Assembly (NCBI GenBank): GCA_037200965.1
Contig: JBBCGK010000001.1
Span: 32,001-96,000, forward strand
Length of the DNA: 64,000 bases
From: a bacterium
GTDB lineage: Bacteria; Patescibacteriota; Minisyncoccia; Phycocordibacterales; Phycocordibacteraceae
Direction of reading: 5' to 3'
The stretch's first letter is position 1, and each line of letters starts with the position of its first letter. A program made the translations under genes and the position numbers. Positions 1 through 64,000 of the stretch are shown here, piece after piece. The notes under the pieces are model-generated. The model had not been told where the DNA came from and made no database searches. It worked only from the letters and a program-made list of their open reading frames with translations.

Positions 1-668
1 TGGCTGACCTTGTCGAGGCACTCCTTGACCCACTCGTCTCTCCAGAGGTGATCGCACACCTTCTCGACATATCGCACGAGACGATATACGCGTGGCTATA
101 TCGCACCCGTCCTGATCTGTTGGCTCGTCTGCCGCAGCGAGGAAGGAAGCGCCGCCGATATGGCTCAAAGCGTACGCAGAAACAAGGATGGACCAAGAAC
201 GTGCGTTCCATTGAGGAGCGCACAGAACCTGGCTGGGAGGGCGATACCGTCAAAGGCGCAGGTCGTGAACGCATCCTCACCCACGTGCACCAGAGCTTGT
301 ATCTCGTTGCCGACCTAATCCCGAACGGCACGGCAGATGTCGTGCATGCGGTACTGAAGTCGCATCAGAAAGTCACCGGGACCATCACGTACGACCGCGG
401 GAGCGAGTTCGCACTCTGGCAGTTCATTGAACGTGATACCGATGCCACCGTGTACTTCGCACACGCACACCATCCGTGGGAGCGCGGGAAGAACGAGAAT
501 ACCAATGGCCGCCTGCGGCGACCATTCCCCAAACGGCTGAACCTGGGTACCATATCCAAAGACGACCTTGCGGACGTGGTGGACCTCATGAACCACACGC
601 CGCGGAAGTCTCTCTCCTGGCAGACCTCGTGCGTGCGCTTTGGGAAGGCGTGTTGCGTTTCAGATTAG
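1..668 (+). CDS. IS30-family DDE transposase, C-terminal 206 aa (partial at window edge)
   Basis: ORF 48..668 is identical in protein to the C-terminal part of ORF 43518..44423 (HTH plus DDE integrase-core transposase). The frame is open back to nt 3. Confidence 0.8.
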   Translation, partial: ADLVEALLDPLVSPEVIAHLLDISHETIYAWLYRTRPDLLARLPQRGRKRRRYGSKRTQKQGWTKNVRSIEERTEPGWEGDTVKGAGRERILTHVHQSLYLVADLIPNGTADVVHAVLKSHQKVTGTITYDRGSEFALWQFIERDTDATVYFAHAHHPWERGKNENTNGRLRRPFPKRLNLGTISKDDLADVVDLMNHTPRKSLSWQTSCVRFGKACCVSD

Positions 669-675
669 AATTCAA
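1..675 (+). mobile_element. IS30-family insertion sequence, copy 1 (left part cut off by window start)
   Basis: nt 1-675 are identical to the right-hand ~675 bp of the complete copy at 43426..44430 and end in the same terminal repeat (...GTTGCGTTTCAGATTAGAATTCAAG). Flanking sequence diverges after 675. Confidence 0.8.
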
Positions 676-766
676 GCTGGTATGAGCCTGCTGAATAACC
701 CCTAAACGCCAAAAGGCGTCCGGTATTCTGGTTGTGTTGGCAACCTAATACTGAACGCCTCGTGGT

Positions 767-1621
767 ATGGAAAAGTGTATACCCACATACGCCCGCTTTC
801 AATGGATCAATCATCCTCTGGTACGTACCGTTCTCGCTCCTTTCTTCCCGTACGCCGGTACCGGAAGGCGCGGATACGACAAGGTCACGCTCTTCCTCTG
901 GCTCGCATACAAGCAGCTCCATGGCTGCACGTATCGAGACCTCGAAAGCATGAGCGGCATCGACCAGACCACGTTCGTGAAGTTCAGGGGACGACTCAAG
1001 CAGTCCCGTGGATTTGAACACTTGTTCGGGTGCCTGACGCAGCGCGTGCTTGCGCACCTCCCCGCACTCAACCTCATACTCGACTCCTCTTTCGTCAAGA
1101 CATACTCGGGACACGACGAGGAGGGTTCGGCATATTCCGGACACAAGAAAGCCAACGGGTACAAGACCCACGAAATCATTGATCGGGACACCAGACTTCC
1201 GGTATTTCAAAGCGTCACGCCCGGTGCAGTGGCGGACATCACGGAGGGCAGGCGACTCGTGTCGAGAGCGCCCCCTGATCTTCCGGTCGCTTCGTTTGCC
1301 GCCGACAAGGGATACGACAGCGAGTCGTTCGTCTTTGACCTTGCGCGCAAGTGGAGTATCGAACCGGCGATACCACTCCGACGCATGAAGAAAGACGGCA
1401 ACCGAACGAATTGAACCCTTCGGGGAGCCCGTCGTTCGAGCGATCCTGCCGAATATCGCGCCCGAACCGGCGTCGAGCGACATTTCTCCCGCAAGAAAGG
1501 CGTCTTCAATCTTGGTGAAGAACGCACTCGGCATCTCGAGAATTTTCGAGCCAACGCATACTTCGTATCCGGCCTGCAGATTCTCGAGTGGCTGAGCACA
1601 AATGAAACCGTACCGGCCTAG
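767..1621 (+). pseudogene. IS5/IS4-like DDE transposase, frameshifted
   Basis: ORF 767..1414 has a transposase DDE-domain-like sequence (DSSFVKTY...GYKTHEIID...DKGYDS). The typical IS5 C-terminal tail (ERHFSRKKGVFNLGEERTRHLENFRANAYFVSGLQILEWL) continues in another frame to the TAG at 1619-1621. Confidence 0.5.
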
Positions 1622-1652
1622 CGGCTGTATGGGAGGGTTTTTCAGCGGGCTC

Positions 1653-1661
1653 TGGTATAAT
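1653..1661 (+). promoter_or_regulatory. extended -10 promoter element TGgTATAAT upstream of uvrB
   Basis: CTGGTATAAT at 1652-1661, about 75 nt upstream of the uvrB start. The same motif recurs at 46750-46758. Confidence 0.4.
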
Positions 1662-1736
1662 GTCCAACTCCAATCCCCCTAAGGGAAAAGTGTATCGCGC
1701 CTACGTAATAAACGTGAAATTTGGTAAAATGGAAGA

Positions 1737-3797
1737 ATGACGTTTAAGCTTCACTCCCCGTTTCTTCCCGCGGGCGACCAGCCAAAGGCCATCGAGGCGC
1801 TCACCAAGGGCGTCGAGGAGGGGCTGCGCCATCAGACGCTTCTCGGCGTCACCGGCTCCGGAAAGACATTTACGGTCGCGAACGTGATAAGCAGGATAGG
1901 GAAGCCGACCTTAGTGATGGCGCACAACAAGACGCTCGCTGCGCAGCTCGCCCAGGAGTACCGGGAATTCTTCCCGGAGAACGCGGTCCACTACTTCGTC
2001 TCCTACTATGACTATTACCAGCCCGAAGCCTATATCGCGCACTCGGATACCTATATCGAGAAGGAGGCGCAGATAAACGCGGAGATTGACCGGCTTCGCC
2101 ATGCGGCGACCCAGGCCCTCCTTACAAGAAAGGACGTGATCATCGTCGCTTCCGTCTCCGCTATCTACGGCCTCGGCTCTCCCGAAAACTATGAGAAGGT
2201 GCATGTGAAGCTCCAGAAGGGCGCACCGGAGAACCGCTCCGCGCTCATACGGAAGCTCGTCGGCATCTATTTCGAGCGGACGAACGCCGATCTGCTTCCC
2301 GGGCAGCTCCGGGCCGTCGGAAACGCGGTCGAGTTCATGCCGGTCAACGAGCGCGCGATATACCGGATCACGTTCGACGGCGAAAACACCGGGCATATCG
2401 AGCTTCTCGATCCCGTTTCGCGCGCGAAGACCGGAGAGCCCGATTCCGTGTTCGTCTTCCCTGCCAAGCACTTCGTGACGGACGAGGCGGAGCGTAACCG
2501 GGCAGCGGAAGATATCAGGCTCGAACTTGAGGAACGCCTCGCGCAGCTTAAAAGAGAAGAAAAGCCGCTTGAAGCCGAGCGCCTCAAGCGCCGGACGCTC
2601 CACGATCTCGCGCTTATCCGCGAGATGGGATATACGAGCGGCATCGAGAACTATTCGCGGCATTTTGACGGGCGGGCTCCCGGGGAGCCGCCGCACACGC
2701 TCCTTTCATACTTCCCGCACAAGTCGGACGGCTCTCCCGACTTCCTTACGGTCGTCGATGAGTCGCATGTGACGCTTTCCCAGATCGGCGGCATGTATGC
2801 GGGCGATAAATCCCGCAAAGATACGCTTATCGAGTTCGGCTTCCGGCTTCCTTCCGCACGCGACAACCGTCCGCTCCGGTTCGAGGAGTTCGAGGAGCGT
2901 ACGGGACAGATGATCTATACGTCCGCGACGCCGGGGAAATACGAGCAGGAGCATTCGGTCGCGCCTCTTGGCCAGGTGGTCGAGCAGATCATCCGCCCGA
3001 CGGGCCTTGTCGATCCCGAGCTCATCGTCCGTCCGGTCGTCGAAGGCGAAGGGTACAAGGGCCAGATAGCAGATTTCATCGACGAGTCGGAAAAGGTGAT
3101 CAGGGGAGGCGGGCGCGTGCTCGCGACGACCCTTACCAAGCAGATGGCGGAAGACCTCTCGGCGTTTCTTCGCGAGCGCGGCGTGAAGGCCGAATATCTC
3201 CACTCGGACATAAAGACGATCGACCGCATCACCATCCTCACCGAATTCCGCCAGGGAAAGTTCGATATCCTGGTCGGTGTGAACCTGCTTCGCGAGGGTC
3301 TCGACCTGCCGGAAGTGGAGCTGGTCGGCATCCTTGACGCAGACAAGGAAGGGTTTTTGCGCTCCGAAGTTTCCCTTATACAAACCATCGGGCGCGCGGC
3401 GCGAAACATCCTCGGCCGCGTGATTCTCTATGCGGACGTGATGACCGGCTCGCTTACGCGCGCCATAGGCGAGACGAACCGGCGGCGCGCCATCCAGCTT
3501 GCGTACAACGAAAAGCACGGCATCACGCCGCTTTCAATCAAAAAGGAAATCAGGGACATCGCGGAAAGCATGCGGAGCGAGCACCAGAAGACCGTCGATT
3601 CGCTCCTTACGCTCGATGCCCGGCTTTATAAGGAGGATCCGGAGGGATTCATCAAGGAGAAGCGCAGGCAGATGGCCGACGCGGTCGAGGCGCTTGATTT
3701 CGAGACGGCCGCGATCATCCGCGACGAGATTTACACGCTTGAGGGAGTCGAGAATCCCAACAAAGCGAAACCGAACCGCAGGAGGAGGCGCGGATAG
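1737..3797 (+). CDS. uvrB: excinuclease ABC subunit B
   Basis: 686 aa. Walker A GVTGSGKT, helicase motifs and a C-terminal UvrB/UvrC interaction region (DFETAAIIRDEI). Confidence 0.95.
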   Translation: MTFKLHSPFLPAGDQPKAIEALTKGVEEGLRHQTLLGVTGSGKTFTVANVISRIGKPTLVMAHNKTLAAQLAQEYREFFPENAVHYFVSYYDYYQPEAYIAHSDTYIEKEAQINAEIDRLRHAATQALLTRKDVIIVASVSAIYGLGSPENYEKVHVKLQKGAPENRSALIRKLVGIYFERTNADLLPGQLRAVGNAVEFMPVNERAIYRITFDGENTGHIELLDPVSRAKTGEPDSVFVFPAKHFVTDEAERNRAAEDIRLELEERLAQLKREEKPLEAERLKRRTLHDLALIREMGYTSGIENYSRHFDGRAPGEPPHTLLSYFPHKSDGSPDFLTVVDESHVTLSQIGGMYAGDKSRKDTLIEFGFRLPSARDNRPLRFEEFEERTGQMIYTSATPGKYEQEHSVAPLGQVVEQIIRPTGLVDPELIVRPVVEGEGYKGQIADFIDESEKVIRGGGRVLATTLTKQMAEDLSAFLRERGVKAEYLHSDIKTIDRITILTEFRQGKFDILVGVNLLREGLDLPEVELVGILDADKEGFLRSEVSLIQTIGRAARNILGRVILYADVMTGSLTRAIGETNRRRAIQLAYNEKHGITPLSIKKEIRDIAESMRSEHQKTVDSLLTLDARLYKEDPEGFIKEKRRQMADAVEALDFETAAIIRDEIYTLEGVENPNKAKPNRRRRRG

Positions 3798-3813
3798 ATG
3801 CTAGTATTACCGC

Positions 3814-4884
3814 ATGAGCCTTCGTTCGCTCCTGGCGTGCGTATTCGTCTTTCTCGTTGCCGCAGGCGCGGGCCTGCTCTGGTTTTTTAACGCCTCGGTG
3901 CTCGCGCAGCTTCCGGACCCCGTTACCCGCGACTTCGTTCTCGTCGCGGCCGCACTGTTCCTCAGTGCCTTCCTGGTCGTTATCGCGCTTGCCCTCTGGT
4001 TTATCGCCGGACGGCTCGCCCGCCCGCTTCGCCACCTTGCCCATGCGCTTGACGTGTTCGCCGAGCGCGGGGAGCGCGCGCCGCTCACGTCTTCCTCGAT
4101 GAGCCCGCGGGAAGTAAGGGTGCTCGAGCATTCTTTTACCGACCTCGCGGACAAGGTCGAGGCGGCGCACGCGCGCGATGCGCAGGTCTCGCGGGTCAAG
4201 TCCGATTTCATCACGACTGCCGCGCATCAGCTCCGTACCCCGCTCACGGGCATCCGCTGGGCGCTCGAGGCGCTCCAGCAGACGAGCCTCGGCGGGGACC
4301 AAAAGCAGCTTGTCGAGAACGCAACCACCAAGAGCAAGGAGCTTGTCGCCATCGTGAAGACCCTGCTTGACATCTCGTCGATCGAGTCCGGCAAATATAA
4401 CTACAAGGTCGAACGGGTTGATCTCGCGGCCCTCGTCGACGAAGTGGTGCGGGATTTCGCGCAGCTTTCCCTGGAGAAGAAGGTGCCGCTCCTGTATGAA
4501 GGGAGCGGGGAACAGGTGCCCCCGGTCGTCGCCGACCGCGAGCGCATCAAATGGGTCCTTACGAACCTCGTCGAGAATGCGATCCGCTACACTCCCGAAG
4601 GAGGAAGCGTGCGGCTCTTAACCGACGAGGTCCCGGGCCTCGTCCGCATTCTCGTGCGCGATACCGGCATCGGCATTCTTCCAAAGGACCGGGAGAATAT
4701 TTTCGAGCGGTTCTTCAGGGGCGGAAACGCGCTTGCCAAGGAAAACGAGGGCAACGGTCTCGGGCTCTATATCGCGCGCACCATCGCGACCGACCACGGC
4801 GGCGACCTCGCGTTTGAGGAGAACAAGGACGGGCCCGGCACCACCTTTATCTTCTCGCTTCCGATTGCGGAGGCTTCTTCATAG
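3814..4884 (+). CDS. sensor histidine kinase (TM, HisKA, HATPase_c)
   Basis: Two N-terminal TM helices, an H-box (TAAHQLRTPLTGIRW) and N/G boxes (NLVENAIRYT, DTGIGI, GNGLGL). Confidence 0.85.
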   Translation: MSLRSLLACVFVFLVAAGAGLLWFFNASVLAQLPDPVTRDFVLVAAALFLSAFLVVIALALWFIAGRLARPLRHLAHALDVFAERGERAPLTSSSMSPREVRVLEHSFTDLADKVEAAHARDAQVSRVKSDFITTAAHQLRTPLTGIRWALEALQQTSLGGDQKQLVENATTKSKELVAIVKTLLDISSIESGKYNYKVERVDLAALVDEVVRDFAQLSLEKKVPLLYEGSGEQVPPVVADRERIKWVLTNLVENAIRYTPEGGSVRLLTDEVPGLVRILVRDTGIGILPKDRENIFERFFRGGNALAKENEGNGLGLYIARTIATDHGGDLAFEENKDGPGTTFIFSLPIAEASS

Positions 4885-4899
4885 GCTATACTGAACGTT

Positions 4900-5277
4900 A
4901 TGGCAGATACCAAGCTCGTGCTCGTCGTCGAAGACGACCCGATCCTCAAGAACCTCCTGGGGCATACCTTCGCGGGCAAATACCAGACGCTCTATGCCTC
5001 CGACGGCAACGAAGCGCTTTCGCTTCTCGCAGAGTACAAGCCTTCGCTCATTCTCCTCGATCTTCTCCTTCCCACCATGGGCGGCTTCGAAGTGCTTGAG
5101 AAAATCCGCGCACGGACCGACGAGCTTAAAGGGACCCCGGTTATCGTCGTTTCGAACCTCGGGCAGGAAAAGGACAAGGAGCGGGCCAGGGAACTCGGTG
5201 CGAACGATTATCTCGTAAAGGCGGAGGTGTCGGTCGAAGAGATCATAGGGAAGGTCGAGGGAGTGCTGGGGAAGTAA
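4900..5277 (+). CDS. response regulator, receiver domain only (CheY-like)
   Basis: 125 aa with DD...D...K receiver motifs (VVEDDP, LLDLLLP, VIVVSNL...K). It lies 16 nt downstream of the kinase. Confidence 0.85.
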   Translation: MADTKLVLVVEDDPILKNLLGHTFAGKYQTLYASDGNEALSLLAEYKPSLILLDLLLPTMGGFEVLEKIRARTDELKGTPVIVVSNLGQEKDKERARELGANDYLVKAEVSVEEIIGKVEGVLGK

Positions 5278-5385
5278 ATTTCAAACGCACGACAGGGTGG
5301 GGTACTTGACAACGAATCAAGTCCGTTTATAGTCTGCGCAGGCCACAGCATGTATCGCGCCCCAGGCAAAGAAAGGAGCTCTCCC

Positions 5386-5517
5386 ATGAGTCATGACCGG
5401 ATTATCGCACTCTTGGCTATATTTATCTCGGTCGTGAGTATAGCACTCACGTGCTATACCGCCGTGTACGAGTACTGCAGCGAGAATTCCTGTCCATGGA
5501 ATCTGCAGCACAAGTAA
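5386..5517 (+). CDS. small hydrophobic protein (43 aa), hypothetical
   Basis: ATG preceded by AAAGGAG. The protein [43 protein letters not shown] has one TM helix. It is followed by a terminator. Confidence 0.3.
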
Positions 5518-5562
5518 ATACAGCCCAGTCTGCTTTTCTGACTTCACTGCAGACGAGAGAAA

Positions 5563-5590
5563 GGTCCGCCTCATCAGCGGACCTTTTATG
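5563..5590 (+). terminator. rho-independent terminator
   Basis: GGTCCGC-CTCATCA-GCGGACC followed by TTTT. Confidence 0.5.
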
Positions 5591-5635
5591 CTATACTGAT
5601 CCCGTACCTGCCCCGCCTCGGGCGGGGACTCACCT

Positions 5636-8320
5636 ATGGCCACCAACCCAAAAAAGAAGCACGCGCAATTCGAAGGAGCTGACAAGCTCGTGGTGAAAGG
5701 CGCACGCACGCATAACCTCAAGGACATCGACGTGACGATGCCGCGCGGTGCGATGACGGTTATCACGGGCCTCTCGGGCTCCGGAAAGTCCTCGCTCGCT
5801 TTCGATACAATTTTCGCCGAAGGGCAGCGCCGCTATGTGGAAAGCCTTTCCGCCTATGCCCGCCAATTCCTCAACCAGATGCAGAAGCCGGACGTGGACG
5901 AGATAACCGGCCTCTCGCCCGCCATCTCCATAGACCAGAAGAGCCGTTCCAATAACCCGCGTTCGACGGTCGCGACCGTGACCGAAATATACGACTACCT
6001 GCGCGTCCTCTATGCCCGCGCGGGGCAGCCGTACTGCATCCATCACGACGTACCTATCTCGAAGCTTTCCAAGGAGGAGATGATCAAACTTATCCTTTCC
6101 CGCGCCGAAGCGCGCTCGGGATCCGCAAAAGAGGGCAAAGGAAGCGAAGTGCTCGGGGTCGCGGTTGATAAGCGGGCGATCACGATCTATGCGCCCGTCG
6201 TCGTCGGCCGCAAGGGCGAATACTATCAGCTCCTCTACGATCTTCTCGGGAAGGGATACGAGAAGGCGGTGATCGACGGCAAGACGCATTCGCTCCGGGA
6301 AAAGGTGGTGCTCGACCGCAATAAGCGCCACGACGTCGATGCGCTCGTCGACAGCATCTTCCTTACGGAGTTCATGCGAAACGGGACGGCAGCCCGCGAG
6401 CGCCTCTCCGAGGCCCTCGAGCTCGCGCTTAAGGAGAGCGACGGGCTCGTGAAGATAAAACATGCGGACGGGACGATAGAGACGCTTTCCTCGAAGTTCA
6501 TCTGTCCCGAGGACGGCGCGTCCTTCCCCGAGGTCGAGCCGCGCCTCTTCTCGTTCAACAGCCCGTATGGCGCATGTCCGAATTGTAACGGGCTGGGTAC
6601 GGCCTCGCTCTTCTCCGAAGAGCTTTGTCCGGTCTGCGAAGGGAAGCGGCTTCGTCCCGAAGCGCTTCGCGTCTATCTCTCGGGCAGGAAGAATCCGAAG
6701 ATAAACAACGGGCTCGGCATGAATGTCGTCGACTTCACGAACTTTTCGATACGCGAAGCCAAGGAATTCATGGACCACCTCGAGCTTTCCGAGATGCGCA
6801 TGGAGATCGCGCGGCCAATTATCCGCGAGATCACGAGCCGCCTCGAATTCATGTTGAACGTGGGGCTCGACTACCTTACTTTGAACCGCTCCGCGGCAAC
6901 GCTCTCGGGAGGGGAGGCCCAGCGCATCCGCCTGGCTTCCCAGCTTGGTACGGGGCTCGTGGGCGCGCTTTACGTGCTTGACGAACCCACCATCGGCCTT
7001 CACCAGCGAGATAACGACCGGCTTATTTCGACTCTGATATCGCTCAAGGAGCTCGGCAACACCATTCTTGTGGTCGAGCACGACGAAGATACGATCTTCG
7101 CTGCCGACTATATCGTCGATATCGGCCCGGGCGCCGGAGTCCATGGAGGCGACGTGGTCGTCTCCGGCTGGCTCGAGGACCTGCTTACGGCCAAGGACAA
7201 CCCGAGCGGTTCCCTGACCCTCGCCTATCTTCGCGGGGAGAAGGAGGTCGCCGTGCCCGAGGAGCGCCGCACGTCGGAGAAAGGCAAGCTCCAGATACGC
7301 GGGGCGACGCTCCATAATCTCGTGAACCAGAACGTGGACATCCCGCTCGGGAAGCTCGTCTGCATCACGGGAGTGTCCGGTTCCGGAAAGTCGACCTTCC
7401 TGTACGACATCCTTCATAAGAATCTTGCAGCGCGGCAGGCAAAGCGCGAAGCGAAGCTTTCGCATATTTCCTCGATGGCCGGAACCGAATATGTCGGCCG
7501 CACGGTTTTGATCGACCAGTCGCCGATCGGCCGGACGCCAAGAAGCAATCCGGCCACCTATACCGGCGCCTTCACCCATATCCGCGACCTCTTCTCGGCG
7601 ACCTCGGAAGCGAGGGCCAGGGGCTGGAAGCCCGGCCGCTTCTCTTTTAACGTCGCGGGCGGGCGCTGCGAGGCCTGCCAGGGGAACGGCATGATCGCGG
7701 TCGAGATGCACTTCCTTCCTACCGTATACGTCGTCTGCGACGTGTGCGAAGGGAAGCGCTTTATGAAAGAGACGCTTGAAGTGACATTCCGGGGAAAGAA
7801 TATCTACGAAGTCCTCCAGCTCACGGTCGAAGAAGCCGAAAAGTTCTTTAACGATATCCCCGCTATCGCCGACCGACTCGCTTCGCTCAATTCGACGGGG
7901 CTCGAATATCTCACGCTCGGCCAAAGCGCGACCACGCTCTCGGGGGGAGAAGCCCAGCGCGTGAAGATCGCCTCCGAGCTCTACCGGCCGATCACGATGA
8001 AGACCATCTATCTTCTCGACGAGCCCACCGTCGGCCTCCACTATGAAGACGTTCGCAAACTGATTGAAATACTCCAGGAACTCGTCCGGAGGGGGAATAC
8101 GGTGGTCGTGATCGAGCACAATCTCGATGTCATAAAATCCGCAGATTACATCATCGACTTCGGGCCGGAAGGAGGGACGGGAGGGGGGAAAGTGGTGGCG
8201 AAGGGGACGCCGGAGGAAGTCGCGGAGGCGAAGGGCTCGCATACCGGGCACTATCTTGCGAGGCTTCTGGAGAGGCATAGGAAGCAAAAGAAGAAAGACC
8301 AGGGTTCATTCCTAGTCTAA
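5636..8320 (+). CDS. uvrA: excinuclease ABC subunit A
   Basis: 894 aa. Two ABC ATPase modules ([10 protein letters not shown] and GVSGSGKST), zinc-finger Cys clusters and LSGGEAQR signatures. Confidence 0.95.
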
Positions 8321-8330
8321 TGAAAACTAA

Positions 8331-8374
8331 CGGGCGGGGAGGAAGCGTCTGCTTCCTCCCCGTTACCTTTATTT
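8331..8374. terminator. bidirectional rho-independent terminator
   Basis: GGGCGGGGAGGAAGC-GTCT-GCTTCCTCCCCG followed by TTACCTTTATTT. It sits between uvrA and a convergent small ORF. Confidence 0.6.
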
Positions 8375-8524
8375 GAAGGGGCCGTACAGAATGACGTATC
8401 CCAGGCTAAGCAGCCCGAGTATAGTGATAATAGGAGGCGCGAAGATAAGCGTAGCTCCAAATCTTGCACGCTCCTTCTTGTGGCGTAGATCCCTCTCCCT
8501 CTCAGGAGTTACTCCTGGTTTCAT
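8368..8524 (-). CDS. small membrane protein (52 aa), hypothetical
   Basis: Minus-strand ORF MKPGVTPERERDLRHKKERARFGATLIFAPPIITILGLLSLGYVILYGPFK with one TM helix. It ends at the shared terminator. Weak RBS. Confidence 0.25.
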
Positions 8525-8615
8525 GGCACTATCCGGCGTTACCGCCGGCTCCCTATTTCACCCGACGCTTTCGGGCTCCGAAATTTATATACTATAGTAT
8601 GATACAATAGTCAAT

Positions 8616-9875
8616 ATGCAGCGCGAAGACCTGAAAAAATACGAGCTTCCCGACGTCCCCGGCGTCTATCTCTTCACCCGCGGCAAGGGCAGGTCGAAGA
8701 AGATACTCTATGTCGGCAAGGCCTCGTCGCTACGCGACCGCGTACGCTCCTATTTCGACGACGACCTGATCGCGACCAGAGGCCCCAAGCTCGTCGATAT
8801 GATTACGAGGGCCGACGGGCTCATGCACGAACCCACCCCCACGGTTCTCGAGGCGCTCGTCCGCGAGGCTGCCCTCATCCGCCACTATGATCCGCCCGCG
8901 AACACCGAAGGCAAGGACGGCAAGTCCTTCCTCTATGCCGTCATCACGGACGAGGAAACTCCCCGCGTGCTTGCGGTCCGCGGGAAGGATATCGACTTCG
9001 AAAAGCTTGTCGCGAACGGCCAGAAGCTCCGCGAGGCATACGGCCCGTTCCCATCGGGAGCACAACTTCGGGAAGCGCTCCGGCTCATCGGCCGCATCTT
9101 CCCGTTTTTCGATACCGAGCGGCCTGTTACCAGCACGGGGAAGCAGACAAGGGCGAATATCGAATTCAATACGCAGATCGGGCGCTATCCGCGCGGCATG
9201 GACCGCGCGAGCTATCTGCGCTCCATCAGGAACGTCTGCCTCTTCCTTTCGGGACGCGTGAAAACACTCAAGAAGACGCTTGAGAAGGATATGCGGCAGG
9301 CGGCGAAAGAAGAGCGGTTCGAAGATGCGGCCGTGATGCGCGGCCAGCTCTACGCGATCGATCATGTGCAGGATGTCTCGCTCATAAAGCCCGGGACCGA
9401 ATGGGTGCCGGGAACGACGAAAGCGGTCGATTCGGGACCGCGCATCGAAGCGTACGATACGGCGCATATCTCGGGGACGAACGCGATCGGCGTCCTTGTC
9501 GCGGTCGAGGGGGGTCTTCCGATAAAGAAGGACTATCGCACCTTCAAGATACGCACGGCGCGAAACGACGATATCGCCTCGCTTAAGGAAGTGCTCGGAA
9601 GGAGGCTCGGGCACCCCGAGTGGCCGCTTCCGCGGGCGATCGTGGTTGACGGCGGAAAGACGCACAAGAAAGCGGCGGAGGAGCTTTTAAAGGAAGTCGG
9701 AGTCATGATTCCGGTCGTGGCAGTGGTGAAGGACGAGAAGCACCGTCCGCGGGAGGTGCTCGGGGCGCTTCGCGCGGGCATTTCGGAAGCCGATGCGGTG
9801 CTTGCGAATTCCGAAGCGCACCGCTTTTCGCTCAACCGGCACCGGAGAGCGCGTTCCGCCGCGATGCGGAGATAG
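8616..9875 (+). CDS. uvrC: excinuclease ABC subunit C (short form)
   Basis: 419 aa. N-terminal GIY-YIG (GVYLF...ILYVGKA), UvrBC-binding region and endonuclease V-like domain. Confidence 0.85.
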   Translation: MQREDLKKYELPDVPGVYLFTRGKGRSKKILYVGKASSLRDRVRSYFDDDLIATRGPKLVDMITRADGLMHEPTPTVLEALVREAALIRHYDPPANTEGKDGKSFLYAVITDEETPRVLAVRGKDIDFEKLVANGQKLREAYGPFPSGAQLREALRLIGRIFPFFDTERPVTSTGKQTRANIEFNTQIGRYPRGMDRASYLRSIRNVCLFLSGRVKTLKKTLEKDMRQAAKEERFEDAAVMRGQLYAIDHVQDVSLIKPGTEWVPGTTKAVDSGPRIEAYDTAHISGTNAIGVLVAVEGGLPIKKDYRTFKIRTARNDDIASLKEVLGRRLGHPEWPLPRAIVVDGGKTHKKAAEELLKEVGVMIPVVAVVKDEKHRPREVLGALRAGISEADAVLANSEAHRFSLNRHRRARSAAMRR

Positions 9876-9919
9876 CCCTCGCATCTTTTTGCGGCCCGCA
9901 GCTGCTATACTTTCCCCAT

Positions 9920-10888
9920 ATGCAAGGCACAGTCGTCGGAGTGCTCCGGGGAGGGCCATCAAGGGAGCATCACGTATCCCTTCGCACGGGGCACACGCTC
10001 CTTTCGAGCCTTCCTTCCGCCCGCTTTTCGGTACGCGATATCTATATCGATGTGAAGGGAGTGTGGCATGAACGAGGACGGGCCATTTCTCCCGCGGACG
10101 CGCTTCGTACGCTCGATGTTGCGCTCATAGGGCTCCACGGCGAATACGGAGAGGACGGGGAAGTGCAGCGGCTTCTCGAGCGCGCGGGCGTCCCGTATAC
10201 GGGCTCCGACGCGCTTTCTTCATTCACGGCCATGCACAAGGCGCTTTCCAAGGAGCGCGCGAAAGACATGGGGCTGCGCACTCCCGACTATCGCTATATC
10301 GAGCGGATGGAAGATATCGAGCCTATGGCGAAGGATGCCGTGCGCACGTTCATGCAGCCGGTCGTCATAAAGCCGGTGCGGTGGGGTTCGTCGATCGGCG
10401 TTTCCCTCGCGAGCGGGTATCAGGAGATTCATACGGCCGCGTCCGAGCTCTTCGGTCTCGGGGCCGACGGCGTGCTTATCGAGGAATACATCCGCGGAAC
10501 CGAAGCGACCGCGGGCGTTCTCGAAGGGCTTCGGGGCGAGCCGCTCTATGCGCTTCCTCCGGTCGAGGTCGTTCTCCCGCGCCCCGAAAGGCTCTTTTCG
10601 TTCAATACGAAATACTCCGGGGCGGCGCAGGAAACGGTTCCGGCGCGCTTCTCCAAAGCGGTTAGGGACGCGCTCGGGGACGCGGCCCGCACGGCGCACC
10701 GGGCGCTCGGGCTCCGGCATTATTCCCGCTCCGATTTCATCGTTACGCCCCGCAACATCTACTACCTCGAGACCAATTCGCTTCCCGCGATAGCGGAGGA
10801 ATCGCTCTTCGCGAAGTCGCTCAAGGCGGTCGGGGTTTCGCTTTCGGAGTTCGCGTCGCACCTGGTCGGGCTTGCTCTGAAGCGTTAG
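9920..10888 (+). CDS. ddl: D-alanine--D-alanine ligase
   Basis: 322 aa ATP-grasp protein (ALIGLHGEYGEDGEVQ, KPVRWGSSIGVS...EEYIRGTE). Confidence 0.85.
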   Translation: MQGTVVGVLRGGPSREHHVSLRTGHTLLSSLPSARFSVRDIYIDVKGVWHERGRAISPADALRTLDVALIGLHGEYGEDGEVQRLLERAGVPYTGSDALSSFTAMHKALSKERAKDMGLRTPDYRYIERMEDIEPMAKDAVRTFMQPVVIKPVRWGSSIGVSLASGYQEIHTAASELFGLGADGVLIEEYIRGTEATAGVLEGLRGEPLYALPPVEVVLPRPERLFSFNTKYSGAAQETVPARFSKAVRDALGDAARTAHRALGLRHYSRSDFIVTPRNIYYLETNSLPAIAEESLFAKSLKAVGVSLSEFASHLVGLALKR

Positions 10889-10908
10889 AAACGGTACAGT
10901 CTTTCGAC

Positions 10909-10984
10909 GGGCCGTTAGCTCAGTTGGTAGAGCACCTCATTTGCAATGAGGGGGTCGCAGGTTCGAATCCTGTACGGTCCACCA
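10909..10984 (+). tRNA. tRNA-Ala (anticodon UGC), CCA encoded
   Basis: GGGCCGTTAGCTCAGTTGGTAGAGC...TTTGCAA anticodon loop...GGTTCGAATCC...GGTCCACCA. G3:U70 Ala identity pair. Confidence 0.85.
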
Positions 10985-12515
10985 AATCTGATTTTTCAGC
11001 AACAACCTGCTGATTTATCTCGTAAATCCAACCTAATTTCGCGGTTCCAAAACCTGTATTTTTATCGTATCTAATTCCTTCGGGAAGGACGAGTTTTTGG
11101 AACCGCTTTTGGGCGTCTACCCCGATGCTGCTCCATGTGCGGGGCAGGTCTGAAATAAACGTGGTAGCGTAGGCTATTGCTGCTTCTATGTCGAGCTTAT
11201 CGAGGTTGTTTTCTCGAATGGTGATTTGCTTTGCGGCAATCTCATTGTCGGTCTTCTCGATAATCTCCTTGCCGAAGTCCTCGCTGACCGTGCCTTTGCG
11301 AATCATCTCTGCGTACTCGAACTTCTTTTGGCGCAGCTCCTCAAGTTCGGTTTGCTGCTGCTTGATAATATCGTCGAGTAATGAGGCATTGCTGCGCCAT
11401 ACTTCTACGACAATCTCGCTGAACAGCGCGAGGAACCCTTGCTTTGGAGTGATAGTGCCAAGCCATGCAAGAAAGTCTGTGTGCATCTTTTCTTGCGAAA
11501 TGTTCTTGGCATACATGGGGCACTGCTTATTGTGGCAATGGTAGTAAGAATAAACGCCGCCGTTGCCGCGCGGATGACTGCCACTCAACCCGATACTGCA
11601 AGCGGCGCAGCGTACGTCCCTTGTGAGCGGGAAATCGGGGTGATTCTTGAGCTTCTTGATGACCTTCGGAACCTTTCCTTTGCGGATAAGCTGTACCTGG
11701 ATAAACTCCTCGGGCGTAATCATCGCCTGGTGCTTACCCTCGACTTCTTTGCCCGTGAACGGATTGAGGATGATGCCCGCATAGAACTTATTGGAAAGAA
11801 TCTCGTCAATCTTCTGCGGATAGATTTTGCGGCCTCGCAGCGTCGTGAGACCCCATTGGTTTGCGAGCTTTGCCAGCTCGACGTTGCCACTCACTTTCTT
11901 CTCAAGACAGGCACGGAAAAGCGCCTGAATTATCGGGAAGCGCTTTGGGTCTGGGTCATCGGCTTCCGTCTTTTTCATGCCGCGCCTCTTGAATTGCTTG
12001 CAGGTATAGCCAAGCGGCGACTTCCAGGGATAGATACCCTGATTTATCTTCTCGCTCATACCATCAGAGCACTGCTGCTTCCTGATAGCGTTCTCATAGT
12101 CCGCTGATGCGGCCGCAACCGTCTCGACTAGTTTCTCAATCGGCTTATTGCCGATAGGTTCGGTAACGGAAAGAAGTGTCGTCCCATAACCGGACAACTT
12201 CTTTCTTATAAAGAAATGGTCTTCTGTGCTGCGAGAAAATCTGTTGACACGAAGCACTAGGAACGCATGAATCTGGCCGTTGTGCTTGCGGCAGAACTCG
12301 ATGGCTCTCAAGAACTCTTTTCGATTATTGAGCGATAGGTCTTTTGCTGATTGCCCTTCCTCTCGGAATACTTCGACGACTTCATAGCTGTTGCGCTCGC
12401 AATACCTCCTGCACTCTGCCTCCTGAAACTCCAAGCTCGTACCGTCAACCTGCTCGTCGGATGAGACGCGCACGTAGATGATTGCTTTTCTTGTTGTGGA
12501 AGTTTTCATGCTCAT
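10920..12515 (-). CDS. large serine recombinase (resolvase domain, recombinase domain, zinc ribbon)
   Basis: N-terminus KAIIYVRVSSDEQ carries the catalytic Ser motif. Zinc ribbon CAACS...YYHCHNKQC. The open frame reads through the 3' half of tRNA-Ala on the opposite strand (C-terminus TGFEPATP), which is typical of tRNA-integrating elements. Confidence 0.85.
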   Translation of the reverse strand: MSMKTSTTRKAIIYVRVSSDEQVDGTSLEFQEAECRRYCERNSYEVVEVFREEGQSAKDLSLNNRKEFLRAIEFCRKHNGQIHAFLVLRVNRFSRSTEDHFFIRKKLSGYGTTLLSVTEPIGNKPIEKLVETVAAASADYENAIRKQQCSDGMSEKINQGIYPWKSPLGYTCKQFKRRGMKKTEADDPDPKRFPIIQALFRACLEKKVSGNVELAKLANQWGLTTLRGRKIYPQKIDEILSNKFYAGIILNPFTGKEVEGKHQAMITPEEFIQVQLIRKGKVPKVIKKLKNHPDFPLTRDVRCAACSIGLSGSHPRGNGGVYSYYHCHNKQCPMYAKNISQEKMHTDFLAWLGTITPKQGFLALFSEIVVEVWRSNASLLDDIIKQQQTELEELRQKKFEYAEMIRKGTVSEDFGKEIIEKTDNEIAAKQITIRENNLDKLDIEAAIAYATTFISDLPRTWSSIGVDAQKRFQKLVLPEGIRYDKNTGFGTAKLGWIYEINQQVVAEKSDLVDRTGFEPATPSLQMRCSTN

Positions 12516-12520
12516 GTGTT

Positions 12521-13417
12521 TTATGTTAGGCGGTTCACTGCATCGCGGAGACCAGCATCGCTGACGTGCAGATAGCGGCTCGTGGTCTCCAGCTTTGAGT
12601 GGCCGAGAAGATTCTTGATAGCAAAGAGGTCAACACCGTTGGTCAAAAGCGAAACACTGAACGTATGACGCAGCGAGTGAACACCTACGTGCTCCTTCTT
12701 GATACCTGCTTTCTTGATGTAGTGCTTGATAAGGTGGTATACGCTGCCGGTGCTCAATCCATTGCCAAGCCGACTGATAAAGAGATATGGCACATCGGTC
12801 TCCGGCCGCTTTTCGAGATGCTTGCGCAATACCTCGACTACCACGCAGTTGAGCGGGATAGTGCGTTCTTTATCTCCCTTACCGCGCACCTTGATGGTGG
12901 GCTGCGCCGAATCAAGACTGACGCTGGTGAGCTTGAGCCCTACCAACTCGGAGAGACGGACACCCGTATTGAGGAATGTGATGACAATGGCGAGGTCGCG
13001 TGCAAGGTAAAACGGTGTTGCGGTGCGCTTTACGGCAGCAATCAGCGCTTCGTATTCTTCTTTGGTCAAATAGCTCGGCTCCTTGTGCGGTAGCTTCGGA
13101 GTCTCAACTTCGGCGGCAGGATTTATCGTAAGAGCATCAAACTGCACCAGGTATTTGAAAAAGGATTTTATTGAGGAGAGCTTGCGGGCGCGGGTTACGG
13201 CGCTGTTCGGCTTCTTGATGCCGTTATGCGTGAGTTCCGAGAGGAAGGCGCGGACATCATCACGCGATACTTTCTTGATATTGCTTTTGCCGCGCGACTC
13301 CAAAAACTCGGTGAACTTTTCCAAGTCAAGTCGATATGCAGCCATCGTACGCACCGATGCGTTTTTGTCGCTGTGAAGGTAATTGATGAATTGTGAGATA
13401 TAATTCTGCATAATCAT
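12521..13417 (-). CDS. tyrosine recombinase/integrase (XerC/XerD-like)
   Basis: 298 aa. N-terminal SAM-like domain, catalytic HSLRHTF and LGHSKLETTSRYLH (R-H-R-Y). It lies 5 nt upstream of the serine recombinase. Confidence 0.85.
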   Translation of the reverse strand: MIMQNYISQFINYLHSDKNASVRTMAAYRLDLEKFTEFLESRGKSNIKKVSRDDVRAFLSELTHNGIKKPNSAVTRARKLSSIKSFFKYLVQFDALTINPAAEVETPKLPHKEPSYLTKEEYEALIAAVKRTATPFYLARDLAIVITFLNTGVRLSELVGLKLTSVSLDSAQPTIKVRGKGDKERTIPLNCVVVEVLRKHLEKRPETDVPYLFISRLGNGLSTGSVYHLIKHYIKKAGIKKEHVGVHSLRHTFSVSLLTNGVDLFAIKNLLGHSKLETTSRYLHVSDAGLRDAVNRLT

Positions 13418-13737
13418 TTTTGAGGCGGAAACTGCTCGACAAGAGCTGCGGGCAAGCGTTCGACCAACTCCTTCCGTACCAAAAGCGCATCTTCATCACC
13501 GCGCGAATCAACGCCAAGCGTAATGCTCGTGCCGAAGCAGTGCACGCCACGCTGATTTATGCAGACGAATCCTGCGGCGAGCGCTAATGCTGGCGACTCG
13601 ACCACGCTGCTGTGCAATATTTCACTGTCGAACACGAGAGCTTTCCCTGCGGTAGTGACGACGTACTTCATGGGGATGCGTCCAGCGATGAAGTCCTCCC
13701 ATTCTTTTGTTTTTGATGTGTCGTATTCCATAGTCAT
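13414..13737 (-). CDS. hypothetical protein (107 aa), island operon
   Basis: Overlaps the integrase start and the upstream gene's stop by 4 nt each (coupled). No recognisable motif. Confidence 0.4.
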   Translation of the reverse strand: MTMEYDTSKTKEWEDFIAGRIPMKYVVTTAGKALVFDSEILHSSVVESPALALAAGFVCINQRGVHCFGTSITLGVDSRGDEDALLVRKELVERLPAALVEQFPPQK

Positions 13738-14000
13738 TTCTTGGGTAGCTTGCTATCGAGGTACAAGCCGGTGAGTCCTACGAGAGCAATGATGAGCGCC
13801 GCAAGCCATTCTTGGTCGAATCCCGATAGAAGCTCATCGAGATGCAGCCAGAGGAAGACAATCGCTCCGATGATGAACAGTGCTTTGCCCGTGTTCCAAA
13901 CTTCTCGCCAGGTTATCTTCGACCTTGTAGGGATACCGGCATCGGCCGTATTTTCCGCTAGCTTTTGCGTCCGTTTTCCAATGTGATTTTCGTTGCTCAT
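13734..14000 (-). CDS. small membrane protein (2 TM), hypothetical
   Basis: 88 aa. Hydrophobic segments LFIIGAIVFLWL and LAALIIALVGLTGLYL. Confidence 0.4.
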   Translation of the reverse strand: MSNENHIGKRTQKLAENTADAGIPTRSKITWREVWNTGKALFIIGAIVFLWLHLDELLSGFDQEWLAALIIALVGLTGLYLDSKLPKK

Positions 14001-14188
14001 AAAATATTTTTGCTATTGCTGATAAATGCTTCGTACTCCTCACGTCGAATGAGCCATTTATTTCCAATGCGAAAGAAGCCTGGGATTTTTCCGGCTTCAA
14101 TCCATCGAAGTACCGTTGCGCGCGATACGTTCAAATCGGCAGCGACTTCAGATACATTTATCGTTTTACTTTGGATTTCTTCGCTCAT
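13997..14188 (-). CDS. excisionase/AlpA-family HTH DNA-binding protein
   Basis: 63 aa. LNVSRATVLRWIEAGKIPGFFRIGNKWLIRREE is a classic Xis/MerR-like winged-helix. First gene of the recombinase operon. Confidence 0.6.
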   Translation of the reverse strand: MSEEIQSKTINVSEVAADLNVSRATVLRWIEAGKIPGFFRIGNKWLIRREEYEAFISNSKNIL

Positions 14189-14245
14189 AACATTTAGTAG
14201 ATATTTACTTCGATACGATGATTCGTTTGTACGTGTTTGTTATCC

Positions 14246-14275
14246 ACTTGACCTGCAACACGCACTTGGTATGAT
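14246..14275 (+). promoter_or_regulatory. sigma70-like promoter TTGACC-16 nt-TATGAT
   Basis: TTGACCTGCAACACGCACTTGGTATGAT. It faces away from the excisionase gene. A short hairpin-T terminator lies about 70 nt downstream (14346-14365). Confidence 0.35.
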
Positions 14276-14593
14276 TTACTTGTAGTCGGATGCTGCTATT
14301 TGCATCATTTGAACGGCTGCTAATATCTATTTAGTGCCATTGCCCCGTGAGGGGTCTTTTTCGTTCTAGGCTTTCCATGTTGCTGCTCTGTTTCTTTCCA
14401 CGGGTATGGCACCTCACTTCCTCTCAATGACCTCTGCAAGTGGTGCATGGGTATGCAAGTGTCATAAAGAATGAACTCGCAGGGGTGTCATCTACTCCAT
14501 GCCCGCCGGATTCTGTGAAAACAAAAATCCGGTGGTGGTAGTTGTCGGTTTGTCCCTCGCACTGTGGGCGGGGACACCCTCACCATGTGGAAG

Positions 14594-14857
14594 TTATTTT
14601 GTCGAAACTTCCTTCTTGGGATTCAGGTAGCCCTCGACAATTTCATCAAGCAGCTCTGACATTGCCATTTCTTCTTCTGCTGCTCGCAGCTTCAACTTTT
14701 GTGCGTTTGATACTGACATACGAACTTGCCGTGTAATGCGCTTTTTACGTGCTTGCCAGCCACGCTTCATCGCATTACTCATCTGCTGCTGATAGTGCTG
14801 GTGCATTGCATCCTCTATTTGCTTCGTGAAATCTATTTTTTGTACCTTTGTCGACAT
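14594..14857 (-). CDS. ribbon-helix-helix-like small DNA-binding protein, hypothetical
   Basis: 87 aa. KKRITRQVRMSVSNAQKLKLRAAEEEMAMSELLDEIVEGYL fits a beta-strand plus two-helix RHH pattern. Confidence 0.35.
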   Translation of the reverse strand: MSTKVQKIDFTKQIEDAMHQHYQQQMSNAMKRGWQARKKRITRQVRMSVSNAQKLKLRAAEEEMAMSELLDEIVEGYLNPKKEVSTK

Positions 14858-15177
14858 AGATTAGTTATTACGACTCTTATATCCTTCATCTCCCCGAAGA
14901 TGCCGGAATCTGAAACCTAGTAATGAACTCATAGCATCCGTCCAAACCTTCAATCAGTCGGGCTTTCACCTTCAGCATCGCCTCATCACGGCGACACTTT
15001 CCCGAACGTTTGTCTGACAAGGCTAGACGGCCAGTTATCGTTTGATGTGCAGGTGAAGTCCCCCGTCGCAGAGTCGTCAGGCGGAGCGGGGACTGGTATC
15101 TGCACACCAATCCGATTATTCGGCCGGTTTTTTATCGAGGACTCGCCGACGACCTCGTGCTTTGAGCTTGTAGAGAG

Positions 15178-15390
15178 CTACGCCTGCATTTCGGCTGGCG
15201 CGGGCAGCGTACTCACAAAGGGTGATGGCATTGCCTTGTCCTTTGCAGATACGAGACCTTTCTTTTGCCAACTATCAAATGCGAGATTTGCAGCGATGTA
15301 GAGTTCATCACGGACAGCCTCAACAGCCTCATCGGAGAGGAGGTTTGCTTCGTTGCCTAGAACTTTTTTGCATTGCGCGATGCTCAACAT
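15178..15390 (-). CDS. hypothetical small protein (70 aa)
   Basis: ORF only. Sits in an AT-rich island intergenic region. Confidence 0.2.
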   Translation of the reverse strand: MLSIAQCKKVLGNEANLLSDEAVEAVRDELYIAANLAFDSWQKKGLVSAKDKAMPSPFVSTLPAPAEMQA

Positions 15391-15767
15391 AAGGGTTGGC
15401 GTCGGCGCGTTGTGAGCAGTTTCTAATTTGTGGAGCTGTTCAAAAGAAAAGACCCGCAGAAGAATCAGAAAACCACTGTGTAAACAGTGTCTTACTAGTT
15501 CCTATGCGGGGCGGAGTTGGTGCCTGGCTATCGAGAAGTCTCGATGTGCTCTGCGGCTAAAAAATTTGCCCTTGCCGTATTAGTTGACGTTGATATGCAA
15601 CGTGCTGACTGGGTACAGTTTAGTGCTGTAGACAATGAGACGCAAGCGTTTTTCAACAATGCTTGTGGAGAGCGACCATGTCAATATGACAGTTTAGTCA
15701 ATTTTGTCATAGTTTGATATACTATGACCATCGGCGTGAGGGATTATTATTAGACCGCCGCTTCAAT

Positions 15768-15968
15768 ATGGCTTCAAAGGACAAAAACTACCTGACGATT
15801 CAAGAAGTCGCCAAAAAATTGGAGGAGCGGCACTTCGACATCACCGAGCGAACGGTGTATCGCTATGTCCAAAAAGGAAAGATACGGGCAATCAAAATCG
15901 GCGGCTGGCGTATCGAGAAAAAAGATTTTGAAAAGTTCCTCGAAGAAAGCTCAAACACCAAGAAATAA
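15768..15968 (+). CDS. excisionase-family HTH protein, first gene of the R-M operon (possible controller)
   Basis: MASKDKNYLTIQEVAKKLEERHFDITERTVYRYVQKGKIRAIKIGGWRIEKKDFEKFLEE. Its stop codon lies 4 nt before the mod ATG. The upstream region is palindrome-rich. Confidence 0.55.
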   Translation: MASKDKNYLTIQEVAKKLEERHFDITERTVYRYVQKGKIRAIKIGGWRIEKKDFEKFLEESSNTKK

Positions 15969-15972
15969 TTTT

Positions 15973-17769
15973 ATGAAGAACCAGCCAACAAAAGTAAATC
16001 TCGCCTCCGCAAATCTCTCCGAGGAGAAGCTGTTTGAGTTGCGGCGTATCCTTCCCGAAGCGTTCAGCGAAAACAAAATTGACTGGGAGAAGCTCCGCAC
16101 GGTTCTTGGCGACGCGGTGGATGCTCATATCGAGAAGTTCGGCTTTACCTGGGCGGGCAAGGGCAACGCCATCAAGAATGTTTTGATACCGAGCAAGGCC
16201 ACGCTCAACCCCGCTCCCGACGAGAGTGTGATGTTCGACGAGAGCCAGAATCTTTTTATCGAGGGCGACAACCTCGAAGTCTTGAAGCTTTTGCAAAAGG
16301 CGTACTTTGAGAAGGTGAAGATGATTTATATAGACCCGCCGTACAACACCGGCGGCGACTTCGTGTACAAGGACAACTTTACCGCACCGCTTGATAACTA
16401 CCTCCATCAGACCGGCCAGAAGAACGGCAACGGCGAGCATCTCACGACAAACAAGGAAACCAACGGCCGCTTCCACAGCGATTGGCTCTCAATGATGTAT
16501 CCGCGTCTCAAGCTCGCGTGGAATCTTTTGCGCGACGACGGCGTTATCTTCATCAGCATTGATGATAACGAGGTGCATCATCTCCGCATATTGCTAAATG
16601 AAGTGTTTGGCGAAGAAAACTTTATTGGTGAGTTTATCGTCGTACGTGCAGAAGGGGGTGGTTTAGCACATCAGTATGTGAAAGGACATGATTATCTGCT
16701 TGCATACGCAAAGTCTATTACAGACTTTGAACCACTCCGTCGCCCGAAAGATATTAGAGGCAAAATTATTGAGAAAGACGGCAAGGAATACTGGATAGAA
16801 GAAGACTGGCTCCGCCGAGAGTTCGGTAAGTACGGCACTCTCCTATACGAAGACATTGAGGAAGTGAAGGGGGCTAACAAGAAAGCGGAAATTGACGCTG
16901 GTTTGCAGAGCGGAGAGTATCAACTGATAAAGAAAAATGGCGGCCATATTGTTGGTCGACTTCGCCTAATTGAAGAAGATGGCTCCAAGTTCTACAGCAT
17001 CCTCAAACATCTTTCTGCGAGGGGAAACGATGATTTGCAGGAATTGGAAATGGGCAAACTCTTTGACTTTCCAAAGCCGGTATCTTTGCTGCGCGAACTC
17101 ATTTTGGGAGCCACGTTCTTTAGTAAGAATGACGGCGATATTATTCTCGACTTTTTCGCTGGCTCTGGTACCACGGCTCATGCTGTAATGGCACAAAATG
17201 CGGAAGATGGAGGCAATCGAAAGTGGATTGCTGTTCAACTACCGGAGAAGACCGAGAGCGATAGCGAAGCGTTCAAAGCCGGATACAAAACTATTGCCGA
17301 CCTTACTAAAGAACGTATACGCCGCGCCGCAAAGAAGCTAGAAAATACTGATGGCTTCAAAATCTTCAAGCTCGCAGCATCAAACTACCCCGAGAACGCT
17401 TTTGAGTTCGACCCAGATAAAACAGAAGACGAGAACAAAGCCGCCTTCGAGGACTACTTGAAGCACGCAAAGCGCGCCAAGCTTATTGACGACCTAGACG
17501 AGACGAGCGTCATCTACGAAAACATCGTCAAGGAAGGATTCTCGCTCAACTCCAAGATTCAGGAAGGCGTGCCAGGAAACAACAAGGTCTACACCATCAC
17601 CGACGGCGACCGGCAGTTTTCTATCTGCCTCGACCGTTCGATTGATGACACGACCGTAAAGAACATCACGGAGTGGGCTAAAGGAGCGACCTTTATCTGC
17701 TTCGATAATGCGCTCTCTGACAGCCAGAAAGCAAACCTCGGCCTCCACGTGGAGCTGAAAACGATATAA
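15973..17769 (+). CDS. mod: Type III restriction-modification Mod subunit (N6-adenine DNA methyltransferase)
   Basis: Motif IV IDPPYNTGGDF precedes motif I DFFAGSGTTAHA (beta-class order). ATG at 15973. The track ORF starts earlier in an overlapping frame. Confidence 0.9.
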   Translation: MKNQPTKVNLASANLSEEKLFELRRILPEAFSENKIDWEKLRTVLGDAVDAHIEKFGFTWAGKGNAIKNVLIPSKATLNPAPDESVMFDESQNLFIEGDNLEVLKLLQKAYFEKVKMIYIDPPYNTGGDFVYKDNFTAPLDNYLHQTGQKNGNGEHLTTNKETNGRFHSDWLSMMYPRLKLAWNLLRDDGVIFISIDDNEVHHLRILLNEVFGEENFIGEFIVVRAEGGGLAHQYVKGHDYLLAYAKSITDFEPLRRPKDIRGKIIEKDGKEYWIEEDWLRREFGKYGTLLYEDIEEVKGANKKAEIDAGLQSGEYQLIKKNGGHIVGRLRLIEEDGSKFYSILKHLSARGNDDLQELEMGKLFDFPKPVSLLRELILGATFFSKNDGDIILDFFAGSGTTAHAVMAQNAEDGGNRKWIAVQLPEKTESDSEAFKAGYKTIADLTKERIRRAAKKLENTDGFKIFKLAASNYPENAFEFDPDKTEDENKAAFEDYLKHAKRAKLIDDLDETSVIYENIVKEGFSLNSKIQEGVPGNNKVYTITDGDRQFSICLDRSIDDTTVKNITEWAKGATFICFDNALSDSQKANLGLHVELKTI

Positions 17770-17771
17770 CT

Positions 17772-20402
17772 ATGAAGTTCAAGTTTGACGCAAACCAAGA
17801 TTTTCAAATAAACGCAGTCAACGCCATCGTTGGCGTCTTTGAAGGTCAGCCGAAGCGTCAAAGTGTGGTAGTAAATGTGCCCGCACTTTCCGTTTCCGGC
17901 TCATTGCCGCTCCAAACTACATACGGCATCTATCCGAACGAGCTGACGCTTTCCGACGAGGAGGTGTTTGCCAACGTCTGGAAGATTCAAGAGCAAAACA
18001 AAATCGGCAATGGCGGCACGGTTGAGGAGTACGACTTTTCTATCGAGATGGAGACGGGTACGGGTAAGACGTATGTGTACCTTCGTACCGTCTTTGAACT
18101 CAACAAGCAATACGGATGGAAGAAGTTTATCGTTCTCGTGCCGTCCGTCGCCATCCGCGAGGGCGTCATCAAGACGCTCCAAATCACCAAAGACCACTTC
18201 GCCGAGCTGTACGACAACGTGCCGTACCGCTTCTACGAGTACCAGTCCAAGAACATCTCGCAGGTGAAGCGCTTTGCGGAATCCAGCAACCTGGAGATTA
18301 TGGTGATGACGGTAGGTGCGTTCAACAAGGACGCGAACGTGCTCTATGCCGCCCGCGACCAGATGCAGGGCGAGCAGCCTATCAGCTACATCCAGCGCAG
18401 CAACCCCGTCCTCATCCTCGACGAGCCGCAGAATATGGAAGGTGAAGCGACGAAGGAGGCGCTCAAGAACTTCAACGCGCTTGCACGCCTGCGATACTCC
18501 GCGACGCATCGCAATCCGTACAACCTCATGTACCAGCTCACGCCGTTCGATGCGTATCAGCTCGGCCTCGTAAAGAAGATTGAGGTGTATTCCGTTACGG
18601 ATGACGACACCGGCATCTCGCGCCCGTCGCTCAACCTCATCTCCGTTGAATCCGGCAAGGCGCTCAAGGCAAAGTTAGAGGCCATCGTGAAAGATGCCGA
18701 CGGCGCATTGAAGCGCAAGAAGCTCACCGTCAAACAGAACGACGACCTCGCGCAGAAGACCGGCAACGACGTATACGCCGGCTATATCGTGGACGAGCTT
18801 GACGCCGATGCGCCAGACCTCGGGCAGATTGGTAGGATTCGCTTTCGCAACAACGTGGAGATTCGCCAGGGTGAAGGCGTAGCAAACAACAACGAGCAAG
18901 TGATGCGCGAGCAGATTGAGCAGACCATCCGCCGCCACTTCGAGAAACGCAACCAGCTCCGCGATATGGGCATCAAGGTGCTCTCCCTCTTTTTCATAGA
19001 CAAGGTAGACAACTACGTTCAATCAGACGGGTTTATCCGCTCTGCGTTCATAGCCGAGTTCAATCGCCTCAAGAAAGACTATGGCGCTGACGGCATGGAC
19101 GTGGATACCGTCCACAAGGGATATTTCGCCAAGCGCGGCGAGGAGTATTTGGAGCGAGAGTCCAGCATCGCCGAGAACCAGGAAGCATACGAGCTGATTA
19201 TGAAGGACAAGGAGCGCCTGCTTTCCTTCGATGAGCCGACGGAGTTCATCTTCTCGCACTCCGCACTCAAGGAAGGATGGGACAACCCAAACATTTTCAA
19301 TATCTGCACCCTGCGCGAGACCGTTTCAGTCATCCGCAAGCGCCAGGAGATTGGCCGAGGTATGCGCCTCTGCGTCAATCAGGACGGAGAGCGTATTTTC
19401 TTGCGCAGCGTCAACCTGCTCTCCGTGATTGCAAACGAGAGCTATACGGAATACGTCTCATCGCTCCAGGGCGAATACGAGGAGGACGGTATCTACAAGT
19501 CTGCGCCGTTGCCGAACAATGCCAAGCGAAAGACCACGGTGAAGCTCAAGAAAGATTTTGATAAGGACACGGACTTTGCTGGTATCTGGGAACGCATCTC
19601 GAAGAAGACCCGCTATGTCGTGCAGGTTGATAGCGAGCGCGTCATCGAAGCGTCCGCAAAGCAGATTGCGAAGCTCCATCTCGCAAAGCCCAAGATGCGC
19701 GTCGAGCGCGCGGGCGTGAACATCGCGGCCGAAGGCATCACCGCAAACATCGTAGGCACCCGTGCCGAGGATTTGAGCCAGACCAAACGCACCATTGACC
19801 CTATCGAACTCATCAAAAACGAGACCAAGCTGACGCGCCACACGGTCGCGGAGATTTTGGCGAAAGCGGACAATACCGACTCCTTCCTCAAGAATCCCGA
19901 ACGCTTCTGCTTCGAGGCAACGCGCATCATCAAGGCCGAGCTGGTGAAGGATTACGTTTCCCAGATTCGCTATGAGGTACTGCCGGAGCAGTATGACCTC
20001 AAGCAGTTCGAGGACATCCCGAGCTACAAGGACGCGACGCACAAGGTGAACAACTCCATCTACGACGCCATCGTGTATGACTCCGACGTGGAGAAGAACT
20101 TTGCCGTCGCCCTCGATGCCGACGAGCGCGTGAAGCTCTTTATCAAGATGCCCAACTGGTTCAAGGTGAACACGCCTATCGGCGGCTACAATCCCGACTG
20201 GGCAATCGTAACGGCCAAGCGAGACCTCCAGGGCAACGAGGAGAAGGAGCGCGTGTATTTCGTGATTGAGACGAAGGGCGACATCTCCAACCTGCGCGAG
20301 AGCGAGGGACAAAAAATTGCTTCCGCGAAGAAGCACTTTGAAGTCATCGAGGTGAACTACAAGGAGGTCGAGAACTACGGGCAATTTGCTGAACAACTAT
20401 GA
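17772..20402 (+). CDS. res: Type III restriction enzyme Res subunit (SF2 helicase plus C-terminal PD-(D/E)XK endonuclease)
   Basis: Walker A METGTGKTYV, DEAH-like ILDEPQNMEG, and a C-terminal nuclease motif (YNPDWAIV...YFVIETKG). Starts 2 nt after mod. Confidence 0.9.
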   Translation: MKFKFDANQDFQINAVNAIVGVFEGQPKRQSVVVNVPALSVSGSLPLQTTYGIYPNELTLSDEEVFANVWKIQEQNKIGNGGTVEEYDFSIEMETGTGKTYVYLRTVFELNKQYGWKKFIVLVPSVAIREGVIKTLQITKDHFAELYDNVPYRFYEYQSKNISQVKRFAESSNLEIMVMTVGAFNKDANVLYAARDQMQGEQPISYIQRSNPVLILDEPQNMEGEATKEALKNFNALARLRYSATHRNPYNLMYQLTPFDAYQLGLVKKIEVYSVTDDDTGISRPSLNLISVESGKALKAKLEAIVKDADGALKRKKLTVKQNDDLAQKTGNDVYAGYIVDELDADAPDLGQIGRIRFRNNVEIRQGEGVANNNEQVMREQIEQTIRRHFEKRNQLRDMGIKVLSLFFIDKVDNYVQSDGFIRSAFIAEFNRLKKDYGADGMDVDTVHKGYFAKRGEEYLERESSIAENQEAYELIMKDKERLLSFDEPTEFIFSHSALKEGWDNPNIFNICTLRETVSVIRKRQEIGRGMRLCVNQDGERIFLRSVNLLSVIANESYTEYVSSLQGEYEEDGIYKSAPLPNNAKRKTTVKLKKDFDKDTDFAGIWERISKKTRYVVQVDSERVIEASAKQIAKLHLAKPKMRVERAGVNIAAEGITANIVGTRAEDLSQTKRTIDPIELIKNETKLTRHTVAEILAKADNTDSFLKNPERFCFEATRIIKAELVKDYVSQIRYEVLPEQYDLKQFEDIPSYKDATHKVNNSIYDAIVYDSDVEKNFAVALDADERVKLFIKMPNWFKVNTPIGGYNPDWAIVTAKRDLQGNEEKERVYFVIETKGDISNLRESEGQKIASAKKHFEVIEVNYKEVENYGQFAEQL

Positions 20403-23400
20403 ACTTCTATGGACTCTTTATCGGGATAGACAGATATGCCTCTCCAAGTATCAACTGGTTGAGTTGTGCAAAGCGTGATGCAGTAGCACTTCATGCGCTC
20501 TTTACTGACACACTTGGCGGCAGCACGAAACTACTTACAGATGAACAAGCCACGCGCCCTACCATTGAAGCGGAGTTTGCAGAACTGGCTAAATGCAAAG
20601 AGGATGACGTGGTAGTCATAACCTTCTCTGGACACGGTACTACTACGCACGAGTTAGTTGTCCATGATGCGGACAGAAGTAATTTGCCAGGCATGTGCAT
20701 CCCGCTTTCAGTTGTAAGCGAGTGGGTTGCAAAAATACCAGCAAAAAAGTTGCTGTTTATCTTGGATTGCTGCTTTTCTGGCGGCATGGGTGCGAAAGCT
20801 CTCCAGGTTGATGTTGTCTCACGTGATATAACTTCAGCCGATGATTTGCTCAAACAACTTTCTGGAGATGGACGGTTGATTTTGACCGCATCGCTTGCCA
20901 CAGAACCTGCTTGGGAGAACCAAAAGCTCGGCCACGGCTTTCTCACATATCATCTGCTGACAGCAATGCAGGGTACCGAAGAAGTGAAAAAGGCAGGTAA
21001 GATTACTGCGTACCGCTTACTTGAATACGTAACGGAAAGAGTGGTAGATGACGCAAAAAAGATTGGTAAAGAGCAACATCCAACTCTCCGCGGCACGATG
21101 GACGGCTCGTTGACGTTTCCTGTATTTACTCCTGGCACGCTATACGCCGCCGCGTTTCCAGAGAGAACAAAAGCAAAAGTTAGTGCAGATATTCAATCGC
21201 TTGAACCCTATGGATTCCCCGAGACCATACTAAAAGCATGGGCGGGTGCGATACCATCGCTCAACCAGTTGCAGATAGACGCTATCAACGACTTCGGGCT
21301 ACTTGATAGTGAGCACTTGGTTGTTTCCGCACCAACATCCTCTGGTAAGACAATGGTTGGTGAACTTGCTGCCATCAGTGGCGCACTGAAACGTCGGAGA
21401 GCACTTTTCTTATTTCCTTTGAAGGCGCTTGTAAATGACAAGCTGCGCCATTTCAATAGCACATACGGTGCGTTTGGTCTGAAAACCATCAAAGCAACTG
21501 GCGAGAGTACAAGCGATGACATGCTCCCTTTGATGCGTGGCCAGTATGATATTTGCTTGATGACGTATGAGAAGTTTTCTGCGCTCGTTCTAGGCTACCC
21601 GCATATCCTTGAGCAAATCGGAACCATTGTAGTTGATGAGGTGCAGATGATTGCCGATGAATCACGTGGAGTGAATCTTGAGTTTATCCTTACACTATTG
21701 AGGATGCGACGTAGAGAAGGAGCTGAACCGCAGCTCATTGCTCTTTCTGCCGTAATTGGTGATACCAACGGACTGGAGCGATGGCTTGGCGGCCGACTGC
21801 TGCGCAGAACAGAGCGTCCCGTGCCACTTGATGAAGGAATTATCAAAGCCGACGGCAGCTTCCGCTATATCGAGTCTGACACTGGAACGGAGAAGACCGA
21901 TACGTCTTATATTATCCCTGAATCACGCAAAGGTTCGAGCCAAGACTTGATTATCCCTCTAGTGCGAAAATTGGTCGGTGAAGGTAAAAGCGTGATTGTA
22001 TTCCGTGAGACACGGGGTGAAGCGCGCGGCTGCGCCCTCTACCTCGCAAGCTCTCTTGGATTGCCGGCCGCACAAGTTGCCCTCGATACATTGCCGAATA
22101 GCGACCCGTCCATCTCATCCAACAAGTTGCGAGAGGCACTTGGAGGCGGTATCGCTTTTCATATATCGGATTTGGATACCGAGGAGCGTCTTGTTGTAGA
22201 GGAACAATTTAGAGCCAGACCTACAGCGCTCAAAGTGATAGCCGCGACCACGACTCTTGCAATGGGAGTGAACACCCCTGCGGAGGCGGTTATCATTGCC
22301 GGTCTCACACATCCAGGAGACCATCCGTATTCAGTTGCAGAGTACAAAAACATCATCGGTCGTGCTGGACGACTTGGCTTCTCGCAGCGTGGCACTTCCT
22401 ACGTTGTCGCAATGAATGGTAGCGATGAACACCACATTTGGAATAGCTACGTTCTTGCATCCCCAGAAGACCTGAACTCCCGCTTTTTGGCAGACCATAC
22501 AGACCCGCGCACATTGATTGTGAGAGTTTTGATAGCTGCTGGTCGTGCGGGTTTGCCAGCACAGCAGATAGTTGAGTTCTTGGAGGAGAGCTTTGGCGTG
22601 TTCCAGCAGAAAGCAATAAACGCTAGCTGGAAATGGGATGAGCAACAGCTTCTGCAAGCTCTCGCTGACTTGAATGCGCACGGATTGGTTGAGAAGGATA
22701 AGGATGATGTATACCACCTCACAGAACTCGGAAAGCTGGCGGGTGTTTCTGGCGTTGAGGTGGAGTCAGTCATTCGAGCTGTGAACGCTTTAAGCGGTCT
22801 GCCGACCACAGACATCAACGACCCTGCACTCATTACGCTCTCGCAAGCAACCGCGGAGCTTGACCAGGTATTATTCCCGATGAATAAGAAAAGCACGCAA
22901 AAAGAACCGCAGGCATGGGCTACTGAAATACGAAATCAAAATGTCCCTACTCAAATAACACAGGAACTTGGGCGCAACACCTCGGATACAACGCAACAAA
23001 CATTGCGCGCTAAAAAAGCAGTAGCAAGTCTACTTTGGATAACTGACCGGCCGCTGAATGAAGTAGAGACAACTATGACACAGTTTGGCGGTGGGCTAGA
23101 TGGTGCCGCTGGTGCAATTCGTGGTGTTGCTGCACGAACGTGTGATGTGCTGCCTACGATTGCTCGCATTGCCGAACTGCTGAATCCTGGTTTTGATTTG
23201 AGCAATCGAGTATCACGACTGTTGATACGGCTTGAGATTGGCGTACCGGCCGCTGGTGTTGAACTCGGCTCTCGCATCGGCAGAATACTTACTCGTGGTG
23301 ATTATCTCAACCTTCTCAAAGCAGGCATCTCTACTGCTGAACAATTTGAGACAGCAGACGAGAAAGTCCTTTTGTCGTGCCTCGGAGACAGCACCGATAA

Positions 23401-23491
23401 ACTTGAACAAGCAAAGCTCGCATTAGAAAACACCTCACAGGAAGAACCTGCTCCGATGATGCCACCGATTTTACCAGCCTATGAAGGATAA
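20399..23491 (+). CDS. caspase-like peptidase C14 domain fused to a Hel308/Ski2-like DExH helicase (1030 aa)
   Basis: The N-terminal ~240 aa has a caspase fold, with the His in VVITFSGHG (H79) and the Cys in LFILDCCFSGG (C124/125). SF2 helicase motifs follow: I APTSSGKT, Ia FPLKALVNDK, II VVDEVQMIAD, III SAV, VI IGRAGRLG. The C-terminus has winged-helix and HhH-like regions (Hel308 domains 4-5). The ATG overlaps the res stop (ATGA). Confidence 0.8.
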   Translation: MNFYGLFIGIDRYASPSINWLSCAKRDAVALHALFTDTLGGSTKLLTDEQATRPTIEAEFAELAKCKEDDVVVITFSGHGTTTHELVVHDADRSNLPGMCIPLSVVSEWVAKIPAKKLLFILDCCFSGGMGAKALQVDVVSRDITSADDLLKQLSGDGRLILTASLATEPAWENQKLGHGFLTYHLLTAMQGTEEVKKAGKITAYRLLEYVTERVVDDAKKIGKEQHPTLRGTMDGSLTFPVFTPGTLYAAAFPERTKAKVSADIQSLEPYGFPETILKAWAGAIPSLNQLQIDAINDFGLLDSEHLVVSAPTSSGKTMVGELAAISGALKRRRALFLFPLKALVNDKLRHFNSTYGAFGLKTIKATGESTSDDMLPLMRGQYDICLMTYEKFSALVLGYPHILEQIGTIVVDEVQMIADESRGVNLEFILTLLRMRRREGAEPQLIALSAVIGDTNGLERWLGGRLLRRTERPVPLDEGIIKADGSFRYIESDTGTEKTDTSYIIPESRKGSSQDLIIPLVRKLVGEGKSVIVFRETRGEARGCALYLASSLGLPAAQVALDTLPNSDPSISSNKLREALGGGIAFHISDLDTEERLVVEEQFRARPTALKVIAATTTLAMGVNTPAEAVIIAGLTHPGDHPYSVAEYKNIIGRAGRLGFSQRGTSYVVAMNGSDEHHIWNSYVLASPEDLNSRFLADHTDPRTLIVRVLIAAGRAGLPAQQIVEFLEESFGVFQQKAINASWKWDEQQLLQALADLNAHGLVEKDKDDVYHLTELGKLAGVSGVEVESVIRAVNALSGLPTTDINDPALITLSQATAELDQVLFPMNKKSTQKEPQAWATEIRNQNVPTQITQELGRNTSDTTQQTLRAKKAVASLLWITDRPLNEVETTMTQFGGGLDGAAGAIRGVAARTCDVLPTIARIAELLNPGFDLSNRVSRLLIRLEIGVPAAGVELGSRIGRILTRGDYLNLLKAGISTAEQFETADEKVLLSCLGDSTDKLEQAKLALENTSQEEPAPMMPPILPAYEG

Positions 23492-24320
23492 AAATATGAT
23501 GAAAAAACGAACAGCAGTAATACTCATCGTCGTCGCTATCGTGGCAACATACGCTGTCATCATGTGGGCGTATTACGGAGACCCTTCATGGTCTAGCAGC
23601 AGCGACACCGCAAGCAGCACCGAGATACCGGCAGACTGCAACGTGCTCGCGTTCAACCTCAACGGAGAGATAGCAACATACCTGCCGCAAGATAGTATCA
23701 GTGAGACCGATTCCGTCTCATCGGCCGATATTCTCGATGGTCTCAAGCTGGCGAAGGAGAACCCGCAAATAAAGGCGGTGCTGCTTTCGGTTGATTCCGG
23801 CGGCGGGAGCGTCGTAGCCGGTGAGGAGATAGCCAACGGCTTCAAGGCGCTCGGCAAGCCCTCTGCGGCGGTTATCCGCGACCTGGGAGCTTCTGCCGCA
23901 TACTGGGCGGCTACCGGCGCAGGCAGGATATTTGCCTCGAAGGTGTCGGATGTGGGTAGTATCGGCATCACCGCCTCATACCTCGACAATACCGTTGCGA
24001 ACGCAAAGGACGGTCTCACGCCCGTGGCAATCGTCTCTGCGCCGTATAAGAACGAGGGCGACCCCGACTTTCCGCTCACGGCAGCAGGCAAGGCGGACAT
24101 ACTCGCATCTATCAAGAAAGACCATGAGGTTTTCGTGGACGAAGTTGCAGCAAACCGGAAGCTCGACCGCAGCAAGGTAGCAGCGCTTGCAGATGGCCGA
24201 ACGTATGTTGGCACCGACGCCGTGGACAACGGACTGATTGACGGCATCGGCAGCATTCCCGAAGCGACCGACTATCTTACTCAACAGATTGGTGAGTCTG
24301 CGCAGGTGTGCTGGTACTAA
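23481..24320 (+). CDS. membrane-anchored S49 family serine peptidase (SppA-like, ClpP fold)
   Basis: N-terminal TM (TAVILIVVAIVATYAVIMWAYY). S49 core LLSVDSGGGSVVAGEEI, catalytic Ser in DLGASAAYWAATGA and a Lys region downstream. The start overlaps the upstream gene's stop by 11 nt. Confidence 0.75.
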   Translation: MKDKNMMKKRTAVILIVVAIVATYAVIMWAYYGDPSWSSSSDTASSTEIPADCNVLAFNLNGEIATYLPQDSISETDSVSSADILDGLKLAKENPQIKAVLLSVDSGGGSVVAGEEIANGFKALGKPSAAVIRDLGASAAYWAATGAGRIFASKVSDVGSIGITASYLDNTVANAKDGLTPVAIVSAPYKNEGDPDFPLTAAGKADILASIKKDHEVFVDEVAANRKLDRSKVAALADGRTYVGTDAVDNGLIDGIGSIPEATDYLTQQIGESAQVCWY

Positions 24321-24972
24321 CCGACGCGCGCAGCATCGTCATATCTTTCTCGCTCATTTTTCCGGCCATCGCCCGATTGAGAATGTTCATCATAAAAGTT
24401 GCCGTCTCGCGCTTGTCGGCGTTTGATTTGATATTCAGAGACTCCTTGCTGTGCGCAGCGCGCATCACATAGTTGAACACGTTTAGCACGTAGTTGCGGC
24501 GCTTCACGATGATGTCATCGTCGTAGCTGCTTTCATCGTCCTGGTCGCGCTTGAGAATATCCATCGCATCGTTGAGCAGCTCGCCTGCAAGGGTGCTCGC
24601 GCCCATCTCTAGCGTCTGCGCATCCGGCACGATGGCGGCATTTTGCTCATCCCGCACCTTGATGATTTGCCGCAGCTCCCGCTGCTCCTGCTTGTAGCCC
24701 TGCTCGGCGAGCAGCTCCGCGTCCCACTTCTTGCGCCACAGGCGATATTGCTTCTCCCAGGGAAAGAAGGTAAACGGGGCGATGGACTTGTTGAAATCGT
24801 TGATGATACGGATGGCGCTGCGGTCTGGTTCCTTGCGGCGCTCGGCCAGGTAGAAGGCGCGGAAGGACGGGAGAAGCTCCCGAAGCTCACCGACCCTCTG
24901 GTATTTGCCGTCAAAGCCCTCGTAGAAGGAGAAGATGGGCTTGGTATCGTTTTGTGGTGTTGATGTGTCCAT
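24277..24972 (-). CDS. hypothetical protein (about 231 aa, start taken at MDTSTPQ)
   Basis: Minus-strand ORF convergent with the S49 gene (43-nt 3' overlap). No recognisable domain. Track ORF 24277..25080. Confidence 0.4.
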   Translation of the reverse strand: MDTSTPQNDTKPIFSFYEGFDGKYQRVGELRELLPSFRAFYLAERRKEPDRSAIRIINDFNKSIAPFTFFPWEKQYRLWRKKWDAELLAEQGYKQEQRELRQIIKVRDEQNAAIVPDAQTLEMGASTLAGELLNDAMDILKRDQDDESSYDDDIIVKRRNYVLNVFNYVMRAAHSKESLNIKSNADKRETATFMMNILNRAMAGKMSEKDMTMLRASVSTSTPAQTHQSVE

Positions 24973-24988
24973 AGGGGCTATAATGAGG

Positions 24989-26554
24989 CTATATCGCAGC
25001 GTGCTGGGGCTGGAGAATGGCTTGCCACTCCTGCAATCCTTCAAGGACTTGGTTCCAGTTCGCGCGGATGTAGTCCACATCGTCGGAGTTGGTGGTAGCT
25101 AACTCCTCAAACAGCCTGGTTTTACTTAGCTTATTTCCGGTTCTATAACCCTCATTTTTGGCATACTCCAATTTGCGCTCAAAGAGGAAGAAAAAGAGCC
25201 GGTGCTGACCATGCACATCGAACAAATCCCAAGTAGATACGGGGCTTTTTAGCATTCCCATACTCTTATCAAGGGCGGTTCTATAAGGTATTCCTAAGTC
25301 CTTGCTGATGAGGGTCGTGCCCTCCATTTTCTCAAGCTCGCGTGCGCTGTCTTCTATCTGAGCTTCATACGTGCGCACTACAGCCTCAGAATTGGCCTTA
25401 CGCGCCATCTCTGACAGCTCCTTGAGCTTCTTCTTCAACTCCTCCTTTCGCTGCTCCTGAAGGTAATCCTGCCATTCAAATATTCTTGACTCCTGTGCCC
25501 ATATTTTATCGAACACGCTAGAAGCAACACCAGTAACGGCAGGCTTGAGTCGGTTGCGTGCGAGCACCTTCTTGAAATCATCCTCGACATCCTTCTTCCG
25601 AAGGGTCTTGAAGTAGAGCTCACACTTCCTGTTCTGGCAGAAGTAGTATTCGTACTTCTTCTTGCTGCGGCTCGTTGATGGAGCTGCTGAAAGATGGCCA
25701 TCACATAGGGCGCAGGTAATGAGGCCACGCAGTGGGAATTGGTCTGAGGTGTCTTTGCGAGGCTTGGCCTTTGCTTCGTCCTTTCCAAGCCGTGCCTGAA
25801 TGCGAAGGAAGGTGTCAGGTTTAATAAGACCTGTGTGCTGTCCGTCTCTTCGAGACACGCCCCAGGGGAGGTATTCAATGAATCCTGCAAAGAAAGGGTC
25901 TTCAAGCATTCCTGAAACATGGTCTAAGCATCGAACAGGCTCCTTACCAGCCCACATACCTCGCTCCACCATAAAGTTGGCGACATCAATCTTTCTTGGC
26001 AAATTGCCGCTCGCGAATCCTTCAAGAGCAGGCTTGATTACCTCGTAGCCAAGCTTATTCGGCTGCGCAACCTTTCCACGGCCAAGAATGAACACCATGT
26101 CATACCCGCGCTTCTTACTGAATGGCCAGTAGCCTGCGAGCAGCCGAGCTTCCATCTTGTTGATTACCTGTTCCGCGTTCTGCTCACGGTCGAGTTCAGC
26201 CTGCGCTGCGAGTACACGCTCAACGAATCTTCCCGAAGGGGAGTCCTCGAAGTTGAAGTTAAGGCAGAGCGGAATAATGTCGCACTCAGTGAACGCTTCC
26301 ATCAGCGCCATATGAAACTTCAGGTCGCGTGCAAAGCGTTTGAGGTCGTCGAAGACAACAACGAACTTCTTATCGCGGTTTGCACGAACATACGCCAATA
26401 ACTCTCGCATGCTTGGACGGCGCATGAAGTCGCCACCTCCTGTGTACGTGTCTATGAAGGACCGGTCATAGGGTATACCAAGCTCTGTAAGTCGAATCTT
26501 GCATCGCGTCTCCTGACTTGATTGGCCACTGCCATTCAGCTCCTGGCTCGAGTT
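24989..26554 (-). pseudogene. large serine recombinase, N-terminally truncated (catalytic serine segment missing)
   Basis: Zinc ribbon CALCDGH...YYFCQNRKC, recombinase domain and coiled coil are present. The frame is open upstream only to a stop at 26555-26557. The upstream part (…SGQSSQETRCKIRLTELGIPYDRSFIDTYTGGGDF) lacks the Y-x-R-x-S-x-x-x-Q nucleophile motif and has no start codon. Confidence 0.6.
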
Positions 26555-26894
26555 TTAAATATTTTAAGGATCTAGACGCCTTTAGAAAATATGCACGGAA
26601 TATTGAAAGCATTGATCGTATTGATAAAGAACTTGAGGATAAAGTAGAAAAAGTAACCAAAGAGATAAAAGCTCGAGTTAAGCAGCAGCATCCTGATATG
26701 TAATTGAATCTTGATATGAATTTTTACGACAAATACATCCTCCCTAAATACCTCAATTGGACGATGAGAAAGAAGGATTTCGCGGTGATGTGATTCACCA
26801 CAATAAACCGTCCAGGGCTGGCACGAAGACGAGCAATCGTCCGAATGCCAGCCCTTTCCCATTTCTGATAGAATATCACTCAACCAACTCCAAT

Positions 26895-27311
26895 ATGACA
26901 ATTGTTGAAAAAGTTAAAGAACTTAACTTGCCGTTCGGACAATACGTCGTTATCGGGAGCGGCCTCTTGGAAGCTCTCGGTATCCGCAAAGCGCAGGATA
27001 TCGATGTTGCCGTCCTGCCCAACCTGTATGACCGGTTGCGCGCGAGCGGGGAATGGGGAGAGGAAGAGAAATACGGCAAGATCTTTCTCGTGCGGGAAGG
27101 CATCGAGATAAGTCCGAAGACTTCCTGGGATGAATACACGACCACTACGGAGGAAGCCATAGCTTCGGCGATGATAATCGACGGCGTTCCCTTTATGAGC
27201 CCTAAGGAGCTTATAAAATTTAAGACGGCTATGGGGCGCGAGCTGGATTTCAGGGATATCGATTTATTGAACGAGTATCTCGAGAAGCATAGGGATCAGG
27301 AGCCTTCATAG
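26895..27311 (+). CDS. minimal nucleotidyltransferase-fold protein (possible antibiotic or TA-type NTase)
   Basis: GQYVVIGSGLLEALGIRKAQDIDVAV is a GS...DxD nucleotidyltransferase motif. It lies just right of an AT-rich segment. Confidence 0.4.
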   Translation: MTIVEKVKELNLPFGQYVVIGSGLLEALGIRKAQDIDVAVLPNLYDRLRASGEWGEEEKYGKIFLVREGIEISPKTSWDEYTTTTEEAIASAMIIDGVPFMSPKELIKFKTAMGRELDFRDIDLLNEYLEKHRDQEPS

Positions 27312-27384
27312 GCGGTCTTTCTCCGAGGAAGAATATGCGGTAGTATTGCCATAGGCAGCAGCGTATTGTGCCAAGGAGGCGCAC

Positions 27385-27627
27385 ATGACTCGTCAAGAAA
27401 CTTCGGAGGCTGAACATGCTCAAGCAAAGAAGGCGAGACGCGAATTCTATCTATACAGCGTCCTGCCGTGCTTGGCGGTATTTGCTCTCTCAACGCTCTT
27501 CGCGCACGTGAACTTGTTTGGCGGACGCGATCTGTGGGGAGTCCTCTCGGTCCTTTCGGGCGCCCTGGGATTGGCGTGGGCGACGTTTCCGCTTTGGTTT
27601 CGTGCCGCATCAGGCATGAGCCGGTAG
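27385..27627 (+). CDS. small membrane protein (2 TM), hypothetical
   Basis: Strong RBS AAGGAGG 7 nt upstream. Hydrophobic helices. Confidence 0.4.
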   Translation: MTRQETSEAEHAQAKKARREFYLYSVLPCLAVFALSTLFAHVNLFGGRDLWGVLSVLSGALGLAWATFPLWFRAASGMSR

Positions 27628-27636
27628 AAAAGCAGG

Positions 27637-27665
27637 GCCGTGCGGGATATTCCCCGCACGGCCTA
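27637..27665. terminator. hairpin terminator between convergent genes
   Basis: GGCCGTGCGGG-ATATTCC-CCGCACGGCC, a perfect 11-bp stem. Confidence 0.5.
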
Positions 27666-27682
27666 TCGCGTTCGAGCTCCAC

Positions 27683-28801
27683 TTATTTCCCCTGCCCGTA
27701 ATACTTCTTCAAAAGCGCCACGTGCTCGGCATAGGTGGCGCTGCAGTGGAAGTCCCCGTACTTGTCGTGGAAATAAAAGAGGCACGGCGTATTCACGGGA
27801 TTGAGCGCCGCAAGCACCGCCGCGACCGAAGGGCTCGCGATCGGCGTCGGAGGAAGGCCCCGATTCGCATACGTGTTGTACGGTGATTTTATGTATTTAT
27901 CCTTCGGCACGACCGTCGGCCACCAGCTATTCGCGGTTTTTGCCTTCGCATACTGGAGCGTGGCGTCGATCTGGAGGTTCATGCCGGTAAAGAGGCGGTT
28001 CCAGATGATGCCCGAGATAAGGCGCATATCGTCGAGCCCGCCGGTCTCGCGCTCGATGAGCGAGGCGATTGTGAGCGCCTGGTCAAGCGGGACGATCTCG
28101 GCGGTCGTTGTGCCGTAGCGGGAGACGATATCCTTGTTGAATTTCTCGTTGACGAGCGCCTGGGCCATGGACGGGGTGGCTGCGGCGTCGACGAGATAGA
28201 TGCCCGGCGCGAAGGATCCTTCGGGGAGCGGGAGATTCGAATATTTTCGCGCGGTCATGAATTCGCTCCGCCCGGCTGCGGTCCATCCGAGCGCCTTCCC
28301 GAAACTTGCAGCCACCTGCTCCTTGCGGAGCCCGGGCGTAATGGTGACGAAGCGGGTATCCGCGGCGGCGATGCTCTGATACCAAGGGGTATCGGAAATC
28401 GCGATAGCAACCGCCTGGAAAAGGTGTTCGAAGATATCCGCCGCGCCTCCCGCAGCGGCTTCGGCCCGGAGCGGGGAATCGGGGTTTTCGAACAAGGCAT
28501 TCACCTGCGCGTTTTCGACGATGCTCTTGCTTCGGGGATTGACCGTAACGGGAAACTGCTCGGGTATCGAAGGCGAGTGCGCCTCTTGCTGCCGTATGGA
28601 AACTTCGAGGATGGAAGGCAGGGACAGCACGATTCCTCCGGCAAGAACGGCTCCGGCCGCGAGAACCACTAAGATCGGCGAGACGTACGGTATCCAGCGG
28701 CCCTTCTTCGGCCGCGCTGCATAGGGGATGAGCTTCACGAAGATATTGTAGCGCAAAACGGCCGCACGGGCGGCCGTTTTGCTCGAACAGTTTGCCCCCA
28801 T
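27683..28801 (-). CDS. mltG: endolytic murein transglycosylase MltG/YceG-like (paralog 1)
   Basis: YceG-family C-terminal half (NTYANRGLPPTPIASPS...YFHDKYGDFHCSATYAEH). The track N-terminus runs up to the tRNA gene, so the true start is probably internal. Confidence 0.7.
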   Translation of the reverse strand: MGANCSSKTAARAAVLRYNIFVKLIPYAARPKKGRWIPYVSPILVVLAAGAVLAGGIVLSLPSILEVSIRQQEAHSPSIPEQFPVTVNPRSKSIVENAQVNALFENPDSPLRAEAAAGGAADIFEHLFQAVAIAISDTPWYQSIAAADTRFVTITPGLRKEQVAASFGKALGWTAAGRSEFMTARKYSNLPLPEGSFAPGIYLVDAAATPSMAQALVNEKFNKDIVSRYGTTTAEIVPLDQALTIASLIERETGGLDDMRLISGIIWNRLFTGMNLQIDATLQYAKAKTANSWWPTVVPKDKYIKSPYNTYANRGLPPTPIASPSVAAVLAALNPVNTPCLFYFHDKYGDFHCSATYAEHVALLKKYYGQGK

Positions 28802-28871
28802 CGGGCCGCCGGGAATCGAACCCGGTCTACATCCACCCCATGGACGCGTACTACCGGTATACTACGGCCCG
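28801..28871 (-). tRNA. tRNA-Pro (anticodon GGG)
   Basis: Reverse-complement cloverleaf: T-arm GGTTCGATTCC, anticodon loop ATGGGGT. Confidence 0.7.
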
Positions 28872-28896
28872 TTTCGTTCGCTGGTCCTGTGTCCTG

Positions 28897-28967
28897 TCGG
28901 GCCGCCGGGAATCGAACCCGGTCTTTACGCACCCGAAGCGCACGTACTACCGGTATACTACGGCCCG
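28897..28967 (-). tRNA. tRNA-Pro (anticodon CGG), tandem paralog
   Basis: Near-identical to the neighbouring tRNA-Pro outside the anticodon arm. Anticodon loop TTCGGGT. Confidence 0.7.
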
Positions 28968-28984
28968 ACACGACACACGACCTG

Positions 28985-29057
28985 TGGACCCTAGGGAATT
29001 CGAATCCCTGACCTCGTCAATGCGAATGACGCGCTCTACCAGCTGAGCTAAGGGCCC
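28985..29057 (-). tRNA. tRNA-Ala (anticodon CGC)
   Basis: GGGCCCTTAGCTCAGCTGGTAGAGC...TTCGCAT loop...GGGATTCGAATTCCC. G3:U70. CCA not encoded. Confidence 0.75.
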
Positions 29058-29086
29058 GTTCGGAAGAATATAGCACGAGGAACCGG

Positions 29087-29299
29087 CTATTTGGAGTCTT
29101 CTTCCCGCTTCCTGAAGAGGCCATAGAGGCGCTCATAGTATGCGAGGGCTTTCCCTTGGAGAAGAAGGCGCGCGCCGACCATCTCGGCGCCGACGAACAC
29201 GAGCCAGGAGCCGGGCGTGAACGGGGTTACGAGCGCGAGAAGGCCGATGACGATCAGCGCTACCCCGATGATTTTCTTCCATGGCAGGTTCATAGGCAT
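29087..29299 (-). CDS. small membrane protein, hypothetical
   Basis: 70 aa. IIGVALIVIGLLALVTPFTPGSWLVFVGAEMVGARLLL. Confidence 0.35.
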   Translation of the reverse strand: MPMNLPWKKIIGVALIVIGLLALVTPFTPGSWLVFVGAEMVGARLLLQGKALAYYERLYGLFRKREEDSK

Positions 29300-29348
29300 T
29301 CATCATAGCCTTTTCGAGCTCCCTTTGATATCGTGAGCGGGCAATCGA

Positions 29349-29422
29349 GGGCGATTAGCTCAGTTGGTTAGAGCGTCCGCCTCACACGCGGAAGGTCACA
29401 AGTTCGAGTCTTGTATCGCCCA
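29349..29422 (+). tRNA. tRNA-Val (anticodon CAC)
   Basis: GGGCGATTAGCTCAGTTGGTTAGAGC...CTCACAC loop...GTTCGAGTC...ATCGCCCA. Confidence 0.8.
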
Positions 29423-29574
29423 CTTTCAACTAAGGCCAGTCAGCATACTGCCCTCATGCGCAGCTACTCGAGGAAGTTGACAAACTTTATAGTTTCGATA
29501 TAAAGTCACCACAACGGACGCATTGAGTCCGTTTGTACATCTCACCCAGCTCGGCTCTAGGAGGGCCTACGGAA

Positions 29575-30192
29575 ATGCTTACCAGCAATCTGTTCTACCG
29601 GACCAAGGAAGGTCGTGGGGGGATTCGCTTCGCGAGCCCTTTCTCCATCCTACTTTCTGGCCTATACACCTGGGTCCCGCTCGCCAGTGCCGTCGGCTAC
29701 TTTCTCGTCGAGAAGGGCCATTTCGGAGCGGATTTCACCATCCTAGCTCCGGCCTCGGTCTGTGTCGGCGATCACCACGCGCTGATGTGCGCTGGGCCCT
29801 TACAGTTCAACACCTTCGTTCTCGCCGAGTTCGTGGCGGCCGGGGTGATGGCTTCCTATATCGTGAAGACGGCGCTGCGGTTCATCGGCAACATCGAATA
29901 TGCGCCGTCGACCCGCAACAACGAGCGGCTCTCGCCGCTGCTGTTCATCGTCCTGGCGATCATCGTCGGAGTCGTGGGCGGAATGAACCAAGCCGTTCCT
30001 TTCGCCGCCGTTTCGGTCGCATCAATCGTGCTGGCGAAAGCTCTGATCAGGCAGCCCATCCTGTATCTCGCGAAGAGCTTGGCCTATCTGAACGTCGCGG
30101 GCGCCAAAGCCTTCCTCGAGATCGTGGATTGGAACACCAATGTGTGGCCGCTGCGGAGCAGCATCGAACCGCAGCTGGAAGAAGTGGGCTGA
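29575..30192 (+). CDS. integral membrane protein, hypothetical (start uncertain)
   Basis: Hydrophobic 219-aa frame of ORF 29533..30192. The overlapping Arg-rich 413-aa ORF in another frame is an artefact upstream of 30288. Confidence 0.4.
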   Translation: MLTSNLFYRTKEGRGGIRFASPFSILLSGLYTWVPLASAVGYFLVEKGHFGADFTILAPASVCVGDHHALMCAGPLQFNTFVLAEFVAAGVMASYIVKTALRFIGNIEYAPSTRNNERLSPLLFIVLAIIVGVVGGMNQAVPFAAVSVASIVLAKALIRQPILYLAKSLAYLNVAGAKAFLEIVDWNTNVWPLRSSIEPQLEEVG

Positions 30193-30287
30193 CCGCTTCC
30201 TCACAATCTAGTACGCAGCGCCGGAGCCTTTCCGGCGCTGTTCATTTTCCCTGGCGCCCTCTTTTTCTTTCTGCCATACTCGGTCAT

Positions 30288-30764
30288 ATGAGTCCGAAGC
30301 CAAGAAAAGAACCCGAGATATTCGAGCACGTCACGACCTGGATCGGCTCGACGCTTTCCTTTACGCTCCACACACTCGCTTTCCTCTGTGCATTCCTCAT
30401 CGGCCTTTCCGGCATCGCATCCTGGAACACCGTCCTCCTCGTCCTTACGACCGTCGTCTCGCTCGAGGCGATCTATCTTTCCATTTTCATCCAGATGACG
30501 GTAAACCGGCAATCGGAGGAGCTTGCGGAGGTGAGCGAGGACGTCGAGGATATCCAGGAAGACATCGACGAAATCCAGGAGGATATGGATGAAGTCCAGA
30601 AGGATGTGGACGAAATACAAGGAGACATCGGCGAAATCCAGGAAGACGTCGAAGACTTTACCGAAGAAAAGGCTCCCGCACCGGAAGTCGTGACCCTCGA
30701 ACAGCTTACGATCGACGTCCGGCGCGTCCTTGCCGATCTTGAGGCACTAAAGGAAGGGCGATAA
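30288..30764 (+). CDS. DUF1003-like membrane protein with acidic tandem-repeat tail
   Basis: N-terminal two TM helices and IQMTVNRQ, then repeats DVEDIQEDIDEIQEDMDEVQKDVDEIQGDIGEIQEDVED. Confidence 0.5.
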   Translation: MSPKPRKEPEIFEHVTTWIGSTLSFTLHTLAFLCAFLIGLSGIASWNTVLLVLTTVVSLEAIYLSIFIQMTVNRQSEELAEVSEDVEDIQEDIDEIQEDMDEVQKDVDEIQGDIGEIQEDVEDFTEEKAPAPEVVTLEQLTIDVRRVLADLEALKEGR

Positions 30765-30834
30765 CAGACTGCGTGTCTTTACTTTTAAATTGAGGGTGAT
30801 ATAATAAGGCCAGGCTATTGAGGAGGACATTCCA

Positions 30835-31611
30835 ATGCCAAAACAGGAACTCGTACGGTTTGGCGAGCTGCTAACCCGCGCGCGCGAGAATCAAAAACCG
30901 CGCATGAACCAGACGCAGGCGGCGTCGAGGCTAACTGCTTTGACCGGAAAAACCTTCACTCAGAGCCGGGTGGCTCTGCTTGAAGGCGGGAAGATAACCG
31001 ATCCGAAACCGGAACTCATCCGGGCGCTCGTTACCGTGTATGGAATTCCGTTCCGGGATTTCATCAAGATTCTCGCCGAGGAGAAGTACGGTCTTACGCC
31101 CGGGCAGGCGCAGATCGCCGCGATGTCGAGACTTGACGCCGAAGGCCTTTCCGCATGGATGAAGCAGTTGCCTGACGGGCAATCCGTCTGGTTTACCGCT
31201 CCGCGGCTGCTCCGTTCGGCATACGACTCAGTACTCGCTGGCATCAGCTCCGTTCTCGAGCGGGGCGGCGAGGTCGTCGTCTGGGTCAGTGAGTCCGATT
31301 CGGGCGCGAAAAGCAATACCCACCGCTTCCTGCTCATGCTTCGGTACCGCCATAAATATGACGGGACTGTGCTCCGCACGGCGCTCATCGACGACTTGGA
31401 GGTGGCGCTTCTGACCGACTACGTCATAGCGAACCCGCTTGGCGTTTTGACCGGCACGGGAAACTCGGAGGGGTGGCTCGCGTTTGTGCGGCAGGAAGGT
31501 CTGCTGTGCCTTGAAATGCCCAAGGATATGCTCGAAGAACAAGTGATAAAGACCGAGGCACTGGTCAGGACACGCGCGAAGCCGGTGGATATCTCGCTCA
31601 TACCGAGATAA
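30835..31611 (+). CDS. XRE-family HTH protein with uncharacterised C-terminal domain
   Basis: N-terminal HTH_XRE (LLTRARENQKPRMNQTQAASRLTALTGKTFTQSRVALLEGG). RBS GAGGAGG. Confidence 0.6.
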   Translation: MPKQELVRFGELLTRARENQKPRMNQTQAASRLTALTGKTFTQSRVALLEGGKITDPKPELIRALVTVYGIPFRDFIKILAEEKYGLTPGQAQIAAMSRLDAEGLSAWMKQLPDGQSVWFTAPRLLRSAYDSVLAGISSVLERGGEVVVWVSESDSGAKSNTHRFLLMLRYRHKYDGTVLRTALIDDLEVALLTDYVIANPLGVLTGTGNSEGWLAFVRQEGLLCLEMPKDMLEEQVIKTEALVRTRAKPVDISLIPR

Positions 31612-31632
31612 GCATCAGATCAACTTACCGAA

Positions 31633-31668
31633 GGGCCCGGAGAAGTCTCCGGGCCCTTTTCTTTATTT
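31633..31668 (+). terminator. rho-independent terminator
   Basis: GGGCCCGGAGAAGTCTCCGGGCCC followed by TTTTCTTTATTT. Confidence 0.65.
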
Positions 31669-31738
31669 ACCGCAAACGTAAAGGCGCATTTTACTCTTGA
31701 GACGTTTAAGGAAAGACGATAAGATTTCACCCACACAA

Positions 31739-31811
31739 GGGCCCGTAGCTCACTTGGTAGAGCGCCGCGATGGCATTGCGGAGGTAAGGGGTTCGATCCC
31801 CCTCGGGTCCA
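31739..31811 (+). tRNA. tRNA-Ala (anticodon GGC)
   Basis: GGGCCCGTAGCTCACTTGGTAGAGC...ATGGCAT loop...GGGGTTCGATCCCC...GGGTCCA. G3:U70. Confidence 0.8.
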
Positions 31812-31923
31812 CAAAATTAGGCATCGCTTTACAAGGTCTACCATCTGTCGTACGTTTATCCTGGATTCATTCGAGTCCGCGCATCCTTGCGGATGCCTTG
31901 ACACTATAAAGGGATAATAAGCG

Positions 31924-33075
31924 ATGAAATCGAGAACCATTGAACGGGGCGCCCTGACATCGGGCGACCTGCTTTCGGTGACTGCCGGAGGCCGCAACTA
32001 CGGTCTTGCTGAACTCACGACAAACGCTATGTACGAACAATCCGTTTCGAATGGCTTCCAGCCGATGCTCGATGAGATCAATTCGAGCCTTGAGCTCATG
32101 AAGCTCGGTGAAGCCGCGAACCGCGACCGCATCTATGCCGCCTACGCCCATGACATCGAGCTGCTCAATGAGTATCGCAGCGGCTTCGAGAAAATGGTCA
32201 AAGCGGCGGTGAAGTACTCGATCCTTCCGGGCAATACCTACGGCAGGTCGGATCAGGAATGGGGATTCATCTCCGGCTCCATGCCTGTGCTTGCGCGGGA
32301 AGCGTTCTTCGACTTCAGGGCCGAAGTCGCGGCTCTTCCAGCGCGGGAGCTGCTCCAGCATCTGAAAGGTCAGGCTGAAGCGGCGGTGCCGAAGCTATTC
32401 GCTCTCGTGAGTTTCTGGCTCGACGCGCTGGTCGCCCGCGAATTCGTCGGCCTCTTGATGGTCGCGAGCGACGACGCGGCCCGATATCACTACTTCCGTC
32501 CTTTCAGGACCGAAACGGTGCTTGAGGACAACTACAAGCCGCCCAAGGCAATCGAAGTCGACGAGACCTTGCCGTTCGGTCAGCGCACCCTCTATCAGCG
32601 GTCGTTGGGGAAACTGACTCGGATCGACCATGACATCGAGCGGCATGATCACGACATTGTTGGCATGAGGGTGCATACGGTCGAGCAATATCCCGATCGG
32701 ATGCCTCCCCGGGTTGTGGGCTTTCTCGAACAGGTGCCGCCGATCATTTTGCGGCATCTCCGCATCGTGTCCGGTGTCATCGTTCGGGAACAGATCCTCA
32801 AGCGTACCGTCGCGACGGAAGTCACCGACACGCGCCATACGAGCACCTGGCGTGATTCCCCGGCGATCGTCATCGGCGACATCTATGTACCCGTCGGCTG
32901 GAGCGATAAAGATATGGGAAACGCAGCATTCTTCTCCGGGCAGCTCGCATGCCCGCCTCCGCCGACCAGGCTCGTGAAGTTCATAACCTGGCCGCGACGG
33001 CATCCAGTGTTGGCTACGATCGCCTGCACGACGCTTGCGGTGCTTTCAGGGGCCACCTGGAGGTTCTTCGGGTAA
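31924..33075 (+). CDS. hypothetical protein (383 aa)
   Basis: Long ORF with coding-like composition and no recognised motif. A terminator follows. Confidence 0.5.
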   Translation: MKSRTIERGALTSGDLLSVTAGGRNYGLAELTTNAMYEQSVSNGFQPMLDEINSSLELMKLGEAANRDRIYAAYAHDIELLNEYRSGFEKMVKAAVKYSILPGNTYGRSDQEWGFISGSMPVLAREAFFDFRAEVAALPARELLQHLKGQAEAAVPKLFALVSFWLDALVAREFVGLLMVASDDAARYHYFRPFRTETVLEDNYKPPKAIEVDETLPFGQRTLYQRSLGKLTRIDHDIERHDHDIVGMRVHTVEQYPDRMPPRVVGFLEQVPPIILRHLRIVSGVIVREQILKRTVATEVTDTRHTSTWRDSPAIVIGDIYVPVGWSDKDMGNAAFFSGQLACPPPPTRLVKFITWPRRHPVLATIACTTLAVLSGATWRFFG

Positions 33076-33099
33076 TTCGAAGCTGCCTTCATCAAACTT

Positions 33100-33130
33100 C
33101 AGCGGGGGTCTCGGCCCCCGCTTTGTTTTT
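33100..33130 (+). terminator. rho-independent terminator
   Basis: CAGCGGGGGTCTCGGCCCCCGCTTTGTTTTT. Confidence 0.55.
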
Positions 33131-33267
33131 ATTACCACAATCCTGGGCTTAGCTCAGCTGCGCCGAATAAACGTACTCCTCGTGTCCACAATAGGCAAAA
33201 GACCACACGAATTTTTGTTTTTTGAAGCTAATCTGATACTGTTGCGGCAGGTAAGTAGGAGGATTCA

Positions 33268-33579
33268 ATGAACCGCATCAAGCCTACAGATTCTTTCGCA
33301 CAAGCTGACATTGATGCTCTGTGTGGGCAATACAGAAGTTTCATAGAAAAATTGCGGGCAAGGTGGTTACGGTATAACAATCACCGGTTCACAAGATGGG
33401 TACTCTATGAACTGGATGCCGGAGAGCGTCAGAGGGTCGATGGGGTCATCCGTCGTTGGGAGGAATATATCACTCCCATCGCCGAGAAGTGGTGGAAGCG
33501 GTATGGGATCGGCATTCGCTGGCCTGCAAAATCATCCGATCCCTGTCAGTTCTATTGGCTCGAAGGCGCACGCGCCTAG
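33268..33579 (+). CDS. hypothetical protein (103 aa)
   Basis: RBS GGAGGA 6 nt upstream. Two terminators follow, at 33604-33640 and 33664-33693. Confidence 0.45.
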   Translation: MNRIKPTDSFAQADIDALCGQYRSFIEKLRARWLRYNNHRFTRWVLYELDAGERQRVDGVIRRWEEYITPIAEKWWKRYGIGIRWPAKSSDPCQFYWLEGARA

Positions 33580-33603
33580 CTAAGGTTGTCTTCAGCTCAA
33601 GAA

Positions 33604-33693
33604 GGCGCCCACGATTTCCCGTGGGCGCTCTTTTCTATATCTCTACCCAAAAGCTTTGATCACAAAAGGTCCGCCAAACGGCGGACCTTTTGT
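33604..33693. terminator. pair of hairpin terminators (the second serves the convergent SWIB gene)
   Basis: GCGCCCACGATTTCCCGTGGGCGC followed by TCTTTT, then AAAAGGTCCGCCAAACGGCGGACCTTTTGT. Confidence 0.5.
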
Positions 33694-33711
33694 GATTCTA
33701 GCGGCTTAAAA

Positions 33712-33969
33712 CTAGGAAAGGTGCGCCGAGACGAGCTTGGTCATCTCGAACATGGTCACTTCCTTCTTTCCCCCGAAGATCGGGAGGAGAAGGTCGTCCG
33801 CGAAGATGTTCCGCTTATTGGCCGGGTTCTGGAGGTTCTTGTCCTTGATATAGACCCAGATCTGCTTGACGACTTCGCCGCGCGACATCGGGCCCTTGCC
33901 GACGACCGCCTCAAGCTCGGGCGTGAGGTTCATGGGCTTCAAAAGGGCCGGGTTTGCTTTTCTAACCAT
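33712..33969 (-). CDS. SWIB/MDM2 domain protein
   Basis: 85 aa. LTPELEAVVGKGPMSRGEVVKQIWVYIKDKNLQNP...VTMFEMTKLVSAHL matches the SWIB consensus. Confidence 0.6.
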   Translation of the reverse strand: MVRKANPALLKPMNLTPELEAVVGKGPMSRGEVVKQIWVYIKDKNLQNPANKRNIFADDLLLPIFGGKKEVTMFEMTKLVSAHLS

Positions 33970-34156
33970 AGATGGTGAATGTAAATTCGATTATCGATAA
34001 TAAGGACCTTGACTGGCCAATAGTACCCCAGGCGCCCGTATTTGTCCCCAGGCTGTCCCCAGGGCCTTGCGCCCGGGTTTTGAAGCCCTATACTCCCCAA
34101 AGTCTCGTCGGCGCCTGCGGGCGCATTTCATTCGTTCCGAACCAAGGGAGGCATGC

Positions 34157-34480
34157 GTGAAGAAACATCAGTTCGTCGCCGCCTTCCATGGTTGCAGGGG
34201 GCGCATCCGGCTTGACCCGCCGACACTGCTTGCGGCGGTACAGCGTATCGGAGGCGACATCGGGCTCTCGGTCGGGCCCGGCTCTCCGGGTTCGCATCCG
34301 AATCTTTTCCTCGATTTCGAGGAAAGAACCCGTACGGTCCGTATCGACTTTCGTTTCCGCTATGAGAATGAGGAGGAATTCCGCATTCCGCGGCTTCTTA
34401 TAGAGGGAATCAAAGCCCTCTTGGTGCCAGCGAGCATGGAATCGGAAGAGAAGCCCTTCAAAAAAAGGCGCCAGCGATGA
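34157..34480 (+). CDS. hypothetical protein upstream of the atp operon (GTG start)
   Basis: RBS AAGGGAGG precedes the GTG. The protein is not hydrophobic, so it is not AtpI-like. Confidence 0.3.
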   Translation: MKKHQFVAAFHGCRGRIRLDPPTLLAAVQRIGGDIGLSVGPGSPGSHPNLFLDFEERTRTVRIDFRFRYENEEEFRIPRLLIEGIKALLVPASMESEEKPFKKRRQR

Positions 34481-34529
34481 GCGGCGCCTTTTGCTTTGGC
34501 CGGGCGGGGAGTCGTGATAAAATCAGTCC

Positions 34530-35375
34530 ATGCATGAGGGGATCGCAATCCACCTGGCGCCTTTGGCGCTTTTTCATATCGGGTCGTTCGCAGTGACGAA
34601 CACGCTCTTCACGACGCTCCTGGTATCCCTCCTCCTCATAGTCTTCGCGTATTTCGCCGGGCGCTCCTTGAAGCTCAAGCCCGGCAAGTTCCAGGCGGTC
34701 CTCGAGCTCATCATCGTGTTCCCGTATACTTTCGTGCGGGATACCCTCGAGGACGAGAAGGCAGCGGAGAAGCTCTTCCCGATCGTGATGACCATCTTCC
34801 TCCTCGTTCTCACGGTCAACTGGTTCGGGCTTTTGCCGATAGGCGAGGGGATAGGGTTCGGAGGAGAGCACGGTTTCGTGCCGCTCTTCCATGCGAGCTC
34901 CACCGACCTCAACTTCACCCTCGCGCTCGCGCTCGTCGCCTTCTTCACGATCGAGATATTCGGCATCGCGGCCCTGGGCGCGTTTAAGTATGGAAAGAAA
35001 TTCATCACCTTTGCGTCGCCTATCGCTTTCGTAGTAGGCTTGATAGAACTCGTCTCCGAAGTGGCGCGGCTGATCTCGTTCTCCTTCCGCCTCTTCGGAA
35101 ACGTGTTCGCGGGCAAGGTACTCATACTCGTGCTCGCGTCGTTCGTGCCGCTTCTCCTGCCCGTACCGTTCCTGGCGTTCGAGCTCTTCGTGGGCTTCAT
35201 CCAGGCGGCGATCTTCGCCCTCCTCACGCTCTTCTTCACGAAGATCGCGATCTCGGGACACGCGGAGCACGAGCATGCGGACGGCCACGACGGCGCGGAG
35301 CACGGCCTTGCGCATGCGGTGGTCGACGAGCGCGACCTGCCGCACGGCATTACAAAAACAACCATCACCACCTAA
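34530..35375 (+). CDS. atpB: F0F1 ATP synthase subunit a
   Basis: 281 aa polytopic membrane protein. LISFSFRLFGNVFAGKVLIL is a conserved R-containing helix. Confidence 0.9.
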   Translation: MHEGIAIHLAPLALFHIGSFAVTNTLFTTLLVSLLLIVFAYFAGRSLKLKPGKFQAVLELIIVFPYTFVRDTLEDEKAAEKLFPIVMTIFLLVLTVNWFGLLPIGEGIGFGGEHGFVPLFHASSTDLNFTLALALVAFFTIEIFGIAALGAFKYGKKFITFASPIAFVVGLIELVSEVARLISFSFRLFGNVFAGKVLILVLASFVPLLLPVPFLAFELFVGFIQAAIFALLTLFFTKIAISGHAEHEHADGHDGAEHGLAHAVVDERDLPHGITKTTITT

Positions 35376-35609
<234 letters not shown>

Positions 35610-35621
35610 TTCCTGCTATCC

Positions 35622-36065
35622 ATGGAAGCCCTCATCACCACCTTCGGCGTCGACTGGCGAAGCCTCGCGCTTGAGGTGGTGAACTTCGGCATCCTGGTCG
35701 CGCTTTTGACCTGGCTTTTGTATAAGCCGGTCCTCAAGATGGTGAAGGAGCGGGAACAGGTCGTCGCCAAGGGCGTCGAGGACGCCGAGGAAGCGGCAAA
35801 GAAGCTCTCGGAGGCGGACGCGAAGGCCCTCGAACGCTCGAAAGCGGCCGAGAAGGAAGCAGAAGAGACCGTGCAGACGGCGCGCGGGGAGGCTTCCGGG
35901 GAGAAGGCGCGGCTCCTTGCAGAAGCGCAGGCGAGGGCTGCCGCGGTCGAGCGCGATGCGGAAGCGCGGGCAAAGGAATCGGCGGAACGCGCGAAGCGGG
36001 AAAGCGAGAAGGACATCGCACGCGTCGCGCTTCTTGCCGCCGAGAAGCTCATGAAGACCAAATGA
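35622..36065 (+). CDS. atpF: F0F1 ATP synthase subunit b
   Basis: N-terminal TM then a long charged helix. Confidence 0.8.
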   Translation: MEALITTFGVDWRSLALEVVNFGILVALLTWLLYKPVLKMVKEREQVVAKGVEDAEEAAKKLSEADAKALERSKAAEKEAEETVQTARGEASGEKARLLAEAQARAAAVERDAEARAKESAERAKRESEKDIARVALLAAEKLMKTK

Positions 36066-36301
36066 CCTACGAAACCCTCGTCGAGCACTTGAAGCGCACC
36101 GGCCGGATGAAGCTCCTGCCGAGAATTTTGAGGGAACTCAAGATGAAGGAAGCGCGAGCGCGGAAGCTCGCGCCCCGGAAGGAGACGGCGGAAGAAAGTC
36201 CCGCGCTCATCAGCGGCTCTCGCTCGATAGAGAACGGCATCCTCACGGACACCACGGGAAAGCGGGCGCTCCTTGAGATTTATAAGAAAGTCACGGCCTA
36301 A
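36062..36301 (+). CDS. atpH: very short ATP synthase delta(OSCP)-like subunit (79 aa)
   Basis: Sits in the delta slot between b and alpha, with a 4-nt overlap. Only the C-terminal-like segment is present. Confidence 0.5.
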   Translation: MTYETLVEHLKRTGRMKLLPRILRELKMKEARARKLAPRKETAEESPALISGSRSIENGILTDTTGKRALLEIYKKVTA

Positions 36302-36303
36302 GC

Positions 36304-37851
36304 ATGCAAAATATCATCGAGAAAATAGAGCGCGAGATCGCGGCCTGGAAGCCGGAGGGAGGCTCCGAGGAGGTCGGCATCGTCCGCACGACGGGCGATG
36401 GCATCGCCGAGATCGACGGACTCTCAGGAGCCGTGATGACGGAAATGGTGCTGTTCGACCCGACCTTCGACCGCTCGCTTGAGGACGCGCTCAAAGATCC
36501 TTCGCCCGTATACGGCCTTGTCCTCAACCTCGAAGAGGACAGCGTGCGCGCCGTCATTCTCGGAGATTCTTCGAAGGTGTATGAAGGCATGCTCGTCCGG
36601 AAGCTCGGGCGTAGGCTCTCGATTCCCGTGGGCGATGCGCTCGTGGGCCGCGTGGTTAATGCGCTTGGAGAGCCGGTCGACGGCAAGGGTCCGGTCAAAG
36701 AGACGAAAGACCTTCCGATCGAGCGCGAGGCATACGGCGTCATCGACCGCGCTCCCGTGAACGTGCCTTTGCATACCGGCATAAAGGCTATCGACGCCAT
36801 GATCCCGATCGGCCGCGGCCAGCGCGAGCTCATCATCGGGGATCGCGGCGTCGGGAAGACCGTGATCGCGATCGACACCATTTTGAACCAGCTCTCCGAG
36901 CCCGAAGCGTCCCGTCCCGTCTGCATCTATGTCGCCATCGGCCAGAAGGAGTCGAAGACCGCGAAGCTCGTCGCGGAGCTCGAGGAGAAAGGCGCGATGG
37001 CGTACTCGATCGTCGTTACCGCTCCCGCTTCGAGTCCCGCCGCGCTTCAGTATCTCGCCCCGTTTGCAGGCGCGACGATCGGCGAGCATTTCATGGAACA
37101 AGGCAAGGACGCGCTCGTCGTATATGACGACCTCTCGAAACAGGCAGTCGCGTATCGCCAAATGTCGCTCCTTCTTCGCCGCCCGCCGGGCCGCGAAGCA
37201 TATCCGGGCGACATCTTCTATCTCCACTCGCGCCTTCTCGAGCGCGCGGCGAAGCTTTCCAAAGAGAAGGGCGGCGGCTCCCTCACGGCGCTTCCTATCA
37301 TCGAAACCCAGGAAGGCGACGTGTCGGCATACATCCCGACGAACGTGATCTCGATCACGGACGGCCAGATATTCCTCGAAGCGAACCTCTTCAACCAGGG
37401 GCTTCGCCCGGCCATTAACGTCGGCATCTCGGTCTCGCGCGTGGGCAGCAATGCGCAGACCAAGGCGATGAAGAAGGTCTCGGGGAAGATCAAGCTTGAA
37501 CTTGCCCAGTTCCGCGAGCTTGAAGCCTTCATGCAGTTCTCTTCGGATCTCGACGCCGAGACCAAGAAGCGCATCGACTCCGGCCGCCGCCTTACGGAAG
37601 TCCTCAAGCAGAATAAGGGAGAGCCTCTGCCGTTTGAGATGGAGGCAGCTGTCATCTATGCCGCGACGAATGGGTACTTCGATCGCTTCGCTCCGGAAGA
37701 GGCGAGCCAGGCAGAAGCGAAGCTTAGGGACTTCCTGCTTCGCGAAGGAAAAGATGCTCTCTCGGCTATCCGCGAAGGCAAGCAGATCGATGAGGAGACG
37801 GAAGGGAAGCTCAAGAAGGTTCTCGATACGTTTGCGGCACACGTGAGCTAA
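36304..37851 (+). CDS. atpA: F0F1 ATP synthase subunit alpha
   Basis: 515 aa. Walker A GDRGVGKT. Confidence 0.95.
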   Translation: MQNIIEKIEREIAAWKPEGGSEEVGIVRTTGDGIAEIDGLSGAVMTEMVLFDPTFDRSLEDALKDPSPVYGLVLNLEEDSVRAVILGDSSKVYEGMLVRKLGRRLSIPVGDALVGRVVNALGEPVDGKGPVKETKDLPIEREAYGVIDRAPVNVPLHTGIKAIDAMIPIGRGQRELIIGDRGVGKTVIAIDTILNQLSEPEASRPVCIYVAIGQKESKTAKLVAELEEKGAMAYSIVVTAPASSPAALQYLAPFAGATIGEHFMEQGKDALVVYDDLSKQAVAYRQMSLLLRRPPGREAYPGDIFYLHSRLLERAAKLSKEKGGGSLTALPIIETQEGDVSAYIPTNVISITDGQIFLEANLFNQGLRPAINVGISVSRVGSNAQTKAMKKVSGKIKLELAQFRELEAFMQFSSDLDAETKKRIDSGRRLTEVLKQNKGEPLPFEMEAAVIYAATNGYFDRFAPEEASQAEAKLRDFLLREGKDALSAIREGKQIDEETEGKLKKVLDTFAAHVS

Positions 37852-37854
37852 AGC

Positions 37855-38763
37855 ATGGCCCTCAAGGACATCAAATCGAAGATAAAGGCGACGCAGCGGA
37901 CCAACAAGGTCACGCACGCGATGGAGGCTGTCTCTGCCGTGAAGATGAGAAAGACCCAAGGATCGGCGCTCGCAGGACGCCCGTATGCGAGAGCCGCACT
38001 CGCAATTCTTGCACGGCTTTCGGGGAGTAGCGATCTCGCGCGCCATCCGCTCGCGACACTTCGGCCCGTGAAGAAGACTGCCTTCGTCGTGATTACGAGC
38101 GACAAGGGGCTTGCAGGTGCCTTGAATGCAAACGTACTCAAAGCCGCGGCGCAGGCGCTTGAGGGGAAAGCGCAAGAGAGCATCACCATCTTCGCGTACG
38201 GCCGCAAGGGTTCGGAGTATTTCTCACGCCGCAGCTACCGTATCAAGAAGACTTTCGAGAACAAGAGCGATACTATCGAGCTTTCCGGCATGGAAGAGCT
38301 CTCGCTGGAACTCTCGGCAGGATTCCTTGCCGGGGAATTCGACGAAGTCCTTGCGGTCTATAGCAACTTCAAGAGCACGTTCGAGCAGGCGCCGACGGTA
38401 CGGAAACTCCTCCCGCTTTCCCTTTCCGCCGTGTCGGAGCTGGTTTCCGACATCGCTCCGGAGAAAGGGAAGTTCGCGGAGACCGCTCCGATCAAGGCAC
38501 CTCCGGCCTACACTATCGAGCCCTCGGCCGGGGAAGTGCTCGGCGTGCTTATCCCGAAGCTCGTCGCCGTCTCCCTCTATCACATGCTCCTTGAGGCGAA
38601 GGCGTCCGAGCATTCGGCGCGGATGATCGCCATGAAGAACGCGTCGGAGAAGTCGGAGGAGGTGGCGCACGACCTCACGCGCCTCTTCAACAAGATCCGT
38701 CAGGCGGCGATCACGCGGGAGGTGTCGGAGATCGTTGGCGGGCGGGAGGCGCTTGCTTCATGA
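37855..38763 (+). CDS. atpG: F0F1 ATP synthase subunit gamma
   Basis: 302 aa. N-terminal MALKDIKSKIKATQRTNKVTHAME and a C-terminal helix. Confidence 0.9.
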   Translation: MALKDIKSKIKATQRTNKVTHAMEAVSAVKMRKTQGSALAGRPYARAALAILARLSGSSDLARHPLATLRPVKKTAFVVITSDKGLAGALNANVLKAAAQALEGKAQESITIFAYGRKGSEYFSRRSYRIKKTFENKSDTIELSGMEELSLELSAGFLAGEFDEVLAVYSNFKSTFEQAPTVRKLLPLSLSAVSELVSDIAPEKGKFAETAPIKAPPAYTIEPSAGEVLGVLIPKLVAVSLYHMLLEAKASEHSARMIAMKNASEKSEEVAHDLTRLFNKIRQAAITREVSEIVGGREALAS

Positions 38764-38766
38764 CGC

Positions 38767-39156
38767 ATGCCGAAAGACTATACGAAATGGCACGAGGTCA
38801 AGTCCGCGATCGAAGAACACAGGAATCCCCCGTTCTTCAACGAGCGCGAGGTATGGTGGAGCTCGCTCGGCGCGAATATCGGAACGGAACAGGACGGGAA
38901 GAACGCCCGGTTTGAGCGTCCGGTAATCATCGTGCGCAAATTCAATAAGGACTTGTTCTGGGGCGTACCAGCCACGCTCCAGAGCAAGGATGACGCATTC
39001 CATTTCGGCTTCATGCTTTCGGGAATCGAGCAGCGCGCGATCGTCTCGCAAATCCGCACATTGAGCGCGAAACGGCTCATCCGCCGCATCGGCAAGCTGC
39101 CCGAGCCGAAGTTCGCAGGACTTAAGGAGGCGATCGAATCCTTGATGAGGCGATAA
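38767..39156 (+). CDS. PemK/MazF-family toxin-like protein inserted in the atp operon
   Basis: 129 aa. WHEVKSAIEEH...FFNEREVWWSSLGANIGTEQDGKNARFERPVIIVRKFN...FWGVPATLQSK...AIVSQIRTLSAKRLIRRIGKL matches the roughly 130-aa PemK/MazF-like family pattern. The ATG is 4 nt after the atpG stop. Confidence 0.6.
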   Translation: MPKDYTKWHEVKSAIEEHRNPPFFNEREVWWSSLGANIGTEQDGKNARFERPVIIVRKFNKDLFWGVPATLQSKDDAFHFGFMLSGIEQRAIVSQIRTLSAKRLIRRIGKLPEPKFAGLKEAIESLMRR

Positions 39157-39258
39157 ACGAAGCGAACCCCTTGCGGGGTTCTCGGGTGCCTAACGGCAAT
39201 TTACCCGGTCACTATATCCCCTCGGGGATGAAAAGTCAATTAACGACCGAAGCGAGGC

Positions 39259-39288
39259 TTGTGGACGGCACTCCGCATCGGGTATAAT
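39259..39288 (+). promoter_or_regulatory. internal promoter TTGTGG-18 nt-TATAAT upstream of atpD
   Basis: CTTGTGGACGGCACTCCGCATCGGGTATAAT lies in the 380-nt gap that the MazF-like insertion created. Confidence 0.35.
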
Positions 39289-39444
39289 CGTGTCATACGC
39301 CTGATACACCGGCCGAACCGGAGGGATCAGGCTCGGGCGGACCGGGCGTTATCGGCACTAGCTCGGCCTGCCGACGTCGCGAAAGCGATACCCCGCGTGC
39401 CAAGCCTTCCCGCGAAGTTCGGAAGTAGCGGGGCGGGCGGGTAA

Positions 39445-40907
<1,463 letters not shown>

Positions 40908-40908
<1 letters not shown>

Positions 40909-41156
40909 TGGCAAAGACATTTCATCTGACGATCGCGAAAGTGGGCGAAAATCTCTTCGACGGAGAGGCGGTTTCCACGACGCTCCCGGGACTTTCCGGG
41001 GAGTTCACCGTTCTTGCCGGACACGAGCCGTATGTTTCGGAGCTTAAGGCAGGGACCGCGAGAGTGAAAACCGCGGACGGGCAGACCCGCTCGATTTCCG
41101 TTCCCGCAGGCGGTGTCGCCGAAGTTTCGGGGAATCAGGCGACCATCATTCTATAG
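40908..41156 (+). CDS. atpC: F0F1 ATP synthase subunit epsilon (short, 82 aa)
   Basis: N-terminal beta-sandwich pattern. Overlaps the atpD stop (ATAATGG). Confidence 0.75.
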
Positions 41157-41189
41157 ACTCCGCGATTTCTCTGGTATGATTGCGTCCGG

Positions 41190-41657
41190 TTGGAACAAAC
41201 GGATGCAAGGAGAAAGATAATGGGACCCGAGCTCGACCGCAGACTCTGGCCTGCGGTAATCCGCGCCCAAAATCATGAGTGCGAAGTGATTGCCGTTGCT
41301 ACGCAAACCCGCCAGCATGTGAGTTGCAGCCTGGTGTGCGTGAACGGGAATTTTTGCGTAGTCCGGAACGTGGCCACGAGCAAGCACCATGGTCGTATCT
41401 ATATCAGCGTCCATTTCAGTGCGCAGTTCTGGGAATGTGCCGCTGGCATATTCTCCGTTCGGGAAGGCGCCCGTCCGGACTTCTACGTGATTCCGGTGAA
41501 CGTCTTCGCGTATTGGAGAAATCAGTTGCACGCGACGATGCCATTCCCTGGCAAAGAAAGTAATGAGCCGGAGAACGGCGGGTCAGCCGTCCACTGGCCT
41601 TCCTATAGGGATCGATGGGACTTGCTGAGCAGACAGGAGGTGCGCGGGGGCGCCTAG
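41190..41657 (+). CDS. hypothetical protein (paralog pair, member 1)
   Basis: Cys/His-rich. Shares a ...YVIPVN... theme with the next ORF. A terminator follows at 41643-41670. Confidence 0.35.
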   Translation: MEQTDARRKIMGPELDRRLWPAVIRAQNHECEVIAVATQTRQHVSCSLVCVNGNFCVVRNVATSKHHGRIYISVHFSAQFWECAAGIFSVREGARPDFYVIPVNVFAYWRNQLHATMPFPGKESNEPENGGSAVHWPSYRDRWDLLSRQEVRGGA

Positions 41658-41714
41658 GCGCCCCCGTTTCCGTGCTACATTTGTTCCGGATGCCTAGCAA
41701 GAAGGAAGACCGCC

Positions 41715-42191
41715 ATGCCGATCATCGATACTGGCGCGGATTTCAAAACAAATGTTCGCGAATACGGGATCATGATCGCGGCGCTTCGAAACAATTGCCC
41801 GCAGGTAAGCCCGGCGCGCGGCGATACCCGGCACCACCGCCTCCTCCAGCGTTCGGTCTATGTGGAAGGGCTCCTGTGCAGCCTGCACTTCTGCAGATGC
41901 GCAGCGGCGGTGAGAAAAATCTCAAGTGACAGGATGTACGTTCAGCTGATGTGCCCGCGCGGCGCGGTCCGGAAGCAGGCGGCGTTCATGGCTGGCGGCA
42001 TTTTTGACGGTGACGATTACCGCGGGATGTACATTATTCCGGTCAGGGATCTTGGAGCCCGCACGCACGTTTGGGTCTCAGCCGATCCTGAGGTGGGGAT
42101 CAGCCTCACAAAGCGGAGCTTGGATTTGCGTCGGTATTTCAACAACTTCGCGCTTCTCGCTCCGCCCCGGATTCCGCTTGCCGCGGAATAA
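41715..42191 (+). CDS. hypothetical protein (paralog pair, member 2)
   Basis: 158 aa. ...GMYIIPVRDLG... RBS GGAAGA. Confidence 0.35.
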   Translation: MPIIDTGADFKTNVREYGIMIAALRNNCPQVSPARGDTRHHRLLQRSVYVEGLLCSLHFCRCAAAVRKISSDRMYVQLMCPRGAVRKQAAFMAGGIFDGDDYRGMYIIPVRDLGARTHVWVSADPEVGISLTKRSLDLRRYFNNFALLAPPRIPLAAE

Positions 42192-42290
42192 CTCCCGAGA
42201 AAGGCAGGGGTGCCGCACCCCTGCCTTTTCTTATTCCCCATGCAGGCGTGCTATAGTCTGCATCGGTTTGTAAACCAAACGGAGGAACTT

Positions 42291-42548
42291 ATGGGCGGCG
42301 AGACGCACGACGTTTCGGATTTTCTCGACGGCAACCTGTTCACGCCTTGTTTCGGACGATATGTCGACAACATCGGCGCGAAAGCGCTGGCAGCGTATTT
42401 CCAGGAGCGGAAAACCTCGACCCCTAGAATACGGGATCTGATTGTGCTTGGAAGAAGGAATCTGTCGAAGATACGCTGGTTCGGCAAAGCAAGGGCGAGG
42501 ACCGTGGCGTTCTGGCTGAGCGAGCGAGGCTTCGTGCTCCCCGAGTAG
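42291..42548 (+). CDS. RNA polymerase alpha C-terminal-domain-like HhH protein
   Basis: RBS GGAGGA. IRDLIVLGRRNLSKIRWFGKARARTVAFWLSERGFVL resembles the alpha-CTD helix-hairpin-helix. Confidence 0.45.
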   Translation: MGGETHDVSDFLDGNLFTPCFGRYVDNIGAKALAAYFQERKTSTPRIRDLIVLGRRNLSKIRWFGKARARTVAFWLSERGFVLPE

Positions 42549-42615
42549 TCATAATTGAAATCTCAGCTAAGCGGGCCCTTCATTCAAGGGCCCGCTTCGT
42601 GCTATCATCCCGTAC

Positions 42616-42846
42616 ATGTCGGTCCAAGGATTCCTCCTGAGGCAATATGCGAAATGGAAGATGAAGGGCGTACCCGCCGACAAGCGGGACCAGATGCTCG
42701 CTTTCGTCGAGAAAGATCCCGAGCTGTTCAAGAAGATCGGGGAAGAGGTCGAGCGCCGGAAGAAAGGCGGCGAAAGCGAGATGAAGGCGACGATGGAGGT
42801 GATGAAGAAGTACCGCGCGGAGCTCCAGGGGCTCATGAGCCGCTAG
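42616..42846 (+). CDS. hypothetical charged small protein (76 aa)
   Basis: ORF after a hairpin at 42569-42597. Coupled (4 nt) to the downstream flavoprotein gene. Confidence 0.35.
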
Positions 42847-42847
42847 T

Positions 42848-43423
42848 ATGAAAAAGATTTTCATACTGACGGGCAATCCCGATAGCGTGGAGACGCTCTC
42901 GAACGAGCTTGCCGTTGCCTATGAACAAGCCGCACGGGAAGCAGGACACGAGGTGCGAAAAGCGAATATCGGAGATCTGGCCTTCGACCCGATACTCCAC
43001 AAAGGGTATAAGGTTATCCAGGAACTCGAGCCTGATCTCAAGGTGGTGCAGGAGCACCTGCGCTGGTGCGATCACTTCGTGCTCGTCTATCCGAACTGGT
43101 GGTGCACCATGCCCGCGCTCCTCAAGGGATTCTTCGACCGCGCATGGCTTCCGGGCTTCGCATTCCATTTCCGCAAGAGCGGATGGGGATGGGATCGCCT
43201 GCTCAAAGGCAAGAGTGCGCGCGTCGTCATACTTTCGAAATCGAAGCCGTGGCAGATACGCTTTCTCTTTGGCGACTACACCAATGAGATCTCCCGCGGC
43301 ATCCTCGGCTTCTCGGGGTTCAAAGTCCGGCTTACGAAAATAGGCGGAAGCGAGAATCTTTCGGAACTTCAGAAAAGCCGGTGGCTGGGGCGCATTTCGG
43401 CGCTCGGGGTCCGGGGCACATAG
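42848..43423 (+). CDS. NAD(P)H-dependent FMN reductase / flavodoxin-like fold protein
   Basis: [13 protein letters not shown]...[21 protein letters not shown]. Ends 3 nt before the IS30 left end. Confidence 0.7.
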
Positions 43424-43425
43424 GG

Positions 43426-44430
43426 TTGAATTCTAGCTTGAAACGCAACAACCCGTATTGAAAAGCGCATACCCGCAGGTACGCTAGGAGTGTTGAATCA
43501 CCTAAGCACCAACGGGTATGCATACACACAATACGCGCGACATGCGCGTTTCGCTAGGCGCGCTCCTGCGCGCTGGTGTGAAGAAAGCTGGGATCGCGCG
43601 GCAACTGGGCGTCCACCGCTCGACCATCTCAAGGGAGTTGAAACGGAACGCGAAGAAGAACGGGCGGTATCACGCCACGCACGCGGACGTGCGTGCGAAG
43701 GCACGCCGCATGAAGAGCAAGGAGGCGGGACGCCTCCTTGCAAACAATCAGCAGTTGGCTGACCTTGTCGAGGCACTCCTTGACCCACTCGTCTCTCCAG
43801 AGGTGATCGCACACCTTCTCGACATATCGCACGAGACGATATACGCGTGGCTATATCGCACCCGTCCTGATCTGTTGGCTCGTCTGCCGCAGCGAGGAAG
43901 GAAGCGCCGCCGATATGGCTCAAAGCGTACGCAGAAACAAGGATGGACCAAGAACGTGCGTTCCATTGAGGAGCGCACAGAACCTGGCTGGGAGGGCGAT
44001 ACCGTCAAAGGCGCAGGTCGTGAACGCATCCTCACCCACGTGCACCAGAGCTTGTATCTCGTTGCCGACCTAATCCCGAACGGCACGGCAGATGTCGTGC
44101 ATGCGGTACTGAAGTCGCATCAGAAAGTCACCGGGACCATCACGTACGACCGCGGGAGCGAGTTCGCACTCTGGCAGTTCATTGAACGTGATACCGATGC
44201 CACCGTGTACTTCGCACACGCACACCATCCGTGGGAGCGCGGGAAGAACGAGAATACCAATGGCCGCCTGCGGCGACCATTCCCCAAACGGCTGAACCTG
44301 GGTACCATATCCAAAGACGACCTTGCGGACGTGGTGGACCTCATGAACCACACGCCGCGGAAGTCTCTCTCCTGGCAGACCTCGTGCGTGCGCTTTGGGA
44401 AGGCGTGTTGCGTTTCAGATTAGAATTCAA
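43426..44430 (+). mobile_element. IS30-family insertion sequence, complete copy 2
   Basis: Imperfect terminal inverted repeats TTGAATTCTAGCTTGAAACGCAACAAC (left) and TTGAATTCTAATCTGAAACGCAACACG (right, reverse complement) enclose the transposase. Confidence 0.8.
43518..44423 (+). CDS. IS30-family transposase (HTH plus DDE integrase core)
   Basis: 301 aa. N-terminal HTH (GIARQLGVHRSTISRELKRN) and integrase core (DTVKG...THVHQ...YDRGSEF). The stop codon lies inside the right inverted repeat. Confidence 0.85.
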   Translation: MHTHNTRDMRVSLGALLRAGVKKAGIARQLGVHRSTISRELKRNAKKNGRYHATHADVRAKARRMKSKEAGRLLANNQQLADLVEALLDPLVSPEVIAHLLDISHETIYAWLYRTRPDLLARLPQRGRKRRRYGSKRTQKQGWTKNVRSIEERTEPGWEGDTVKGAGRERILTHVHQSLYLVADLIPNGTADVVHAVLKSHQKVTGTITYDRGSEFALWQFIERDTDATVYFAHAHHPWERGKNENTNGRLRRPFPKRLNLGTISKDDLADVVDLMNHTPRKSLSWQTSCVRFGKACCVSD

Positions 44431-44700
44431 GAGGTTTTCTTGCCAAGAAGGTACTTTGATTCTACTATGGCCTCCGGAAGGCGGCTCCTCGTTTAGGCCC
44501 GCTCGCCCGGTGCCAGATCCTCATCACCTTTGGCCCGGCGACCTGGTCAGCGCAGTCATAGATGCTATGCGACTCCTCGGAATCTTATGTAGTCGTGAGC
44601 CGCCTTCCGTAGCTCCATATAAGGCCTCCCCGGGCCTTATATTTTTTAAAGACAAGGACAGCTGGAAGCCGGGGCGGATTTACGGAGTCCGCCAAAGCAC

Positions 44701-44996
44701 TTGACAAATATTACAAGATAGAACATACTTTACTTCAGAGTGTGTGGGTTCGGCACAATGCGTGTACGCTTGGTGTAGTTTTTATGCGGGCATCAGTGTC
44801 CTCATGAAAGCCGCTCGGTCCAGTGGAAATGGAAATAATGAAGCTGGATACGGCCGAACCCACTATTCTTTAGTTTGCATGGGCGGGACGACACATTCCT
44901 TCGGATCGCGTATGGCCCCCAGTCGCCGCGATGATCGAGGTCGAGTCTGTCGTCCCGCCCCAACAAGTCGCTTCTTCGGAGGCGGCTTTCTTTTTG
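44701..44996 (+). ncRNA. candidate structured RNA or leader (promoter to terminator, about 265 nt), identity unknown
   Basis: TTGACA-17 nt-CATACT promoter at 44701-44729. Long-range helix GGGCGGGACGAC...GTCGTCCCGCCC (about 44880-44962). Terminator CGCTTC-TTCG-GAGGCG followed by GCTTTCTTTTTG at 44969-44996, 25 nt before ychF. The only ORF here (44744..45022) is low-complexity. Confidence 0.3.
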
Positions 44997-45021
44997 TCCT
45001 GGAACCAGGTACTTTTGAATA

Positions 45022-46119
45022 ATGCTCAAGATCGGCATCGTGGGCCTTCCGAACGTCGGCAAGTCGACGCTTTTTAATGCGCTCACCAAGCAGGCGGTAC
45101 CCGCCGAGAATTATCCGTTCTGCACCATCGACCCTTCGGTCGGAATCGTCGGCGTTCCGGACGAGCGCGTTGCCGCCCTCGCCAAATTCTCGGGTTCCGA
45201 GAAAGTGATTCCCGCGGCGATCGAATTCGTCGACATCGCGGGACTCGTGAAAGGGGCGTCGAAAGGAGAGGGACTCGGGAACCAGTTCCTCACGCACATC
45301 CGTGAAGTGGACGCGATACTCGAGGTCGTGCGCTTTTTCGACGATGCCGACGTGCTTCATGTGCACGGGGATGTCGAGCCCGTCCGGGACATGGAAATCA
45401 TCAACCTCGAACTCGTCCTCGCCGACAGCCAGGTCGTCGTCGCCCGTCTTGACCGCCTTACGCGGGACGTAAAGGCGGGGATGAAGGAAGCAGTTGCGGA
45501 AGCTGTAGTGCTCAAGAAGCTCGAGCAGGCCCTTTCCTGCGGCACGTTCGCCAACCATGCCGGACTCACCTTGGAAGAGCTGAAGCTCGTAAAAACGCTC
45601 AACCTCCTTACCTTGAAGCCTGTCCTCTATGCCTTCAACGGCAAGTCGGGCGGGCACAACCTCGACGAGCTCAATGACGGCCGGGCCGAGCGCGCGTTCG
45701 CGTACGTGAAGGAGCAGAAAGCCGGCTATGTGCTCGTCGACGCAGCCACCGAGCGGGAACTCAACGATGTCGCCGATGATGACCGGGAAGGCTTCCGCCG
45801 GGAGCTCGGCGTTCCGGTAGACGGGCTCGGGGAGCTTATCCGCAAAAGCTACGACACCGTCGGCCTCATTTCATACTTTACGACCGGACCCAAGGAAACC
45901 CGCGCGTGGACCGTTTCGAAGGGAAGCACGGCTCCGGTTGCCGGAGCCGCAATTCATACCGATTTCCTCGATAAATTCATCCGCGCGGAAGTTATCGCTG
46001 CCAAGGATCTTCTCCTGGCGGGCTCGTACGCCGCCGCGCGGGAGAAAGGTCTGGTGCGCACGGAAGGGAAGGAATACGTGGTACAGGACGGGGACGTGAT
46101 GGTGTTCCTGCACGGTTGA
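45022..46119 (+). CDS. ychF: ribosome-binding ATPase YchF (Obg-family GTPase)
   Basis: IGIVGLPNVGKSTLFNALT, C-terminal TGS domain. Confidence 0.9.
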   Translation: MLKIGIVGLPNVGKSTLFNALTKQAVPAENYPFCTIDPSVGIVGVPDERVAALAKFSGSEKVIPAAIEFVDIAGLVKGASKGEGLGNQFLTHIREVDAILEVVRFFDDADVLHVHGDVEPVRDMEIINLELVLADSQVVVARLDRLTRDVKAGMKEAVAEAVVLKKLEQALSCGTFANHAGLTLEELKLVKTLNLLTLKPVLYAFNGKSGGHNLDELNDGRAERAFAYVKEQKAGYVLVDAATERELNDVADDDREGFRRELGVPVDGLGELIRKSYDTVGLISYFTTGPKETRAWTVSKGSTAPVAGAAIHTDFLDKFIRAEVIAAKDLLLAGSYAAAREKGLVRTEGKEYVVQDGDVMVFLHG

Positions 46120-46194
46120 CAAAGCGGAGTCCTATGTGTTAGGGTTCCTCCGGCCGTTCACAAGAGCGGTTCTTCCCAACTACAGGAGTTAGTC

Positions 46195-46410
46195 ATGAAA
46201 CTGAGGGGATTGGCCGCGGCGCTTGCCGTCGCGGTAGCGGGTGGCAGTCTCGGAGGCTGCGCGAGTAGCGGGCTCACGCTCATCACGGGCGATCACAATA
46301 CTGTGACGCAGAGCAATGGCATCACTATCACGGCATCCAAGCTGCAGTACCCAGACGCTGACCGGGCACGGCTTTCTCGGCTCATCACGCAGACGAGCGG
46401 GAGCCGGTGA
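46195..46410 (+). CDS. small lipoprotein, hypothetical
   Basis: Signal peptide plus lipobox LGGC. RBS AGGAG. Confidence 0.45.
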   Translation: MKLRGLAAALAVAVAGGSLGGCASSGLTLITGDHNTVTQSNGITITASKLQYPDADRARLSRLITQTSGSR

Positions 46411-46613
46411 TGGAACACATCAATTTCTACGCCATGAGCGGATTCACGATCCTTCTCGTGACCCTCACAACGCTCGCATTCGGATTCGCGCCGGGCCTTC
46501 GCCGGTGGGGATTCCTCGGAGGACTGATCTTCTGGACGGTCTTCGGCATGGTGATTCTTGCAAAGTATTTCCACGCCATTGACCTCATCCGGTATGTCAT
46601 TCCGCACCGATAA
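46407..46613 (+). CDS. small membrane protein (2 TM), coupled to the lipoprotein gene
   Basis: ATGA overlap with the upstream stop. Two hydrophobic helices. Confidence 0.4.
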   Translation: MMEHINFYAMSGFTILLVTLTTLAFGFAPGLRRWGFLGGLIFWTVFGMVILAKYFHAIDLIRYVIPHR

Positions 46614-46768
46614 CAGCAGAGCGGAATCAGGGCTTCTTTGTCGCTTGGAGCATCATCTCTAAGTTTCAGAAAAGGCCCGGGCTGCAGAACGCGCCCTTGA
46701 TTCCCGCCAAGCCACGAGAAAACCTCTCGTGGTTTTCTTGTTTTCACGTATGGTATAATCAGCGTCCT

Positions 46769-47338
46769 ATGGACCACACAACCTTTCCGCCCGTTCCGAA
46801 AGAACATCATCCGAGATTCGTCAAATGGGCCGTCGTTATCGGCATCGTCGTCGTCCTGAATGTTTTCTTCGTCGTCCTTATCTCGCTGGTCCTTCCTTCG
46901 CCCCAGTATGCCGACTTCTGCCCGCAGGCGCAGGTGGTTCCCACATATGATACCGAAGCGTCCTGCACAAAGGCGGGCGGCCAGTGGACCGCGACCCCGA
47001 ACAACCTGACCGAGCCGACGGAAGCGAAGCAGCCGAAAGTAATCGGGTACTGCAACCCCGACTACTCGTGCAATCAGAAGTTCACCGCCGATTCAAGCGA
47101 ACACGAAAGGAACGCCTTCATCGCGCTCGTTGCCCTTGGCGTCGTCGCGCTCATCGCGGGCGTCTTCGTTCCGGGCTCCTCGATCGTATCCTCGGGCCTC
47201 GCCTACGGCGGCGTGCTTTCCTTCGTGATCGCATCTGTGAGCTACTGGGGCGATGCGGGCAGCTGGATACGGCTCGGCATTTCCCTCATCGCGCTTATAG
47301 CCCTTCTCTATATCGGCCTTAAGCGATTCAAGGATTAG
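46769..47338 (+). CDS. membrane protein, hypothetical (leaderless-type start)
   Basis: TGGTATAAT at 46750-46758 lies 10 nt before the ATG at 46769. TM helices at both ends. Confidence 0.4.
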   Translation: MDHTTFPPVPKEHHPRFVKWAVVIGIVVVLNVFFVVLISLVLPSPQYADFCPQAQVVPTYDTEASCTKAGGQWTATPNNLTEPTEAKQPKVIGYCNPDYSCNQKFTADSSEHERNAFIALVALGVVALIAGVFVPGSSIVSSGLAYGGVLSFVIASVSYWGDAGSWIRLGISLIALIALLYIGLKRFKD

Positions 47339-47357
47339 GGATTGAGGCGGCCCCGTT

Positions 47358-50210
<2,853 letters not shown>

Positions 50211-50246
50211 CGCAAAACGGCCCTAGGTGTATAAATAAGACCATAT

Positions 50247-51320
50247 ATGGCAACTAAAACGAAGACGGGCGCGAAAAGCACAAAAGTAGGCGGCGCTGCC
50301 GTCACTTTCGACAATGCGGGACTCGTGAAAAAGCTCCTTGCGGAGGTGCCTGAGCGCGCCCGCGAGGTGCTTATTTTCCGCTTCGGGCTTGGCACGAGCG
50401 CTACCCGCGAGACCCTTGAAGCTATCGGCGACCGCTGGGGCGTCACCCGCGAGCGCGTTCGCCAGATCGAGAACGCGGGCCTTGAAGCGGTACGCGCTTC
50501 GAAGGCGTTCGAAGACGCCGAAGAGTCGTTTTCGCAGCTTGAGGCGTATATCGAGTCGCTTGGCGGCATCGTTCCCGAGGACGAGCTTCTCGGCGGCCTC
50601 GCAAAGGACGAAAAGAGTCGGAACCGGTTCCGCTTCCTTCTCGTCGTCGGCAGCGCCTTCTTCCGCGAGCGCGAGACCGATGATTTCTATGCCCGCTGGC
50701 ACGTCGACCATAAGACGGCCGAGAAAGTGCACGATGCCCTCACGAGCCTCTATTCCTCGCTTGAGGACGAAGACGTGCTTCCGGAAGGAGAACTCCTCTC
50801 GCGCTTTCTCGAGGAACTCAAGGGAGTCAACACCGCATACCAGACCGAATCCATCCTCAAGCGCTGGCTCTCGCTCTCGAAGACCATCGCCTGCAATCCG
50901 CTTTCCGAGTGGGGCCGCGCTTCGTGCTCGTCGGTCCGCACCAAGGGTATCCGCGACTACGCATACCTTGCCGTAAAGCAGGCGGGGAAGCCGCTTCACT
51001 TCAGCGAGGTGGCGAAGGCGATCAGCGATCTCTTCTCGAAGAAGGCGCATGTCGCGACGACCCATAACGAGCTCATCAAGGACGAGCGCTTCGTGCTCGT
51101 CGGCCGCGGCCTCTACGCGCTTAAGGAGTGGGGCTATGCGCCGGGAATCGTGCGCGAAGTCGTCGCAGATGTTCTCAAGAAGAACGGTCCGATGACCAAG
51201 GAGCAAGTGATCGCGGAGGTGAAGAAGAGCCGGTACGTGAAGGACAATACCGTGCTCGTGAACCTCAACGACACCCGCTACTTCAAGCGCCAGAAGAACG
51301 GCACGTACGCGCTCGCGTAA
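50247..51320 (+). CDS. sigma-70 region-4-like HTH plus HARE-HTH domain protein
   Basis: N-terminus REVLIFRFGL...TLEAIGDRWGVTRERVRQIENAGL. C-terminus LHFSEVAKAI...HNELIKDERFVLVGRGLYALKEWGY (HARE-HTH pattern). Confidence 0.5.
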   Translation: MATKTKTGAKSTKVGGAAVTFDNAGLVKKLLAEVPERAREVLIFRFGLGTSATRETLEAIGDRWGVTRERVRQIENAGLEAVRASKAFEDAEESFSQLEAYIESLGGIVPEDELLGGLAKDEKSRNRFRFLLVVGSAFFRERETDDFYARWHVDHKTAEKVHDALTSLYSSLEDEDVLPEGELLSRFLEELKGVNTAYQTESILKRWLSLSKTIACNPLSEWGRASCSSVRTKGIRDYAYLAVKQAGKPLHFSEVAKAISDLFSKKAHVATTHNELIKDERFVLVGRGLYALKEWGYAPGIVREVVADVLKKNGPMTKEQVIAEVKKSRYVKDNTVLVNLNDTRYFKRQKNGTYALA

Positions 51321-51384
51321 CCTTTTCCCGATACAGCGCTTCGACGCGCCCCTTGCGGGGCGCGTCGTGCGTTATACTTAAGAC

Positions 51385-52740
51385 GTGAGCATGCTCCCTT
51401 TCTACGACGCGCTTGAAAAGAAAATTAAGAAATCGAAGGAGCAATCGGGCTTCGGGCTCGCTCCGTGGCCTTTGTTCTTCGCGGGGCTTGCAATGCTCTT
51501 CGCGATACTTGTCGTCGCGCCGTCCATCATCCTGCCCGCGCTTTCCTTGGCCTTTTTCCTCCTGCCTTTGTGGCTTCCGCTCGCGCTTGTGGGTACGGCT
51601 TGGGAGATATGGGTCGACCTTAAGCGTTCGGAGTTCATCGCGTCCCAGGAATACATCCTTCTTGAGATCAAACCCCCGCGCATGATCGAGAAGACGCCGC
51701 TTGCCATGGAGGCCGTGCTCTCAGGCCTCCACCTCTCGCCCGGCGAAGGGACCTGGTATAAGAAGTATATTAAGGGCGCGGTGCGGCCATGGTGGTCGTT
51801 CGAAATCGCGTCGCTTGAGGGCCAGGTGCACTTTTTCGTCTGGACGCGCGCGGGATACCGCCGCATCATCGAGACCCAAATATACGCCCAGTATTCGGGT
51901 GCGCAGGTCGTCGAGGTACAGGACTATACGAGGATGATTAATGCCGACCCCGGCGAATGGGAAATATGGGGCTGCGACTTTACCGAAAGCAAGGCCGGTC
52001 CGTACCCGATCCGCACCTACGTCGACTACGGTCTCGACAAGGTGGCAAAGGAACCCGAGCAAGTGGATCCTCTCTCGAACCTCATCGAGTTCATGGGCTC
52101 AATGGGCAAAGGCGAGTATCTTTGGCTCCAGCTGCCGATACGCGTGCATAAGGGAGAAAAGTACAAGAAGCTCAATAAAGAGGGGAAGTCCTATACTTGG
52201 AAAGACGAGGCGAAAGAAGTTGTCGAAGAGCTCCGGAAGAAGACCGTAACGAAGTTCAAGGATCCGGCGACGGGCGTCTCGATGGAGGGATTCCCGAACC
52301 CGACCAAGGGTCAGATGGAGACGATCGCCGCCATCGAACGGAACGTTTCGAAGCTGCCGTTTGACGTCGGTGCCCGCGGGGTTTACATTTCGCGCCCCGA
52401 GAGCTTTTCACCCACGACGATCGCGGGACTCACCGGCATTTTCAAGCAGTTCAGCTCGGAGGAGTGGAACGGCTTCAAGCCCGCACGCTGGATGACGGCT
52501 TTCAACGATTACCCGTGGGAATTTAATGTCGACCACCGCAAGAATAAGACCCGCAAGGCACTTATCGAAGCCTATCGCCGCCGGAGCTTCTTCTATCAGC
52601 CTTTCAAAGGCGAATACATGACCATGAGCACCGAGGAGCTTGCGACCATTTACCATATCCCGTCGGGCGCTACCGAGACGCCGGGCTTCCAGCGCATCCA
52701 GTCCTCGACGTCGGACGCGCCGGTTAACCTTCCGACCTAA
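51385..52740 (+). CDS. hypothetical membrane protein (451 aa)
   Basis: Two N-terminal TM helices then a large soluble domain with no recognised motif. Confidence 0.5.
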   Translation: MSMLPFYDALEKKIKKSKEQSGFGLAPWPLFFAGLAMLFAILVVAPSIILPALSLAFFLLPLWLPLALVGTAWEIWVDLKRSEFIASQEYILLEIKPPRMIEKTPLAMEAVLSGLHLSPGEGTWYKKYIKGAVRPWWSFEIASLEGQVHFFVWTRAGYRRIIETQIYAQYSGAQVVEVQDYTRMINADPGEWEIWGCDFTESKAGPYPIRTYVDYGLDKVAKEPEQVDPLSNLIEFMGSMGKGEYLWLQLPIRVHKGEKYKKLNKEGKSYTWKDEAKEVVEELRKKTVTKFKDPATGVSMEGFPNPTKGQMETIAAIERNVSKLPFDVGARGVYISRPESFSPTTIAGLTGIFKQFSSEEWNGFKPARWMTAFNDYPWEFNVDHRKNKTRKALIEAYRRRSFFYQPFKGEYMTMSTEELATIYHIPSGATETPGFQRIQSSTSDAPVNLPT

Positions 52741-52743
52741 GGC

Positions 52744-53763
52744 ATGCAGGAAGAATCATCGGGTATGCGGGATGCCGTGTCGTTTGCGGGGACGGCGCTC
52801 GAGCTCCACTTCGCGGGCTATACCCGGGCGCAGGCGCTCGCGCTGCTTGTCGCGCTTGCACTCGTTTTCTCCGGCTATTGGCTCCTTATCCGTCCTCCCT
52901 CCGCATTTCCCACGGGAAGCATCGTCACCGTTCCTTCGGGGCTCGCGGTTTCGGGCGTCGCGAAAGTGCTTGCCGAAGATAACGTTGTCGCATATCCGCG
53001 GCTTCTCTCGGTTATCCTTCGCCTAAGCGGAAACGCCGCGCACGTCCAGGCGGGAGACTACAGCTTAGAGGAACCGCTCGGACTTGCGCATGTCGCATAC
53101 CGGCTCGCAGCGGGCGATTTCGATCTTGATCCCGTGCGTGTCACCTTGCCCGAAGGCCTCACGGCCCGCGAAATGGGTCTCATATACGCAAGGAGTTTCC
53201 CGGAGATAACGGCCGAGAACTTCAGGACAGCGGGGGAGCGGTACGAAGGCTATCTGTTCCCCGATACATATCTGTTTCTTCCGAATGCGAAGGCCGCGGA
53301 CGTCATTGCCACGATGCGGACTAATTTCGATACGAAAGTGGCTAGCGTGACTCCGGAGATCAATGCTTCCGGCCATTCCTTTTCTGACGTGATTATCATG
53401 GCTTCAATCCTCGAGCGGGAAGCGAAGACATCGGAGGATAAGCGCATGGTCGCGAGAATTCTCTGGAACCGCATCAGGATCGGCATGCCGCTCCAGGTCG
53501 ATGCGGTCTTCGGCTATATCCACGGACGCGACACCTACTCTCCGACGTTCGCCGATCTTGAAGTGGATTCCCCGTACAATACCTATCGCAACAAGGGGCT
53601 TCCGCCGGGTCCCATCGGCAATCCGGGCCTTGATTCGATCGAGGCGGCGGCAACCCCCGCAAAAACCGCCGACCTCTACTACCTCACGGGCTTCGACGGG
53701 CAGATGCACTATGCGAAGACGTTTGAGGAGCATAAAGCGAACAGGTCAAAGTACTTACGATAA
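52744..53763 (+). CDS. mltG: endolytic murein transglycosylase MltG/YceG (paralog 2)
   Basis: N-terminal TM, YceG core (LPEGLTAREM...DSPYNTYRNKGLPPGPIGNPG...YYLTGFDGQMHYAKTFEEH). Confidence 0.8.
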   Translation: MQEESSGMRDAVSFAGTALELHFAGYTRAQALALLVALALVFSGYWLLIRPPSAFPTGSIVTVPSGLAVSGVAKVLAEDNVVAYPRLLSVILRLSGNAAHVQAGDYSLEEPLGLAHVAYRLAAGDFDLDPVRVTLPEGLTAREMGLIYARSFPEITAENFRTAGERYEGYLFPDTYLFLPNAKAADVIATMRTNFDTKVASVTPEINASGHSFSDVIIMASILEREAKTSEDKRMVARILWNRIRIGMPLQVDAVFGYIHGRDTYSPTFADLEVDSPYNTYRNKGLPPGPIGNPGLDSIEAAATPAKTADLYYLTGFDGQMHYAKTFEEHKANRSKYLR

Positions 53764-53822
53764 AAAGCGAAGCGCGCGACTCGCACCGGATGGTGTCGTG
53801 TCGCGCGCTTGTCTGTCCTTGC

Positions 53823-54131
53823 CTATGCACGGATGGTGTCCTTCTTGGCGTCGAAGTAGTCTTGGGGCCGCCCGCTGCACACGCAGCGGATGTCGACCAG
53901 TTCGTTGTGCCAGAGTACAAGCCATTCCTCCTTTCGAAGGCCGTAGATATCGTTGTCGAACACAAGAAGCCACGAAACGTCTCCGATCATGCGGACCCGC
54001 ATGGAAAGATTGGTTCCGCTCTCGATGTGTCCCGCCCGCTGTCCGTTCCGCGAATCCTTGAGCCAGATCGTGCCGTAGGTTGTAAGCGTGATTTCAGCCG
54101 CTTCTTCACGCGGCAACTCATGGATACTCAT
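53823..54131 (-). CDS. hypothetical protein (102 aa)
   Basis: Minus-strand ORF with GGAGGG 4 nt before the ATG. Confidence 0.35.
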   Translation of the reverse strand: MSIHELPREEAAEITLTTYGTIWLKDSRNGQRAGHIESGTNLSMRVRMIGDVSWLLVFDNDIYGLRKEEWLVLWHNELVDIRCVCSGRPQDYFDAKKDTIRA

Positions 54132-54211
54132 CTGCCCTCCGTTGCAACAGTCCCTACACGTGGAGACTACGCACGATGGCGGAGATTGTCAAACCATGAT
54201 TTGCTGTCGAC

Positions 54212-55120
54212 ATGCATGTTCAGGGAAAGAAAGTATTCCTCGGTCTCTCCGGAGGCGTCGACTCCGCCGTGTCCGCCGCTCTTTTGAAGGGGCAGGGAGC
54301 GCAGGTGATCGGCGTGTTCATACAAGGCTGGTACCCTCCCGGAATGCCCTGCACCTGGGCGGAGGACAGGCGCGATGCCATGCGGGTGGCAGCGCATCTT
54401 CAAATACCTTTTTTAACGCTCGACGCGAGCTCGGAATACAAGAAAGGAGTTATCGACTATCTGCTTGCCGAATACGCCGCGGGCCGGACTCCGAATCCCG
54501 ATGTGATGTGCAATAAGGAGGTGAAGTTCGGGGTCTTTTATGATTTCGCGATGGCGCACGGTGCCGACTGTATCGCGACCGGACACTATGTCTCCGGAGA
54601 GAAAGATCAGCGATACTTTCTCTGGGCGGTGCCGAAAGAAGTTCTCGGGAAGACGGTCTTTCCGGTCGGAAATATGGAAAAGAGCGACGTGCGGCGGCTT
54701 GCAAAGCAGTTCGGGCTTCCCGTATCCGGGAAGCCCGACAGCCAGGGCGTGTGCTTCCTGGGTTCCGTATCCGTGAAGGAGTTTCTGAGGCAAGAGCTTG
54801 GCGAGGATGCGGCGCTCCTCCATACCGTCGGAGAGCGTGTTGACGGGAAGTTCGTCGTCGGGAAAGAAGGCGGGCATCTCGTGCTTTCAGACACGCCTTG
54901 TGCTATTCCCCATGATATCAGGTTCCGCGACGCAAACTGGTTTCTCGATTCTTCGAAGATAACGAGCGCCCAGGTACGCTATCGCTCCCCTCATATTCCC
55001 GGCAGGGTTTCGGGCAGCACTTTCGTTCCCGCAGAACCTCTTACGGAACCCATAGCGCCGGGCCAGTCCGTCGTTTTCTACGATGGCGGGGAAATGGCGG
55101 GCGGTGGTATCATGGAGTGA
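54212..55120 (+). CDS. mnmA: tRNA-specific 2-thiouridylase
   Basis: PP-loop VFLGLSGGVDSAV and catalytic Cys region. The displayed text appears to carry one extra G near 54301 relative to the frame of the track ORF. Confidence 0.85.
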   Translation: MHVQGKKVFLGLSGGVDSAVSAALLKGQGAQVIGVFIQGWYPPGMPCTWAEDRRDAMRVAAHLQIPFLTLDASSEYKKGVIDYLLAEYAAGRTPNPDVMCNKEVKFGVFYDFAMAHGADCIATGHYVSGEKDQRYFLWAVPKEVLGKTVFPVGNMEKSDVRRLAKQFGLPVSGKPDSQGVCFLGSVSVKEFLRQELGEDAALLHTVGERVDGKFVVGKEGGHLVLSDTPCAIPHDIRFRDANWFLDSSKITSAQVRYRSPHIPGRVSGSTFVPAEPLTEPIAPGQSVVFYDGGEMAGGGIME

Positions 55121-55530
55121 CTATGGGGAAGCTGCATGCCCGGATCGCGATCGGTGCCTTTATCATCGTCAGTATCGCCGTGTTCGCATTTTTCATAGCG
55201 CATACCGAAGACGGCGCGGTGCCGGAGAAAGCGACGGAATCCGGCGCGCCTGCCGCAAGCCTCGTTTCAGTCAAGAAAACCGCCTCGAAAGGAGTGCTTA
55301 CGATAACCGGGAGCGTCCGCACGCCCACTCCCTGCTATACGCTCGATGCGAAGGCGCAGACCGCATCGACCACGCCTCCGAGCATCCGCGTCGATCTCAC
55401 GGTTCCGCCGGATGACGGCATCTGCCTTCAAAAGAGCGCGGACCAGCCGTTCTCCCTTAAGATTTCCGGAGCCGCGACGGCACCGCTGTTCGTCTATCTC
55501 AACGGCGAGACCGCAACGACGACTCCTTAG
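55117..55530 (+). CDS. membrane-anchored secreted protein, hypothetical
   Basis: N-terminal TM, Thr/Pro-rich. Overlaps the mnmA stop (ATGA-like coupling). Confidence 0.4.
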   Translation: MTMGKLHARIAIGAFIIVSIAVFAFFIAHTEDGAVPEKATESGAPAASLVSVKKTASKGVLTITGSVRTPTPCYTLDAKAQTASTTPPSIRVDLTVPPDDGICLQKSADQPFSLKISGAATAPLFVYLNGETATTTP

Positions 55531-55533
55531 CAC

Positions 55534-56454
55534 ATGCCGAACATCCTCAAATCAAACGGTGAGATAGAGGCGTTCGATCCCGCAAAGCTCGTGGCCTCGC
55601 TCATGCGCTCCGGGGCGGGAGAACATACCGCCGAGCGCATCGCCGATACCATCTCGCGCACGGTAACGGAAGGGGCGCGAAGCGACGAGATATACCGGAG
55701 GGCGTTCGCGCTTCTCCGGAAGGAAGCGCGCCCGGCCGCCGCCCGCTATTCGCTCCGGAGGGCGATGCTCGAAATCGGACCGACCGGGTTTCCGTTCGAG
55801 GATTTCGTCTCGCATCTCTTCAAGCACGAGGGCTGGCAGGTGGAAACGAGGAAAATCATGCAGGGTAAGTGCGTGCCGCACGAAGTCGACGTGTATGCGA
55901 CCCGGCCTCTGGCAGGATCTAAGACAGGGGAAGTGGAAACCGTCGCGGCGGAACTCAAATACCATAACGATCCGGGGTATAAGACGGACGTGAAGATCGC
56001 ACTCTACGTGAAAGCGCGGTTCGAGGATATCTGGCACTGCGATCCCAGGGAGCGGACCTGCCCGGTCGACCGCGGCGTCCTCATCACCAATACCAAATTC
56101 ACGAGCCAAGCCATCCAGTACGCCGAATGCGCGGGCCTCGAGCTTGTCGGCTGGAGCTATCCGCTCCACGACAGCCTCTATGAGCGAATGTACCGCGCCC
56201 GCGTCTATCCCGTCACCTCCCTTACGACCCTCAAGGTATCCGAAAAGAAGTTGTTCATGCAGGCGGGCGTCATCGCCTGCGACATGCTCCGGCCCCGCCG
56301 CGAACTCTTCGCCGAGTTCCATATTTCTCCCGCGCGCGTCGGGGAGATACTCGCGGAAGCCGAGGCCCTGTGCTCGCTTCCGTATGCTCCCGACACCATG
56401 GTCCCCGATCCGGATTCGGAAGCGGTGCGGCGAACTACGGAACCCATCGTCTGA
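55534..56454 (+). CDS. ATP-cone domain protein with restriction-endonuclease-like (Mrr-type) C-terminal domain
   Basis: N-terminal ATP-cone pattern (ILKSNGEIEAFDPAKL...). Central region has an Mrr_cat-like fold (DVYATRP...VETVAAELKYH). Confidence 0.5.
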   Translation: MPNILKSNGEIEAFDPAKLVASLMRSGAGEHTAERIADTISRTVTEGARSDEIYRRAFALLRKEARPAAARYSLRRAMLEIGPTGFPFEDFVSHLFKHEGWQVETRKIMQGKCVPHEVDVYATRPLAGSKTGEVETVAAELKYHNDPGYKTDVKIALYVKARFEDIWHCDPRERTCPVDRGVLITNTKFTSQAIQYAECAGLELVGWSYPLHDSLYERMYRARVYPVTSLTTLKVSEKKLFMQAGVIACDMLRPRRELFAEFHISPARVGEILAEAEALCSLPYAPDTMVPDPDSEAVRRTTEPIV

Positions 56455-56456
56455 CC

Positions 56457-57245
56457 ATGGCCGATTTCAAGAAGCAATACAACCCGAACCGGAGCGCCGA
56501 CTGGAACTATGGCGGGGGCAAATGGCGGCTCTCCCGCTCGAAGATAGAGCTGTTCAACGAATGCCCGCGCTGTTTCTATCTCGACAACAAGCTCGGTACC
56601 GGGCGTCCCCGCGGCCCCGCGTTCACGCTCAACATCGCCGTCGACGCGCTCCTCAAGAAGGAGTTCGACGCGCACCGTGCGAACGCGAGCGCGCACCCGC
56701 TCATGGAGCGCTACGGGATAGATGCCGTTCCGTACGCGCATGCCAAGCTCGATACCTGGCGCGAGAATTTCGAAGGCATCGAATATCTCCATGAGCCGAC
56801 GGGCTTCCGGATATCGGGAGCCGTCGACGATATATGGGTCAACTCCAAAGGCGAGCTGATCGTCGTCGACTATAAGGCGACATCGAAGAATGGAACGATC
56901 ACCTCGCTTTCGGATTCCTCCTGGGAAGGGTCATACAAGCGCCAGATGGGCGTGTATCAATGGCTCTTAAAGAACAACGGGTTCTCCGTGTCGAACACCG
57001 GTTATTTCGTGTACGCGAACGCGAGTTCGGACGAGGATGCGTTTGACGGAAAGCTCGAGTTCGAGGTTACCGTCGTGCCCTGCGAAGGCGATACGGCCTG
57101 GATAGACGAAGTGCTGCCGAGGATCAAGGAAACGCTCGACTCGGATGCCATTCCACCCGTCGGAGAGACCTGCGAATACTGCCCGTACCGCGAGCATGCC
57201 GGAAAGAAGCTGTTGGCGCTTCAGAAAAAGGCGAGAGGGAAGTAA
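56457..57245 (+). CDS. Cas4-like PD-(D/E)XK nuclease with four-Cys cluster
   Basis: CPRCFY near the N-terminus. GELIVVDYKATSK, QMGVYQWL, and C-terminal CEYCPY. The ATG is 2 nt after the upstream stop. Confidence 0.6.
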   Translation: MADFKKQYNPNRSADWNYGGGKWRLSRSKIELFNECPRCFYLDNKLGTGRPRGPAFTLNIAVDALLKKEFDAHRANASAHPLMERYGIDAVPYAHAKLDTWRENFEGIEYLHEPTGFRISGAVDDIWVNSKGELIVVDYKATSKNGTITSLSDSSWEGSYKRQMGVYQWLLKNNGFSVSNTGYFVYANASSDEDAFDGKLEFEVTVVPCEGDTAWIDEVLPRIKETLDSDAIPPVGETCEYCPYREHAGKKLLALQKKARGK

Positions 57246-57247
57246 TA

Positions 57248-57517
57248 TTGGGGGATATGAAGAAAGCTGATTTTGCGGAGCGGGTAAGGGCCATCGTGCG
57301 GAAGATTCCGAAAGGGCAGACCCGCACCTATGGGCAAATCGCCGCGGCAGCGGGACGCCCGGGAGCTGCGAGGGCGGTGGGCACCGTGATGTCGAATAAC
57401 TATGATAAGACCGTGCCGTGCCACCGCGTTATCCGCGCGGACGGCAAGATCGGGGAATATAACCGTGGAGGCCCAGCGAAGAAACGCGCGCTTTTGAGGA
57501 CGGAGGGCGCGCTTTAG
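57248..57517 (+). CDS. ogt: methylated-DNA--protein-cysteine methyltransferase DNA-binding domain protein (Ogt-like, 89 aa)
   Basis: Active-site PCHRV. TYGQIAAAAGRPGAARAVG. Confidence 0.65.
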   Translation: MGDMKKADFAERVRAIVRKIPKGQTRTYGQIAAAAGRPGAARAVGTVMSNNYDKTVPCHRVIRADGKIGEYNRGGPAKKRALLRTEGAL

Positions 57518-57633
57518 GAAGCCACAGGTGCATAAGCGATTGACCGCCCGCAAGGCGGTGTTAATCTTCCCTTCGGAGAAAGCACACTCCGTGGCGCAAT
57601 TGGTCCGGTCGGACCGATAGAAGGGAGATTGAC

Positions 57634-58185
57634 ATGCTTATCATCCGTACGGTGCTGTTTTTTGTTGCGTTTATTGCCGTCTCCGCGGATGCAAAAGTCC
57701 GCAGCCCGGCACCTCAGCAACCCGCCCCTGCGGGAGCCCGGGTTGCCGTCCTGTACGCCGCTACGCAAAAACTTCGAGTGTCCGTCATGCAGGCATGTAT
57801 GCGGCGCAACAACTTGAAGAAAGACTGCCATACTCCTGTCACAATCGGCTGCACGTTATTCCAGCCGTACCTTGGAGGAGATATTCCCGTCGCTACGTTC
57901 GCCGGGAGCTTCGGGGAAGACGCCTTCGTACTTGCAGCCGTTTCCGGAACCATCGCCACCGTGTACACGGATGCCAGGCACGATGGAAAACTCGACCATA
58001 TCCAGATCCTCGCTGCCGATACCGGTTCGCCCCGGGAAATGGAAGCTTTGCGGATCCAAACTGTCGAAGTGCTTAAGAGAGACAAGGCCCGCGGCGCGCC
58101 GCTTTCCCAACAAAGTTTCGCGCAGCAGGTCGAGAGTTTCGGATCCTGCATGCGCGAAGCTGTGGAAACCGAAACCCGTCATTAG
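57634..58185 (+). CDS. secreted protein, hypothetical
   Basis: Signal peptide MLIIRTVLFFVAFIAVSADA. Confidence 0.4.
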   Translation: MLIIRTVLFFVAFIAVSADAKVRSPAPQQPAPAGARVAVLYAATQKLRVSVMQACMRRNNLKKDCHTPVTIGCTLFQPYLGGDIPVATFAGSFGEDAFVLAAVSGTIATVYTDARHDGKLDHIQILAADTGSPREMEALRIQTVEVLKRDKARGAPLSQQSFAQQVESFGSCMREAVETETRH

Positions 58186-58246
58186 CATATTCAAGTTCCT
58201 GGCGCGTCCCGTTTCCCGGGGCGCGCTTGCTTGTATACTGCAAGCT

Positions 58247-58915
58247 ATGGAAGTGAAAATCGACCCGTCCTGGAAGGATAAGCTCGCGGGGGAATTCGAC
58301 GAGCCGTACTTCAAGGAGCTTGCCGAATTCGTGCGGGGCGAATACAAAAGCGGGAAGGTCTATCCGCTCCCGAAGAACATCTTCCGCGCGTTCGAGCTGT
58401 GTCCGTTCGGGAAGGTGAAGGTTGTAATTCTCGGCCAGGACCCGTACCACGGGGCGGGACAAGCGAATGGGCTTTCGTTTGCCGTCGAATCGAATATCGC
58501 CGTACCGCCGTCGCTTCAGAATATCTTCAAAGAAATAGAGAACGAATTCGGGAAGCCCCTGGTACACACCGACGGCGACCTTTCGCGCTGGGCAGTGCAG
58601 GGTGTGCTTCTCCTTAACGCCACCCTTACGGTACGCGCGCGGCTCGCGGGCTCGCACCAGGGTAAAGGCTGGGAGAAATTCACCGATGCCGTCGTGCGGG
58701 TCCTTTCCGAGGAACGGGAGCATCTGGTTTTCATGCTCTGGGGCAATTATGCGAAGCAGAAGGGCGCGCATATCGATCGTACGAAGCATCTGGTGCTCGA
58801 GTCGGCGCACCCCTCGCCTTTCTCCGCCGCGAACGGATTTTTTGGGAATGGGCATTTCAAAAAGGCGAATGAATACCTTATCGAACAAGGAGAGGCTCCC
58901 ATAGACTGGCTCTAG
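58247..58915 (+). CDS. ung: uracil-DNA glycosylase, family 1
   Basis: GQDPYH, water-activating region, HPSPFSA. The ATG at 58247 lies within the longer track ORF 57872..58915. Confidence 0.85.
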   Translation: MEVKIDPSWKDKLAGEFDEPYFKELAEFVRGEYKSGKVYPLPKNIFRAFELCPFGKVKVVILGQDPYHGAGQANGLSFAVESNIAVPPSLQNIFKEIENEFGKPLVHTDGDLSRWAVQGVLLLNATLTVRARLAGSHQGKGWEKFTDAVVRVLSEEREHLVFMLWGNYAKQKGAHIDRTKHLVLESAHPSPFSAANGFFGNGHFKKANEYLIEQGEAPIDWL

Positions 58916-58935
58916 TATTTCGATATACTCGGCGC

Positions 58936-59514
58936 ATGAACCACACTCCGGAAATAAAGAAGGCGATACAGTTCGCCGCGCGCAAGCACCACGGGCAGTT
59001 CCGCGCCGAGGCGGAGCCGCTTCCGTACGTGACGCACTTGTTTTCGGTCGCGCTGCTCCTTGCGGAAGGCGGAGCGGGCGATGAGGTCGTGATCGCCGGG
59101 CTTCTCCACGATACGCTTGAGGATACGGATACTACGCCCGAAGAATTGGAGAAGGCGTTCGGGTCACGGGTATTGAGGCTTGTAGAAGCGGTAACGGAAC
59201 CTAAGCTGGGGCTGAATGGCGAGCAACTTTCTTGGCGGGCTATGAAAGAGTTATGTGTCAAACAACTTCAAGACGGGCCGGACGGAGCGCTTATGGTTTC
59301 TGCCGCCGACAAAATCGACAACATAGAATCCAAGGTCGCTGCGTTCGGTCGCGAAGGAGCCGCCCTCCTTGCCCGTTTTTCTCAAAAACCAGAAAGCTAC
59401 CTCTGGTACCACGGCGCGGTGCTTGAAGAGGCGCGGAAGCGCCTTTCGGGGCCGCTCCTTGAGCGTTTCAAGCGTGCGTATGAGCGTGAACGGATAACGT
59501 TCGGAGCCCTTTAA
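58936..59514 (+). CDS. HD-domain phosphohydrolase (small alarmone hydrolase-like)
   Basis: HH...HD motif (AARKHHGQ...LLHDTLEDTD). Confidence 0.65.
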   Translation: MNHTPEIKKAIQFAARKHHGQFRAEAEPLPYVTHLFSVALLLAEGGAGDEVVIAGLLHDTLEDTDTTPEELEKAFGSRVLRLVEAVTEPKLGLNGEQLSWRAMKELCVKQLQDGPDGALMVSAADKIDNIESKVAAFGREGAALLARFSQKPESYLWYHGAVLEEARKRLSGPLLERFKRAYERERITFGAL

Positions 59515-59518
59515 GTGA

Positions 59519-61492
59519 CTACCAGATCCTTGCCCGCTCTTTCGGCTCCCGATAGAGCTTGTCTCCTTTACGCACGCCGAAGGCCTCATAGAACTCCGGA
59601 AGGTTCGAGACGGGACCGTTGATTCGGAATTCTCCCGGAGAGTGGGGATCGGTAAGAACTTGCATCTTTACAAACTCCGGGCGCACAACCTCCCGCTCGA
59701 ACAGTGCGAATCCGAGGAAGAACCGCTGCTCGGGCGTAAAGCCCTGGATAGCCTCGCGCTTCCCGGTACGCGAAAGGGCGGCCTGGTACGCATCGAAGGC
59801 GATGGATGCGCCGCCGAGATCGGCGATATTCTCTCCGAGCGTGAGCTTGCCGTTTACGGGCACGCCGTCCGCGACCCGGTACTGATCAAACTGCTTCTCG
59901 ACAAGCTTCGCCTTTTTCATGAACCGCTTCCGGTCTTCCTTGCTCCACCACGCCCGCATGTTTCCTTTCCCGTCGAACTTCGATCCTTGATCGTCAAAGC
60001 CGTGCGTTATTTCGTGCCCGATGACCGCGCCGATGCAGCCGTAGTTTATGGCATCATCCGCCGAGAGATCGAAGAACGGCGGCTGGAGAATCCCGGCAGG
60101 GAATACGATCTCGTTCATGTTGAAGTTGCAGTACGCGTTCACGGTCTGCGGGTACATACCCCATTCGCTGCGGTCGATCGGACGGCCGAGCTTCTTCATT
60201 TCGCGGCGGTGTTCGAACTTTGCAGAACGCACGAGGTTCCCGAAATAGTCGTCCGTCCGGACGACCAATCCGCGATACGAACGCCACTTATCCGGGTATC
60301 CGATCTTCCGGTTCATCTGGCTGAGCTTCCGTACCGCTTTCTTTTTGGTGTCCGGAGTCATCCAGTCGAGATACTTGATCCGCTTCTCGTATGCTGCAAA
60401 AAGATCGTCCACAAGACCGTTCATGCGAAGTTTCGCTTCGGACGTGAAGTGCTCCTTCACGTATGCTTGCCCGAGAAGCTCTCCAAGGCTTCCGCTGGTT
60501 GCCGCAAGCGAGCGCCGCCACAGCGGTTTAAGCTGCTTGCTGCCCATGAGGGTTTTCCCGTAGAACGCGAATTGCTGCCGTACGAATGCGCGTGAAAGCG
60601 CACCGGCGAAGTCGTTTATAAGGTGCCACCGGAAATAGACCTTCCAATCCGCGAGCGGCACCGTCTTAAGCATGCCGTTTACGGCCTTCAGGAATCCGGG
60701 CTGCGTAACGATGAGGTCGCCGGAACACGCCGCGCCGATGGAATTCAGATATCGCTTCCAGTCGATGCCCGGAGCGATCTTCCGGAGCGCTGACGGAGAA
60801 ACCTTGTGATAGGTTTTCTCAAGGTCGCGGGCAAGTTCCTTTTTCATGGAAGCCCTGGCGAGCATCGTTTCGATACGCATGACGGTTTCGGACGCGGTCG
60901 TACAATCCTTGGGAGAAAGTCCGAGCAGCCTGTGCATGGCTTCGATGTGCCGGACGTATGCGCCGCGCACGCGCTTCGATTCGGCGTCGTCCTTGAGGTA
61001 ATAATCGCGGTCGGGCATGCCGAGTCCGTCCTGTTGGAGATAGAGGGCGTATCGTTCGCTGTTCTTCAGGTCCTGGTCGATCATGCCGCCCCAGAGGACT
61101 CCGATTCCGAGTGTGTGGAATTCCGCGGTGAGAGAAAGGAGGTCTTCCGTGGTTTGAACGCGCCCGATACGGGAGAGCCACGGCGCAAGGGGAGCGGCTC
61201 CCAGCTTCTCCCGTCTCTTTTCATCAAGACCCGAGCGATAGAAGTCGCGGATCATCTGTTCCGGAGAACCGGCAGCATAGCGGCCGCGGGCTATGCGCTC
61301 GACAAGCTTTTTGAGTTGCTTGTCAGTTTCCGCCCGAAGCGTCGAGAAGGTTCCCCAGCGGGACTCGTTCGCCGGGATTTTCGCTTTCCTGAGCCACGTA
61401 CCATGCGCATGGCGGAAGAAGTCGTCTTGCGGGCGAACGTTCGTATCCATGCCCCGCACGTCGAATCCCCAATGCTTTCGTGTTTGTTTCAT
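59519..61492 (-). CDS. M13-family zinc metalloendopeptidase (PepO/neprilysin-like)
   Basis: HEITHGFDDQG zinc motif, 657 aa. Confidence 0.85.
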   Translation of the reverse strand: MKQTRKHWGFDVRGMDTNVRPQDDFFRHAHGTWLRKAKIPANESRWGTFSTLRAETDKQLKKLVERIARGRYAAGSPEQMIRDFYRSGLDEKRREKLGAAPLAPWLSRIGRVQTTEDLLSLTAEFHTLGIGVLWGGMIDQDLKNSERYALYLQQDGLGMPDRDYYLKDDAESKRVRGAYVRHIEAMHRLLGLSPKDCTTASETVMRIETMLARASMKKELARDLEKTYHKVSPSALRKIAPGIDWKRYLNSIGAACSGDLIVTQPGFLKAVNGMLKTVPLADWKVYFRWHLINDFAGALSRAFVRQQFAFYGKTLMGSKQLKPLWRRSLAATSGSLGELLGQAYVKEHFTSEAKLRMNGLVDDLFAAYEKRIKYLDWMTPDTKKKAVRKLSQMNRKIGYPDKWRSYRGLVVRTDDYFGNLVRSAKFEHRREMKKLGRPIDRSEWGMYPQTVNAYCNFNMNEIVFPAGILQPPFFDLSADDAINYGCIGAVIGHEITHGFDDQGSKFDGKGNMRAWWSKEDRKRFMKKAKLVEKQFDQYRVADGVPVNGKLTLGENIADLGGASIAFDAYQAALSRTGKREAIQGFTPEQRFFLGFALFEREVVRPEFVKMQVLTDPHSPGEFRINGPVSNLPEFYEAFGVRKGDKLYREPKERARIW

Positions 61493-61845
61493 GCGGATAT
61501 CTTAGCCGAATGTGTAGGGAATCGCTAAGAGCTTGACAAGATATCAACTTCCAACTACTATATTTACGGTAACCCTGAGGAGGCGCCAGAGTGGCGCAAG
61601 ATCGATGAGGATATTGTTTGCACTGCTCGGTGCACCGGCTACGACAGCGGCATTGCTTTATGCCGTCGAAGGAGGAGGAGCCTTGGGCACTCATTGGTTT
61701 GAGTTGATTGCGGTGTTCGCAGGCACCCTTTCAGCTACGATCGTCTGCGAAGGTTTGCGCAAGTAAACGAGACAATGAAGCCCGCCCCATCTCAATTCAA
61801 CGAGATGTGGGCGGGTTCTTGCATTCATGATATCTTTTCGAGACC

Positions 61846-63750
61846 ATGATCGTTTCCGAAGTGCGAAGCCGATATTTGAAATTCTTCGAGAAGCGCGGAC
61901 ACGCGATCATCCCGAGCGCGCCCATCGTTCCCGGGAACGACCCCACCACCTTGTTTACCAGTAGCGGCATGCAGCCCCTCGTTCCGTACCTTCTCGGCAA
62001 AGACCATCCGGCCGGGAAACGCGTCGCGAATTCCCAGATGAGTTTCCGCGCGGGAGACATCGAGGAAGTGGGTGATAACCGCCACACGACATTCTTCGAA
62101 ATGCTCGGCAACTGGTCGCTCGGCGACTATTTCAAGAAGGAGCAGCTTCCGTGGTTCTTCGAATTCCTCACAAGCGCGGAAGAAGGACTCGGGCTCGATC
62201 CCGCGAAGCTCTATGTCACCGTTTTCGCAGGCGACAAAGAGGCTGGAATGGAGGCCGATATGGAAGCGGTCGGAATATGGAAGGAGCTTTTCAAAACCAA
62301 GGGGATCGATGCGGCGTTCTCGGATATAGGAAGCGAAGAGGCGGGGTATGAAAAAGGAATGGGTCCGAACGACCGTATCTTTGCCTATGACGCGAAGAAA
62401 AATTGGTGGAGCAGGGCGGGGGTTCCGGCGAACATGCCTCCCGGAGAACCCGGCGGCCCGGATTCCGAAGTCTTCTACGACTTCGGGCTTCCTCATGACC
62501 CGAAATGGGGTCCGAACTGCCATCCAAACTGCGACTGCGGTCGTTTCGTCGAGATCGGGAACTCGGTCTTCATGCAGTTTATCAAGAACCCCGACGGATC
62601 GTTCTCGAACCTTCCGAAGCAGAACGTCGACTTCGGCGGGGGCCTCGAGCGGCTCACGTTCGCCACGCTTGGCACCCCGGACGCTTTCCTCATCGATGTC
62701 TTCGACGCGGCGCGGACAGTGCTTGAGTCCAGGACCGGGAAGAAATACGCGGAAGAAGAGAGCGTGACGCGCTCGATGCGCATTATCCTCGATCATATGC
62801 GCGCCGCGTCCTTCATGCTCGCGGAAGGCGTTACCCCTTCGAACACCGAGGCGGGGTACGTACTTCGCCGTCTTATCCGCCGCGCGATACGTGAAGCCGA
62901 CCGGCTCGGAATCAAGGACGCAGTGCTCGCGGATGTAGCTAAAGGATACGGCGAGGCGTATGCGGGACAGTATCCTCATGTGCTCGCCGCAAGCGAGGCG
63001 ATCCGGGATGATCTCGCGAAAGAAGAGGAGCGGTTCCGCAAGACGCTCGCAGGAGGCATGCGGGAGCTTGAGAAGATGGGGAGCGACATCGATGCTTTTA
63101 CCCTCTTCACTTCCTATGGCTTTCCGCTCGAACTCACCGAGGAGATCGCGAAGGAACGCGGCATCGCGCTTGATATGAAGAAAGTGAACGAACAGATGAC
63201 CAAGCATCAGGAAGAATCCCGCGCGGGAGGCGCGCAGCGTTTCGCCGGAGGACTTGCCGACCATTCGGAACAGACGGTCAAATACCACACCGCGCACCAC
63301 CTTCTCCTTGCGGCGCTTCAGAAAGTTCTCGGGCCTGACGTGAAGCAGCGGGGAAGCAATATCACGAGCGAGCGCCTGCGCATCGATTTTTCATACGGAC
63401 AGAAGGTGACGCCGGAGCAGCTTACGGAAGCCGAGGACATTGTGAACGAGATCACCGCGCAGGAACTGCCGGTGACAAGAACGGTGATGCCGAAGGAAGA
63501 GGCCGAGAAGCTCGGCGCACAAATGGAATTCGGGGTGAAATATCCGGATATGGTCTCGGTATATTCCGTGGGGCCAAAAGATGCGACCGAGGCTGACCCG
63601 AAGATCGGCGAAGCATTTTCGCTTGAGTTCTGCGGCGGGCCGCACGTGGCAAACACGAGAGAGCTTGGCGAAGGCGGAAAGCGCTTCAAGATCCAGAAGG
63701 AGGAGGCTTCCTCCGCAGGAGTCCGCCGCATCAAAGCAGTGCTTGCATAA
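61846..63750 (+). CDS. alaS: alanine--tRNA ligase, short form lacking the C-terminal C-Ala domain
   Basis: Class II catalytic core (FTSSGMQP, ...) and editing-domain HTAHHLL motif. Ends after the editing domain at 634 aa. Confidence 0.85.
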   Translation: MIVSEVRSRYLKFFEKRGHAIIPSAPIVPGNDPTTLFTSSGMQPLVPYLLGKDHPAGKRVANSQMSFRAGDIEEVGDNRHTTFFEMLGNWSLGDYFKKEQLPWFFEFLTSAEEGLGLDPAKLYVTVFAGDKEAGMEADMEAVGIWKELFKTKGIDAAFSDIGSEEAGYEKGMGPNDRIFAYDAKKNWWSRAGVPANMPPGEPGGPDSEVFYDFGLPHDPKWGPNCHPNCDCGRFVEIGNSVFMQFIKNPDGSFSNLPKQNVDFGGGLERLTFATLGTPDAFLIDVFDAARTVLESRTGKKYAEEESVTRSMRIILDHMRAASFMLAEGVTPSNTEAGYVLRRLIRRAIREADRLGIKDAVLADVAKGYGEAYAGQYPHVLAASEAIRDDLAKEEERFRKTLAGGMRELEKMGSDIDAFTLFTSYGFPLELTEEIAKERGIALDMKKVNEQMTKHQEESRAGGAQRFAGGLADHSEQTVKYHTAHHLLLAALQKVLGPDVKQRGSNITSERLRIDFSYGQKVTPEQLTEAEDIVNEITAQELPVTRTVMPKEEAEKLGAQMEFGVKYPDMVSVYSVGPKDATEADPKIGEAFSLEFCGGPHVANTRELGEGGKRFKIQKEEASSAGVRRIKAVLA

Positions 63751-63799
63751 CGGGCGTGATATACTTTCAAGCGTTATCTAACGCATAATCATCGTACCT

Positions 63800-64000
63800 A
63801 TGCCGCGAACCCTTAACGACATCATCCCGCCCTCGCGCAGGCGCAAGATGGAAGAGGAAGGCGCGCTTCCCCCGGAAGCTTCATACCGGCAGGCTCCGCC
63901 TCCGCAGCAGCCGATGTACGGCGGCCCGTCCCCGCGCCGCTTCCCGTACGCGACCGCGCTCATCGCGCTCGTCATCATCGCCCTTTCGGTGGGTGCACTC
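63800..64000 (+). CDS. hypothetical protein, 5' partial (runs off the window end)
   Basis: ATG at 63800. Pro/Ala-rich then a hydrophobic segment. No stop before 64000. Confidence 0.25.
   Translation, partial: MPRTLNDIIPPSRRRKMEEEGALPPEASYRQAPPPQQPMYGGPSPRRFPYATALIALVIIALSVGAL

What the first reader, a model, noticed from the sequence alone, without database searches (positions are those of the whole stretch)
38767..39156. PemK/MazF-family toxin-like gene translationally coupled inside the F1Fo ATP synthase operon
The atp gene order is otherwise canonical (a, c, b, delta-like, alpha, gamma, X, beta, epsilon). X is a 129-aa protein whose conserved blocks (EVWW.SLGANIG.EQDGK...RPVIIV.KFN, SQIR...KRL) match the roughly 130-aa PemK/MazF-like family. 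Its ATG is 4 nt after the atpG stop, and I see no antitoxin-sized partner ORF. The insertion opens a 380-nt gap before atpD containing a TTGTGG-18 nt-TATAAT promoter and a perfect 15-bp-arm palindrome. A growth-control module wired into the central energy operon is an unusual arrangement.
Basis: partly seen in the sequence, partly recalled or inferred. Interest (0 to 1): 0.55.

Follow-up and report, generated by a model that had tools for sequence, protein, structure and literature searches.

The report
MazF toxin with convergent small-RNA partner
The extra gene between atpG and atpD is a real MazF-type RNA-cutting toxin, but it is not alone: it belongs to a family found across the tiny-celled Patescibacteria that has no protein antidote and is nearly always followed by a conserved, oppositely transcribed ~50-base small RNA gene, the likely antidote.

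Summary
ORF 38767-39156 starts 3 nt after the atpG stop and encodes a MazF/PemK-fold protein (Pfam 36.7 bits, cutoff 23.1; Foldseek probability 1.0). It keeps the residues aligned to the catalytic Arg and Thr.

It is an insertion. About 25 of the closest relatives (AtpG 62-74% identical) have atpG directly followed by atpD.

On the minus strand, directly behind the stop codon, lies a small RNA gene with:
- a TTGACT-17-TATAGT promoter (39239-39211);
- a start near 39204;
- two hairpins;
- a terminator (39181-39164) whose U-tail overlaps the toxin stop codon.

The same promoter-RNA unit follows the toxin gene in 74 of 82 non-redundant loci by covariance models, and in 81 of 82 with a weight matrix and inspection. 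It is absent from 427 kb of atp loci lacking the toxin and matches no Rfam family. No conserved protein partner exists.

The family habitually docks within a few bases behind host genes (uvrB, rpoB, trmD, purE, groEL, atpG). The atp location is one instance of that habit.

Best reading: a toxin plus RNA-antitoxin module, a new variant between type I and type III. Expression, toxicity and neutralisation are inferred, not shown.

The parts
37855..38763 (+). atpG (F1 gamma subunit). This is the host gene the module is docked behind.
   Evidence: 302-aa ORF. Pfam ATP-synt on the identical contig L007. Relatives are 35-74% identical.
38767..39156 (+). MazF/PemK-fold toxin gene, 129 aa. The ATG lies 3 nt after the atpG stop, and no Shine-Dalgarno sequence is at a usable distance (GGGAGG ends 17 nt upstream).
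   Evidence: Pfam PF02452 at 36.7 bits. PDB profile hit to B. subtilis MazF 4mdx at E=7e-8, with R51 aligned to R25 and T70 to T48. AF2 pLDDT 84.8. Foldseek top hits are all MazF, TM 0.66-0.75. GC3 of 0.76 equals that of the atp genes.
39155..39204 (-). Predicted small RNA of about 50 nt: 5'-GUAAAU leader (39204-39199), hairpin P1 UGCC-GUUA-GGCA (39198-39187), linker CCCGA (39186-39182), hairpin P2 GAACCCC-GCAA-GGGGUUC (39181-39164), then tail GCUUCGUUUA. The tail overlaps the toxin stop codon TAA (39154-39156).
   Evidence: Covariance model R1 hit at 39149-39207 (-), 51.3 bits, E=4.7e-12, the only hit in the 64-kb window. Terminator-like site on the minus strand. Folding gives -25.1 kcal/mol, z=-2.6. 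94% identical over 48 nt to L013, whose toxin is only 70% identical.
39211..39239 (-). Promoter of the small RNA: -35 TTGACT (39239-39234), 17-nt spacer, -10 TATAGT (39216-39211). Six bases separate the -10 from the conserved leader, which places the start at about G39204.
   Evidence: It is the only promoter-like site the scanner finds in 38000-40000 on either strand, 10 of 12 matches. The same promoter at the same spacing appears in most family loci.
39259..39288 (+). Candidate promoter for atpD-atpC (TTGTGG-18-TATAAT), back to back with the small-RNA promoter.
   Evidence: Read directly from the sequence. Below the scanner threshold. No comparative support.
39289..39485 (+). GC-rich (64%) stretch of unknown function that ends in a perfect palindrome (39452-39485). 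It is probably part of the inserted DNA.
   Evidence: With the spacer, 39295-39540 folds with z=-4.1. Palindrome confirmed. No similarity to any fetched locus or to the rest of the window. No Pfam or Rfam hit.
39486..39537 (+). AT-rich (31% GC) spacer immediately before atpD, probably the native atpG-atpD intergenic spacer.
   Evidence: Composition. Relatives have AT-rich spacers of 14-50 nt at this position.
39538..40908 (+). atpD (F1 beta subunit), followed by atpC at 40908-41156.
   Evidence: ORF. tblastn against relatives starts at this ATG, 60-89% identity.

Best explanation
The gene is a MazF/PemK-fold endoribonuclease toxin. It belongs to a subfamily spread across Patescibacteria that has exchanged the usual protein antitoxin for a small RNA.

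The module has two parts. The first is the toxin gene, which often has no evident promoter or ribosome-binding site of its own. It sits within a few bases of the stop codon of a host gene, so it would be transcribed with that gene and translated by reinitiation. The second is a small RNA gene of about 50-60 nt on the opposite strand. It has its own near-consensus promoter and starts with a conserved 5' A/G-C/U-AAAU leader. It forms two hairpins capped by very stable tetraloops. In about half the loci, including this one, it ends in an intrinsic terminator that overlaps the toxin stop codon.

I infer that this RNA is the antitoxin, made in excess from its strong promoter. I favour direct binding to the toxin protein (type III logic, about 0.4) over pure antisense action on the 3' end of the toxin mRNA (type I logic, about 0.3). 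The reason is that its unpaired leader and linker are conserved across the phylum, while a cis-antisense RNA would need no fixed sequence.

In this genome the module, with about 240 nt of unexplained DNA, was inserted between atpG and atpD. The toxin would then be expressed with atpBEFHAG, and atpDC probably needs read-through or the weak internal promoter.

Shown: gene, fold, conserved residues, insertion, and the conserved RNA gene with its strand and its linkage to the toxin. Inferred: expression, toxicity, neutralisation and its mode.
For: Toxin identity:
- Pfam, PDB profile, AF2 and Foldseek all give MazF.

The RNA gene in the window:
- In 38000-40000 the scanner finds exactly one promoter and one terminator. 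Both are on the minus strand and bracket 39155-39204.
- Model R1 scores it 51.3 bits, E=4.7e-12, as the only copy in 64 kb.

Linkage across the family:
- At least 557 species genomes encode the family.
- Of 82 non-redundant loci, models R1 and R2 find the element at the toxin 3' end on the opposite strand in 74.
- A leave-one-out weight matrix puts the best site of the whole ~8-kb locus in that 220-nt target in 64 of 82, against about 1 expected. Together with inspection this gives 81 of 82.
- R1 gives no significant hit (best E=0.75) in 427 kb of atp loci from relatives. That model does not detect the class-2 element seen by eye or by R2 in L109 and L141, the two of those loci that carry the toxin gene.

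Strand of the RNA:
- 31 of 40 P2 tetraloops are GNRA or UNCG when read on the minus strand, against 1 of 40 on the sense strand.
- P1 has a UUCG loop in 22 of 53 cases, against 0 on the sense strand.
- The promoter keeps a fixed 6-nt distance to the leader.

Structure of the RNA:
- All 7 basal P2 pairs show compensatory changes, and 0 of 500 shuffles reach the observed covariation.
- 50 distinct P2 sequences occur among 53.
- P1 pair 3 is C-G in 29 and G-C in 24.

Conservation is at the nucleotide level:
- Homologues translate the complement of the element in two different frames as C-terminal tails, while others stop before it.
- The RNA is 94% identical between the window and L013, where the toxin is 70% identical.

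No protein partner.

Docking habit:
- Same-strand gaps of -4 to +24 nt behind UvrB, RpoB, TrmD, PurE, a PALP enzyme, an ABC ATPase, a class-V aminotransferase and a methylase.

Insertion.
Against: - There are no expression data, so the RNA, its ends and its abundance are predictions.
- Nothing shows that the protein is toxic or that the RNA neutralises it.
- About 16 of 53 parsed elements ('class 2') have an A-rich tail instead of a U-rich tail after P2. They lack an obvious terminator, so the transcript may be longer there.
- The architecture (convergent, 3'-overlapping, single copy) is that of type I modules. It is not that of known type III systems, whose antitoxins are tandem repeats upstream on the same strand. 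No tandem repeats occur here.
- The conserved leader could partly reflect promoter or sense-strand constraints rather than protein recognition.
- The window's terminator tail (GCUUCGUUUA) is a weak U-tract.
- The literature search covered only open-access text and bioRxiv, so a prior description cannot be excluded.
Confidence: 0.65

Rival explanations
1. Same module, but the RNA acts purely as a cis-antisense (type I-like) antitoxin. It pairs with the complementary 3' end of the toxin mRNA, RNase III cuts the duplex, and 3' exonucleases then remove the toxin reading frame. Where the reading frame runs through the element, the duplex would stall ribosomes.
For: - The arrangement is convergent, with perfect complementarity over the whole RNA and a shared hairpin at the stop codon.
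- From memory, this is the layout of par (Fst/RNA II), txpA/RatA and bsrG/SR4.
- The sense strand has no good terminator before the element, so the mRNA should contain the target.
- In several homologues the last 15-17 codons lie inside the duplex region.
Against: - The unpaired leader and linker are conserved across the phylum, which an antisense mechanism does not require.
- The loops are UUCG and GNRA tetraloops, which are poor kissing loops.
- There is no cognate-specific complementarity to the toxin's translation start: cognate -17.1 against non-cognate -16.8 kcal/mol, p=0.46.
- Decay from the 3' end of a polycistronic host mRNA would also damage the host gene.
- mRNA-level control cannot neutralise a stable enzyme that has already been made.
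Confidence: 0.3
2. The protein and the RNA form a non-toxic ribonucleoprotein or an enzyme-substrate pair. The MazF-like protein would be a domesticated RNA-processing factor, and the small RNA its substrate, guide or regulator rather than an antitoxin.
For: - Linkage is strict and the family is broadly conserved in reduced genomes.
- Family-specific invariant residues W8, K12, N37 and E41, plus an extra N-terminal helix, are absent from canonical MazF.
- The toxin's GC3 matches that of the host genes.
Against: - The location is variable and some genomes carry several divergent copies: L022/L031, L035/L078, L053/L085 and tandem copies in L073.
- At least one frameshifted copy exists, L061.
- The gene is absent from most close relatives at this locus.
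- These are the marks of a dispensable, mobile module, not of a housekeeping factor. The residues aligned to the catalytic ones are retained.
Confidence: 0.12
3. One reading: a solitary MazF toxin with no partner, wired into the ATP synthase operon as a growth-control device. The downstream hairpins would be ordinary terminators, and the promoter match would be chance.
For: - No partner ORF exists.
- The gene start is tightly coupled to atpG.
Against: - The downstream element is sequence-conserved, strand-specific and found almost only behind this gene family.
- The same family sits behind many unrelated genes.
- Close relatives lack it in the atp operon.
Confidence: 0.03
4. The conserved downstream DNA is a site acting at the DNA level, such as a recombination or insertion site that moves the module. 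It would not be an RNA gene.
For: - The module appears at many unrelated sites, and at the same atpG junction in lineages that are not each other's closest relatives.
- P1 is a short palindrome.
Against: - No recombinase or transposase travels with the module.
- The near-consensus promoter with fixed spacing, the tetraloop strand bias and the compensatory changes all point to a transcribed RNA.
Confidence: 0.05

Closest known systems
Type II MazEF / PemIK systems (e.g. B. subtilis EndoA-EndoAI, PDB 4mdx and 4me7; M. tuberculosis MazEF-mt1, 6kyt)
   Same: The toxin has the same fold and sequence family. The Arg and Thr aligned to the catalytic residues of B. subtilis MazF are kept.
   Different: - There is no MazE/PemI-type gene upstream or anywhere adjacent. 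The upstream gene is atpG or another host gene.
- The protein has an extra N-terminal helix (residues 5-18, invariant W8 and K12) and a longer beta1-beta2 loop.
- The partner is an RNA gene.
Type III toxin-antitoxin systems (ToxIN, CptIN, TenpIN)
   Same: An endoribonuclease toxin is paired with a small structured RNA and no protein antitoxin. From memory, ToxN has a Kid/MazF-like fold and holds the single-stranded tails of its RNA in its active-site grooves. Also from memory, it cuts at AA/AU, and the leader here contains AAAU.
   Different: - Known antitoxins are tandem direct repeats upstream of the toxin on the same strand, and the toxin processes them. Here there is a single unit (occasionally two) with its own promoter, downstream and on the opposite strand, and no repeats.
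- The toxin matches Pfam PemK_toxin. No ToxN-type family appears among its Pfam matches at E up to 1.
Convergent type I systems (E. faecalis par Fst/RNA II; B. subtilis txpA/RatA, bsrG/SR4), and the enzyme-toxin type I pairs SymE/SymR and RalR/RalA (PMC4041452)
   Same: A strongly promoted small RNA is transcribed towards the toxin gene. It overlaps the 3' end and shares the terminal hairpin.
   Different: - Type I toxins are usually small membrane peptides. This one is a 129-aa MazF-fold RNase.
- The RNA's unpaired segments are conserved across a phylum and its loops are stable tetraloops.
- There is no complementarity to the translation start.
pemK RNA motif (Rfam; recalled from memory as a candidate cis-regulatory element upstream of pemK genes in Firmicutes)
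   Same: A conserved RNA structure associated with PemK-family genes.
   Different: - That motif is a 5' leader on the same strand.
- No Rfam family, this one included, matches the window element or 15 related loci at E up to 1.

Membership tests
PemK/MazF toxin family (Pfam PF02452) | Profile match above the curated threshold | tested here: met
   36.7 bits against a cutoff of 23.1, residues 27-125 on profile positions 3-107 of 109. All 114 homologues carry PF02452.
PemK/MazF toxin family (Pfam PF02452) | MazF/Kid SH3-like barrel fold | tested here: met
   AF2 pLDDT 84.8 and pTM 0.78. The top 50 Foldseek PDB hits are all MazF, probability 1.0, TM 0.57-0.77.
PemK/MazF toxin family (Pfam PF02452) | Catalytic Arg and Thr/Ser (B. 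subtilis MazF R25 and T48; their roles recalled from memory) | tested here: met
   The profile alignment to 4mdx places invariant R51 on R25 and T70 (PATLQSK) on T48.
PemK/MazF toxin family (Pfam PF02452) | Sequence-specific endoribonuclease activity and growth inhibition | not testable with these tools
   Needs expression and cleavage assays.
Type II toxin-antitoxin system (MazEF-like) | Adjacent co-transcribed protein antitoxin gene | tested here: not met
   Upstream is atpG, 3 nt away. No ORF family recurs within 600 nt of the toxin gene in 82 loci apart from frame artefacts of the toxin gene itself. All alternative frames carry 4.8-12 stops on average, as in codon shuffles.
Type I toxin-antitoxin system | Cis-encoded RNA transcribed antisense to part of the toxin mRNA | tested here: inconclusive
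   The promoter, terminator and complementarity are present and conserved. Transcription itself was not observed.
Type I toxin-antitoxin system | Toxin is a small hydrophobic peptide (the usual case) | tested here: not met
   The toxin is a 129-aa soluble MazF-fold protein. Enzyme-toxin exceptions exist, such as RalR (PMC4041452).
Type III toxin-antitoxin system | Antitoxin encoded as tandem repeats upstream of the toxin on the same strand | tested here: not met
   No tandem repeats in 37800-39600. The element is single copy, downstream and on the opposite strand.
Type III toxin-antitoxin system | RNA binds and inhibits the toxin protein | not testable with these tools
   Only indirect support: the unpaired RNA segments are conserved, and the toxin has family-specific invariant residues.
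F1Fo ATP synthase subunit or accessory factor | Conserved presence at this position in the operon of related genomes | tested here: not met
   About 25 relatives with AtpG 62-74% identical have atpG followed by atpD after 14-140 nt. The toxin gene occurs in only 3 of 80 atp loci.
Any Rfam 15 RNA family | Covariance-model match | tested here: not met
   No family matches the element at E up to 1 in the window or in 15 related loci.

The most novel reading that the evidence does not exclude
This may be a previously undescribed, phylum-wide class of toxin-antitoxin module. A true MazF/PemK RNase would be neutralised by direct binding of an independently transcribed, convergent small RNA of about 50 nt. 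That is type III logic without repeats, in a type I layout. The module would spread by docking directly behind essential host genes, so toxin dose would follow host operon expression, here ATP synthase, while the antidote comes from its own strong promoter.
Probability: 0.35. Interest if true: 0.85.

Novelty: new variant of a known kind. Interest (0 to 1): 0.66.

Why it matters
- MazF toxins are the textbook type II toxins, always described with a protein antitoxin. A large MazF subfamily (at least 557 species genomes) whose only conserved partner is a small RNA would blur the boundaries between type I, II and III systems. It would show that the antitoxin can switch from protein to RNA while the toxin fold stays the same.
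- It would give Patescibacteria, which have few known defence or regulatory RNAs, a widespread small RNA whose function can be tested.
- The habit of docking within a few bases behind housekeeping genes suggests how a promoter-less selfish module can persist in very small genomes.
- For annotation, these genes are now labelled 'type II toxin' with no partner, and the RNA is unannotated.
- For this locus, the ATP synthase operon is split by a head-on promoter. That is an expression problem the cell must solve.

Tried and rejected
- **Protein antitoxin.** I clustered all ORFs of 35-160 aa within 600 nt of the toxin gene in 82 loci. Only ORFs overlapping the toxin gene recur. Stop-codon counts in every alternative and antisense frame equal those of codon-shuffled controls, so there is no overlapping gene.
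- **Peptide encoded by the small RNA.** The AUG and UUG in the leader fall in different frames in the two P1 subtypes, and P2 is hypervariable.
- **Known RNA family.** None in Rfam.
- **Known defence-system protein.** No PADLOC hit.
- **NCBIfam.** No hit.
- **The rest of the gap as a decayed ham1 gene,** as found after the module in L013 and L109. No tblastx or blastn similarity and no Pfam hit for its ORFs.
- **The palindrome as a repeated element.** It is unique; the one near match, at 16939, lies inside a coding region.
- **Small RNA pairing with the toxin's translation start.** Cognate pairs are no better than non-cognate pairs.
- **Phage origin.** Only 2 weak relatives in 2.9 million viral contigs.
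- **RNAalifold on a plain MAFFT alignment.** It recovered only 5 pairs because the hairpins were misaligned. I used a hand-given structure, a covariance-model realignment and a hairpin parser instead.
- **A strict composite rule** (promoter at least 9 of 12, GC-only P1, P2 hairpin) found only 49 of 82 loci. It was too strict for variant P1 stems.
- **Literature.** Six searches found no description of a MazF toxin with an RNA partner, or of this RNA.

Full report
**1. What is in the sequence**

The ORF at 38767..39156 (+) encodes 129 aa, exactly as described. atpG ends with TGA at 38761-38763, and only cgc separates that stop from the ATG. The nearest Shine-Dalgarno-like run (GGGAGG) ends 17 nt upstream, which is too far to serve. 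Translation by termination-reinitiation is therefore plausible but unproven.

The atp gene order around it is a, c, b, a 79-aa delta-like ORF, alpha, gamma, X, beta, epsilon. The gap between X and the atpD ATG (39538) is 381 nt.

The perfect palindrome is at 39452-39485. The same arrangement occurs, base for base, in three other independent assemblies.

**2. The protein is a MazF**

- Pfam PemK_toxin scores 36.7 bits against a cutoff of 23.1.
- A profile of 46 family members hits B. subtilis MazF/EndoA (4mdx, 1ne8) at E=7e-8. It also hits the S. aureus, B. anthracis and E. coli MazF structures.
- In that alignment the family-invariant R51 falls on R25 and T70 on T48. I recall these as the catalytic residues of the B. 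subtilis enzyme.
- AlphaFold2 gives pLDDT 84.8. All top Foldseek hits in the PDB are MazF toxins, probability 1.0 and TM 0.57-0.77.
- The family differs from canonical MazF in two ways: an extra N-terminal helix (residues 5-18, invariant W8 and K12) and a longer, flexible beta1-beta2 loop.

**3. It is an insertion, and the site is a hot spot**

I fetched 80 metagenomic loci encoding AtpG relatives and mapped atpA, atpG, atpD, atpC and the toxin on them.

- All of the roughly 25 closest relatives (AtpG 62-74% identical), with two exceptions, have atpD 14-140 nt after atpG.
- The usual spacer is short and AT-rich, like the last 52 nt before atpD in the window (31% GC).

The exceptions and other occupants of this region are:

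| Locus | Arrangement |
|---|---|
| L109 | atpG, toxin (45% identical), RNA element, ham1, atpD |
| L013 | atpG, toxin (70% identical), RNA element, ham1 |
| L141 | toxin module between atpA and atpG |
| L134 | NUDIX gene between atpG and atpD |
| L127 | four-helix-bundle gene between atpG and atpD |
| L123 | RelB/YafQ-like pair between atpG and atpD |

(The occupants of L127 and L123 I recognised by eye from the ORF translations; they were not profile-tested.)

The window's AtpG is closer to relatives without the insert (74%) than to L013 (63%). The module has therefore been lost repeatedly or has moved. The toxin's GC3 (0.76) matches the atp genes, so it is not a recent arrival from a distant genome.

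**4. The missed partner**

I listed the 130 nt downstream of the stop codon in 87 family loci. These were 7 from look-ups by exact protein and 80 from a scan of species genomes, in which at least 557 genomes, almost all Patescibacteria MAGs, encode the family. Nearly every locus shows the same architecture.

Read on the strand opposite to the toxin gene, it is:
- TTGACA, 16-18 nt, TATAAT-like (often with TGn);
- 6 nt;
- A/G-C/U-AAAU leader;
- a 3-4-bp GC hairpin with a tetraloop (P1: GGC-UUCG-GCC or UGCC-GUUA-GGCA);
- a short linker (CCGAG or similar);
- a longer hairpin of variable sequence (P2);
- in about half the cases, UCGUUUUUU running into the toxin stop codon.

In the window, the independent consensus scanner finds exactly one promoter-like and one terminator-like site in 38000-40000. 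Both are on the minus strand. The promoter is TTGACT-17-TATAGT at 39239-39211. The terminator stem is 39181-39164 with tail GCTTCGTTTA. Together they define an RNA of about 50 nt, 39204 to about 39155, whose tail overlaps the TAA at 39154-39156.

**5. Is it more than chance, and which strand?**

Detection:
- Covariance model R1, built from 35 'class 1' elements, scores the window element 51.3 bits (E=4.7e-12). That is the only hit in the 64-kb window.
- In 653 kb of family loci, all strong R1 hits lie at the 3' end of the toxin gene on the opposite strand, apart from a few extra copies.
- R1 gives no significant hit (best E=0.75) in 427 kb of atp loci from relatives.
- A second, sequence-only model for 'class 2' elements adds 25 loci. 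The two models together detect 74 of 82 non-redundant loci.
- A leave-one-out 23-nt weight matrix places the best site of the entire locus, both strands, inside the 220-nt target in 64 of 82 loci. About one would be expected by chance.
- With inspection, 81 of 82 loci carry it. L084 is the exception.

Strand:
- P2 tetraloops are GNRA or UNCG in 31 of 40 cases as read on the minus strand, against 1 of 40 on the sense strand.
- P1 carries UUCG in 22 of 53 cases, against 0 on the sense strand.

Structure:
- All seven basal P2 pairs show compensatory changes, with 0 of 500 shuffles reaching the observed covariation.
- P2 has 50 distinct sequences among 53. P1 pair 3 alternates C-G (29) and G-C (24).

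Conservation is at the nucleotide level. Some homologues read through the complement of the element in one frame (tails ...TDPLRGPRVPNGNL). Others read it in a second frame (...GPLAGSSSA, stopping at the TAA in the P1 loop). Others, like the window, stop before it. Between the window and L013 the element is 94% identical over 48 nt, while the toxins are 70% identical.

No Rfam family matches. Six literature searches found nothing on a MazF with an RNA partner.

**6. No protein partner**

Clustering of all small ORFs within 600 nt of the toxin gene finds no recurrent family except frame artefacts of the toxin gene itself. No alternative or antisense frame is kept open. Each has 4.8-12 stops on average, equal to codon-shuffled controls.

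**7. Docking habit**

In about 20 of 82 loci, the next upstream gene is on the same strand and ends between -4 and +24 nt from the toxin ATG. Pfam identifies these genes as UvrB, RpoB, TrmD, PurE, a PALP enzyme (TrpB-like), an ABC ATPase, a class-V aminotransferase and a restriction-modification methylase. Others follow groEL or, in L004/L005, a gene-free stretch of about 4 kb.

The tight coupling to atpG is therefore the family norm, not a special link to energy metabolism. The family is essentially absent from viral contigs.

**8. How it most likely works**

Shown:
- a MazF-fold gene with the residues aligned to the catalytic ones intact;
- a strictly linked, strand-specific, structured small-RNA gene with its own strong promoter;
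- no protein partner;
- variable locations, multiple divergent copies in some genomes, and decayed copies.

Inferred: this is a toxin-antitoxin module whose antitoxin is the RNA (about 0.7).

For the mode of action I favour direct binding to the toxin (about 0.4), for these reasons:
- The unpaired leader and linker are conserved across a phylum in which the toxin itself is only about 40% identical.
- The loops are rigid tetraloops rather than kissing loops.
- There is no cognate-specific pairing with the toxin's translation start.
- The toxin has acquired family-specific invariant surface features.

The rival is antisense action on the overlapping 3' end (about 0.3), which the layout strongly resembles. 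A non-toxic ribonucleoprotein (about 0.12) is not excluded.

For the atp operon, the consequence is a head-on promoter and hairpins between atpG-X and atpD. atpDC must then come from read-through, from the weak promoter at 39259-39288, or from both.

The 200-nt GC-rich stretch ending in the palindrome (fold z=-4.1) has no relative in any sequence I could fetch. It remains unexplained.

**9. Verdict**

The interesting object is not the position in the atp operon. It is the conserved MazF plus convergent small-RNA module, which I could not find described. It is best classed as a new variant of known toxin-antitoxin kinds. Every functional step still needs experiments.

Noticed in passing
L123:2864-3414; L127:4469-4831; L134:4412-4829; L109:4950-5540; L013:1217-1768; L141:1765-2310: The atpG-atpD junction (and atpA-atpG in L141) is a recurrent insertion site in this clade. 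It holds a RelB/DinJ-like plus YafQ/RelE-like pair, a four-helix-bundle (23S IVS-type) ORF, a NUDIX ORF, ham1/ITPase genes and a YjjX-like NTPase. Several of these are nucleotide house-cleaning enzymes. Apart from the Ham1p_like annotation on L013, I named these ORFs by eye from their translations.
   Followed up: partly
L096:4420-4545; L104:2440-2525; L109:5440-5545: A MITE-like insert of 90-110 nt lies right at the atpD start. It is flanked by inverted repeats CCCGTTAGAAAT...ATTTCTAACGGG and has a duplicated ATGAAC.
   Followed up: no
window 39289-39485: A GC-rich (64%) 200-nt stretch upstream of atpD ends in a unique perfect 16-nt-arm palindrome. It folds with z=-4.1. It has no homologue in any fetched locus and no Rfam or Pfam hit. 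It could be an atpD leader or a separate RNA made from TTGTGG-18-TATAAT.
   Followed up: partly
window 36062-36301 and 40908-41156: The ATP synthase delta-like ORF is only 79 aa and has no significant Pfam match, including OSCP. Epsilon is 82 aa, about the length of the N-terminal domain alone. Both subunits look truncated.
   Followed up: no
window 43518-44423: A 301-aa ORF has an N-terminal HTH_23/HTH_38 domain and looks like an IS30-type transposase. It lies about 2.3 kb downstream of atpC.
   Followed up: no
L022/L031, L035/L078, L053/L085 (pairs from one genome each); L073:400-1650; L018:4390-4545; L031:4374-4560: Genomes with two modules carry different small-RNA subtypes (different P1 stem and loop). 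This would insulate co-resident modules from each other. Some loci have two RNA units in tandem behind one toxin gene, or tandem toxin paralogues.
   Followed up: partly
L010:4940-5000; L011:4960-5000: Where the toxin gene stands alone, a -10-like box appears to sit only 6-7 nt before the ATG. This suggests leaderless toxin mRNAs. It was judged by eye only.
   Followed up: no
L004:1-4700; L005:1-4075: The toxin module lies after a gene-free stretch of about 4 kb that contains a LAGLIDADG ORF. This is probably an rRNA operon with an intron, but I did not check it.
   Followed up: no
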